From positions 1-56,451 of the forward strand of contig WAKO01000009.1 of the NCBI GenBank assembly GCA_015523325.1: a stretch of 56,451 nt of DNA, in the 5' to 3' direction. Each line of letters opens with the position of its first letter. Position 1 is the first letter of the stretch. The notes below the pieces were generated by a model. That model worked only from the letters and a program-made list of their open reading frames with translations. It made no database searches and was not told where the DNA came from. A program made the position numbers and the translations under genes. The DNA comes from Candidatus Micrarchaeota archaeon (GTDB taxonomy: Archaea; Micrarchaeota; Micrarchaeia; Anstonellales; J096). Positions 1 through 56,451 of the stretch are shown here, one piece after another.

Positions 1-19
1 AGATGTGTATAAGAGACAG
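1..19 (+). other. Nextera/Tn5 mosaic-end adapter remnant (technical artefact)
   Basis: Bases 1-19 read AGATGTGTATAAGAGACAG, an exact Tn5 mosaic end; it supplies the spurious (M/V)YKRQ start of the first ORF. Confidence 0.98.
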
Positions 20-430
20 ATTCTATACTTAGCAGAAACAGAAGGCTCTATTATATTTTATGGTTCTCTTTTATATCTCCTTTATTACTTAATTAACTCA
101 ATCAAGGAGAAGCTAAAGAAGTGGGAAGAAGAAGATAAAAGAAAAAAAATAAAAATAAGCTTAGATACAGAAGAATTAAATAAAAGAAAAAAAGAGTTTT
201 ATAAGTTTAGCTTAGCGTCAGGTTCTATATTAGAAACGGGGGCTTTCTATGGAATAGGAATAAAAGACTATATAGTATTTTATAGTTTTACTCTATATCT
301 CCTCTACTACTATACAACATACTACCTAGAAAAAAGAGAAGATTTAGAGAATATAAAATATACCATAAGTGATTGGTTAACATCTCCACTAGATGAAGAC
401 AAAATAAGAAGAATCTCTAACATTTTATAA
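20..430 (+). CDS. 5'-truncated hypothetical membrane protein
   Basis: Open frame from the adapter junction to TAA at 430. Two Tyr/Leu-rich hydrophobic stretches (IIFYGSLLYLLYY; IVFYSFTLYLLYYY). No family recognised; the true start is missing. Confidence 0.55.
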   Translation: MLYLAETEGSIIFYGSLLYLLYYLINSIKEKLKKWEEEDKRKKIKISLDTEELNKRKKEFYKFSLASGSILETGAFYGIGIKDYIVFYSFTLYLLYYYTTYYLEKREDLENIKYTISDWLTSPLDEDKIRRISNIL

Positions 431-460
431 ACTTTACTTCTTTGAAAGACCTAGTGAGAA

Positions 461-1414
461 TTAATCCCTAACTCCTTCACCAGTTACTTTGAACACTACT
501 TCTTTTTCAGGAAGGTTTGGGGAATCCACAAGCCTTGCTATTCTCTTGCTATCTTTTCCTTTTCTTAAATAAACTCTGTAGGTTGCTGCATGTGCCAAAA
601 CATGCCCTCCAATTGGCGTTGTTGGGTCTCCAAAAAGAATAGCGGGATTATCCATTACTTGGTTTGTAAAATAAACAGCAATGTTGAATTTATTTGCAAG
701 CCTTTGTAAAGTGTGAACATGTCTGTTTAATTTTTGTTGTCTCTCTCCTAAAGCCCCTCTTCCAACATAATCCGCTCTAAAATGAGAAGTTAAGGAGTCA
801 ACAACAACTAGCTTTATGTTTTCTTTTGGAATTATGTTTTCCAATTTCTCTACAAGTAGGATTTGGTGATCACTGTTTTCTGCAGGCATAACAAATATGT
901 TTTCCAAAACAGATTTAGGCTCTAATCCAACAGCTTCTGCCATTTGCTTTATTCTATCTGGCCTAAAAGTGCTCTCAGTATCAATAAAAGCTACTTTTCC
1001 TTCCAACCCTCCTTTTTCTTTAGGTAATTGAACATTAACGCTTAATTGAAAACCAACTTGGCTTTTTCCAGAGCTAAACTTTCCAAAAAACTCTGTTAGG
1101 GATTGGGTTTCCACTCCCCCTCCCAAAAGCTCATTCAACCTTTTACTTCCAGTTGTTATTTTTTCAATTGTTAGCCTCTTCTCATAAAGCTCCCATCCTG
1201 TTGTGTATTCTACATTAACACTCTCTTTTGCTATTCCAATTATTTTTGTTGCTAAATCCACACTTATCTCTGCTGCTTCTGAGAGCTCATGAGGAGTGGA
1301 AGCGGCTATGGAGGAAATGTCAATATAACCAGCGCTCCTAAGCTTTTCTGCTGTTGCCTCTCCAACCCCTGGCAGATCCTCCAAATCCTTAATAACTTTG
1401 TAATCCTTTCCCAT
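461..1414 (-). CDS. radA: DNA repair and recombination protein RadA
   Basis: N-terminal HhH (LEDLPGVGEATAEKL), Walker A GKFSSGKS, IDTESTFRPDRI, Walker B LVVVDS, GGHVLAHAATYRVYLRK. Likely start is the ATG at 1414, behind a GGAGG SD (track starts at 1432). Confidence 0.97.
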   Translation of the reverse strand: MGKDYKVIKDLEDLPGVGEATAEKLRSAGYIDISSIAASTPHELSEAAEISVDLATKIIGIAKESVNVEYTTGWELYEKRLTIEKITTGSKRLNELLGGGVETQSLTEFFGKFSSGKSQVGFQLSVNVQLPKEKGGLEGKVAFIDTESTFRPDRIKQMAEAVGLEPKSVLENIFVMPAENSDHQILLVEKLENIIPKENIKLVVVDSLTSHFRADYVGRGALGERQQKLNRHVHTLQRLANKFNIAVYFTNQVMDNPAILFGDPTTPIGGHVLAHAATYRVYLRKGKDSKRIARLVDSPNLPEKEVVFKVTGEGVRD

Positions 1415-1428
1415 CCTACCCCTCCTAA

Positions 1429-1665
1429 TCATTCATTTGGAAAAACCAAAAGCCTTAGCTCTCCTATCTTTAAAACATAAAACTCATTACCATTCTTACT
1501 TACAGATTTCCACATTGCTCCAACATTCTTGTAAACAGTTTTACCATTCTCATAAACCGGTTGAACAACCCTAAAGTTTGGCCTGTTTCCTTTCTTTTTT
1601 TGGTCCTTTTCTTCCTCAACTTCCTTAAACTCCTTTATTTCTACTTCTTCAAAACCTTCCAACAT
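1429..1665 (-). CDS. Small DUF736-like protein
   Basis: Motif NRPNFRV...NVGAMWKSVSKNGNEFYVLKI resembles the DUF736 core (PDYRV...IGAAWKKTSKDGRDYLSLKL) as recalled. Likely start MLEGF at 1665 (track starts at 1728). Confidence 0.6.
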   Translation of the reverse strand: MLEGFEEVEIKEFKEVEEEKDQKKKGNRPNFRVVQPVYENGKTVYKNVGAMWKSVSKNGNEFYVLKIGELRLLVFPNE

Positions 1666-1759
1666 ATTTTCACGCTCATGGGAAATGAGAAGGCTTGTTT
1701 TAAAAATATTTTGCAAGTTCCTTTCCAAGAATTTAATGTAATGATGGATGAAAGCTTAA

Positions 1760-1777
1760 AAATGTTGGATAACATTT
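1760..1777. promoter_or_regulatory. 7-4-7 palindrome in the divergent DUF736-radA / beta-helix promoter
   Basis: AAATGTT-GGAT-AACATTT, flanked on both sides by TTAAAA TATA-like boxes. Confidence 0.3.
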
Positions 1778-1788
1778 AAAAGTCAGAG

Positions 1789-3318
1789 ATGAAAGGAAAT
1801 TTAGCTTTAATATTAGTAGTTTTAATACTATTTTTTTCTATTTCACCAGCCTTTATAATAGAAGGAAATAAATGCTATTGTGATTCCTGTATGGATTGCA
1901 CAGAGGCTTTAGCTAGCTTCGCTTGCCCACAAGTAAGCTTAACCCAAAATATAAGAGCCTTAAGAGAGAATTGTGTGTTTATAAGCTATGAAAAAGAGTT
2001 TTCATGTGAAGGAAACACAATAGCCTCTCCAAATGGAAATCCATTCTTTATTAACTCTCCTAATATGAAGGTTAGGGATTGTGGAGTGGAAGGGCCTTTT
2101 TTAGGAATTAAAATAAATAAAGAGGATGTAACCTTTGAAAACCTAAAAGTAATAAACTCAGATAAGGTCTTTTTAGTTGAAAATACAAAGGGGTGTTTTT
2201 TTCAAAATATTAGCTTCTTTAATGTGCTCTCTCCAATAATAATAAACAACAGCAAGGATTGTTATTTAAACAACTTAGCTATTTTTTCTACAGAAAAAGG
2301 AATAATTATAGAGAACTCTTCAAATATAAGCATAGGAAACCTAACTGTTGGGGAAGGAATTGGAATTGTTGTGCAAAACTCAAGAGAAATAAGAATAGCC
2401 TACTCAGAGTTCACTTCATCTGGTGTTATTTTAAATGGAGAAAACCTAACCATTAGCTTCTCTAAATTTAAAGAAAACGAAGTTGCTATTAAAGGAAAAG
2501 TTGAAGGGCTAAAAATTGAGAACTCAAGCTTTAACAACAACACTGTTGGAATTGAATTAATATTATCAAAGCAAATAGAGGTTAGTAACAATTATTTTGG
2601 GGAAGGAATAGCTCTAAAGCTTGAAAAAAGCTATGTTGGAGAGGTTTACAACAACATCTTTAATACAACCTACCCTATCTTCATAACAGATAATTCAAGG
2701 CTCTATTGGAACACAACTAAAAGAAAAGGAGAAAACATAGTAAAACTTCCCGTTATTGGAGGAAACGTGTGGTTAACAAATAATTTTAGTAATTCCTGTA
2801 TTGATGAAAACCAAGATTTTATTTGTGACAGAGCCTTTATTATAAATGAAAAGAATGCTGATTACTTGCCTTTGATAACAAAAAAAGATGGCTCTCCTCC
2901 AAACATATCTTTTGTTCTTCCTACTCCAGAAAATAACTCAAAAATATTGGGAATGGGTTTTGAGATAAGTGTTAAGGCTGAGGATGAGAGTGGCGTGGAT
3001 AGAATAATATTAGAAATATTCTCAAACAACACGGCATTGCAAATAGTTTGTGAAGGAAATGAATGTAATAGAACCTTCATAGCTCCTGAAAAAGGAAATT
3101 ATTTTATAAGAGCTACTGCCTTTGATAAATATGAAAATGCTAGGAGCACAGAAACAAGGGTTGTTTATGTAGAGGAAGAACAAGAGGTTATAGCTTATTC
3201 TAGTTTTTATGAGTTAATAATATACATAGTAATATTGATATTAATAGCCCTAATAGGAAAGCTCCTTTACTCAATTAGCAAGCCTTTCCTTAAGGAGGAA
3301 ATAGAAGAGGAAAGCTAA
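1789..3318 (+). CDS. Secreted parallel beta-helix (NosD/PbH1-like) surface protein with Ig-like domain and C-terminal TM anchor
   Basis: Signal peptide; Cys-rich cap (CYCDSCMDC); repeated GIIIENSSNISI-type beta-helix turns; NxWNTT...GGNVW...D..PL motif; Ig-like segment (PPNISFVLPTP...ATAFDKYEN); C-terminal TM helix. Confidence 0.75.
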   Translation: MKGNLALILVVLILFFSISPAFIIEGNKCYCDSCMDCTEALASFACPQVSLTQNIRALRENCVFISYEKEFSCEGNTIASPNGNPFFINSPNMKVRDCGVEGPFLGIKINKEDVTFENLKVINSDKVFLVENTKGCFFQNISFFNVLSPIIINNSKDCYLNNLAIFSTEKGIIIENSSNISIGNLTVGEGIGIVVQNSREIRIAYSEFTSSGVILNGENLTISFSKFKENEVAIKGKVEGLKIENSSFNNNTVGIELILSKQIEVSNNYFGEGIALKLEKSYVGEVYNNIFNTTYPIFITDNSRLYWNTTKRKGENIVKLPVIGGNVWLTNNFSNSCIDENQDFICDRAFIINEKNADYLPLITKKDGSPPNISFVLPTPENNSKILGMGFEISVKAEDESGVDRIILEIFSNNTALQIVCEGNECNRTFIAPEKGNYFIRATAFDKYENARSTETRVVYVEEEQEVIAYSSFYELIIYIVILILIALIGKLLYSISKPFLKEEIEEES

Positions 3319-3388
3319 ACTAGAAAACTAGAAAAACAACGAAAAAAGCTCCTATTGCTTTAAAAATCTTTAAGAGAGAAATGGGCTT

Positions 3389-5194
3389 ATGGAGCTGGCT
3401 TTTAAGATTGGTGCTTTAGCAGGAGAAGGAGCATTTGTAGCTGGAAGAACGCTTGGAAGGATATTTGCAAGAGTAGGGTATAATGTTGTGGGTTATCCTG
3501 AGTATCCTTCCTTAATAAGAGGGGGACACAACGCTTATCAGGTTTTAATCTCAGACAAAAAGATTAATTCTCCAAGGGAAATGGTGGATGTGGTTATAGC
3601 TGTAAATAAAGAAGCAGTATTATTTCATAAAGATAGTTTAAACAAGGGTGGAATTTTAATTTATGATGCTACAATAAATGATGAGAAATTCAACATAAGA
3701 GAAGATATAAAGAAGGTTAAGATTCCTGCGATGAGGATAATAAATGAGCTAAAAGCTTCTCCAAAAATGAAGAATACTGTTTTTGTTGCTAGCGCTTTAG
3801 CTGTTGTGGATTTTGACTTAAATGTGTTCTTGGAAATGCTAAAGGAAGAGTTCTCAAGAAAAGGAGAAGAAGTAGTTAGGTTAAATCAAGAGGTTGCAAA
3901 AAAGGCTTATGAATTCACAAAACAAAGCATAGGAAAGCCTTTATTAGAGCTTCCAAAGATTGGGGAGGCTTCCCCATATTTATCAGGAAATGAGGCTGTT
4001 GGATTAGGAGCAATAAAAGCTGGGTTAAAGGTTTATGCAGCCTATCCTATGACTCCCGCTAGCTCTCTCTTACATTTTATGGTTCAAAAAGCAAAAAAGC
4101 ATAACCTAACAGTAGTTCAAACAGAGGATGAAATAGCAGCAGCAAACCTAGCTGTTGGAGCCAATTTTGCAGGAAAAAGGGCTATGGCTGGAACAAGTGG
4201 AGGAGGATTTGCTTTAATGACTGAAACAGTAGGTATGGCTGCTCTGGCAGAAACTCCTGTGGTGTTCTTTTTAGCTCAAAGAACAGGGCCTAGCACAGGA
4301 ATGCCAACTTGGACAGAGCAAGCTGATTTGTTTCAAGCTTTAGGAGCCTCCCAAGGAGATTTCTTAAGAATTATCCTAGCCCCTGGAAATGTTGAGGAAG
4401 CATTTTATCTTGCAGGAGAAGCTCTAAACCTTGCAGAAATTTATCAACTCCCTGTAATTTTAATGTCTGATAAGTTTTTGGCAGAGAGTCATTTTACAGC
4501 AAAGCTGGATCCTAACAAAATAAAAATAAAGAGAGGAAAACTAGTTTTAGAAGGCCTTCCTCCTCTTAAGCCCGGAGAGAAATTTAAAAGATATGAGTTG
4601 ACAGAGGATGGCATTAGCCCAAGAACAATTCCAGGAGTTCCAAATGGAGAGCATGTTGCCACAAGTTATGAGCATGAAGAGGATTCTTCAACCACAGAGC
4701 ATTTTGAGGAGAGAGCAAAACAAGTTGAGAAAAGATGGGAGAAGAAAATTGTTCACATCAAAAAAGAAGAGCTAACAAAACCAAAGGTTTATGGAAACTC
4801 AAAAATAGCTATAGCTGTTTGGGGATCACAACTACTTCCAGCTTTGGATGCTCAACAAATGTTGAAGGAGGAAGGAATTGAAGTATCAATCCTACATTTT
4901 CATTGGCTTTTCCCATTATTTAAAGAGAACATAGAGCCAATTTGGAGAGGTTTTGAAAAAATAGTTATGTTTGAGAACAACAGCTCCTCCCAATTCAGTA
5001 GGCTTTTAAGAGCTGAAACCTCCCTTTTCCCAGATGTTTTGGTTAATAAATATAATGGAAGACCTTTCTTCCCTGAACAAATGAAGGAGGTTATGAAAGA
5101 TCTAATAAATTCAAACTTCTCTAAAAAACATGTTAAAGTAACTCAAGAAAAGGAGAATTACGAATATTATAAACCTTGGAGGTATAAAATTTAA
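3389..5194 (+). CDS. korA: 2-oxoacid:ferredoxin oxidoreductase alpha (gamma-alpha fusion)
   Basis: GEG...EYPSLIRGGHN, GNEAVGLGAI, YPMTPASS, QTEDEIAA, TSGGGFALM, QRTGPSTGMPT. Confidence 0.95.
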   Translation: MELAFKIGALAGEGAFVAGRTLGRIFARVGYNVVGYPEYPSLIRGGHNAYQVLISDKKINSPREMVDVVIAVNKEAVLFHKDSLNKGGILIYDATINDEKFNIREDIKKVKIPAMRIINELKASPKMKNTVFVASALAVVDFDLNVFLEMLKEEFSRKGEEVVRLNQEVAKKAYEFTKQSIGKPLLELPKIGEASPYLSGNEAVGLGAIKAGLKVYAAYPMTPASSLLHFMVQKAKKHNLTVVQTEDEIAAANLAVGANFAGKRAMAGTSGGGFALMTETVGMAALAETPVVFFLAQRTGPSTGMPTWTEQADLFQALGASQGDFLRIILAPGNVEEAFYLAGEALNLAEIYQLPVILMSDKFLAESHFTAKLDPNKIKIKRGKLVLEGLPPLKPGEKFKRYELTEDGISPRTIPGVPNGEHVATSYEHEEDSSTTEHFEERAKQVEKRWEKKIVHIKKEELTKPKVYGNSKIAIAVWGSQLLPALDAQQMLKEEGIEVSILHFHWLFPLFKENIEPIWRGFEKIVMFENNSSSQFSRLLRAETSLFPDVLVNKYNGRPFFPEQMKEVMKDLINSNFSKKHVKVTQEKENYEYYKPWRYKI

Positions 5195-5205
5195 GGAGGG
5201 AAAAA

Positions 5206-6045
5206 ATGGCTGGAATATTAGATTTCAATGTTCCTGAAAAACCTCAATGGTGCCCTGGGTGTGGAGACTTTGGAATTTTGGCTGGAGTTAAAAAGGCATT
5301 TGCTGAATTGGGTTTAGAAACCCACAATACAGTAGTTGTTTCAGGAATTGGGTGTGGAGGAAAAATTCCCCACTACATAAGAACTTATGGGTATGAAGGC
5401 TTGCATGGAAGGTTGCTTCCATTAGCAATAGGAATTAAGCTAGCTAACCCTGATTTAACAGTTGTTGGAATTGGAGGGGATGGGGATGGAATTGCTGAAG
5501 GAGGAAACCATTTCCATCACACTTTTAGATATAATCCAGATATAGCTTATTTCCTTCAAGATAATCAAGTTTATGGCCTAACTACTGGACAAACTTCTCC
5601 AACCTCTCATAAAGGAATGAGAACAAAAACAAATCCTGATGGAGTTAAAATACCAGAAGCAAAACCAGTTCCTTTGGCTTTAGCAAGTGGAGCAACCTTT
5701 GTAGCAACAACATTTTCAGGAAACCTAAAACATATGGTTGAGATGTTTAGGCTAGCAATTCAACACAAAGGATTTGCATTTGTTGATGTTTACCAACCTT
5801 GTGTGACTTGGAATAACATAAATACCTATGAGTATTGGAGTAAACATGGATACATAACAGATCACGATCCCACAGATTTTAAGAAGGCGTTGGAAAAGGC
5901 TTATGAACCTTATTTCACCAATTGGGAAAAAGTTCCTTTAGGAGTTATTTACAAATATGAGAGAAATACTATGGAAGAAGAGATAGGAGCAAATAAAGAA
6001 GAAACAATAAGGGATATTGAGGAGGATTTAAAAGAGCTAATGTAA
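5206..6045 (+). CDS. korB: 2-oxoacid:ferredoxin oxidoreductase beta
   Basis: WCPGCGDFGIL, SGIGC, TPP-binding GGDGDG, DNQVYGLTTGQTSPT, QPCVTWN; GGAGG SD; follows korA. Confidence 0.95.
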   Translation: MAGILDFNVPEKPQWCPGCGDFGILAGVKKAFAELGLETHNTVVVSGIGCGGKIPHYIRTYGYEGLHGRLLPLAIGIKLANPDLTVVGIGGDGDGIAEGGNHFHHTFRYNPDIAYFLQDNQVYGLTTGQTSPTSHKGMRTKTNPDGVKIPEAKPVPLALASGATFVATTFSGNLKHMVEMFRLAIQHKGFAFVDVYQPCVTWNNINTYEYWSKHGYITDHDPTDFKKALEKAYEPYFTNWEKVPLGVIYKYERNTMEEEIGANKEETIRDIEEDLKELM

Positions 6046-6060
6046 AGGGCAAGGGAAAAT

Positions 6061-6567
6061 GTGAGAGCTTTTTTAGCTATTCCTATCCCAACTGAGCTTG
6101 CAAAAAAAATTCATTCTGATTTTTTATTTCTCTCTGATGTTGGAAAGGTTATTCCTCCTAAAAATATGCATATAACCCTAAACTTCTTAGGAGAAGTTGG
6201 AGAGATAAAAATTAATGAGATAATGGAGAGGATGAAAAGATTATTTTTAGCTAGGTTTGAAATTGAGTTGGGGGGAGTTGGGTTTTTTCCTTCTCCTTCT
6301 TTTATAAGAATAGTTTATCTAGGGGTTAAAATTCCTAAAAAGGAGGAAAAGATATTAAAGGAGTTTAGCAACTCCTTGGGAGGAGCTCCCTTTACAACAT
6401 TACATTTAACTGTAGCAAGGATAAAAAAGAGACCAAACCTAGAGCTCTTTTCTAAAAAAAGTTTTGATTATGGAGGGTTTGTAGTAGAGAGATTGGTGTT
6501 GTATGAGAGCATACTAAAAAAACCAAACCCAAACTACAGAGAAATATTTGTAAAGAGGCTAGTTTAG
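6061..6567 (+). CDS. thpR: RNA 2',3'-cyclic phosphodiesterase (2H phosphoesterase)
   Basis: MRAFLAI start, two HxT motifs (HITL, HLTV), LYESIL...PNY ending. Confidence 0.88.
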   Translation: MRAFLAIPIPTELAKKIHSDFLFLSDVGKVIPPKNMHITLNFLGEVGEIKINEIMERMKRLFLARFEIELGGVGFFPSPSFIRIVYLGVKIPKKEEKILKEFSNSLGGAPFTTLHLTVARIKKRPNLELFSKKSFDYGGFVVERLVLYESILKKPNPNYREIFVKRLV

Positions 6568-6584
6568 TATTTTAGCATTCTCAA

Positions 6585-6896
6585 CTAATTGCGCATGTTG
6601 AATTCTTTCTCCACCTTAATCAAAAGCCTTTGAATTTGCTCTTTGTTTAAAAACTCTAGTTGCTCCCTTATTTCTTTTAATCTCTCTTCTCCTAAAGAAT
6701 AAGCCCTTCTCTCAATTATACTAAAATAAATAGAAGGAACTCCTTTTTCCTCTAAAATTTCCTTTATTCTTAAATAATCTCTATTACTTTTTATTTTAAT
6801 TATTTCTTCCTCTAAGGGTAAAAGCTCAATTGTGTTTCCAACTAAAGGATAATTTGAAAGGCCTTTAACCCTCAAAACTTTCCCCATCTTCATCAT
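6585..6896 (-). CDS. Hypothetical protein
   Basis: 103-aa ORF filling the gap between two genes, with normal composition. No motif recognised. Confidence 0.55.
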   Translation of the reverse strand: MMKMGKVLRVKGLSNYPLVGNTIELLPLEEEIIKIKSNRDYLRIKEILEEKGVPSIYFSIIERRAYSLGEERLKEIREQLEFLNKEQIQRLLIKVEKEFNMRN

Positions 6897-6960
6897 CTTT
6901 TCCCCAACATTTCCTTCAATGAAAGTAAAAGTTTTAAACCTAAAAAAGAATAACTATTTT

Positions 6961-8649
6961 ATGAAAATCAAAGCTTTTTTATTTTTTATCTTAATTTTAG
7001 CTGTATTTTCTGAGTTGTCATTAAGTGCTTGGTTTAATGATTCCTATCCTTATAGAAGAGAGATAAATCTCTCTTATCCAAGCACTATAAATGATGTTCA
7101 AGTGCTTATCCAAATAAATTACTCCTCAAACATGTCTCCTGATTTTAGTGGGATAATGTTCACTTATTTAAATGGCTCTAATGAAATTGAGGTTCCATTT
7201 TGGATAGAGGAAGCCGTTAGTAGTTCCTATGCTTTAATTTGGGTTAGAGTTCCTCGCTTAAGCACAACTGAAAGGCTTTATATGTATTATGGAAATTCCT
7301 CTCTCCCTAATAAGAGCAATGGGTTTGATACTTTTTTTATGTTTGATGATTTTGATTTAAACAGCTTAAACCTAAGTATTTGGACAGCAGACCCTGGTTT
7401 AATTATTCAATTTAGCTCTGGAAACTTTGTGTCAAACCAAGGGCTAGGAATGGCGGCGTTGGCTAATGTTAATGTGCTAAATGGTTATGTTTCAGAAACA
7501 AGAGCAAAGCTAAACGCTTTTGGATCTTATTACTCAGGGGTTTTTGCAACACCAATGAGTTCTCTTTACACAGCTCCAAATAATGCTAATGCAGATAGTA
7601 CAATGCTTTATATGACTGCTTCAGGAGGTTCTGGAACACTTTCCCATTGGGTTGGAAATGGATGTGCTGCTAGCTATAATGTGCATACAGGAATCCTTCC
7701 TTACACCTTAACACTTGGGCAATATTATGTGTTTTCAACAGAAGTAACTCCTTCGGGAGGGGCAACTGCAATAAGATTCCTAATAAACAGACAAAACTTA
7801 CTAGAAACAGATACTTCTTCTTTTTGTAAGCCTCTCTCTTATATAAGAGTGGGTTTTTTCCATCAATTCACTCCTGGGGCAAACACAGAAGTTTATTATG
7901 ATTGGGTTTTAGTAAGGAAATACTATAATTTGAGCTTGCTAAATTATGTTGTTGGAGAAGAAGAGAGTATAAAGCCTCTCTCAATTGCAATTATAAGCCC
8001 TCCTTCAGGAAGCTTTGTAGGAGCTCCATTTAATGTTGTATTAAACCTAACCTCTTATAGTTTTGCTGATGTAGAGCTTTATTTAGATGGAGTATTAACA
8101 ACTACTTGGTTTAACGTGGCAAACACAACCCTAAGCACTTCTCTAAGCCCTTCTATAGGAAACCACACAATTACTGCTATTGCGAGAATAGGAAATGATA
8201 GTGCTAGTGATTCTATTAGCGTTATTGTGCTTCAAAACCTCCCTCCTCAAGGAAACGGGGATGATATAACTATAATTTATAATAACACTATTTACAACAA
8301 CGCAACTAACATAACTTATGTGAGCATAATTAATGGAAACAACATGAGTGGTGATGTTTTTCCTCCTTTTCCTCAAAACCTTTCCCCAAGCAACACCACT
8401 TTTATCCTAAACTATTACAGACAACCAAATGAGGTTGATTATGGAAAGTTAGAGGATTTATTGAATGCAATAATTATATTATTAAGCTTGTTAGTAGCCC
8501 TTTTGCTTTTTGCAATTGCATTGTTAGTTATTTTGGTATTGAGAAGAGAAGCTAAAAATGCAAGAGAAGCTCAAAGGAGAGGAAAAGAACAAAAAAAGAA
8601 ACCAAGTGAAACTAGAAGGAACAAAAGAAATAAAAGAAGAAAAAAGTAA
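6961..8649 (+). CDS. DUF2341-domain surface protein with Ig-like domain, TM anchor and basic tail
   Basis: Signal peptide from MKIKAFL (6961; track starts at 6919). WFNDSYPYRREI...FWIE...IWVRVP...LYMYYGN...FFMFDDF is typical DUF2341. Ig-like segment, Asn-sequon-rich linker, TM helix, K/R tail. Confidence 0.8.
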   Translation: MKIKAFLFFILILAVFSELSLSAWFNDSYPYRREINLSYPSTINDVQVLIQINYSSNMSPDFSGIMFTYLNGSNEIEVPFWIEEAVSSSYALIWVRVPRLSTTERLYMYYGNSSLPNKSNGFDTFFMFDDFDLNSLNLSIWTADPGLIIQFSSGNFVSNQGLGMAALANVNVLNGYVSETRAKLNAFGSYYSGVFATPMSSLYTAPNNANADSTMLYMTASGGSGTLSHWVGNGCAASYNVHTGILPYTLTLGQYYVFSTEVTPSGGATAIRFLINRQNLLETDTSSFCKPLSYIRVGFFHQFTPGANTEVYYDWVLVRKYYNLSLLNYVVGEEESIKPLSIAIISPPSGSFVGAPFNVVLNLTSYSFADVELYLDGVLTTTWFNVANTTLSTSLSPSIGNHTITAIARIGNDSASDSISVIVLQNLPPQGNGDDITIIYNNTIYNNATNITYVSIINGNNMSGDVFPPFPQNLSPSNTTFILNYYRQPNEVDYGKLEDLLNAIIILLSLLVALLLFAIALLVILVLRREAKNAREAQRRGKEQKKKPSETRRNKRNKRRKK

Positions 8650-8658
8650 ATAATAAGT

Positions 8659-8853
8659 ATGGTAAGAATTGTGATTAAGGATGCAAAAGGCCCAATGCAA
8701 GTAAAAGAGGCTTGGGTTTGTATGTGTGGGCTTTCAAAAAACCAACCATATTGTGATGGATCACATAAAAAAATAAAGGAGGAAGAAGAAGGAAAGCTTT
8801 ATATGTATGAAGATGGAAAGGCTGTTGAGGTTAAAGTAATAAAGAAAGAGTGA
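8659..8853 (+). CDS. CDGSH iron-sulfur domain protein
   Basis: CMCGLSKNQPYCDGSH. Confidence 0.93.
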   Translation: MVRIVIKDAKGPMQVKEAWVCMCGLSKNQPYCDGSHKKIKEEEEGKLYMYEDGKAVEVKVIKKE

Positions 8854-8887
8854 AGAGCTAAGCAAGGATTCTTTTTTAAACCTAAAC

Positions 8888-9814
8888 TTGCTAAAAACCC
8901 TCATGGAAACAATAAAGGATGTTTCAAACCTTGAAGAGTATTTGAAAAATCTGAAAAGGGTGGGATTTCAATCCACAAGTTTAGGAGAGGCAAGAGGAAT
9001 ACTTAGAAAAATAAAGGAAGAAAAGCCAACAGTGTTCTTTGCATTCACAGCAAATATGGTTGCAAGTGGGATTAGAGGTTATGTAGCAAAACTAGTTGGT
9101 AGTGGATTAGTAAATGCAATAATAACAACAGCTGGCTCATTAGAGCACGATTTAATTAAGTCTTTCAAAGATTATTTGCTAGGGGATTTTGAAATAAAGG
9201 ATGAAGAGCTTAGAGAAAAAGGAATGAATAGAGTTGGAAACATATTAATAGATAACTCCTGTTATGAATTTTTAGAAAAAATTAATTTCAAAATCTTTGA
9301 AAGATATGTTAAAAAAGGAGAGATAAGTCCCTCTCAATTAGCTAGAGAATATGGAGAGGTAATAGCTAGAGAAGGAAAGAATAAAAGGAATTCCTTCCTA
9401 TATCAAGCATATAAAAGAGAAATACCTGTATTTTCCCCCGGCATTTTGGATGGAGCAATAGGGTTGAACCTATACTTTTTCAGAAATATGAGAAAAGAAA
9501 ACAAGGAATTTTCAATTAACCCCTCCTTAGATATAAATAAGCTTTCAAAGATTGTGCTTGAGGCAGAAAAAACAGCTGGAATTATTTTGGGAGGAGGAAT
9601 AAGTAAACACCACACAATAGGAATAAATATTGTTAGAGGAGGATTGGATTATGCAATATATGTTACAACTTCTCAAGAGTTTGATGGCTCATTAAGCGGA
9701 GCAAAACCAAAAGAAGGAGTTAGCTGGGGAAAAATAAAGGATGAAAAAAACTCTACAGTTGTTTATGGGGAAGCAAGCTTGGTTCTACCTCTCTTAATGG
9801 AAGGAATTATTTGA
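8888..9814 (+). CDS. dys: Deoxyhypusine synthase
   Basis: GFQSTSLG, TANMVASG, ITTAGSLEHD, GGGISKHH, DGSLSGA...EGVSWGK (active-site Lys). Confidence 0.95.
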   Translation: MLKTLMETIKDVSNLEEYLKNLKRVGFQSTSLGEARGILRKIKEEKPTVFFAFTANMVASGIRGYVAKLVGSGLVNAIITTAGSLEHDLIKSFKDYLLGDFEIKDEELREKGMNRVGNILIDNSCYEFLEKINFKIFERYVKKGEISPSQLAREYGEVIAREGKNKRNSFLYQAYKREIPVFSPGILDGAIGLNLYFFRNMRKENKEFSINPSLDINKLSKIVLEAEKTAGIILGGGISKHHTIGINIVRGGLDYAIYVTTSQEFDGSLSGAKPKEGVSWGKIKDEKNSTVVYGEASLVLPLLMEGII

Positions 9815-9864
9815 GTTGTCCAAGCTTCTTTTATTGTTTTAGATTGTTTTAGGGCTTTTATTTA

Positions 9865-10887
9865 TTAAGTTAGAGGAACCAAAAACGATAGGAATTCTGA
9901 AGAGATAAACATAACAATTAAAGCAACTAGGGAAATAAAAGGGAAATATTTTAGCCCCCTAACCATATCTCCTTTATTTATTATTCCTAAAAGTAAGGAA
10001 GTCATTAAGTTTGTTATTACCACAAAAATAGAAACCAAGATAATGAATTGCTCTGGGGTTAAACTAATTTGTAGAGAGGCTCTTGAGAGAGGGCCCACTC
10101 CTTCCACATCTCCAACTCTTCCTATGCTCTCTTGTATTGAAGATATAACTTTGATGTAATAAACAGAAACACTAGTTAGGAAAGGTAAAATAAGCACACT
10201 CACAAAAAGCAAAAATCCAACATAACCTTTGCTTTGTGAAGCTAACTCTTCCTTCAAATCCAAAATTTTTCTCATGCTATCTGCATATTCCTCCACAATA
10301 TCCACAAAGTTTCCTCCTGTTCTTATTGTTTTTTCAAAGATTTTGGTAAATTTATCTAAATAGACTGAGTTAACTCTCTTTGTTAAATATTTAAATGAAG
10401 CTACTATTGACCCTCCTGAAGCTATTCTTGCTTTTTTTGCCTCTACAGCCAAAACTCCTAGCTCTGGTCTTATTGCAGCACTAAAAGCATGGGAAGGAAT
10501 TAACCCTCCCCTCAAATTTGAAGCTAACAAATAAAGAAAGTCAGGGAATACTTTCTCAACTTGCTCCTTTCTAACTGAGATTAAAGTGTAGAGATGAGCA
10601 ACAAATATTAGGATTACCAATATAGAAAGAAATAACCCAATAAGAAGCAAAAGTAAAATATCAAGTTCAACTATCCTAGGAAATCCTAGCAAAGAGGAGA
10701 GTTGGGAGTAAAGAGTAAATAGGAGAAAAGGGAGGATAAAGCTGATTAAAGAGGAAAACAAAACCATTCCACTCCATTCTCTTTCATCCATTTCATAACC
10801 AGCAAAGGAAATGAGCTTCTTAACTCTAATTAAAAACCCTCTTGGAAGGAATAAGCTTAACTTCCTATAATATGCTCTTAAGTCCAT
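9865..10887 (-). CDS. Type II secretion F-domain membrane platform protein (TadC/PilC-like), pilus locus 1
   Basis: TM segments around EKVFPDFLYLLASNLRGG...; last gene of the ATPase operon. Confidence 0.85.
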   Translation of the reverse strand: MDLRAYYRKLSLFLPRGFLIRVKKLISFAGYEMDEREWSGMVLFSSLISFILPFLLFTLYSQLSSLLGFPRIVELDILLLLLIGLFLSILVILIFVAHLYTLISVRKEQVEKVFPDFLYLLASNLRGGLIPSHAFSAAIRPELGVLAVEAKKARIASGGSIVASFKYLTKRVNSVYLDKFTKIFEKTIRTGGNFVDIVEEYADSMRKILDLKEELASQSKGYVGFLLFVSVLILPFLTSVSVYYIKVISSIQESIGRVGDVEGVGPLSRASLQISLTPEQFIILVSIFVVITNLMTSLLLGIINKGDMVRGLKYFPFISLVALIVMFISSEFLSFLVPLT

Positions 10888-10944
10888 ATTATCCTACCTA
10901 CCCACTCATCTTCTTAAAACTTCTGGTTTCCATGATTCTAAACT

Positions 10945-11826
10945 TTATCTTAATATAGGTGGCTTCAAGCTTCTTATGTAATATAAGATGGTTGCTTGCA
11001 TAAACAAAGAAACAAACAACATTAACATTAAAGTAAATATGTCCAAAGGAATTCCTCCAACTGAAGAGAGAACGACTAAAAACACTATTCCTAAGCTAGG
11101 GAGAGTTATTCCTATTAAGAAAAATATTAGAATAACCATGTTCATTGTTGAGAGATAAGACTTTATTGTCCTCTCATTATATCTATCTATGTAGGTAGAA
11201 ATTGATTCTAACAAACTTGAGAGGTTTCCTCCTTTCTCAACTCCATTTGCCAACTGCCAAATTATCTTTCTTAAGAAATCACTCTTTGATTCTAACGCTA
11301 CTTTTTGTAAAGCTGCAGAATCTGTATAACCTGAATTAACCAAAAATATAACTCTCTTAAACATTTTAGAAAGCTCTCCATATCCTCCTTCAGCTATTGA
11401 TATCATTGCTTCATACAAAGAAACTCCTCCTTTCAATTGTATTAATAAATCCCTGATGGCAAACCCAAGCTCTTTATTTATTGCATTAGCAATATCTCTT
11501 ATTTTGAGCTTTGGGAATATTACATTTATCATAAAAACTGAAAACGAGACGTAAAGAAAGGCTCCAAAACCCGCAATAAACTTCTCAAATAGATTTATTC
11601 CAAAAATTAAAAAGACAGCAATTCCTACAACAATTCCAAAAGCAAAAGAAGAGAGTAAGCTATTCATAACGTAGACTCTTGGACTTAAATTCCTATCTAT
11701 GCTCTTTATATCATGCTCTAAAAAAGGAACTACTCTAAGTAAATAGATTGCAACTTGCCTAAACCCTCTCTCTATTCTTGTTGCAACCTCCCAAGGAAAA
11801 ACTAAAAGAGGACTAACCATTTCCAC
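10945..11826 (-). CDS. Type II secretion F-domain membrane platform protein (TadB/PilC-like), pilus locus 1
   Basis: KELGFAIRDLLIQLKGGVSLYEAM...YGELSKMF...GGNLSSLL; TM segments; abuts the ATPase. Confidence 0.85.
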   Translation of the reverse strand: MEMVSPLLVFPWEVATRIERGFRQVAIYLLRVVPFLEHDIKSIDRNLSPRVYVMNSLLSSFAFGIVVGIAVFLIFGINLFEKFIAGFGAFLYVSFSVFMINVIFPKLKIRDIANAINKELGFAIRDLLIQLKGGVSLYEAMISIAEGGYGELSKMFKRVIFLVNSGYTDSAALQKVALESKSDFLRKIIWQLANGVEKGGNLSSLLESISTYIDRYNERTIKSYLSTMNMVILIFFLIGITLPSLGIVFLVVLSSVGGIPLDIFTLMLMLFVSLFMQATILYYIRSLKPPILR

Positions 11827-13554
11827 CTACCAATTAACTATTTTCTGTAGAGGCAAGTTGTTCTCTACTCCTTTTAATAATCTCTCCTTATCATGATAAT
11901 AAAGCTTAACCACCTTTCCTACATCATCAATTCTAAATAGCTTTTGCTTAACCATCCATTTTAGGATGCTTTCTCTTATGTTCAAATCTAAATAGATCTC
12001 CTCTTCAGTCATTCCAGTAAAGAAATTAACCTTGTTTATGTATTCTATAGGAAGCTTTTTGAACTCAAAGCTATCGGTTCTGCTTCTATAGGACACTATC
12101 CTATCTATAGAGAAATCTTCTTCACTCCTTTGCATTATTGCTACCTCATAAGTTCTTCTCCTATTTGTTCTCCTATCCCTTCTTTGAGTAACAATAAAGT
12201 CTATTATCTCAAGCTCTGAAAGAGAAATGTTTATAGGATCTTCACTTAGCCTTTTTATTGCAACATACGCCGTATTTGCGTGGAATGTGGAATAAACACT
12301 ATGTCCAGTATGCATAGCCTCAAACATAACCTGTGCTTCTTCAGCCTTTCTAACCTCTCCAACTATTATTCTATCGGGCCTCATTCTTAAGGAGTTTATC
12401 ATTAAATCCAAAATAGTAACTGCCCCAAGCCCTTCTGGGTTTGGGGGCCTAGAAACTAAAGGAACCCAATTTTCAAAGTAAACAGGAAGTTGAATCTCCC
12501 TAGTATCCTCTATAGTTATTATTCTTTGGTCAGGAGGAATAAACATTAGAAGAGAGTTAAGCATAGATGTTTTTCCACTTGCAGTTCCTCCAACCACTAA
12601 AACATTCATTTCATAATGAAGAGCTTGCCATAATAGAGAGGCTGTTTTATAATCAAGTGTTTTATTATTCAACAAAACAGGAAGAGTTAATGGCTCTTCA
12701 GAGAACTTTCTTACAGTAATTGTGTTACCACTTAATGAAATTGGGAAAAGGGTTGCATTAATTCTCTCTTTTCCAGGCAAGTGAGCATCAAGCAAAGGGC
12801 TTAAAGTAGAGACATGCCTTCCCACTCTCCTCCCAATCCTTGCAATGTTCTCCAACACATCAGACTCTGACTCAAAGAACAAGTTTGTTTTCATCCACCC
12901 ATACTTTCTATGGTAAACTATTACTGAGGCTCTTGCCTTATTAACAACAACTTCCTCTAAAAAAGGGTCATGTAAAAGGTATTCAAGCCTTCCAAGCCCA
13001 AACATCTTAGCCCTAACCATTCCACAAAGGAGCTTTTTATCCCTTTGATTAAACACTAGCTTTTCAAGAATATTTTCTGTGATATTACATTGCCTTCTAT
13101 AAATCTTTATACTTTTTTCCTCTTCAGTTAAATTAACTGATTCTGGAGGAATTTGAGAAGAAACTATCTCAATTATCTCCTCCAAAAGAGAAAGAGTTGA
13201 AACCTTAACTCTTGGGGTTGTTATATAATAGAAAAGAGAATTATCAGGAAGCCTTATTATATTAACAATGCCCCAAAAATGCTTATTGTCCCCTTCTATC
13301 TCATAAGCTTCAACAACACTTCCTTGTGGTTTTTGTTCTTCTTCTTTTTCAGGAATTCTTATAGAGATATAAGTTGTGTTAAATATGGGGAGGAGAGGAT
13401 ATTTAACAGAAATCAAATCTCTTTTTTCCAATGTTTCTAAAATAAAATCCAATGACTCATCATCTAAACCTAGTTGCCCATAAATTGATGCAACGTTCAC
13501 TTCTTTATTAAGACCCTCTTCATAAACATCATCAACCTTAGTTTTTATCAGCAT
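11827..13554 (-). CDS. Type IV pilus/Tad assembly ATPase (PilB/CpaF/ArlI family) with N-terminal winged-helix extension, pilus locus 1
   Basis: Walker A GGTASGKT, ITIEDTRE, LRMRPDRIIVGEVR, MHTGH, TFHA; about 55 extra N-terminal residues. Confidence 0.93.
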   Translation of the reverse strand: MLIKTKVDDVYEEGLNKEVNVASIYGQLGLDDESLDFILETLEKRDLISVKYPLLPIFNTTYISIRIPEKEEEQKPQGSVVEAYEIEGDNKHFWGIVNIIRLPDNSLFYYITTPRVKVSTLSLLEEIIEIVSSQIPPESVNLTEEEKSIKIYRRQCNITENILEKLVFNQRDKKLLCGMVRAKMFGLGRLEYLLHDPFLEEVVVNKARASVIVYHRKYGWMKTNLFFESESDVLENIARIGRRVGRHVSTLSPLLDAHLPGKERINATLFPISLSGNTITVRKFSEEPLTLPVLLNNKTLDYKTASLLWQALHYEMNVLVVGGTASGKTSMLNSLLMFIPPDQRIITIEDTREIQLPVYFENWVPLVSRPPNPEGLGAVTILDLMINSLRMRPDRIIVGEVRKAEEAQVMFEAMHTGHSVYSTFHANTAYVAIKRLSEDPINISLSELEIIDFIVTQRRDRRTNRRRTYEVAIMQRSEEDFSIDRIVSYRSRTDSFEFKKLPIEYINKVNFFTGMTEEEIYLDLNIRESILKWMVKQKLFRIDDVGKVVKLYYHDKERLLKGVENNLPLQKIVNW

Positions 13555-13565
13555 TTTTCAACCCC

Positions 13566-14522
13566 CTACTCATCCAGAACTACTTTATTTTTTGAACCCT
13601 TCTTTAGCTCTCCTAAGGAGAGATAAAGTGCAGAGCTATAAGGAACTCTATCTCCCAAGTAAAGTTGTGAAACCTTATAGGAAGAAATACTGGTGTTTAT
13701 GTCTATTGTGCTATTTATATATCCTGTTATTGTGGAAGGTATTTGAACAATGTATTCATCATTTGGATTTCCTAAAGGATCTCCTACCAAAATTAATATC
13801 TTTCCTTCTGCTCCACAAATATTTTGACCTAGGTAGAAAGTGTAGTTTGCTGCCCCATTGTTTCCAACTGTTGTTGATTTTTCAAAGCATTTTGCTCCTC
13901 CAATAAAAGGATAGCAAACCCTAAAGTAAACAGGAACTCCATTAGGATCATAATTTGAAACACTTAAATTATCCCCATCAACAGGAAGGTTTCCTGTAAT
14001 GTAAATAGTTATATTGTATTGAGAAGGCCTACCAACATCAAAGTAATTTACTTTCATTTCTGAAATGTTGTAGATGGAGGTGTCATAATATTTTTTGAAG
14101 TAACTTGAAGAAGAACCAGATTTAGTTAAGAAATTTATCACAAAATAATCACTAAATTGATATACTGAAGAAAAATCAACAGAATAATTGATACCAACCT
14201 TTGATAAAGAAGATTTAACCTCTGAATCATAAGCCATAACATCAAAGTTGGTGGTTGTTCTTCTTATTTCTCCAAAAGCTTTAAACACAAATATGTCCTC
14301 TGTTTTTGGAGAGTAAGAAAGCTCTTCAAATCCCATCCTATTTTTTAACTCATCAATAATATCCTCATAATAAAAAGAAAGCCTCCTAAGTTTTTCTCTT
14401 GTAAGAATCTCCTCATCCTCTAAGGATTGTAAATAAACTAAAGTGTAGTAAAGCAAAGGTATAAAGAGCAAAAGGACTATCAAAACATTAACAAATCCTT
14501 TATTCCCCCTCATTTGAACCAC
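13566..14522 (-). CDS. Class III signal peptide protein (minor pilin/adhesin-like)
   Basis: NKG|FVNVLIVLLLFIPLL N-terminus; beta-rich C-terminus with Cys; lies in the pilus operon. Confidence 0.65.
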   Translation of the reverse strand: MVQMRGNKGFVNVLIVLLLFIPLLYYTLVYLQSLEDEEILTREKLRRLSFYYEDIIDELKNRMGFEELSYSPKTEDIFVFKAFGEIRRTTTNFDVMAYDSEVKSSLSKVGINYSVDFSSVYQFSDYFVINFLTKSGSSSSYFKKYYDTSIYNISEMKVNYFDVGRPSQYNITIYITGNLPVDGDNLSVSNYDPNGVPVYFRVCYPFIGGAKCFEKSTTVGNNGAANYTFYLGQNICGAEGKILILVGDPLGNPNDEYIVQIPSTITGYINSTIDINTSISSYKVSQLYLGDRVPYSSALYLSLGELKKGSKNKVVLDE

Positions 14523-14977
14523 GCATAAAACTTGTAAACATAAGTTCCGTTTGCAGGGTTTTCATAGCGATGAACAAATCGGTAATAAACCCTGCTGTTT
14601 TGAGAAGGGCTGGAGCAACCTCCTTTTCCAACAGAGGTTGTCGGAATACCTCCAACCTCAAATGAGGAAAACGTAAATATCTCAGCAAAAAAGCATACTG
14701 ACACACCAAAACTAGTAGAATCAGTGAAATTAAAAACTTTTTCCAAATAAGTAGTGTTAACAACACTTTTTTCCAATGTTCCATCCCTGTCTAAGGAGGA
14801 AAAAAGTGAAATAGAATAACTATCTAAAGCTGAGGATTTAAATTCATAAGAGGGAAAGATAATTCTTTCTAAAGAAAGTGAGAAGTATAGGCTAAGCACC
14901 GTTAAAAGTAAAGTTGTAGCAAGCAATAATTCAAGAGTATAAACAACTCCTTTAGTCTTTCTTCTCCTTACTTCCAC
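14510..14977 (-). CDS. Class III signal peptide pilin-like protein
   Basis: RRRKTKG|VVYTLELLLATTLLL; overlaps both neighbours. Confidence 0.75.
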   Translation of the reverse strand: MEVRRRKTKGVVYTLELLLATTLLLTVLSLYFSLSLERIIFPSYEFKSSALDSYSISLFSSLDRDGTLEKSVVNTTYLEKVFNFTDSTSFGVSVCFFAEIFTFSSFEVGGIPTTSVGKGGCSSPSQNSRVYYRFVHRYENPANGTYVYKFYAWFK

Positions 14978-15447
14978 ATTATCATCCTCAATAAATAAGT
15001 GCTATCATTGTAAGTTACAAAAGTCTCTTTTATGAACTTTTCATCAGCTACCACTGGAGAAGGGCAAAAGGAAAACTTATAATTATCACTAATCCTGACC
15101 ATTTCAAAATAAAGATTCATATAATCAGGAACTCCTAGCTTCTCTTTTACAAAAGCAACATTACTATTACATAAATTAGCTAGCTCCTGAAGCTTTGGAT
15201 CTGAAACTATATTTCCATAATTATCTCTCATTATCCCTATTCTTTTTGTTTTTGAGAGAGAAGAATGCCAATAAGGAGGTAGGCCCTCTCCTGTTAAGCT
15301 TAGGAATGCCTCTTCACTAACCTTAGATTTTAACAAATAATCTTCTATTCTTTGTTTTGCTAAGGAATCCTCAACAACTATATTTGCAAATAATAATACC
15401 AAGAAAAAAGCTGTTATTAAGCCCAAAACTAAATCAACAAGCTCCAT
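14968..15447 (-). CDS. Pilin-like single-TM protein, first gene of pilus locus 1
   Basis: N-terminal hydrophobic helix and G.PPYW...IGI...KL..L motif resembling archaeal minor pilin-like proteins. No basic KG leader at the annotated start. Confidence 0.6.
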   Translation of the reverse strand: MELVDLVLGLITAFFLVLLFANIVVEDSLAKQRIEDYLLKSKVSEEAFLSLTGEGLPPYWHSSLSKTKRIGIMRDNYGNIVSDPKLQELANLCNSNVAFVKEKLGVPDYMNLYFEMVRISDNYKFSFCPSPVVADEKFIKETFVTYNDSTYLLRMIMWK

Positions 15448-15453
15448 ACTCTC

Positions 15454-15495
15454 AAATTCATTACCCTTAATGAATTTAAAAACTTAATTCATTAA
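15454..15495. promoter_or_regulatory. Divergent promoter with three AATTCATTA half-sites around a TATA box
   Basis: AAATTCATTA-CCCT-TAATGAATTT (15454-15477) is a perfect 10-4-10; TTAATGAATT-N9-AATTCATTAA (15467-15495) is a second dyad spanning TTTAAAAAC (15475-15483). Confidence 0.55.
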
Positions 15496-15502
15496 ATATC
15501 AC

Positions 15503-16114
15503 GTGAACTTTAGCACAAATGAAGAGCTTGTGGAGTATTTGAAAAGAATAAATGCAATAAAGAGCAAAAATATAATAAAAGCATTTTACGAAGTGGATAG
15601 AAAGGATTTTGTTAATGAAAAGCTCCAAAACCTTGCTTATTTTGAAGGAGCCTTACCTATAGTTGATAACTCCACAATCTCTCAACCTTCCATAATAGGG
15701 GAAATGCTTGAAATGCTAGAACTAAAGCCAAAACTCAAAATATTTGAGATAGGGACAGGAAGTGGATATTCCACAACTCTATTAGCAAAGGCTTGTGAAG
15801 AATGTGAGATAACCTCTGTTGAAATTAAGGAGAAGGTTTATGAAATAGCAAAAAAGAACATTGCAAAATATAATGTAAAAGTAAACTTGATTTTAGGAGA
15901 TGGGAAGAAGTGTTGTGAAGGGCAAAGATTTGACAGAATTCTAATAAATGCATCAACAAAAAAAGAAGAGCTTGGAATTTTTATTGAAAGATTAAAGGAG
16001 GATGGTTTCATAGTTTGCCCACTCAACAAAGGAGGTTATGATGTATTGGCAAAGGTAACTAGGAATGGAAAAATAAGAGAGGGAAAGGAAGTTGTGTTTG
16101 TAAAGCTAGAGTAG
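15503..16114 (+). CDS. pcm: Protein-L-isoaspartate O-methyltransferase
   Basis: VDRKDFV...AY...LPI...TISQPS, EIGTGSGY, FDRIL, L...G..V.P. Confidence 0.92.
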   Translation: MNFSTNEELVEYLKRINAIKSKNIIKAFYEVDRKDFVNEKLQNLAYFEGALPIVDNSTISQPSIIGEMLEMLELKPKLKIFEIGTGSGYSTTLLAKACEECEITSVEIKEKVYEIAKKNIAKYNVKVNLILGDGKKCCEGQRFDRILINASTKKEELGIFIERLKEDGFIVCPLNKGGYDVLAKVTRNGKIREGKEVVFVKLE

Positions 16115-16147
16115 GTGTAGGCTTAATGATTTCAGATAATCTATATT

Positions 16148-17467
16148 TCAGTTAATACAACAAGGGGTTTCATCCAAGTTATGGAATGTGGAAAGAGAAG
16201 CTTTTTTTATTGCTTCTCCAATAGTAGGAAAAGCTAAGGTTATTTCACTAACCCTACCAGGAGAGAGCTCTAAGTTTATTATAAATGAGGCCGTGTTTAT
16301 TAGTTCTTCAACATTATACCCTCCAACAACAACTCCAACAATTTTATTGTTTTTAACAAATAAATCAAGGAAACCTTTTGATTTTCTCTCTAATTTAGAG
16401 AGGTCAAAATGGATTAATCTTCCTTCCATTATTCCAACCCTAGCTATTTGAGGAGAGCTAAATGCTATTGAAGGAATTTTATTATAATCAACTTTCTTGT
16501 TAGCCCCTAAAATGTTTTCTACTGCAACCTTTCCCTCCAAAGCTGCTGTTGTTTCAAGAGGCAATTTCCCATTCAAATCTCCAATTGCATAAACATTGTT
16601 AAATCCTTTTACTCTCAAGAACTCATCAGTAATGACAAAGCCTCTTTTATCCTTTTCAACTTCAAAGCTTTCTGAATTTGGAGATATTCCAGTGCAAAAC
16701 ATTATGGCCCCTTCTATTTCCCCTTTCTCCGTTATTAATTTGCCTTCAGAAACCTTCTTGGGTGTTGCTTTAACTAGCTTTATTCCTCTATTTAAAAACT
16801 CATTTTTTACAAACTCTGATTGAGAAGGAAGGAACTTTTTCAAGAATGAAGACCTAAAAACAATTGTTACCTCTGTAAACCTAGAGAGGATTGTTGCAAA
16901 TTCCACAGCCATAACACTAGAGCCAACAATAACAACTTTTTCTGGAAGCTCTTTTAAATCCCAAAAGTTCCTATAAGTTAAAAATTCCCCTTCTATTTCT
17001 ATAGGAGGAAGGAATGGTTTTGCTCCAGTTGCAAGTACTATGTTTTTAGCTTTCACTCTTTTATCCTCAACAAAAACACTTCCATCCTTAAAAGATGCCT
17101 TAGCTTCCAAAAAATCAACGTTCTCAAATTTTTTCAAAACATCCAAATAATTTCTTTTTTGTAATTCTTTCACATACTGCTTAGTTTCTTTCAAAAAACT
17201 AAGGAAGAGAGCTTCTCTCTCCTCAAATGAGAGCTCTCTGAAGAGATTCTTTAGATTAGATTTATTGATCTCCTCTAAGATTTTGCTTTTGTCCAACAAA
17301 AACTTTGAAGGAACACAACCTATATTAACACAAGTTCCTCCTATGGGTTTAGAACTGATTAAAAGGGTCTTCAATCCATTTTTGTTTGCCCAATAGGAAG
17401 AAGAAAAGCCACCACTTCCTGCTCCAACAATAACCAAATCATAATTGGTTTCAAAATATTTTTCCAT
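16148..17467 (-). CDS. merA: Mercuric reductase, core form without NmerA domain
   Basis: FAD motif GAGSGG; redox pair GGTCVNIGCVPSK; MerA-type IVGSSVMAVE; C-terminal vicinal cysteines (ETPCCIN). Confidence 0.85.
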   Translation of the reverse strand: MEKYFETNYDLVIVGAGSGGFSSSYWANKNGLKTLLISSKPIGGTCVNIGCVPSKFLLDKSKILEEINKSNLKNLFRELSFEEREALFLSFLKETKQYVKELQKRNYLDVLKKFENVDFLEAKASFKDGSVFVEDKRVKAKNIVLATGAKPFLPPIEIEGEFLTYRNFWDLKELPEKVVIVGSSVMAVEFATILSRFTEVTIVFRSSFLKKFLPSQSEFVKNEFLNRGIKLVKATPKKVSEGKLITEKGEIEGAIMFCTGISPNSESFEVEKDKRGFVITDEFLRVKGFNNVYAIGDLNGKLPLETTAALEGKVAVENILGANKKVDYNKIPSIAFSSPQIARVGIMEGRLIHFDLSKLERKSKGFLDLFVKNNKIVGVVVGGYNVEELINTASFIINLELSPGRVSEITLAFPTIGEAIKKASLSTFHNLDETPCCIN

Positions 17468-17558
17468 GTTTATTTTTGGACGAAACAGAATTTAAAAGAG
17501 TTGGAAAAACTAAAAACAAAAAATCAAAAGCTTAGATTAAATCAAAGGTTTAGGTTAG

Positions 17559-19181
17559 CTAATCTAACTCTCCTCCTGGAGAGTTATCATTCTTGCTTGT
17601 TCCTTTTGCGCTTATTATATCATCTATTCTCAAAATTAGTCTAGATGTTTCTGTTGCTGATGCTATTGCTTGTCTCTTTACTTTTGCAGGCTCTAAAACC
17701 CCTAGCTCTTTCATGTTTGAGATCTTTCCATTTATTACATCAACTCCATAAAACTTTCCTTCTTTTGAGCCATGCTTACTCCTTAACTCAACCAAAGTAT
17801 CTATTGCATCCATTCCTGCATTCTCTGCCAAAGTTGTTGGGATACTCTCTAAAGCCTCTGCAAATGCCTCAACAGCCAATTGCTCTCTTCCCCCTATTGT
17901 TTTAGCATACTCTCTAAGCTTTAATGAAAGCTCCATTTCTGTGCTTCCTCCTCCTGTAACGTAATAGCCATCCTCTAAGGCAGAGGCAACACTTCCTAAT
18001 GAATCTTTTATTGCTCTCTCCACCTCATTTACAACATGCTCTGTTCCTCCTCTTATGAAGATGGTTACACTCTTTGGATCCTTACACTTTTCAACAAATA
18101 CCATTGCCTCTCCGGCAACTTTTCTCTCTTCTACCAATCCAGCCTCTCCTAAGTCAGAACTGCTCAAATCCTCTAAGGAAGAGGCAATTCTAGCTCCTGT
18201 AGCCCTGCTAAGCTTTTCCATATCACTCTTCTTAACCCTTCTTACTGCTAAAATTCCTGCTTTTGCAAGATAGTGTTGTGCCATCTCATCAATTCCCTTT
18301 TGCACAAAAACAACGTTAGCGCCTGCCTTCTTTATTTTTTCAACCATATTCTTTAGCATCTCTTCCTCTTTTCTTAGGAAAGCCTCTAATTGGTCAGGAG
18401 AGGTTATTTCTATTTTTGCATCTGTTTCTGTCTTCTCTATTTCTAGAGGGGAATCTATCAAGGCTATCTTAGCATTTTCAACCCTTTTTGGCATTCCAGC
18501 ATGAACAACTTCCTTATCAATAACAACTCCTTCCACAAGCTTTGTGTCCTTTACTTCTCCTCCTTCTTTCTTCTCTAGCTTAACTAAATCCAAGTCAACA
18601 ACTAGCTTATTTCCTTTCTTTTGAACAACCTTTTGAACAGCTTTCACTATTAATTTAGCAATGCTCTTCTTTTCCTCTTCACTACCAATTCCTTTTGAAC
18701 CCATAGAAACGCTTGCAATCTTTACCAAAGTTTCCTCATCATCTAAGGAAACTTTCTCAGCTATTTCCTTAAGCAATTCATGGCTTTTTGCTTCAGCCAT
18801 CTCAAATCCTCTAACTATAGTTGTTGGATGAATCCCTCTATCAAGTAATTGGCCGGCTGCTTTCAAAAGGTTTCCAGCAATGACAACACTTGTGGTTGTT
18901 CCATCTCCAACTTCTTTATCTTGTGTTTTTGCTATCTCTACCATTAGCTTTGCTGTTGGGTGTTCAACGTTCATTTCCTCCAAAATGGTGGCTCCATCAT
19001 TTGTTATTATTATATCTCCTAAATCACTAACTAACATCTTATCCATTCCCTTTGGCCCTAATGTTGTCTTCACTATTTGTGCTATTGCATAGGCTATTGC
19101 TATATTCAACCTCATTGCATCTCTACCAATAATTCTTTGTGCTCCTTCTGGTAGAGGTTCATTACTTATCTTTTGGGTCAT
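17559..19181 (-). CDS. ths: Thermosome (group II chaperonin) subunit
   Basis: [48 protein letters not shown]; GGAGGTG SD. Confidence 0.97.
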
Positions 19182-19234
19182 TCGCCCACCTCCTTTTATT
19201 TTTTTAATATTAGCAAAAAAAGCCTAAAAAAATA

Positions 19235-19264
19235 TCAATACATAAGCATATGCTTAGTTATTGA
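19235..19264. promoter_or_regulatory. 30-bp operator-like palindrome at the thermosome promoter
   Basis: TCAATA-ca-TAAGCATATGCTTA-gt-TATTGA (13 of 15 pairs match). It lies just downstream of a minus-strand TTTAAA box (19271-19276), over the expected transcription start. Confidence 0.6.
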
Positions 19265-19353
19265 GAAATGTTTAAATACTTTACCACGTCTTCGCCCCTC
19301 CTCTAAAAAGGGGGAAAACAAAGTTATAAAAAATGTTAAGTCAGTAATTTGTT

Positions 19354-20421
19354 ATGGAGGTTAAAACAAAATCAAAATCAAAAGAGGAAGAAGGAGAGCC
19401 TAGCTATTCTTCTGAGAAGAAATGTTTTGAGGGGTTGCTTAAAGGAGGGCCAAGAAAATGCTTTGATAATTATAAGGAGATAATGGAAAGGGAAGTGAGG
19501 AAAATAAACCCTGACTTCCTAACAGAGCTTAGATGTTTGGCTTTATTAGCTCAAAAAAGAGAAAGCTCTTCCTATGTTACTGAGAAAATACTATACTCAA
19601 CAAAAAACATGGCGTTTCTATCAAATGGGGAAGTTTCAAATGAATTTTATAGCACTTTTCCTTTCCTAGAATTTGTAGAAAAAACTAGAAGAGGAAAAAA
19701 GAAAAAAGTTGTGTTGAATAGGAATTCTTTAACTTACTTGTTCTTATTTTCCTTTCTTTCATTGAAAAGAAGAGAAAAAAACAAAAACCTAAGTGTTAGT
19801 ATGGTTAGGGTTGTTGACCCAAACATTGTAAATTATCATAAAAACCTTCTAAACTACAATGTTATTCTCCTAACTAATAAAAGATTAAAAAACAATAGAG
19901 CTATGCTTAAATCTGCTAGAGTAATAGACCTACACAACCAAAAAGAGGAGGAAATTTTAAGAGAGCTAGAAAAAAGCCTAGACTCCAAAGATAGGGAAGA
20001 AAAAAGGCAAGAAGTTTCTCTAAAAGTTGTTTTAGAACCATTAAGAATAAGCATATTTAGAAGTCTAGCTTTGTGTTACTTAAATTATCAAGTAGCCCAA
20101 ATGCTAAAAACCTCAAAAGCTGATGTTGAGGGATTTATAGAATTAGTTAATTTCATCAACATAATAAACAAAAAATTGTTGAAGGAAAGGAAATCTTCAT
20201 CAAAAAAGAAGGAAGAAAAACCAGAGGATCTCCTAATTTATGTGCCTTTAATTGCCCTTAGCGAGAAAAAAGAGTTGAAGGAAAAAATAAGGGAATATGA
20301 GGAGGGACATAAAGAAGAAAGAGGGTTAGAAGTAATAAAATCTCTAGAGGATAAAAAATTAAAGCTGAAAAATAGTGAATTTGAAAAAATACTCTCAATT
20401 TATAATGTGGTTTACTTATAA
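19354..20421 (+). CDS. Hypothetical basic protein
   Basis: 355-aa ORF divergent from the thermosome gene. No family recognised. Confidence 0.65.
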   Translation: MEVKTKSKSKEEEGEPSYSSEKKCFEGLLKGGPRKCFDNYKEIMEREVRKINPDFLTELRCLALLAQKRESSSYVTEKILYSTKNMAFLSNGEVSNEFYSTFPFLEFVEKTRRGKKKKVVLNRNSLTYLFLFSFLSLKRREKNKNLSVSMVRVVDPNIVNYHKNLLNYNVILLTNKRLKNNRAMLKSARVIDLHNQKEEEILRELEKSLDSKDREEKRQEVSLKVVLEPLRISIFRSLALCYLNYQVAQMLKTSKADVEGFIELVNFINIINKKLLKERKSSSKKKEEKPEDLLIYVPLIALSEKKELKEKIREYEEGHKEERGLEVIKSLEDKKLKLKNSEFEKILSIYNVVYL

Positions 20422-20503
20422 TTTTACTTCCTTATAATTTTAACTTATAAAAAGTAAGGAAGCTGAACGAAAAAGTTTTTAATAAAAAAAGCATGAAAGA
20501 GTT

Positions 20504-21379
20504 GTGGAGATAATTGGAATAGATGTTGGAGGAACAAAAACAACATTTATTGGTTTTGAATTTAAAAAGGGGATTTTAAGAAAGGAGTGGGAAGAGAGAA
20601 TAAAAACCTCCCATCTTTCATTTTCTGAGTGGTTTTCTCTTATTAGTGAAAAAGCAAAAAGTAAAAAAATAGCGCTCTCAATGCCGGGTTTTTTGGAGAA
20701 TGGAGTGGTTAAGAACTCTCCAAACTTTAAAGAGCTAGAGGGAAAGAGAATAAAGCGTTGGTTGAAAAAGATAACTCCTAGCTTTATTGTTGAGAATGAT
20801 GCTAATTGCTTTGCATATGCAGAAGCAATTGTTGGGAAAGGAAAGGGAAAAGAAGGAATAATAGCTGGATGGATATTTGGGACTGGAGTTGGAGGAGGAC
20901 TAGTCTTAAAAAAGAAAGGAATGGCTCTCTTATTGAGTGAAAAGACAGAGTTTGGAAGCTTTTATGTTGGAGTGGAAGAGGATTTATTTCTAAAGCATTC
21001 AAAAAGAGCAAGAGAAATAAAGAGAAAGTATGGGTTTTTAACTCTTGAGGGTGTTGCAAGTGGAAAGGTAAGAGAAGAGCTTGGAAAAAATTTCTCAAAA
21101 GTAAAAGGTTTGGTAGAAAAAGCAATAATAAACTCATTCTATAATGTTCAACTTACTGTCTCTCCTTCCCTCCATGTTATTGGAGGAGGGTTTGGAAAAG
21201 CCCTTGGAAAAGAGTTTTTTAAAAGAATTGAAAAGCAAGTCAAAAAGAAGTATAAGATAGGAAAGCCAAATTTCTCAATAGAGCTCTTCTCAATTAGAGA
21301 TGATGCTGGAGTCATAGGAGCTGTTTTGCTTTTTTTAGCAAAAAATAACAAAAAGATAAAAAAAGTCAGATTAGATTAA
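20504..21379 (+). CDS. ROK family sugar kinase
   Basis: IGIDVGGTK, VENDANCFAYAE, GTGVGGGLV, LEGVASG, DAGVIGA; the usual Cys/His zinc motif is absent. Confidence 0.9.
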   Translation: MEIIGIDVGGTKTTFIGFEFKKGILRKEWEERIKTSHLSFSEWFSLISEKAKSKKIALSMPGFLENGVVKNSPNFKELEGKRIKRWLKKITPSFIVENDANCFAYAEAIVGKGKGKEGIIAGWIFGTGVGGGLVLKKKGMALLLSEKTEFGSFYVGVEEDLFLKHSKRAREIKRKYGFLTLEGVASGKVREELGKNFSKVKGLVEKAIINSFYNVQLTVSPSLHVIGGGFGKALGKEFFKRIEKQVKKKYKIGKPNFSIELFSIRDDAGVIGAVLLFLAKNNKKIKKVRLD

Positions 21380-21837
21380 GAAACTCTTCCTTGAATTGTT
21401 GCTACTGCTTGTCTTGGTTGTCCTGCTGGGTCTCCTTCTAAAGAGTATTGGACTGCTACTGTTACTGTTGCTGTACTTCCTGAATTCATTTGTCCACAAT
21501 TATTTAATGTTACTTGTGCAACCTCTCCTGGGGAAAGGGTTGTAACTCCTGTATTTCTGAAGTTTGTTGGAACTGTTTCTCCAACAGCACAAGCAAATCT
21601 TAGGTTTTCTGCCCTTGATGTCATTGCATTTCTCATGCTAAATGTTACTGTCCCTCCATTACCTTGTCTCAATAGAGGGGTTCCTTCACATGTAAATGTA
21701 TTTATTGGATCAAAACTGCAAAACTCAAATGTTCTGCTTTGTGTAAAGATCATTGCTAAAGCTGCAATCACTATTACTATCACTACAATTGCCCACCCAT
21801 AGGTCATAAGGTATTCCATTGCGGTTTGCCCCTTCAT
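21376..21837 (-). CDS. Archaeal type IV pilin (class III signal peptide)
   Basis: MKG|QTAMEYLMTYGWAIVVIVIVIAAL with Glu at +5; four Cys in the globular domain; AGGTG SD. Confidence 0.9.
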   Translation of the reverse strand: MKGQTAMEYLMTYGWAIVVIVIVIAALAMIFTQSRTFEFCSFDPINTFTCEGTPLLRQGNGGTVTFSMRNAMTSRAENLRFACAVGETVPTNFRNTGVTTLSPGEVAQVTLNNCGQMNSGSTATVTVAVQYSLEGDPAGQPRQAVATIQGRVS

Positions 21838-21898
21838 GCTAACACCTAAGTTAATTAAGCAGTATTCATTTATAAAAGTTGTTATTAAAAATTAACAG

Positions 21899-22237
21899 AT
21901 GGCTCTAAAACAAGTAATAGTTGTAAGAAAAGATATTGAGATGGGAAAGGGGAAGGTGTGTGCCCAAGTAGCACATGCTAGCTTGGAACTTTATAAAAAA
22001 AGCAAAAAGGAAGAGCTGGAAGAATGGGAAAAGCAAGGAAGTAAAAAGATAGTGCTTAAAGCAACTCTAGAAGAGATTTTTGAAGCTTTTCAAAAAGCAA
22101 AAGAAAAAGGGCTTGTTGTTGTGTTGATAAGGGATAAAGGGCTAACCCAAGTAGAGGAAGGAACATTAACCTGTATGGGGGTTTTTGGTAAAGAGGAGGA
22201 AGTGAATAAGATAACTGGGGAGTTTAAGCTCTACTAA
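21899..22237 (+). CDS. pth2: Peptidyl-tRNA hydrolase Pth2
   Basis: KQVIVVRKDIEMGKGKVCAQVAHA, KKIVLK, RDKGLTQV..GTLT, ITGEFKLY. Confidence 0.95.
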   Translation: MALKQVIVVRKDIEMGKGKVCAQVAHASLELYKKSKKEELEEWEKQGSKKIVLKATLEEIFEAFQKAKEKGLVVVLIRDKGLTQVEEGTLTCMGVFGKEEEVNKITGEFKLY

Positions 22238-22331
22238 TTATTAATTTAATTACATCTATACAAGAAAGATTTTTGATGAAATGCTAAAGGTTGCTAAGAT
22301 TCTTTATAAAGATATTGTTGGAAGGGAGAGT

Positions 22332-23579
22332 ATGGAAAAAAAATTTTATGAGCTTAGTGTTAAGGAGAGATGGGAAAAATTAAGAGAGGAAGGAGTTGAA
22401 AAGGGAGTAATAGAAGGATTTAACCAAGAACTACCCTTAGAACATGCGGACTTAATAATAGAGAACGTAGTTGGAAAGATCTCTCTTCCTTTAGGAGTTG
22501 TTAGGAACTTTAAGTTGAATGGAAAAACTTATAATGTTCCAATGGCTTTAGAAGAGCCCTCTGTAGTTGCAGCAGCAAATAAGTTTTCCAAGCTAACTCT
22601 TCCAGAAGGGTTTAAAGGAGAAGCTGATGAGAGTGTTATGATTGGAGAGATTCAAATAATAGGAAAGGATGTGGAGAGATGGTTTAGAGAAAATAAAGAG
22701 ATTATAGAAGAGCTTGGAAAAGAATTGGGAAAGCCTATGGAAACATATGGAGGGGGATGGAGAGGGTTTGATGTTAAGGTTTTTAGAGGAAGAAAAACCT
22801 ACACTGTTCTTTATTTTTATGTAGATGTTGCAGACTCAATGGGAGCTAATACAGTTAATACTATTGCTGAATCCTTGGCTGAAGAGATAAAGGAAAGGTT
22901 AGGGGTTAGAATTGGACTAAAAATAATAAGCAATTTAGCAACTAAACGAAAGGTTAGGGTTAGGGCTCTTTGGAGGAAAGAGGTTCTAAGGAAAGATTGT
23001 GAAAAGAGTGGGGTTGATGTTGAGGAGGTTTTGGATTCTTTTATTGATGCCTATGAGTTGGCAAGGATTGACCCTTATAGAAGAGCAACAAATAATAAAG
23101 GAATAATGAATGGGATAGATGGTGTTGCATTAGCTACAGGACAGGATTGGAGGGCTATAGAGGCAGGAGCTCATATGTATTCTTGTATAAAAAATGAGCC
23201 TCTCGCAAGCTATAGGCTAAGTAGAGAAGGGATTTTGGGAGAAATAGAAATTCCTTTAGCTGTTGCTACCGTTGGAGGAGCCATAAACTCTTTACCTCAT
23301 GCAAAAAACTCATTAAAATTTTTGGGAGTTAAAAAAGCAGAGGAATTGGCTATGATAATGGCTGGGATAGGGTTAGCAAATAACTTTGCTGCTATTTACT
23401 CAATTGTTAAGGAGGGAATACAAAAAGGACATATGAAATTACATGCAAAGAACATAGCAATCCTTGCTGGAGCTAAAGGAAATGAAATAAAGAAAGTGGC
23501 TGGAGAATTAGCAAGAATAAGGGATTACAGATTAGAAACTGCTAAAAGGATTTTAGAAGAGATAAGAAAGGAAAAATAG
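22332..23579 (+). CDS. hmgA: Class II (bacterial-type) HMG-CoA reductase
   Basis: IIENVVG, VPMALEEPSVVAA, DSMGANTVN, RATNNKGIMNGID...GQDWRAIEAGAH, GIQKGHMKLH. Likely start MEKKF at 22332 (track starts at 22281). Confidence 0.93.
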   Translation: MEKKFYELSVKERWEKLREEGVEKGVIEGFNQELPLEHADLIIENVVGKISLPLGVVRNFKLNGKTYNVPMALEEPSVVAAANKFSKLTLPEGFKGEADESVMIGEIQIIGKDVERWFRENKEIIEELGKELGKPMETYGGGWRGFDVKVFRGRKTYTVLYFYVDVADSMGANTVNTIAESLAEEIKERLGVRIGLKIISNLATKRKVRVRALWRKEVLRKDCEKSGVDVEEVLDSFIDAYELARIDPYRRATNNKGIMNGIDGVALATGQDWRAIEAGAHMYSCIKNEPLASYRLSREGILGEIEIPLAVATVGGAINSLPHAKNSLKFLGVKKAEELAMIMAGIGLANNFAAIYSIVKEGIQKGHMKLHAKNIAILAGAKGNEIKKVAGELARIRDYRLETAKRILEEIRKEK

Positions 23580-23615
23580 TAAAGGTAATTAAACCTCTCC
23601 TCCATTACTTTATTC

Positions 23616-24119
23616 ATGATTTTAACAAACAGAGATATTTTGGAGTTTATTGAAAAAGGAAAAATAGAGATTGAACCTCTTGACAAATCTCAGATAGGAA
23701 GCGCAAGCGTTGATTTAAGAGTCTCAAATGAATGGTGGGTGTTTAAAAAAGGAGTTAAGCTAAGCACCTCCACAGATTGGAGAGAGGTTATGGAGTTTAA
23801 GAGAGCAGAGTCAATAACCCTAAAACCTCAAGAAATGTGCTTGGGAATAACTGTTGAGAGGATAAGATTAAGTGAGGACATCTCCGCCTTTTTACAAGGA
23901 AGGAGTAGGTTTGCAAGGCTTGGGCTCAGCGTTCATGTTACAAGCGCTTTTGTGCATCCGGGAGTTAATAATAGGCAAGTGCTTGAAATAATAAATAACT
24001 CTCCTTATGAATTCGAAGTAAAGGCTTTCTCTAGAATAAGCCAGATAATCTTCTTCAAAAACCTCTCAAAAACAACCAAACCCTATTCAAAGTTTGGGGA
24101 AATTGCTATAAACCAATGA
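23616..24119 (+). CDS. dcd: dCTP deaminase
   Basis: MILTNRDI, QIGSASVDLR, GRSRFARLGL, VHPG...LEI, RISQI. Confidence 0.9.
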   Translation: MILTNRDILEFIEKGKIEIEPLDKSQIGSASVDLRVSNEWWVFKKGVKLSTSTDWREVMEFKRAESITLKPQEMCLGITVERIRLSEDISAFLQGRSRFARLGLSVHVTSAFVHPGVNNRQVLEIINNSPYEFEVKAFSRISQIIFFKNLSKTTKPYSKFGEIAINQ

Positions 24120-24240
24120 GATATCAACGAAATATAAGAGAAGCTTCGGAGAATTAAAAAAGGGGAAGTGTTTGAGAGAAGTGTTTAAAAGCTAAAAACT
24201 ATGATACAAATGTTTATAATATTTTTCTAAGTTCAATATA

Positions 24241-25083
24241 GTGATGAAAAAGATTCCTATTCTCTACAACATTGCTGAGGCATTGCTTCCTTATTTTCCC
24301 CAACTCTCAAAAAAGCTTGAAATAGCTGAAATAAAGAAGAAACCCTTAGAATTTTTACAAGAGGTTATTGGCTTGTCTTTATTAAATTCAATAGCAGTTT
24401 CCTTAATCTTTGCATACATATTCATTAGTTTTGAAATTCCTGCTATTTATTCTCTAGCCATATTTTTCCTAATGTTTTTCTTCTCATTCTACAACTTCTC
24501 CCACATTCCAGACTTGAGGATGTTAAAAAAGAAGAGAGAAATAGAGTATGATTTAGTTTACGCAATAAGGCAATTTATAATTGAGGTTAGTTCAGGAGTT
24601 CCTATTTTTGATGCTTTACTTTCCCTAACAAAAGGGTATGGTAGGCTTTCTGAAGAGATAAAGAGAATAGTAGAGAGAACAACACTTGGAGAGCCACTCT
24701 CATTGGTTTTAAAGGATGAGGCTGAAAAAACTCCTTCTCCAGCCTTTAAAAGAGTACTTCTCCAATTAGCTAATGAGATTGTTTCAGGAGCTGATGTTGC
24801 AGGCTCTTTATCCTCTTTGGTTGACCAAATAGTAAAAGAGCAAATAATAGAAGTTAAAGAATACGGCCATAAGTTAAACCCATTGGTTATGTTTTATCTA
24901 GTCATTGGAGTTATATTTCCAACAATGGGATTAGTTTTGATAGTGGTCTTGCTCTCATTCATAACTAAAGCAACAGTGCCATTCTTTTACTTGGTTATTC
25001 TAGCTTTCTTAATAGGGCTGTTCCAATTGATGTTTTTGGGCTTTATAGAGACATCAAGACCAAAATATGCAATGCTTTCATAG
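24241..25083 (+). CDS. Type II secretion F-domain platform protein (TadB-like), pilus locus 2
   Basis: EIEYDLVYAIRQFIIEVSSGVPIFDAL...YGRLSEE; paralog of 10945-11826. Confidence 0.85.
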   Translation: MMKKIPILYNIAEALLPYFPQLSKKLEIAEIKKKPLEFLQEVIGLSLLNSIAVSLIFAYIFISFEIPAIYSLAIFFLMFFFSFYNFSHIPDLRMLKKKREIEYDLVYAIRQFIIEVSSGVPIFDALLSLTKGYGRLSEEIKRIVERTTLGEPLSLVLKDEAEKTPSPAFKRVLLQLANEIVSGADVAGSLSSLVDQIVKEQIIEVKEYGHKLNPLVMFYLVIGVIFPTMGLVLIVVLLSFITKATVPFFYLVILAFLIGLFQLMFLGFIETSRPKYAMLS

Positions 25084-25092
25084 GAGGATAAA

Positions 25093-26139
25093 ATGGAATT
25101 CATAGAATTAATAGGAAGGAACTTTCCAAAATCAATAACAGAAAAAGTAAAGAGAATGCTAGGAACAGCTGGAAGTAATTACAATCCATATGTGTTTAGC
25201 GTTATTATTGCCGCAATTTCCTTAACCCTCTTATTAGCAACAACAATATTCTCATTAACTAATGTTGAAATAAATGCTTTGCTTGAAGAAACAGCTTTCC
25301 AACTTTTCCCTCAATTGGGAGGCCCCCTAAAAGTGTTTTTAGCTATACTCTTTTCATTATTAGTGGTTTCATTGTTCTTAGTGCTACTAAGCTCTTATTA
25401 TGCAATGAAAGCAGACGCTAGGAGGAATGCAATAGAGCAAATATTTCCTGACTTCCTAGCTTTAGTTTCTTCAAATGTTAGGAGCGGAATGACATTAGAG
25501 CAAGCTCTCTGGAATGCTGCAAAGCCAGAGTTTGGAATACTAGCAAAAGAAGTTAGAACAGCTATAAAACAATCCTTCTCAGGAGAGCCAATAGATAAAT
25601 CCTTGGATTACTTGGCTTCAAGATTCAATTCACCTGTTCTAAGAAGGGCTATAAACATAATAAAAAACTCCATCTATAGCGGAGGAGAGATAGCAAAGGT
25701 GTTAGATAAAATAGCAGAGGAATCCTCAGAATTGCTTGTCATAAAAAAAGAGATAAGATCAAGCTTGATAATATATGTCATTTTCCTATTCTTTGCCTCT
25801 GCATTAGGAATTCCATTCATGCTAGCTGTTTCACAAAAACTACTTGTAATAATTGAGGAGTCATTCAATTTAATAGATGTCTCAACAATCCCAGAAAATC
25901 AGCTTCCTTTCAATGTAGGAAAACCACCAATAACTTCTTCTCAATTTTACTACTTCTCAATAATAATGATTCTAATTTCTACCCTAACCTCTTCATTCAT
26001 GATAGGGGCAACTTATTCTGGAAAGAAAAGTGATGGAATAAAATATTTCCCTATAATACTTGTGCTATCCTTTATAGTATTCTTTACAGCTGGCTATTTG
26101 CTAGAGAGCTTCTTTAGCTCCATACTGGGGAGGGCATAA
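25093..26139 (+). CDS. Type II secretion F-domain platform protein (TadC-like), pilus locus 2
   Basis: IEQIFPDFLALVSSNVRSGMTLEQAL...PEFGIL; paralog of 9865-10887; GGAGG SD. Confidence 0.87.
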   Translation: MEFIELIGRNFPKSITEKVKRMLGTAGSNYNPYVFSVIIAAISLTLLLATTIFSLTNVEINALLEETAFQLFPQLGGPLKVFLAILFSLLVVSLFLVLLSSYYAMKADARRNAIEQIFPDFLALVSSNVRSGMTLEQALWNAAKPEFGILAKEVRTAIKQSFSGEPIDKSLDYLASRFNSPVLRRAINIIKNSIYSGGEIAKVLDKIAEESSELLVIKKEIRSSLIIYVIFLFFASALGIPFMLAVSQKLLVIIEESFNLIDVSTIPENQLPFNVGKPPITSSQFYYFSIIMILISTLTSSFMIGATYSGKKSDGIKYFPIILVLSFIVFFTAGYLLESFFSSILGRA

Positions 26140-26209
26140 AAAGAAAAACCATAACAAATCACTATAAATGTTTAGAAAAGCAAATTGGGTAAAAACCAAT
26201 TAAAAATTT

Positions 26210-27718
26210 ATGGAAGTTAAAGTAGTGAGGGAGATCATGAAAGGTGTATTAGAAAGCTACTCCTTTAATAGTGGAGGAATTCCTGTAATGGTAACAATAA
26301 CTTTAAAGAAGGAAGATTTTGTTCCTACTTATACCGTAAAAATTCCTGGAATAGCAGCTGGAACAAAAGCATTTATAGAAACTAAGCTAAAATCAGAGCT
26401 AATCTCAAGGATTGATTTAGATATCTCTGATATATTAAACCCTAAAAAAAGCGAAGAAATAAAGAAGAGGTTCTTTAAAGTAGCTAAAGAAGTGATAAGA
26501 GAATACTTAAAGGAAGAATCAGAGAAAAAAGTGAACCTCTTAGCCAGTTATTTAGTCCAAAACACAATAGGCTTAGGAGAGCTTGAAATAGTTTTAGCTG
26601 ATGAAAACTTGGAGGAAATAGCTGTAAACAACTCAAAAGAACCAGTATGGATCTATCACAAAAAACATGGTTGGTGCATAACAAACTTGAAGATAAAGAA
26701 TGAAGACACAATATACGATTTAGCTTCAACAATAGCTAGAAAAGTAGGAAGGCAAATAAATGTGCTAAATCCTTTGCTTGATGCTCATCTCTCCACAGGA
26801 GATAGAGTTAACTCCACACTGTTTCCAATATCTTCTTTTGGTAACACAATAACGATAAGAAAGTTCTCAAAAAATCCTTGGACTGTCACAACCTTAGTTA
26901 ACAACAAAACAATATCAAGTGAGGTTATGGCTTTAATATGGTTGGCTATTCAAAATGAACTTTCTCTAATAGTTACAGGAGGAACAGGAAGTGGAAAAAC
27001 ATCCTTTCTAAATGCTATTTCTTCTTTTATTCAACCAACACATAGAATTGTTAGTATAGAGGACACTAGAGAGTTAACACTTCCAAAATACCTTCACTGG
27101 GTTCCATTAGTAACTAGAGAGCCAAATCCAGAAGGAAAGGGAGAAGTTAGCATGCTAGATTTGCTTGTAAACTCATTGAGAATGAGGCCTGATAGGATAA
27201 TAGTTGGAGAGATAAGGAGAAAGAGAGAAGCTGAAATATTGTTTGAGGCTATGCATACTGGGCACAGTGTTTACGCAACCTTACACGCTGATAATGCTGA
27301 GCAAACGATTTCAAGATTAACAACCCCTCCTATAGACCTTCCAAGAGAGGTTCTTGATGCTTTGGCAGGAATAGTAGTTCAATTAAGGCATAGAAGATTC
27401 AACATAAGAAGAACCATTGAATTTGCAGAAGTTCATAAAAATGGAAAGTTAAACATGATTTACCAATGGGATGCAAAAAATGACATAATAAAGCAAGTAA
27501 ATCCTTTGGAAAGAATAAGTGATCTCCTAAACCTCTATGCTGGCCTTTCCCCAAAAGAGATTGAAAAAGAAGTTGAAGAGAAAAAGAAAATAATAGAGTG
27601 GATGGTAGAAAACAAGTATTTTGGCATAGATGAAGTAGGACATATAGTTGCTAATTATTATAGGGATCCTGATTATGTTATTGAATTTGTGGAAAAGAAA
27701 AAGAAATGGATCTTCTGA
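26210..27718 (+). CDS. Type IV pilus/Tad assembly ATPase, pilus locus 2
   Basis: Walker A GGTGSGKT, SIEDTRE, LRMRPDRIIVGEIR, MHTGH, TLHA. Confidence 0.93.
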   Translation: MEVKVVREIMKGVLESYSFNSGGIPVMVTITLKKEDFVPTYTVKIPGIAAGTKAFIETKLKSELISRIDLDISDILNPKKSEEIKKRFFKVAKEVIREYLKEESEKKVNLLASYLVQNTIGLGELEIVLADENLEEIAVNNSKEPVWIYHKKHGWCITNLKIKNEDTIYDLASTIARKVGRQINVLNPLLDAHLSTGDRVNSTLFPISSFGNTITIRKFSKNPWTVTTLVNNKTISSEVMALIWLAIQNELSLIVTGGTGSGKTSFLNAISSFIQPTHRIVSIEDTRELTLPKYLHWVPLVTREPNPEGKGEVSMLDLLVNSLRMRPDRIIVGEIRRKREAEILFEAMHTGHSVYATLHADNAEQTISRLTTPPIDLPREVLDALAGIVVQLRHRRFNIRRTIEFAEVHKNGKLNMIYQWDAKNDIIKQVNPLERISDLLNLYAGLSPKEIEKEVEEKKKIIEWMVENKYFGIDEVGHIVANYYRDPDYVIEFVEKKKKWIF

Positions 27719-27736
27719 AATTTTTAGGGATAAAAA

Positions 27737-29227
27737 ATGTTTGAAAAAAAGCCTTTTGAAGAGATCATTAGTAAATACAATGAATTAAAGTCAATAAAGG
27801 AAGAAGGAAAAATTAAAAAAAGAGACATAATTGATAAGGATGGGAGAGTTCAGGTATTTATAAGGAAAATTCCAACTTACTCTTTAATAGGAAAAATAGA
27901 TATGCTTGAAAAAATGGAGAAAGTGGTTGAAATAGTGGGAGAGCAACCACTTCCTTCAAAGCATGTTCTAAAAGAAGTTCCAAAAGAGTCCCTTCCTCTT
28001 AAAGAAGTAAAAGAGACTCAAAAACCTAAAAAACCAGAAAAAGTGAAGGGAGAAGAAAAGAAAAAGAAAGAAAAGGTTATTGAAGGGTTGAAGAAATTAA
28101 CTAGTGAAAAAGAAGGTGTTGTTGAGAAACTTGAAGAAGTCCCAAAGGTTGAAGAGGTTAAAGAAAAAGTAAAGAAACCAAGTCCATTCAAAAACCTAAT
28201 AAAGGAATTGATGTTAGAGGTTGTTAAAGAGGAAAAAATAATAGAAGATAAAGAGAGGTATGAAAAAGTAAAAGAAGGGGTAGGGATTTCTTATATTGAT
28301 GATCACAAACCTCCTAGGATTACGTGTCCTTTGCCTGAAGAGAGTATAGAACAAAGAAGTGAGATGGTTGTTGAAGAAATAATAGAAAGCTCAAGAGCCT
28401 CTCAATCATTTTCAAAAGCTGAGCTCTCAAAAAAGCTAATTGAGCTAACAAGACTTTTCCTAAAAGCAAAAACAAGGAAAGAGAAAGAGGAGATAAAAGC
28501 CCAAATATTGGAGGTAAAGCATGCTTTAAAATCTAAAGAAGGAAAAACAATAGATCCTCTTGAAACACTAAGGGAGAGGCAAAAAGAAAGAGTAGGAAAA
28601 TTAATAAGTTCTCTAAAAATGGAAGTATTTGAGCTCCTAGAAAGCGTGAGAAACAGTTATAAAGAAGCACTAGCATTGGCTGGAAAAAGGAAAAATCTAA
28701 TAGAAAAAATAGAAAAGCTAAAAGAAGAAGATATAAGAGTAGTTGAAGGAAACTTAGAGGAGTGTATAGGAAAGTTAAAGGATTACTTTTTAGAATTGCA
28801 CAAAAAAGAAATAACACGCCTGTGTGAAAAGTTAGGAAAAGACCCTGGAAAAGAAATTAAAGAGATTGAGGAAGGGTATGAAATGCTATTCAAAGAACTT
28901 CTTATGGAAGTGAAAGAAAAAATAAGAGGTTTAGAGGCAGAAGGCAGGGATAAGGAAATAACAAAGGAAACTTTAACAAGCACCCTAACAAGCACAAAAA
29001 TAGAAGAATTGAAAAAAGACTTAGAAACATGGAGAGAAGGAAAGTGGTTACACTATCTAGGAGAAAAGAACAGGAAAGAATTTTGGAAGTATATTAGAGG
29101 AGAAATGAGTAAGGAAGAAGCAATTAAAAAAGCCAAACTTATCTATATAGAAAATAAGGCCGTGGAACTTAAACTAAGTGAAGGGGAAATAAAATCATTA
29201 AAAGAGATAGTTAATAAAAGGATCTAA
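27737..29227 (+). CDS. Cytoplasmic K/E-rich helical/coiled-coil protein, co-oriented with pilus ATPase 2
   Basis: 19 bp after the ATPase. No TM or signal peptide; charged low-complexity middle; compact C-terminal motif WLHYL...FWKYIRGEMSKEEAI. Confidence 0.75.
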   Translation: MFEKKPFEEIISKYNELKSIKEEGKIKKRDIIDKDGRVQVFIRKIPTYSLIGKIDMLEKMEKVVEIVGEQPLPSKHVLKEVPKESLPLKEVKETQKPKKPEKVKGEEKKKKEKVIEGLKKLTSEKEGVVEKLEEVPKVEEVKEKVKKPSPFKNLIKELMLEVVKEEKIIEDKERYEKVKEGVGISYIDDHKPPRITCPLPEESIEQRSEMVVEEIIESSRASQSFSKAELSKKLIELTRLFLKAKTRKEKEEIKAQILEVKHALKSKEGKTIDPLETLRERQKERVGKLISSLKMEVFELLESVRNSYKEALALAGKRKNLIEKIEKLKEEDIRVVEGNLEECIGKLKDYFLELHKKEITRLCEKLGKDPGKEIKEIEEGYEMLFKELLMEVKEKIRGLEAEGRDKEITKETLTSTLTSTKIEELKKDLETWREGKWLHYLGEKNRKEFWKYIRGEMSKEEAIKKAKLIYIENKAVELKLSEGEIKSLKEIVNKRI

Positions 29228-29247
29228 TAACTAATTAATAACTAATA

Positions 29248-38658: not shown

Positions 38659-38674
38659 TGTAACCATAGTTACA
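38659..38674 (+). promoter_or_regulatory. 16-bp operator-like palindrome, copy A
   Basis: TGTAACCATAGTTACA (7 of 8 pairs match), 12 bp upstream of TTTAAAAACA; lies between divergent AK6 and the 1299-aa gene. Confidence 0.65.
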
Positions 38675-38719
38675 AAAAATGATATGTTTAAAAACACATC
38701 ATAACATTTATATAAAATA

Positions 38720-41700
38720 ATGTTTAACCACTATATAACAAAAAATACAACTCTATTTTTATTGATAATCTTCTTTTTAGCCAACACTGTTTATCCCTAT
38801 GAAATAAATTATTTGGAGATAGAAGAAAAACTCCCTCCATTTCCAAAAGATTTCGCACTCATTCAAAATCCTTCTGTTGTGGTTTATGAAGGAAATGAGC
38901 TTTACTTTAACCCTTCTTCAACAGCTCAAACAATAAATTCCTTAAAAGAAGTAGATTTTGGTTCAAGTAATTTTTATTCTACAAGAGCTTATGGAGCAAA
39001 TAATCAACATCAATATTATTTCAACCTAGCTCTTCAAAACTTTGAAAAATGTGAAGCTTTTTTCAGTGTAAATCAAAACTACGAGATGGAGTTTAGCCTT
39101 AACGAAAATTTAGACCAATCTACTCTAAAAACCCTCTACAATAGATATAGAAAGGAGCTTGAGTTATTTGGAATAAGGATAAATAGAGAAGTAACATATA
39201 TAGATCATGATGACCATACACATACTCAAGAGAGATATTATGTTATAAAAATAGATTCAACACTATCCTACAAGGATGCAGTAAACCCACTAACAAGAAC
39301 AGCAATAAGTGGTTTATTAACATTTGTTGAAACAATACCTACTTCCCTCTCATTTCTTCCAAGAACTCAAACACAAACAACAGTAGCTGAAAGTTGGAAC
39401 AACTGTGGAGAGTACAATGAAAACTATAAAAATGGGGTAGAATATTTAAGATCTTATTCTTCAATTCTACTGGGACAATTAAGAGAGGAGATTATAGCTC
39501 TAATGAATACTCATAAAGAACTAGATTATATAGGAGTATGTGATGAAAACTATACATGGAAAGGAAGTTCAATTTGTAGAAAAATTGAAGAAGAGCTATA
39601 CTCCATACAACAAGACCAATCCTTAACCTATAACAACATACTATTTAATATAGAAAAAGTAAACTTAGGAGAATTCAGTGGTTTCAACGGCCTTCTCTAC
39701 AACACCTCTGAATTAATAAAAAGAATAAAACCATTGAGAAAAGAAGCAAACCAAACACTATCTGAAATGACTGTTTATGTTGAGAACAGTGAAGTAACAA
39801 TTAATAATTATCTAGAAGATATAAGGGAATTAATAGAAGAACTAAGAAATGAAAAAATATATCTAATAGATGGATTCTATTCAAACCAAACCAACCCTGG
39901 AGAACTAAACATTAAAAACAAATTTTATGATCTAGAAAACAAACTATATTTACTGGAGGAAGAAGCAAGGGTAATTAAAAATCAAATAAATAACAGAGAA
40001 AGAGGTTGGCTAGCACAATCCTATTCAAGAAGCCAAGAGCTCATAAGTGAACTAATTCAAACAAAAGAAGAGGTTTTGAGTTTAAGGAGTACTTCAATAT
40101 CTACAGTAGAAAAATTCAGAGAGATTGTATTAAACTTAATAGAAAAATTAGAAGGAGAAGGAATTGATCTAAGTGGAGAAAGAGAGTTAATAACAAAAGG
40201 AGATAATGCAAAAGATTTGGGAACAAAATTCACTTACTATAGAGAGGCATTAAGCAGTATTCTTTATATTACTCAATTTGAAGGGAACACCTTAATCCAA
40301 ATGTATGAAGAACTAAAAGAGTCATTACCTTCTTTAATAGAGAGAGCCAAAATAGATCAAATAGATGTATCTTCAGAAGAAGCGCAACTCTCTTACTACC
40401 TTTCTTTAAATAATAAAAGCTTAGCCGTAAAAGGAATGATAGAGATAAGAGATAGTATAATAACTAAAGCAACATTACAGTACGGTGATTTAGGATTATT
40501 GAGAAAAAAACTTTACTCTTACTTGGATAAAAACCTTCCAATTACTTCAGAAATAAAAGCAGAACTTATGGAAAAAGAGAATGGAGTTGTATTTAACGGA
40601 AGGATAGATTTTGAAAGAGGAATAGGAAAACTAAGAGAACTTTACCTGTTTTACATTAATTCTATTTCAGAAATAGAAAACACCCTTCCTGAAGTGTTAG
40701 AAAATACCCTTGAAGTTGAATCCTATTTCAACATTCCCTATTATGAAGAGGAAGAAACAGAAATAAATGGGTATATTTCTATATTCAATCCTTCTACTTT
40801 TGAGGTAGAGGGAACAGTAGAAACCTATTCACCAATAAAACCTAATTCTCCAGAGGTTGTTGCTTATAATAATTGTATTGCTACTTTAAGGGTAAAAGTT
40901 GGACCTTATGAAACAAAGGTAATAAACGTAAATGAAGTAATAACTCCTATAAGAATAACAAATACAAATATAGAAGTAACGGGCAAAGATGGAACAACAT
41001 ATATAAAGAAGGAGTTATTGATAGAAACAAGAGTATGTGGAAACAGAATAAAACTTGATGATGACTACGATAAAGTTTCAAGTAACGAATTCAGAGTTGA
41101 GGGAAGTTATCTAGTAGGGGAATTCAGTCCTGGATTTTATTACGCAAAAGTTGAGAAACAAGAAGAAAATGGATATAGCATAAAAGTTACCTCAAGAAGC
41201 CTGGAAAAAACAGAAGAGGGAATATTTGAGAAAATAGAGTATGAGATAAATACAAACAGAAAACACGATTACATAGATATTGAAGGAAGATTTTCAAAAG
41301 CAGAAACAACAAAAGAATTCAAACTATTCACAGATAAAATAAGAATTTATGATGTTGTTGGAACAGAGAAAGTAATTCTCTTCAGAAAAATAAGTAGTGA
41401 AGAAAGTGAGATAATCAGGTTAGAACAACTACTTAGGCTAAATAACCTAACACAAGAAGAAGAAATAGAACTAGAAACTATACTAAACATAGAAAATCCA
41501 GAAGAAAAATTAGAACAATTATTAGAGTTGTATGGAAAAGTTGAAGAGAGAATTGAAGGAAAGGAGAAAGAAGAATATCTTGAAGAAAAAATAAGATCCA
41601 ATGTTGAAAAAGAAATAGAATTAGTTAGAAAAGGGATAGTATGTGCTCAAAACAACAACATACCTTATTTAGAAGAAAGCTATAGAGAGAGGTTAAATTT

Positions 41701-42619
41701 CCTAGAACAAAAAATATCAACAATTAACAACAGTGATGAAAAAATACTAAAAGAAATAGAAAAGGAATTAAATAAAGAAAGAAATTGGTTAGAAAAAACA
41801 CATAAGAGACTAGTTTCAGATGCGATAAAAGATTTTACAAAATCATATAAAGGATATGTCAAACTCAACATTCCAAACACAAACATTTCCTCTTTATCCG
41901 AAAAATTTGAATATTATATAGCAAGATATAACTCAAACCCGAAAGATCCTGAGAATGTATGTAATATAATAAAAATAAAAGACAGCATATCCTCTAAAGT
42001 TTCATTTCTAAGCATAAACATAAAAGAAGAAAAAACAAAGAAAATAAAGGAACTTGGAAAAGAAGCACAAAACCTAACCAAAGAAGTAACTCTTTTCATT
42101 TCAAAAGGAGAAAAGATACTTGGAAAAGAAACATTAAATAGAGTAGAACAAATAAAGAAGAGATTGGACAAGATAAATAAAGAACTTTCAAAAGGAGAAA
42201 AAGCAAACTTAAATTATGTGGAAAATGAAATTGAGACACTAAAATATGAAGCTGATCTATATAAGAGGGACTTAGAAAATCTAGCGGTAAAAACACTTAA
42301 TCAAGCAAAAACATATTTTGAGAGTATAAAAGATAAGATAAGAGAAGAAGATAGAAAAGCACTAGAAAATGCCTTATTAGAAGCAGAGGAAAAACTAGAA
42401 AACAATGAGTTTTTAGATGCAATAAGGTTAAGTAAAAATGTCAACAACTATAAACCTCCAAAACAAGAAGAATTACCATTAAAAGAAATGGCTCTTTTAG
42501 GAGTAATAATAGTATTAATAGTTGCCCTTTACTTGAAAGAATCTAAAAAGAAGAAGAATGAGAAAAAAGAGAGAAAAATAAAATTAAAGAGAATAACAGA
42601 CAGTGAAGAAACAGAATAA
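38720..42619 (+). CDS. Giant membrane-anchored surface protein (1299 aa)
   Basis: Signal peptide (TLFLLIIFFLANTVYP), helical/coiled-coil regions flanking a beta-rich middle, C-terminal TM (MALLGVIIVLIVALYL) and basic tail. Confidence 0.8.
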   Translation: MFNHYITKNTTLFLLIIFFLANTVYPYEINYLEIEEKLPPFPKDFALIQNPSVVVYEGNELYFNPSSTAQTINSLKEVDFGSSNFYSTRAYGANNQHQYYFNLALQNFEKCEAFFSVNQNYEMEFSLNENLDQSTLKTLYNRYRKELELFGIRINREVTYIDHDDHTHTQERYYVIKIDSTLSYKDAVNPLTRTAISGLLTFVETIPTSLSFLPRTQTQTTVAESWNNCGEYNENYKNGVEYLRSYSSILLGQLREEIIALMNTHKELDYIGVCDENYTWKGSSICRKIEEELYSIQQDQSLTYNNILFNIEKVNLGEFSGFNGLLYNTSELIKRIKPLRKEANQTLSEMTVYVENSEVTINNYLEDIRELIEELRNEKIYLIDGFYSNQTNPGELNIKNKFYDLENKLYLLEEEARVIKNQINNRERGWLAQSYSRSQELISELIQTKEEVLSLRSTSISTVEKFREIVLNLIEKLEGEGIDLSGERELITKGDNAKDLGTKFTYYREALSSILYITQFEGNTLIQMYEELKESLPSLIERAKIDQIDVSSEEAQLSYYLSLNNKSLAVKGMIEIRDSIITKATLQYGDLGLLRKKLYSYLDKNLPITSEIKAELMEKENGVVFNGRIDFERGIGKLRELYLFYINSISEIENTLPEVLENTLEVESYFNIPYYEEEETEINGYISIFNPSTFEVEGTVETYSPIKPNSPEVVAYNNCIATLRVKVGPYETKVINVNEVITPIRITNTNIEVTGKDGTTYIKKELLIETRVCGNRIKLDDDYDKVSSNEFRVEGSYLVGEFSPGFYYAKVEKQEENGYSIKVTSRSLEKTEEGIFEKIEYEINTNRKHDYIDIEGRFSKAETTKEFKLFTDKIRIYDVVGTEKVILFRKISSEESEIIRLEQLLRLNNLTQEEEIELETILNIENPEEKLEQLLELYGKVEERIEGKEKEEYLEEKIRSNVEKEIELVRKGIVCAQNNNIPYLEESYRERLNFLEQKISTINNSDEKILKEIEKELNKERNWLEKTHKRLVSDAIKDFTKSYKGYVKLNIPNTNISSLSEKFEYYIARYNSNPKDPENVCNIIKIKDSISSKVSFLSINIKEEKTKKIKELGKEAQNLTKEVTLFISKGEKILGKETLNRVEQIKKRLDKINKELSKGEKANLNYVENEIETLKYEADLYKRDLENLAVKTLNQAKTYFESIKDKIREEDRKALENALLEAEEKLENNEFLDAIRLSKNVNNYKPPKQEELPLKEMALLGVIIVLIVALYLKESKKKKNEKKERKIKLKRITDSEETE

Positions 42620-42650
42620 ACATTTTATTAAAAAAGAATTGAAAAATAAA

Positions 42651-44144
42651 TTAGTAAAAATCTGTTATTTTATATTGGCCTTTTTTATTTTTAGAGATAT
42701 CAATAACATCTTTTGAGTAAGAAATTTTTGTTTCTTTATTTTTTGGTTTTTCCAAACTTAATGCCTTAAGTTGTTTTTTCATTAATTTTTCTTTTTTTAC
42801 AGCAGCCCTATAGAAAGCTATTTCCAAAGTTGAAGAGGTTATTATATAATATACTTCTCCTTCTCTAAATCTACCAGTTCTTCCTTTCCTTTGAATAGAT
42901 CTTATCTCACTAGGAACTACATCAAAGAAAATAACTACATCAACATAAGGAATATCAATACCCTCTTCTCCAACACTAGAGGAAAGTAAAACACCTCCCT
43001 TCTCTCTAAACTCATTCAAAACCTCTTCTTGTTTCTTTTTTGTGAATCCTTTTCTCTTTCCAACAAACTTAAAAACAGTAAAACCACTATCCTTCAAAAA
43101 ATTATATGCTCTTTCAATACTATCTACATACTGGAAAAAAACAATTACCTTCTTGTTCTTATTCCTTAACAACAACTCTTTAAGTTTAAAGAACTTAGGA
43201 TGTAATTTTTCTTTGTTTTTATTTGCTATTTCCAAAACTTCCCTGAATAGAGAAGAACTAAATAAATAATTAACTGCTTTGCTTTTCTTTTTTTTAATCT
43301 TTTCAACATAAGATAGAAAATAACCAAAACCTTGGGTTTCCAAAATTTCCTTCATAAAAGTAAGCATGAAAAGAATAGAGTAGTGAGAACTAGCTTGATA
43401 AGAAAGATTTCCTAAATTTTTTATTTTATCAAAAAAAGATATAAGCTCTTTTTTATTAAGGCTTATTTTAAACCCTCTCTCTTTAAACCAATCTCTTTCT
43501 TTTTTAATCAATCTAGATATAAGGTCAATAACTTTCCTTAATTCTTCATCTAGTTCTACAAAAAACCATTTATTATTTTTAGTAAAAACAAATTCCTTAA
43601 TGTCTTCTTCATTACCTGTTCTTATCTCAACATTCTCTATCCTCAAATTTTTAATTACTTCATTTATTTTCTCTTTACTTCCTCCTGGAGAGGCTGTTAA
43701 ACCTATTACTAAACCTTCTCTATTTAACTCAAAAAACTTATTAGAAAGAATAACATAAGAATACTCTCCAACAGCCCTATGAGCTTCATCAAAAATAAAA
43801 ACAGGAAGTTTAAACAAATCAGAAAAAAAATCAATGTTTTTCTCTATTGTTTGAGGAGTAGCAAAAATAAACTTGGCTTTTTTGTAATAACCCCTATCCT
43901 TCACCTCTCCTGTTAGTAAAAAAGTTTTTTCTTTTAAAGAAGGGTACAACTTAATGAAATTTTTATAGTGCTGAGTTACTAATGGCTTGGTAGGAGCTAA
44001 AAAAGCACCCCCTCCTTTTTTAACCAAAACAACAAACCCTATAATAGTCTTTCCAGTTCCTGTAGGAAGAACAACCAATGTATTGCCATGATCTAAGATA
44101 CTTTTTATTATATTTTTTTGATAATCCCTCAACTCTATATTCAT
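42651..44144 (-). CDS. hef: Hef/FANCM-like SF2 helicase lacking the ERCC4 nuclease domain
   Basis: ELRDYQ, LPTGTGKT, LAPTKPLVTQH, DEAH, GLTASPG, EEGIDIP, IQRKGRTGR. Likely start MNIEL at 44144 (track starts at 44165). Confidence 0.88.
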   Translation of the reverse strand: MNIELRDYQKNIIKSILDHGNTLVVLPTGTGKTIIGFVVLVKKGGGAFLAPTKPLVTQHYKNFIKLYPSLKEKTFLLTGEVKDRGYYKKAKFIFATPQTIEKNIDFFSDLFKLPVFIFDEAHRAVGEYSYVILSNKFFELNREGLVIGLTASPGGSKEKINEVIKNLRIENVEIRTGNEEDIKEFVFTKNNKWFFVELDEELRKVIDLISRLIKKERDWFKERGFKISLNKKELISFFDKIKNLGNLSYQASSHYSILFMLTFMKEILETQGFGYFLSYVEKIKKKKSKAVNYLFSSSLFREVLEIANKNKEKLHPKFFKLKELLLRNKNKKVIVFFQYVDSIERAYNFLKDSGFTVFKFVGKRKGFTKKKQEEVLNEFREKGGVLLSSSVGEEGIDIPYVDVVIFFDVVPSEIRSIQRKGRTGRFREGEVYYIITSSTLEIAFYRAAVKKEKLMKKQLKALSLEKPKNKETKISYSKDVIDISKNKKGQYKITDFY

Positions 44145-44211
44145 ACCCTCTCCCTGTAGTTCCACTATTTCTAGGTTGAACCCAATTGTTTTTAAAAGGA
44201 ATTTAATATTA

Positions 44212-44227
44212 TGTAACTATGGTTACA
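44212..44227 (-). promoter_or_regulatory. 16-bp operator-like palindrome, copy B (inverted)
   Basis: Plus strand TGTAACTATGGTTACA is the exact reverse complement of copy A. On the minus strand it lies 15 bp upstream of TTTAAAAACA. It overlaps the ATG at 44219. Confidence 0.65.
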
Positions 44228-44476
44228 CTATATATCTATGACATCTCAGCTAAAGATAAAAAGAGATTCAACAAAATAAAGAGAAACTTTTATTATCATT
44301 TAAACAAGATTTTAGAAAACATAGAAGGGAATGATGTTTATTTAATTTCAAAGTCTGTGTTGGTTGTTGAAAATAAATTTCTAGAAAATAGTTTTGATTT
44401 ATTATTTAGAAAGTTTATCAAAGATGTTAAATGCTTTAAAGTAGATGTTAATAACATTGAACAGATTTCCATGTAA
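44219..44476 (+). CDS. Stand-alone Cas2/VapD-like small protein
   Basis: LYIYDIS first strand with the conserved Asp, basic helix KKRFNKIKR, xKSV strand turn; 85 aa with a ferredoxin-like pattern. No cas1 or array in the window. Confidence 0.6.
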   Translation: MVTLYIYDISAKDKKRFNKIKRNFYYHLNKILENIEGNDVYLISKSVLVVENKFLENSFDLLFRKFIKDVKCFKVDVNNIEQISM

Positions 44477-44574
44477 GCTCAAATACATGTAATATACTTG
44501 AACAAAGATAATAAAAACAAAACAATGAAAAGAACTAAAAGAATGACCTAATCTTACCAACAATTACTTAACAT

Positions 44575-46197
44575 CTACCAATAGCGGAATTCTAGGGGGA
44601 GGGTTATTTCACAAAAAACCATTGGTAAATAAACTTTAAAGTATTCATTCACTTTTGGGTGTATCTCTCCTACAACAGCAGAAACCTCCTTTTCTTTATT
44701 TTTTTCTGAATTATTTATTTTGAAGACTATTTTATAAGCTCTACCTTCTATAAATATTTTTAGATATTCTTCTTTCTCCTTTCTTTTATCTTTAGCTAGA
44801 AATGTAACACTAACAATCTCCCATCCCATTTCCTCACTAATTCTCTTTAAGACTTCAAAACCCTCTTTCAAATTAACTTCTTTATTTGCTATTACAAATC
44901 CTATTTTTGTTCTTTCCTCTTTTTCTAAAACCTTTCCAATTTCAAAGAACTTTAATGGCAATCTCTCTTTTTTATTTTCTTGAATATTTTTAATTAAACC
45001 AAAAACTAAACTAGGTCTTATTGAATTGTGTTCTTCTGAAACAGCTTTCTCTATTTTAAGCTTTTCTTTAAACCCTATTTTTTCTATATCTTTTCTTGAG
45101 ATTAAGTAGAAGTTATAAGCCTCATAAAAACCCATGTTTGAGAAAATACTTTTTATTATTTCTATCTCTTCATTTAGCTCTCCTTCTTGATAAAGATTTA
45201 GCTCTCCTTCTTTTATATTTTCATACCCATAAGCTATAGCTAAATCTTCAGCAATATCTGTAAAATCAAAAAAATCTACTCTGTAAGGAGGAATCAACAC
45301 TTCTCCTTTTTCTAAAAACAACCCCATTTTTCTCAATAACTTTGAGGTGTTTTTTATCTCAAACCCTAACAATTTCTCTATCTTTTCTTTTTCAAATTTT
45401 AATTTTTCATACTTATAATTTAGACTTAAATTTCCTGTACTCTTTTCAATCAAAGGATAAGCTTTTCCCCCTCTATCAATTAATTCTGTTATTATTATGT
45501 TTGCTATTTTTTCTACACTTTCTTTATGAGTTCCAGTTACATCTATTAGGAAGTTCTCGGTTTTTTCAGTTATTTTTGTTCTTTCGCTATTTATTATTGG
45601 AGGAAAAGATATAACCCCCTTTTTATCATAAAGCATTGGATACTTTCTAGGTTTTACTAAATGCTTATATTCAATTCCTTTTTCATGTTTCTCAAGTATT
45701 TCACCAACACTCATCTTTTCTTCTTTTTCAAGGGGTATGAATTTTTCTTCATTTACTTCTTTATAGGTTATTGGCAACTCGATTTTATCAAAGTCGTGAA
45801 CTCCTATTGCTACTTTTTTCCTGTTCCTTCCTATTGTTGAATGAAGTTTCTCTTGAAGATCAATTAAACTTTCTAATAAGTATTCCTTTTCCTTTACTCC
45901 TTTAATCACACATAAGTTTATGAATGGTCTTGTTTCTACCTTCTCTAGTGTGAATTCCCCACAAGGATTTTCAATAGAATAGATCTTAGGTTCTTTTTTT
46001 TCTTTATAATTAATGATAGCTCTTTCAATCCCCTTCCATCCCAATAAATCAGGCCTGTTTGGAGTTATCTCTATATAAAAATTTTCTTCTTCAACTTCTG
46101 TAGGAAATCCCATTTTGTTTAGCGTTTCAATTATTTCTAATTCGTTTAATGAAGTCTTTTTTTTCAAATAAATTATAGGTATTTCTATAACTGCCAT
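44575..46197 (-). CDS. pheT: Phenylalanine--tRNA ligase beta subunit
   Basis: EITPNRPDLL, LIDLQEKLHSTIGRNRKKVAIGVHD, SFPPIINS, PPYRVDF...DIAEDLAIAYGY. Confidence 0.95.
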   Translation of the reverse strand: MAVIEIPIIYLKKKTSLNELEIIETLNKMGFPTEVEEENFYIEITPNRPDLLGWKGIERAIINYKEKKEPKIYSIENPCGEFTLEKVETRPFINLCVIKGVKEKEYLLESLIDLQEKLHSTIGRNRKKVAIGVHDFDKIELPITYKEVNEEKFIPLEKEEKMSVGEILEKHEKGIEYKHLVKPRKYPMLYDKKGVISFPPIINSERTKITEKTENFLIDVTGTHKESVEKIANIIITELIDRGGKAYPLIEKSTGNLSLNYKYEKLKFEKEKIEKLLGFEIKNTSKLLRKMGLFLEKGEVLIPPYRVDFFDFTDIAEDLAIAYGYENIKEGELNLYQEGELNEEIEIIKSIFSNMGFYEAYNFYLISRKDIEKIGFKEKLKIEKAVSEEHNSIRPSLVFGLIKNIQENKKERLPLKFFEIGKVLEKEERTKIGFVIANKEVNLKEGFEVLKRISEEMGWEIVSVTFLAKDKRKEKEEYLKIFIEGRAYKIVFKINNSEKNKEKEVSAVVGEIHPKVNEYFKVYLPMVFCEITLPLEFRYW

Positions 46198-46230
46198 TAA
46201 TTCATCTTTTTCTTACTAATTTTTAAAAGC

Positions 46231-47043
46231 TTATTTAACTTTTCTAATAAAAAACCTTCCTGTTGGTAGCATTGAGCTTATTTTTTCTTTTTTGACTTTA
46301 TAATACTCAGCTAGCTCTTTACATACAGACTCTTTTTTTAACCTTCCGGGTTTTAAAATAACTTCTTTTTTTAACTTTATTTTACTGACTGAAGGAACAA
46401 CAATTAAGCTTCCATATTCTTTCTTATTTTCTAAAGGTTCTCCAATTCTTAAAATTAACTGGAGATTTTTAAACCATCTTCTTTCTCCAACTATAAAGAA
46501 GCTTCCTTTTTCAGCTTTTTTCCCCAAATGGGTTTTTTTAACCCCTTCTTTCTCCACATAATAGGAGGAAATCCTACTGTATCCTTCTTTCCAAGCTTTG
46601 CTAAAACAAGCAGAAAATTGGCTAGCTTCAAGCAATTCTTGAGGAGAAGCTTCTTTTCCTTTTTTTAGGATTGTTACACTCCCTCCTATTATATCAGCAT
46701 GAAAAAACAGATCTTTTGCCTCAAAGTACTTTGCAAATATTAACTCATTCTGTTCTTGGTTTTTTCCACCTATAATTAGTTTTCCTTCAGAAGTGAAACT
46801 CCAGTAGAAATTTTCAAACCACCTTTTTTCCTCATCACTCTCATTTTCCTTTATTTCTTTTTTTTCTTCTTTAGCCTTCTCTTTTTTTACTTTTTTTAGC
46901 GCCAGTTCAGCATTCTGTTTTTTCTTCCTAAGTTTTTTAAGCTCTTCATAAATTTGTGAAATGTTCTCATAAAAGCTCTTTTTGTAGTTCAACTCTACCT
47001 TTATCTCTTTTTTGCTTTTTTCCATTCTTTTTAAATCTCTCAA
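46231..47043 (-). CDS. NFACT RNA-binding (DUF814) domain protein, short Rqc2/NEMF-like
   Basis: Coiled-coil, then WFENFYW..TSEGKLIIGGKNQEQNE...DLFFHADIIGG, SKAWK, KGSFFIVGER. No NFACT-N/HhH region. Confidence 0.88.
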   Translation of the reverse strand: MRDLKRMEKSKKEIKVELNYKKSFYENISQIYEELKKLRKKKQNAELALKKVKKEKAKEEKKEIKENESDEEKRWFENFYWSFTSEGKLIIGGKNQEQNELIFAKYFEAKDLFFHADIIGGSVTILKKGKEASPQELLEASQFSACFSKAWKEGYSRISSYYVEKEGVKKTHLGKKAEKGSFFIVGERRWFKNLQLILRIGEPLENKKEYGSLIVVPSVSKIKLKKEVILKPGRLKKESVCKELAEYYKVKKEKISSMLPTGRFFIRKVK

Positions 47044-47079
47044 ATTAGAATTTAAACTTATCTGTGTTAATAAAGAATT

Positions 47080-47856
47080 ATGGAAGATACCTCCTATAAT
47101 AAGTTTTTACTCAACACAGCAATTGCTTTGGCTTATAAAGCTGGAGCAGTTCTAAGAAGGTCTTTCTTTACAGATAATTTTGAAGTAAGATTTAAGGAAG
47201 ATGGCACTAAGGTTACTTCTGTGGATATTGAAGTGGAGAAGATGATAAAGGATGAGATAACTAAGACATTTCCTTCTCATAAATTTTTTGGAGAGGAGAG
47301 TGAAAAGGAGGAGGGGGAAAATACATGGTATGTAGACCCTATTGATGGAACTTCTAATTTTATTAAGAAAGTTCCTTTTTTCACAACCTCTATAGGTTTT
47401 GAGAGCCCCAACCACTCTTTTGGTGTTGTTTATTCCCCAATAACAGATGAGCTCTTCTATTCTTTTGAAAATTCATACTTGAATGGAAATCTTATTTCAG
47501 ATGTAGAAGGGGAAAAGGATGAATCAAAACTGCAAATTGGTTTTTGCCATTCAAAAGATAGAAAAATTTTAGAGGACGTAATCAAGTTTTACTCTGTGTT
47601 TAAGAAAAGGTTTGGAGAAACTAGGAAGTTTGGAGCAACATCTTTAGAGATGTGTTATGTTGCTTGTTCAAGGTTGGATGCTTTTGTTGGAATAAACATT
47701 TCCCTATGGGATTTTAAAGCATCTTACCACATTTGTAAAAAAGCCGGACTAGTGGTTAAGGAGCTTGAGTTCAATAACCTCTCTGTGTTGATGTGCTCTA
47801 AAAGGAGTTATGTTGATTTGATAGAAGGGGCTTTGGAGGAAATTTTTAATAACTAA
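47080..47856 (+). CDS. suhB: Inositol monophosphatase family protein (IMPase/FBPase)
   Basis: VTSVDIEVE, GEES, WYVDPIDGTSNF, GATSLEMCYVA, WD. Confidence 0.92.
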   Translation: MEDTSYNKFLLNTAIALAYKAGAVLRRSFFTDNFEVRFKEDGTKVTSVDIEVEKMIKDEITKTFPSHKFFGEESEKEEGENTWYVDPIDGTSNFIKKVPFFTTSIGFESPNHSFGVVYSPITDELFYSFENSYLNGNLISDVEGEKDESKLQIGFCHSKDRKILEDVIKFYSVFKKRFGETRKFGATSLEMCYVACSRLDAFVGINISLWDFKASYHICKKAGLVVKELEFNNLSVLMCSKRSYVDLIEGALEEIFNN

Positions 47857-47873
47857 ATTGGTTTTGATTTTAG

Positions 47874-48617
47874 CTACTCCTCTTCTTTTCTAGGAGCTAA
47901 ATAATATTTGACCTCCGCCTTTCCTACAACATATTCAACCTTTAGAGGAATATCTGTTTCAAAAGAAAGCTTAACATATTCCCCTCTAGGAGAAGCCTTC
48001 AAGATATCCTCTAAGTATTGGATTGGATAATATGCTCTTGCCCCATCCTCAACATTTAATTCCAACACTTCTTCACTATCCTTCTCTATAACTTCATTAA
48101 CTTCCCCTCTTTCTGAAGAAGCTGAAACTTCAAATGAATCAGGAGTCACCACAAACCTTATATAGCTTGAGACCAAAGAAGCATCTTTTATCATCTCCTT
48201 TAAAACATCAGAGGATATTTTTAGGGAATTATGGTATTCTATTTTTGGCTCTCTGTTTATTCCTTCACTTAGATCTAGGAGGGGAATTTTAAAGTTCCTA
48301 AAATACTTTGTTGATTTAAATTTTATGTTTAAATATCCTTCATCTTTTTCTAAAGTTAAGGTTTCCTTTTCTTTAGCTCTCTTCATTATATTTTTTAGGT
48401 AATCTATATCTAAGCTTATTTTTGATTCCTCTTCTATTTCATATTCCATAAATTCGTCTTTTTTTAAGTTAAACACAACCATTGAAATTTGGCTTGGATC
48501 TATAGCTAATAAAGAGATTCCTTCTTTTTTGATTTTAAATGTCCCCTCATCCACTAAATTCCATACAGCTTCCAATGACTTTGAGAATTCCTTAGCTGAA
48601 GGATAGCTTAGCTTCAT
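47874..48617 (-). CDS. pcn: DNA polymerase sliding clamp PCNA
   Basis: LVDEGTF...GISLLAIDPSQISMV, F.EYE, L.FETDIPLKVEY, YYLAPR; GGTGA SD. Confidence 0.95.
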   Translation of the reverse strand: MKLSYPSAKEFSKSLEAVWNLVDEGTFKIKKEGISLLAIDPSQISMVVFNLKKDEFMEYEIEEESKISLDIDYLKNIMKRAKEKETLTLEKDEGYLNIKFKSTKYFRNFKIPLLDLSEGINREPKIEYHNSLKISSDVLKEMIKDASLVSSYIRFVVTPDSFEVSASSERGEVNEVIEKDSEEVLELNVEDGARAYYPIQYLEDILKASPRGEYVKLSFETDIPLKVEYVVGKAEVKYYLAPRKEEE

Positions 48618-48699
48618 TATTTCACCTTAATTTTAGCTTTAATTAGTTTTAAACTTTGGCTTTAATTAAATTAAACTAGGTTCTTTATAAAATAATTAT

Positions 48700-49227
48700 T
48701 CAGATATCTTTAAATAGTCTTTCAAGACTTCTAAACCTTTTTCTTCCCTCCCTAAGCAAAAACTCCATACACTCTTTTTTTGTTCCTCTTTTTCCTACCT
48801 CTTCATTCCAGCTGTAAACTATGTTTTTGTACTCTCTGAGCTCTATTTTAAATCTTTTCAGAACATTCTCTTCAATCCCTCTTATAATGAAGAGAGGTTT
48901 AATATAGCTTGGACATATACTTGTTTTTATTCTCCTTCTCTCTACAAAAGGATAAGCCCTACATATTGTTGGAGCAAATCTATAAATGCTGCATTTCTTT
49001 CCTTCTAAAAAAACACATGGTTGGCTTTTTAAAGTTAATATGAGGCTCCCTTCTTTGCATTCTAAAATGAAGTTGGGGTCTAGGTTTAGTAGGTTAGCTT
49101 TCCTTAGCTCGCAGAATTTATCCTCTTTTAGGCTTGTTTTCTCTTTTATCTTTATAACATCAAATATAGTTATTGTGATTACCCTTAACTTACAACACCT
49201 TGCATCACAGAGTTGACAGATATACAC
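48700..49227 (-). CDS. YkgJ family cysteine-cluster protein
   Basis: CQLCDARCC...CVFL...CSIY..AP.ICRAYPF. Confidence 0.88.
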   Translation of the reverse strand: MYICQLCDARCCKLRVITITIFDVIKIKEKTSLKEDKFCELRKANLLNLDPNFILECKEGSLILTLKSQPCVFLEGKKCSIYRFAPTICRAYPFVERRRIKTSICPSYIKPLFIIRGIEENVLKRFKIELREYKNIVYSWNEEVGKRGTKKECMEFLLREGRKRFRSLERLFKDI

Positions 49228-49301
49228 AAATACTTTCTCTAATTGTGTTTAAAAACTAATTGAATTCTCTTAAAATTCTGTTTAAGATAAAGGCGGAGTG
49301 T

Positions 49302-49907
49302 TTAGTAAAAGAAAGGAACTGGATTTAGGGAAAGTATAAGGGCTCCTAACACAGCTATTCCTATATTGTCTTCTATTTTATCACTTAGTTCAACCAGAGA
49401 GGATAAGATGACTAATAAAAGAAACGATTCAAGGCTAAGTGTTGAAAGGAAATATGCAGGAAGGGAAGAAATTATATAGAATAAAGTCCCTTCTAAAGTT
49501 TTTGTTCCAATAAATGTTTTTCCAAACATCTTCCCTCCTAGAGAAGCCATTGTATCTGAGAATATTATAAGCCAAGTAAACAACAAGAAGTGTTTTTCTA
49601 GTAGTATTGCTATTATTATAAAGGAAGAGATTAGAGTTAACATGCCCTCTGCAACAAATTCATTCTTTTTTCTTACTGAAAAAAACACTTTCTTTATAAT
49701 TCCTAATCTATCTAGCTTAAACGAATATCCTAACATTGTAGCTATGCTTAGTGTGAAGAGTATGGAGAGGTAGAGGTCTTTATTAACAAAATAAAATGCA
49801 ACAGCTAATCCTGTTCCTACAATTAGGTGTAGGACTTTCCTTAGCAAAAGGCCTTTTTTTAGCTTTTTTATTAAGTTTTTTGTGTTTTTGGACTTAGATG
49901 AGATCAT
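49302..49907 (-). CDS. CTP-dependent polyprenol/dolichol/phytol kinase family (SEC59/DGK1/VTE5)
   Basis: RKVLH, SDTMASLGGKMFGK, KTLEGT, E...DNI; multi-TM. Likely start MISSK at 49907 (track starts at 49946). Confidence 0.82.
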   Translation of the reverse strand: MISSKSKNTKNLIKKLKKGLLLRKVLHLIVGTGLAVAFYFVNKDLYLSILFTLSIATMLGYSFKLDRLGIIKKVFFSVRKKNEFVAEGMLTLISSFIIIAILLEKHFLLFTWLIIFSDTMASLGGKMFGKTFIGTKTLEGTLFYIISSLPAYFLSTLSLESFLLLVILSSLVELSDKIEDNIGIAVLGALILSLNPVPFFY

Positions 49908-50430
49908 TTTTCCACCACAAAGAAAAGTAAAATACACTAAATGCAAAACCCCCTATAATATCTTTAGGAAAGTGCACCCCTATAACTAATCTTCCTACTG
50001 AAATCAATAAGGCTAGAGCAACAAATAAAGCAAACAATTTCCTTTTTCTATAGAAGAAGAGGGCCACTACAAATGAAAGAAAGGCATGTCCACTTGGAAA
50101 TGCTGAGTTTTTTGGGCACTCAACTATATCATAATAACAAACCCTCTCTTCATAAAACAAAAACTTTAGCCCAATTGATGCAGCTATTGCAACTAGAAAA
50201 TAGAAGATAAAGACCAATCCTTCTTTAATTTTTCTTTTTCTCTCTAGTTCTTCTTTTTCAAACTTGTTTTTATTCTCTTTTTTGTATTTCTCTCCATATT
50301 TTGTTAGTGGTTGTTTTGAATAAGCTATTACTGCTAATGAAAAAAACAAGAGAGTGAAAACAAATAGAAAGTCATTGTTCATAGCTTTTGAGAATTCTAG
50401 GAGAAAAACCTCCCAAAAACTATTAAGCAT
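49894..50430 (-). CDS. PAP2 family lipid phosphate phosphatase
   Basis: C1 K.....ER, C2 FPSGH, C3 GRLVIGVHFPKD; multi-TM. Confidence 0.88.
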   Translation of the reverse strand: MLNSFWEVFLLEFSKAMNNDFLFVFTLLFFSLAVIAYSKQPLTKYGEKYKKENKNKFEKEELERKRKIKEGLVFIFYFLVAIAASIGLKFLFYEERVCYYDIVECPKNSAFPSGHAFLSFVVALFFYRKRKLFALFVALALLISVGRLVIGVHFPKDIIGGFAFSVFYFSLWWKNDLI

Positions 50431-52000
50431 AAGGGAGTATAATGTAGAAAAATATTATAATACTTACTAAGGCTAAGCTTGCAAAATAAATGAATGCTTT
50501 TTCTTGTTTTTCCTCAACTGAACAAATAAACCAACTCACAATAGCGGAGTTTATTATTAAATAGGAGACTACATAATTAGTGCTGTATAGCCCAATTTCT
50601 AAAACCTCTCCCATTCTATAAGCCATACTGTAAACATTTCCTATAACTAATCCCATTAACAACACTCCAACTATTAAAGTATATTTTTGGTTTGCTAGAG
50701 ATGAAACTCTCTCTCTTTTGTTTGATATATAAGAGAACATATCATCCGCCAATTCAGACATTCTAGTGGAAATTTTATTTTCAGTTTTTAAAGTGTGTAT
50801 AAAAACGTTCACCATCTTCTCCACTAAAGGGGAAGGAATTCTCTCTTTCATGCTTTCTAATGCTTTTTCTATGCTTAGGTTTGCTTTTACCTCTTTATAG
50901 ACTTTCTTAAACTCTTCACTAAGCTTTCCTAGCTTTGCTTGATATAACCTTCTAAAGATTTCTTCAACTCTGTAACCCTCAGGAATTGAGCTTATTACTA
51001 ACAAAGCATTTGGGATGTTTTTCTCAATCTCATCTAAATTTATTTTCTTTTTTCTCCAATATTTTATGTAGAACAACGCGCTTATTATTAATGAGATAAA
51101 TACTTTTACTATTAGTTCTAGGTTAGTTAGCATTACTGCTCCCAATACAATACCCAATAAAATTATGCTAAAATCCTCTTTTGATGAAAGAAAAAGGCTT
51201 GAAGGAAGGGTTGATTTAGAGACTAATAAGAGAGCAAAGGATATAGAAGGAAATAAAACTAATAGCATCAATGCAAACTGGCCTTCTCCTAAAGCGTTCC
51301 CTCCTGTAATTGGTTGGAGAATATTTACTATTATAAAGAAAGTAGGCCCTACAACAGAAAGCATTATGAATGCAAGAGAAAATAATGAGAGCTTTGATGA
51401 GTATTCCTTTAATGCATAGGTTTGGATATTTATCAATTCATTTCCAAACTCTCTCAATTGATTTCCTCTTCCAGTTTCATAAGCCTCTAGTAAATGAGTA
51501 AAAGCTCTCTTTATTATTATAGAATCCATTCTTGAGCTCGTATCCGCCAAAGCTTTTGTAATACTCCCTCCTACTTCTACATCTCTCAAAACCCTATAGA
51601 TTTCTTCTCTTGTTTCTTTTGTTTGCTTTGCAGCTAATTGAAGAGAACTTTTGAAGTCTATTCCTAAATTCATTAATGTTCCAACATCTTTTAGGAAGAG
51701 GGGAAGTTCCCCTTCTATAATCTTCTCTCTTTTCTTTTTTTCCAGTTTAGGGAGAAAGTAGAAGTAAATAAAAACAAGAAAGGCCAAGATTATGGAGATG
51801 GCAAATCCTTGAGTTAAGACATAGAAGAGAATGAGAGTTAATAAAAATATAAGTATTGAGAACCCCACCCATTTTCTTGCGCTTACATCTATTCCTAGAA
51901 ACAACAAATCTTTGTTTAATGGATAGAGCTCTAATGAAAAGGAAGGGATGTGTTTAGAGTATTTTTTAATTAATTTAGCTATTGCCTTAGCCAAGCTCAT
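50423..52000 (-). CDS. Two-domain type II secretion F platform protein (ArlJ/TadBC fusion-like), pilus locus 3
   Basis: Two T2SSF units (IEGELPLFLKDVGTLMNLG; IEKNIPNALLVISS) with TM bundles; follows the ATPase. Confidence 0.85.
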   Translation of the reverse strand: MSLAKAIAKLIKKYSKHIPSFSLELYPLNKDLLFLGIDVSARKWVGFSILIFLLTLILFYVLTQGFAISIILAFLVFIYFYFLPKLEKKKREKIIEGELPLFLKDVGTLMNLGIDFKSSLQLAAKQTKETREEIYRVLRDVEVGGSITKALADTSSRMDSIIIKRAFTHLLEAYETGRGNQLREFGNELINIQTYALKEYSSKLSLFSLAFIMLSVVGPTFFIIVNILQPITGGNALGEGQFALMLLVLFPSISFALLLVSKSTLPSSLFLSSKEDFSIILLGIVLGAVMLTNLELIVKVFISLIISALFYIKYWRKKKINLDEIEKNIPNALLVISSIPEGYRVEEIFRRLYQAKLGKLSEEFKKVYKEVKANLSIEKALESMKERIPSPLVEKMVNVFIHTLKTENKISTRMSELADDMFSYISNKRERVSSLANQKYTLIVGVLLMGLVIGNVYSMAYRMGEVLEIGLYSTNYVVSYLIINSAIVSWFICSVEEKQEKAFIYFASLALVSIIIFFYIILPYA

Positions 52001-52009
52001 TTACTCCCT

Positions 52010-53341
52010 CTAGTTTTCTTTCAACCATTTACTTTGCCATTCCTCAAAAAACCTCTTATAATCTCCTTCAAATTCCTTAAGGAATTTTACTCTATTCTTT
52101 ATTTCTTTTTCTATTTCTTTCTTTTCCTTTGCAAGCTTTAAGGCCAGTTTTTCTATAGCCTCTTTTTTATTTAAGCTCCACTTATCTTTTGAAAAATCAA
52201 AGCTAACAATCTGCTTTGGTTTTTGGTTCTCTACAAAACAAACTTCTGTTAATCTTCTAACCTCAATTATCCTCTTATCTTTATAGAGACCCATTCTTCT
52301 CTGCACTAGGATTAGGTCTATGCTGTTAACATCATAAGGGTTTATTCCAAAGCTTATCAACCTATTTATTGCTTCTCTTCCACTTTTAGCGTGGAATGTT
52401 GCATAAGCTCCTCTAGCTTGTCCCGCCAACATAACATCTGCAAATGCTTGAGTTTCCTCTTCATTCCTTATTTCTCCAACTATAACTCTATCAGGTCTCA
52501 TTCTCAATGAATCATACACTAAATCCTTTAGGCTAATTTCCATCTCTTTATTTGCTATTAACCTAACAACATGCTTATGCATCAACCTAATCTCAGGAGT
52601 TTCCTCTGTTATTAGGATTCTTTCCCTTTTTGGGACAAAATTAAATAAGCTGTTTAGTAGAGTTGTTTTACCACTTGATGTATTTCCACAAACAAGTATT
52701 GTTGTGTCGCTTTGCATAAAAAGAGAAAGAATAGCCATTATCTCTTCATTTATAGATTTACTCTCAAGTATGTCTTTAGGAGAAAGAGGGATTGCTTTAA
52801 ATTTCCTTATTGTTAGCTCACCTTCTGAAATAGGAGGAATGCTAGCATGTAATCTAGAGCCGTCCTTTAGTATTGCGTCGATTCTAGGGTTTTTTAGCGT
52901 TATTCTCCTTCCTATTGGAGAAGCCATCTTATTAATTAAATCTATTAGATATTCAAGAGTTGTGATGTAAAGGTTTGTTTCTTTCCAACCTTCTTTCCTT
53001 ATATAAACGTATACAGGTTTATTTATTCCGATTACGCTTATTTCCTCTATGTTTTCATCTTTTAATAAGTCCTCAAAAGCACTCAACCCATATATGTGTT
53101 TTAAGCTTAAATCAATTAAGTAATTTTTTTGTTCTCTTTCTAAAACATAACCTTCTTCTTCCTTTTCTTCTATTATGCTTTCAATAGCTTTTCTTATCTC
53201 CTCTATATCTTCAAATTCTTTTATTCTAGCCAAGTCTCTAAACTCTTTTTCTATGTGAACAATGAACTCTTGTTCCTCTTTACTAAGGATAGGTAATTTT
53301 ATCCTATACTCCCCTCCTTTTTCTAGCTTCCAACCCAACAT
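52010..53341 (-). CDS. Type IV pilus/Tad assembly ATPase (short), pilus locus 3
   Basis: Walker A GNTSSGKT, ITEETPE, SLRMRPDRVIVGEIR, TFHA. Confidence 0.92.
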   Translation of the reverse strand: MLGWKLEKGGEYRIKLPILSKEEQEFIVHIEKEFRDLARIKEFEDIEEIRKAIESIIEEKEEEGYVLEREQKNYLIDLSLKHIYGLSAFEDLLKDENIEEISVIGINKPVYVYIRKEGWKETNLYITTLEYLIDLINKMASPIGRRITLKNPRIDAILKDGSRLHASIPPISEGELTIRKFKAIPLSPKDILESKSINEEIMAILSLFMQSDTTILVCGNTSSGKTTLLNSLFNFVPKRERILITEETPEIRLMHKHVVRLIANKEMEISLKDLVYDSLRMRPDRVIVGEIRNEEETQAFADVMLAGQARGAYATFHAKSGREAINRLISFGINPYDVNSIDLILVQRRMGLYKDKRIIEVRRLTEVCFVENQKPKQIVSFDFSKDKWSLNKKEAIEKLALKLAKEKKEIEKEIKNRVKFLKEFEGDYKRFFEEWQSKWLKEN

Positions 53342-53390
53342 TGTTTTAGTTTTATGCTAAAAACTTTTATAAATTAAGTCTTAATTCTTC

Positions 53391-54221
53391 TTGATGAAGC
53401 AAGCTGGAAATAAAAGTAAAAATCGCAACCAAAAAAAGGGAAGGAAAAGAATTAAGGGCTATTTCTCATTTTTAATCGTGATATTGCTTCTCAACATAGT
53501 TGTTTACTCTATTCTTTTGTCTTCATTTAGCTTCTCCCATTATAAAACAATAGCTTCAAACAAGTTATTTTATAATACGTTGGACCTCTCAAAGAGTATT
53601 GAAGAATCAGCCAAAACAGGGGCTTTAGTTGGAATACTTATTTATTTGAAAAAAGCCTTGGAAAAGTCAATAGCAACTGAAACAAGCCTAACCCAAATAA
53701 TAGATCTCTCTAACTTAAATAAGGCTGGAGAGCTTGGAGCTTTTGAGTTTGTGGAACTTTTGGAAGAGGAAAAGCTTGGAGAGGAGTATGCTATATTTTG
53801 CTCTTCTCCAAACTCCTTTAGTGCTATTGATTTAGAGAGGTCAATGGTTAGAGATTTAACCTTAGAAATCCCTACTCGATCAAAACACTTCTCTTATGAG
53901 AATTGTATTAATTCTATAGAGGTTGAAGTTGGTTTTTCTTTAGAGGCTTTAACCAACTCTCCATTATCTTATGAAGGAATAGCCACTTCTATTGACTTTG
54001 TTACAATAAGCATATCTAAGAATTCTGAGTATGGTTTAATAGGGATTTCCTATCTTGATAAGGCTAATGGAATAGCTAGTGCGGAGGTTTTAAAACCCAG
54101 AACTTTTGAATTAGATTTACTTAAAGATATGGAAAAAGCCATTTTTGTTCTCTCCTCAACAGATCCTTTTATTAGGAATAAGCTAGATTCTCTTGAAAAT
54201 GAAATAAGCTCTTTAGTTTAG
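53391..54221 (+). CDS. Class III signal peptide-like protein divergent from pilus locus 3
   Basis: Basic leader ending RIKG|YFSFLIVILLLNIVV. Confidence 0.55.
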   Translation: MMKQAGNKSKNRNQKKGRKRIKGYFSFLIVILLLNIVVYSILLSSFSFSHYKTIASNKLFYNTLDLSKSIEESAKTGALVGILIYLKKALEKSIATETSLTQIIDLSNLNKAGELGAFEFVELLEEEKLGEEYAIFCSSPNSFSAIDLERSMVRDLTLEIPTRSKHFSYENCINSIEVEVGFSLEALTNSPLSYEGIATSIDFVTISISKNSEYGLIGISYLDKANGIASAEVLKPRTFELDLLKDMEKAIFVLSSTDPFIRNKLDSLENEISSLV

Positions 54222-54320
54222 TTGGTTTCACATAAAGATTTAAAAATGGTTAAATGAATTACTTGAAACACTAACTTTATAGCTTCGCAAAGCTTATGTT
54301 ATGTTTAGCTTTAAAGGAGG

Positions 54321-55304
54321 GTGATGATGAAGAATATTTATGTTATATTGCAAATACTACTTACAATAGCTGTAGCTATTGGAGTTTTTCTTATAGTTTC
54401 CCCCTATTTCAGCTTATTTAAAGGAGATAGCACATTAATAAAGTATTTGAAAAAAGCAGAAGAGTTTTATGCAAAAGATCTTTTAGTTAAGCATGATGAT
54501 TTTGTTATTATAGATGATCAGGAAAATAGTGCAGAGCTAGTTATAAATAAAAAGGGAGAAGACTTTAGCATAGAACTAATACAACCTATAAGAAGTATAG
54601 AGATTATAAAGAAAGGAAACAGAACTCAGACATGTTACTTCTTGTTTGAGGATTTTGCTTGTTCTGAGGGAGAGGAGGCTAAGTTATTTTTTAATGCTTT
54701 AAAGAGTTCGTTAACAGATTCTGAATGGGTTAGAAATTCATTTCTAGATAAATATAAGATGTTAGAGAAAAAGGGATTGCTTAAATATAAGGAAGAGGCT
54801 TCTAATGCCACTTTAGGAGAGTGTAGGCTTTTCAAGATAAATTACTCTTTAAAACAACTAACTTTGGAAGAACTAAACAGCATAAACATTCCCCCAGAAT
54901 CTCCACTTTCCTTTGCTGATAGTGTTTATGAGGAAATTTGTATTGATGAAGAAGGAAAAATACTGAAGTGGAAAAGAAGCCTAACTTTTCCTAAGGAAGT
55001 TTTAGGTTTTGAAGCAACTGAGTTTGGAGAGCCTGAGGAGATTAACCTCTACAATTTATCTAATGAGACTAAGTTTTCTGAATTAACATCAAAGGGTTCA
55101 AGGGTTTTAAGAGAGATTAGAGAATGTGAGAATGATGTTTGTTTAAGAGCTTTAGCAATAAATGAGAGGCTTCCTTATATTTGTGAGCTTGCTGAGAAAA
55201 AGGAGTTGTGCATAGATGCTTATATGGCAATACTTAATGATAGTTCTGCTTGTAAGCTTGCTTCAAAATATAATTTGAGTTATACTGTTTGTGAGGAGGT
55301 GTAG
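54321..55304 (+). CDS. Membrane-anchored extracellular protein, possible LolA/LppX-like fold with Cys-repeat tail
   Basis: N-terminal TM; beta-rich body ending EICIDEEGKILKW; C-terminal spaced cysteines; GGAGGGTG SD. Confidence 0.6.
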   Translation: MMMKNIYVILQILLTIAVAIGVFLIVSPYFSLFKGDSTLIKYLKKAEEFYAKDLLVKHDDFVIIDDQENSAELVINKKGEDFSIELIQPIRSIEIIKKGNRTQTCYFLFEDFACSEGEEAKLFFNALKSSLTDSEWVRNSFLDKYKMLEKKGLLKYKEEASNATLGECRLFKINYSLKQLTLEELNSINIPPESPLSFADSVYEEICIDEEGKILKWKRSLTFPKEVLGFEATEFGEPEEINLYNLSNETKFSELTSKGSRVLREIRECENDVCLRALAINERLPYICELAEKKELCIDAYMAILNDSSACKLASKYNLSYTVCEEV

Positions 55305-55306
55305 TT

Positions 55307-55837
55307 ATGAAGGATCTTTTTAAATCAATATCTAATGGAGAAGGAGCAATAACAAATGTAGTTGTTGAGATAGCTAGAGGAAGTAGGAATAAATATGAAT
55401 ACAATAAAGAGTTTGGCTCTTTTGTTCTTGACAGAGTTTTGCACTCTCCTTTCTTTTATCCTGTAGATTATGGTTTTGTTCCAAGAACTTGGTATGAGGA
55501 TGAAGATCCCTTAGATGCTATGATTTATGTTAGAGAACCAACATTTCCTGGATGTGTGGTAGAGGTTAGGGTTGTTGGGTTGTTAAGAATGAAGGATGAA
55601 AAGGGAGTGGATGATAAAATACTAGGAGTTCCTACAGGAGATCCCTTATTTAAAGAGGTGAAAGATATAACAGATTTACCTAGCTCTTTTTTGGAGGAGG
55701 TTGCTCACTTTTTTGAGAGGTATAAGGATTTAGAGAAAGGAAAGAGCTCACAAGTTATTGGCTGGTTTAATAAAGAGGAGGCATTGAATTGCCTTGAAAA
55801 AGCTAGAAAGCTTTATAAAGAGAGATTTGAAAAATAA
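55307..55837 (+). CDS. ppa: Inorganic pyrophosphatase (family I)
   Basis: VVEIARGSRNKYEY, YPVDYGFVPRT, DEDPLD, DEKGVDDK, HFFERYKDLE. Confidence 0.97.
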   Translation: MKDLFKSISNGEGAITNVVVEIARGSRNKYEYNKEFGSFVLDRVLHSPFFYPVDYGFVPRTWYEDEDPLDAMIYVREPTFPGCVVEVRVVGLLRMKDEKGVDDKILGVPTGDPLFKEVKDITDLPSSFLEEVAHFFERYKDLEKGKSSQVIGWFNKEEALNCLEKARKLYKERFEK

Positions 55838-55856
55838 TTTGTTTGGAGGAGATAAA

Positions 55857-56129
55857 ATGGCAAGGGTTTATGTGAAGAATGATGATAAATGGATAGAAGT
55901 AGATGATGGAGCAAAGCTTGATATATTGGATGGACAATGTTCTGTTTTATTTGCATGCAAAGATGGTGTTTGTGGAAGTTGTTTGGTAACTGTTTTAGAA
56001 GGAGCAGAGAATTTGGAGCCACCTACTGATGTTGAAAAAACAACTTTAGAAAGCCTAGGCGCTGAGCCAAACCAAAGATTGCTTTGTCAAGTTGTAATAA
56101 AAGGGGGAGAGATAAAAGTAGAACAATAA
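55857..56129 (+). CDS. fdx: 2Fe-2S ferredoxin
   Basis: FACKDGVCGSC...RLLCQ. Start MARVY at 55857 behind GGAGGAG (the track start at 55794 overlaps ppa). Confidence 0.92.
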   Translation: MARVYVKNDDKWIEVDDGAKLDILDGQCSVLFACKDGVCGSCLVTVLEGAENLEPPTDVEKTTLESLGAEPNQRLLCQVVIKGGEIKVEQ

Positions 56130-56168
56130 GAGCCAAGATTTAAATCAAATCTTATTTTTTACTCCTTT

Positions 56169-56450
56169 TCACTCCTTCTTTATTTTAGCAATAAAAAACC
56201 CTTCACTATTAAAATGAAAAGGATAAATCCTTGCTACTTTATTGAATTCCTTTCCATACTCCACCAATCCCCTATCATGCTTTACTCCTAAATCAAAACT
56301 AACTAGCTTTGCATTCTCTCTTTTCTCCAATAAAAATTTAACAACCTCTTCATTTTCCTCCTCAGTTATAGTGCAAGTAGAGTAAACCAATTCCCCTCCT
56401 TGCCTTAAAGAGTCAAAAGCACTCACTATCATCCTCTTTTGCACCCTTGA
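56169..56450 (-). CDS. RsmB/NOP2 RNA m5C methyltransferase, C-terminal part (5'-partial)
   Basis: GGELVYSTCT...ENEEVV, RIYP...SEGFFIAKIKK; the frame stays open to the window edge. Confidence 0.92.
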   Translation of the reverse strand, partial: SRVQKRMIVSAFDSLRQGGELVYSTCTITEEENEEVVKFLLEKRENAKLVSFDLGVKHDRGLVEYGKEFNKVARIYPFHFNSEGFFIAKIKKE

Positions 56451-56451
56451 G

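Follow-up and report, generated by a model that had tools for sequence, protein, structure and literature searches.

A conserved palindromic dyad at two divergent promoters of a Micrarchaeota genome, a predicted operator of a dimeric regulator

Two dyads and their neighboring genes

The window analyzed here is a stretch of 56,451 nucleotides from a Candidatus Micrarchaeota archaeon of the Anstonellales, and it contains two copies of a 16-bp dyad. Copy A, TGTAAC-CATA-GTTACA (38659..38674), lies between the gene for an AK6-like kinase and that for a giant surface protein. Copy B, TGTAAC-TATG-GTTACA (44212..44227), overlaps the start codon of a gene for an 85-aa protein, which is divergent from hef. 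Neither copy was assigned a strand. The sequence-only reading of this DNA had reported TGTAACCATAGTTACA at 38659-38674 and its exact reverse complement at 44212-44227, and both identity and coordinates were confirmed, with the first on the plus strand. So were an inward box, TTTAAAAACA, found 12 nt from copy A (38687-38696) and 15 nt from copy B (44187-44196, minus strand), the location of the start codon of the 85-aa gene (ATG, 44219) at the center of copy B, and the reading ATG-GTT-ACA-TAA on the minus strand of copy A.

To the left of copy A is the gene for an AK6/Fap7-like P-loop nucleotide kinase (AAA_18; 37940..38623, minus strand), whose ATG is 35 nt from the dyad. The T-run that precedes this gene makes a poor TATA box. 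To the right, a TATA-like box, TTTAAAAA (38687..38694, plus strand), begins 12 nt past the dyad and ends 25 nt before the ATG of the giant gene, and would form the promoter of a leaderless mRNA; the same layout of dyad, TATA box, and ATG recurs in relatives. The giant gene (38720..42619, plus strand) encodes a 1299-aa surface protein with an N-terminal hydrophobic segment, a long coiled-coil-rich ectodomain, a C-terminal transmembrane helix spanning approximately residues 1250-1272, and a basic tail. The protein matched no family in Pfam or NCBIfam. It shares 22% identity with a 1302-aa protein of a relative, G007, whose gene is likewise preceded by the dyad.

The gene to the left of copy B (42651..44144, minus strand) encodes the helicase part only of a Hef-type helicase. 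Its likely start is the ATG at 44144, preceded by GGGAGAGGG, and an independent gene call gave a product of 497 aa. The assignment is based on NF010337 (E 1.9e-130, profile positions 15-529 of 781) and on the Pfam families DEAD, ResIII, and Helicase_C. To the right is the single-copy, lineage-restricted gene (44219..44476, plus strand) for the basic 85-aa protein (pI 9.2), which has a ferredoxin-like fold similar to that of Cas2/VapD and is a candidate for binding the dyad and so regulating its own gene. Between hef and this small gene is a symmetric TATA-like box, TTTTTAAAA (44189..44197, strand unassigned), about 26 nt from the small-gene ATG and from a conserved box, AATAGTGGAA (44160..44169, minus strand), which lies toward hef from copy B, where transcription of hef is predicted to begin. 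The position of TTTTTAAAA suggests a bidirectional promoter common to both genes, and relatives are arranged alike. In 20 of 28 matched loci the box AWTAGTGGAA is 26-45 nt away from the dyad (26-86 nt over all), and AATAGTGGAA is unique in such a context in the genome under study. Because the AATAGTGGAA(N)GGGG box resembles half of an ORB, we searched this genome for archaeal ORB-like origin repeats and found no cluster.

The dyad has the form of a 6-4-6 palindrome, TGTAAC-YATR-GTTACA, a symmetry suited to a homodimer. Since it is itself palindromic, copies A and B differ from direct repeats at the two central bases only. Outside the dyad and the TATA-like box, the surroundings of the two copies could not be aligned, which argues that they are neither a recent duplication nor the ends of a transposon. 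An RNA element was also rejected, there being no Rfam match at the dyad sites and the dyad lying upstream of the predicted leaderless start in most relatives.

Conservation and promoter placement in Micrarchaeia

The genome scan proposed by the sequence-only reading was run over the whole 701-kb genome and yielded no copies of the TGTAACCATAGTTACA dyad beyond A and B, the next best matches having 3 mismatches. With up to 3 mismatches allowed, the window gave 4 strand matches (two sites, each on both strands) versus 0.41 expected, and none of 100 shuffled windows reached 4. Of 201 genomes in the class, 53 contained the exact motif, at most 16 times in one genome, and none contained the reversed control pattern. 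Among the 61 relatives, 34 had the exact motif, and the reversed control gave 0-1 per genome. A chance similarity of two AT-rich promoter segments having no function could be imagined in a genome of 33% GC where both dyads lie in AT-rich intergenic DNA, but in view of the shuffles and the control its probability is negligible, and the conservation of the dyad refutes it. No paper containing the dyad was found in a literature search.

Intergenic placement was strongly favored, with 91 of 103 distinct sites (88%) outside genes compared to about 10% expected (p about 4e-77). The centers of the 103 sites in relatives were TATA (41), CATG (39), and CATA/TATG (23); the symmetry often reaches 18 bp, and A occupies flank position -1 in 60% of half-sites. 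Some variants at the small gene of relatives are altered on both arms, as in TGTATC..GATACA, TGAAC..GTTCA, and TAATC..GATTA. Given this variation of the center and the palindromy, the mirrored orientation of copies A and B is weak evidence of anything.

Two kinds of placement relative to promoters were seen. In about 40 of some 50 relatives examined, the dyad, exact or with 1-2 mismatches, sits on the core promoter or start codon of the single-copy 75-85-aa Cas2-fold gene, covering the ATG or lying 1-10 nt before it in about 40 genomes, with the TATA box about 6 nt upstream of the dyad; copy B represents this placement. At other promoters, as with copy A, the dyad is 7-22 nt upstream of the TATA box. 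Distances between dyad and ATG have one peak at 36-40 nt (exactly 38 nt nine times) and a second at 43-62 nt. A TATA-like hexamer was found before the ATG in 30 of 54 genes of the upstream type, its start being at a median distance of 29 nt from that codon, these calls being consensus matches in AT-rich DNA.

Genes with an upstream dyad in relatives encode Hef, PCNA, Nre, enzymes of purine synthesis, and an AK6-like kinase, as well as the giant surface protein in two genera. A Pfam tally of 95 dyad-flanking genes gave 9 Hef-like helicases, 6 PurF/GlmS amidotransferases, 4 phosphoribosyltransferases, 3 PurE, 3 PurL/PurS, 3-4 ThrRS, 2 Nre, 2 PCNA, and 2 AAA_18 kinases. The dyad at the giant-gene promoter was found in 3 genomes of 2 genera (g1 and g3), and in G002 and G007 it is 38 nt before the ATG of a homologous gene of about 1300 aa. 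These two genomes also keep the whole block of dyad, giant gene (+), hef (-), dyad, small gene (+), and pheT (-), with the dyads 5481 and 5520 bp apart, versus 5553 bp here.

The sequence-only reading had raised, as a second possibility, that recombination between the inverted copies flips the 5.5-kb segment carrying the giant gene and hef and so swaps promoters, giving phase variation. The inverted 16-mers at the two ends of the segment are each palindromic apart from 2 central bases, and a flip would break no open reading frame. Gene order and orientation were nonetheless the same in the present genome, in G002, and in G007, that is, in three genomes of two genera, with no inverted segment among them, and in an independent 270-kb assembly contig that matches it at 100% identity over 16 kb. 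An identical contig is also present in the assembly ERZ23495365 / SAMN12239301 of the source sample. Both dyads of G002 and of G007 are fully palindromic, with a TATA center, and thus have no orientation. Moreover, hef always adjoins the small gene in relatives with the conserved box between them, and the same 16-mer occurs up to 16 times per genome at promoters of unrelated genes, where recombination would scramble the genome. Pfam annotation of the neighboring genes revealed no recombinase, as had been noted before. Inversion is therefore very improbable, and the speculative claim of surface-protein phase variation is withdrawn for this window.

A predicted operator and its candidate readers

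The dyad is probably an operator, bound in a sequence-specific manner by a dimeric regulator that part of the Micrarchaeia, including the Anstonellales, has conserved. A homodimeric regulator acting at both divergent promoters was the preferred proposal of the sequence-only reading. The conservation at orthologous promoters and the fixed spacing to TATA box and ATG support an operator common to the two. The genome itself has no further copies, but the refuting condition named by the sequence-only reading combined a lack of further copies with a lack of conservation, and since conservation is strong, the proposal is supported. With two sites only, a regulon cannot be demonstrated inside this genome; the reduced genome would retain a minimal two-site regulon.

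Archaeal regulators that bind just upstream of BRE/TATA act in a position-dependent manner on the recruitment of TFB and TBP, and usually activate. At the 85-aa gene, site B falls on the core promoter. A TATA-like box ends 14 nt before the dyad, which contains the ATG, and a leaderless mRNA probably starts at this codon as well. A regulator sitting on site B should obstruct RNA polymerase and thereby repress the 85-aa gene. Seen from the divergent hef, the TATA-like box common to both genes is 14-15 nt downstream of the site. For the giant gene, site A has the hef-type geometry, in the order dyad, 12 nt, TATA, 25 nt, ATG. Transcription is predicted to start at about 44219 for the small gene, at 38716-38720 for the giant gene, and at about 44168 for hef. 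The signs proposed earlier, activation of the giant gene and hef and repression of the Cas2-like gene, fit this predicted geometry of the dyads. The further link to AK6 is plausible because a second AK6-like (AAA_18/ADK-like) kinase, in G042, adjoins a dyad at 48 nt, but it is not conserved in genus g3, where the left neighbor of copy A is PCNA in G002 and a 327-aa gene intervenes in G007.

Some features would suit sites of chromosome organization (parS-, Ter-, or dif-like, or associated with an origin) in place of operators. In G054 the small-gene dyad (380,279) is at a sharp, replication-linked switch of GC skew, with the cumulative maximum at 380,000, and 4 of the 8 dyads on that contig are within 27 kb of the switch; G002 has a similar skew switch and clustering of dyads. 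A 16-bp palindrome of TGT..ACA style presumably also resembles bacterial parS, although we know of no ParB-like partner for these archaea. On the other hand, promoter function is favored by the strict spacing to TATA box and ATG and by the intergenic position, at gene starts, of 88% of the sites, and other G054 dyads are far from the switch, at 118, 231, 463, and 622 kb. We consider this explanation very improbable, although some part in chromosome biology is conceivable given how the dyads of G054 and G002 cluster near the switch of strand bias. A dif-like site was rejected, as the half-sites are arranged in what we take to be an inside-out order relative to dif. At the small-gene locus the polarity of the skew fits a terminus by the bacterial convention, and the sharpness of the switch and the presence of orc1/cdc6 67-69 kb away fit an origin.

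If the dyad is an operator, the 85-aa protein is one candidate to read it. An AlphaFold2 model of the protein had a pLDDT of 94.8, and Foldseek returned Cas2 as the top matches (E about 4e-3; PDB 5h1o, 6qxt, and 4es2; TM-scores 0.57-0.63). By sequence it matched no family in Pfam, NCBIfam, or the PDB, and a profile of its family retrieved 82 cluster representatives among 1.84 billion proteins, without the spread expected on reaching the large Cas2 family. Family members have a pI of about 9-10 and an invariant K21 and R22 in helix 1. The longer homologues examined carry low-complexity basic tails only, Lys-rich in some, and no HTH domain.

As a tentative proposal, a dimer of this Cas2-fold protein would read TGTAAC-YATR-GTTACA, repress its own leaderless promoter from site B, and, from positions upstream of the TATA box, regulate hef, the giant gene, and, in larger genomes, purine-synthesis, PCNA, and Nre genes. 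The geometry of site B fits autoregulation, the basic pI, K21/R22, and Lys-rich tails count in its favor, and all dyad-bearing genomes are consistent with carrying the gene, three apparent exceptions being assembly gaps. That co-occurrence is expected in any case, however, because, of all targets of the site, the small gene is the most conserved. The invariant Asp points to an enzyme, and to our knowledge there is no precedent for a Cas2/ferredoxin fold that reads DNA sequence. We regard the proposal as rather unlikely; if true, it would define a class of transcription factor on the Cas2/ferredoxin fold, encoded at the replichore boundary.

Palindromes of this kind are usually bound by dimers of winged-helix proteins. 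Such a regulator, of the PadR family or another, might read the dyad in place of the small Cas2-fold protein, and in genus g3 the end of a 98-aa PadR-family gene falls within a dyad upstream of an nre-like gene. The half-site of the dyad resembles the Bacillus subtilis PadR operator, CATGTAAAT/AGTTACATG, the padC operator being CATGTAAATAGTTACATG (PMC5728393). The spacing differs, with ATGT-N10-ACAT here versus ATGT-N8-ACAT there, and the promoter of the g3 PadR gene itself lacks a dyad. PadR genes are near-universal, and their distribution among lineages is not that of the dyad; no PF03551 match was found in the present genome, G016, G005, or G030, each of which has the small-gene dyad or a near variant, in assemblies 75-91% complete. 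The operator spacing and the absence of PF03551 from the present assembly disfavor PadR as the universal binder, and a winged-helix reader of either description is, in our estimate, distinctly unlikely.

Gene regulation has hardly been explored in the Micrarchaeota, tiny DPANN archaea that live as uncultured symbionts with reduced genomes. Here, one strictly conserved predicted operator would link nucleotide supply, replication and repair genes (Hef, PCNA, and Nre), and a major surface protein. The oldest copy of the dyad appears to be that on the promoter of the orphan Cas2-fold gene, at the switch of replication strand bias, and the protein that would bind it may be the central growth or replication regulator of the lineage.

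Comparison with known systems

Site-specific DNA inversion switches include Hin/hix, FimB/E, and the shufflons. As in these, short inverted repeats flank a segment between promoters at the present locus. Unlike in these, no recombinase is found among the neighboring genes and no alternative orientation in relatives or assemblies, and the repeats are palindromic and, in relatives, numerous in a genome.

The 85-aa protein shares with Cas2/VapD the order beta-alpha-beta-beta-alpha-beta and an invariant Asp (D8) that ends strand 1. In contrast to Cas2, its family has no sequence-profile link (1 of 17 members touches PF09827, E 0.014), and the small gene is not beside cas1 or a CRISPR array and occurs in genomes that lack cas1. 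Among the 61 relatives 49 have the small gene and 18 have cas1; the cas1 of the present genome is on another contig. With the B. subtilis PadR/padC operator, which is read by a dimer, the dyad shares a near-identical half-site core, ATGTAA / TTACAT, and differs by one extra base pair per half-site.

PurR acts through the pur box, and bacterial DnaA boxes act at oriC and at promoters. The likeness to these is a functional analogy only, in that one type of palindrome precedes purine and replication/repair genes and one copy is at a replichore boundary; the dyad has no sequence or protein relationship to them, and archaeal promoter architecture is different.

Among archaeal regulators, TrmBL1/Tgr of the Thermococcales recognizes the glycolytic motif TATCAC-N5-GTGATA, and SurR recognizes GTTn3AAC, activating from upstream of BRE/TATA and repressing from between TATA and the start. 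The dyad differs from these in sequence, in lineage (Micrarchaeota), and in regulon content (nucleotide supply, replication/repair, and a surface protein). It is palindromic as they are, which fits a dimeric archaeal regulator, and its predicted regulon is likewise recognizable by comparative genomics.

The dyad in the window and across the class

The sequence-only reading had noted a 16-bp dyad, TGTAACCATAGTTACA, at 38659-38674 (copy A) and its exact reverse complement at 44212-44227 (copy B), and both were recovered in the window. Also confirmed were the inward TTTAAAAACA box, 12 nt from one copy and 15 nt from the other, the start codon of an 85-aa gene (44219) within copy B, and the minus-strand reading of copy A as ATG-GTT-ACA-TAA. 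The copies had been described as lying in inverted orientation; they are exact reverse complements, but because the dyad is a 6-4-6 palindrome only its two central bases carry that orientation. With up to three mismatches allowed, four strand matches were found in the window versus 0.41 expected, a count reached in none of 100 shuffles. A scan for further copies in the organism's own genome (701 kb in 24 contigs, 86.6% complete, with the window as contig C9) returned these two only, the best other matches having three mismatches. The flanks of copies A and B gave no alignment beyond the dyad and the TATA-like box. GC content was 0.27-0.30 across 38000-46000, a stretch that takes in both dyads with their intervening and adjacent genes, versus about 0.33 in the rest of the window.

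Copy A is preceded by a gene for an AK6/Fap7-like P-loop kinase (AAA_18; 37940-38623, minus strand) and followed by the giant gene, encoding a 1299-aa protein (38720-42619, plus strand). This protein has a hydrophobic N-terminal segment, a long coiled-coil-rich body, a C-terminal transmembrane helix and a basic tail, and a search for matches to known families found none. With its signal-like N-terminus, C-terminal helix and basic tail, it is built like an archaeal surface or S-layer-type protein. The next gene, hef (42651-44144, minus strand), encodes a homologue that matches the Hef nuclease model (781 positions) from 15 to 529; it therefore lacks the XPF-type nuclease domain and is helicase-only. 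Beyond copy B lie the small gene, for the 85-aa basic protein (44219-44476, plus strand), and pheT (44575-46197, minus strand). The helicase-only hef is always head-to-head with the Cas2-fold small gene, whose product keeps a nuclease-like invariant Asp.

The pattern TGTAACN4GTTACA was present in 34 of 61 relatives, at up to 15 copies per genome and almost always with a YATR centre, versus 0-1 copies per genome of a reversed control. Among 201 genomes of the class, exact TGTAACYATRGTTACA occurred in 53 (maximum 16 copies) and the control in none. The dyad was limited to the organism's own order, Anstonellales, and families f15, f18, f19, f21 and f26; it was absent from f13, f14, f16, f17 and f20. 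We gathered 103 distinct sites from the relatives, of which 91 were intergenic by a crude gene call, versus about 10% expected (p about 4e-77). Their centres were TATA (41), CATG (39) and CATA/TATG (23). A literature search found the four 16-mers of the dyad in no searchable paper.

Promoter geometry and flanking genes

Two geometries were distinguished. In class B, that of the small gene, the orthologue's ATG follows 1-10 nt after the end of the dyad, or of a variant with one or two mismatches, in about 40 of roughly 50 genomes examined. Members of the organism's own family have the ATG within the dyad, so that the right arm encodes the N-terminus MVT. About 6 nt separate the dyad from the end of an upstream TATA-like hexamer, whose start is about 31 nt from the ATG, so the dyad fills the interval from TATA to start. 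This spacing is that expected of a leaderless mRNA, and such placement of the dyad is the classical position for a repressor. At some class B sites both arms vary: TGTATC..GATACA (G006, G028), TGAAC..GTTCA (G024) and TAATC..GATTA (G038).

In class A, which takes in 54 other genes, the dyad precedes a TATA-like box; one that qualified was found for 30. For these 30, the dyad-to-TATA gap has a median of 14.5 nt (interquartile range 9-22) and TATA starts, at the median, 29 nt from the ATG; dyad-to-ATG distances in the class peak at 36-40 nt. Copy A is class A for the giant gene, with a 12 nt gap, a TATA-like box at 38687-38694 and the ATG at 38720. Copy B is class B for the small gene and class A for hef, by way of a shared symmetric TTTTTAAAA box at 44189-44197.

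The genes flanking dyads in relatives were tallied by Pfam. Hef-like helicases led (9 of 95 flanking genes), followed by PurF/GlmS amidotransferases (6), phosphoribosyltransferases (4), ThrRS (3-4), PurE, PurL/PurS and Fe-hydrogenase-like proteins (3 each), and Nre, PCNA and AAA_18 kinases (2 each). In G042 another AK6/ADK-like kinase is encoded 48 nt from a dyad, which makes the AK6-like gene next to copy A a plausible target. In G002 and G007, members of another genus in the same family, a dyad lies 38 nt before a homologous ~1300-aa gene; the window protein shares just 22% identity with the G007 homologue, yet the dyad-TATA-ATG promoter is kept.

The dyad is probably an operator, the site at which a regulator would bind. 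The earlier proposal that a dimeric regulator has its operator at both divergent promoters is upheld in essence by dyad conservation, intergenic bias and promoter geometry in relatives.

A further box, AWTAGTGGAA, was seen on the hef side of the dyad at 28 loci in relatives (at a distance of 26-45 nt in 20), including L034, L046, L024, L029, L006, L007 and others, and in the window at 44160-44169, minus strand. Depending on the family, a G-run or a C-run follows it, and it is retained in G001 and G041, where hef is not adjacent. It can be likened to half an archaeal ORB element with its G-string; an ORB cluster was sought in the organism's own genome and not found. In genus g19 (L007 1591-1665; L006, L008, L009) a perfect dyad and AATAGTGGAA box adjoin a tRNA gene rather than the small gene, which is located elsewhere, with a degenerate dyad in G041 and no dyad in G031.

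GC skew on the 1.03-Mb main contig of G054 turns negative at 380 kb and stays so until about 900 kb; over the remainder, from there round to 380 kb, it is positive. The cumulative skew peaks at 380,000, with the small-gene dyad at 380,279 (G054:C1, L157/L158). Skew at third codon positions agrees in sign between genes on the two strands, linking the skew to replication rather than coding strand. The switch is sharp at the hef/small-gene promoter and more diffuse, with opposite sign, at about 900 kb. A like switch occurs near the small gene of G002 (G002:C1 around 96-100 kb, L204/L205). In bacteria such polarity marks the terminus, and by that analogy the locus could be one; the sharpness of the switch and the nearby orc1/cdc6 (67 kb away in G054, 69 kb in G002) would suggest an origin.

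Candidate binders of the dyad

The 85-aa protein has a predicted beta-alpha-beta-beta-alpha-beta fold (pLDDT 94.8), its best PDB structure matches being to Cas2, then ClcF and VapD, at modest scores (E about 4e-3, TM 0.57-0.63). It matched no sequence family in Pfam, NCBIfam or PDB, and when 1.84 billion representatives were scanned in full with HMMER only 82 relatives came up, nearly all of 75-105 aa and none with an HTH domain. Homologues are recorded only as "hypothetical protein" in Candidatus Micrarchaeota/Anstonellales records; one relative is a Candidatus Bilamarchaeaceae MAG. The family has a pI of about 9-10 and invariant D8, K21, R22, F24, Y25, Y26, K45 and S46. Some homologues (P0037, P0038, P0042, P0048) carry Lys-rich, low-complexity N-terminal extensions of 25-120 residues, typical of nucleic-acid-binding proteins although they may instead be over-extended gene calls. 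The small gene is independent of CRISPR: cas1 is confined to 18 of 61 relatives and, in the organism's own genome, sits on a different contig.

Of 61 relatives, 49 have the small gene, as a single copy; across the class it was found in 78 of 201 genomes. Families with the dyad all have it, and those without it have no dyad. In three dyad-bearing genomes it was not detected; two also lack hef in the assembly, and in the third hef begins at contig base 81. These absences are assembly gaps. As comparative regulon analysis is usually argued, this co-occurrence puts the 85-aa protein first among the named candidates for an autoregulated binder of the dyad, although co-occurrence is expected anyway because the small gene is the most conserved dyad target. 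Moreover, we know of no precedent for sequence-specific DNA reading by a Cas2-type fold, and the invariant Asp suggests an enzyme.

PadR is an alternative candidate. The dyad half-site resembles the B. subtilis PadR operator, CATGTAAATAGTTACATG (PMC5728393), but the two differ by 2 bp in spacing. A 98-aa PadR-family gene of genus g3 (L035 2209-2505; G002:C1 about 115.7-116.0 kb) ends within a dyad, its stop TAA lying inside, with the same layout in G007 and G011; its own promoter, however, is without a dyad, and PadR was not detectable in the organism's own genome (G000), G016, G005 or G030. An nre-like DNA-repair gene follows, its TATA-like box 23 nt downstream of the dyad at this stop.

Segment orientation and likeness to known regulators

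The two copies had also been proposed to bound an invertible cassette, the 5.5-kb segment between them flipping. We consider this very improbable. The block dyad, giant gene (+), hef (-), dyad, small gene (+), pheT (-) is unchanged in order and orientation in G002 and G007, where both dyads are TATA-centred perfect palindromes spaced 5481 bp and 5520 bp apart, respectively, versus 5553 bp in the window. An independent 270-kb metagenome contig has the same orientation, with 100% identity to the window over 16 kb, and no recombinase was found among the neighbouring genes. The gene divergent from the left dyad does differ, being PCNA rather than the kinase in G002, and in G007 PCNA is separated from the left dyad by a 327-aa gene.

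For the window, what is new is a regulon cut down to two sites, whose dyads flank a conserved 5.5-kb gene pair that includes the giant surface-protein gene, a small-gene start codon within a dyad, and an explicit test of inversion with a negative outcome. As an operator, the dyad would work like the palindromic sites of TrmBL1/Tgr and SurR, archaeal regulators whose effect depends on position.
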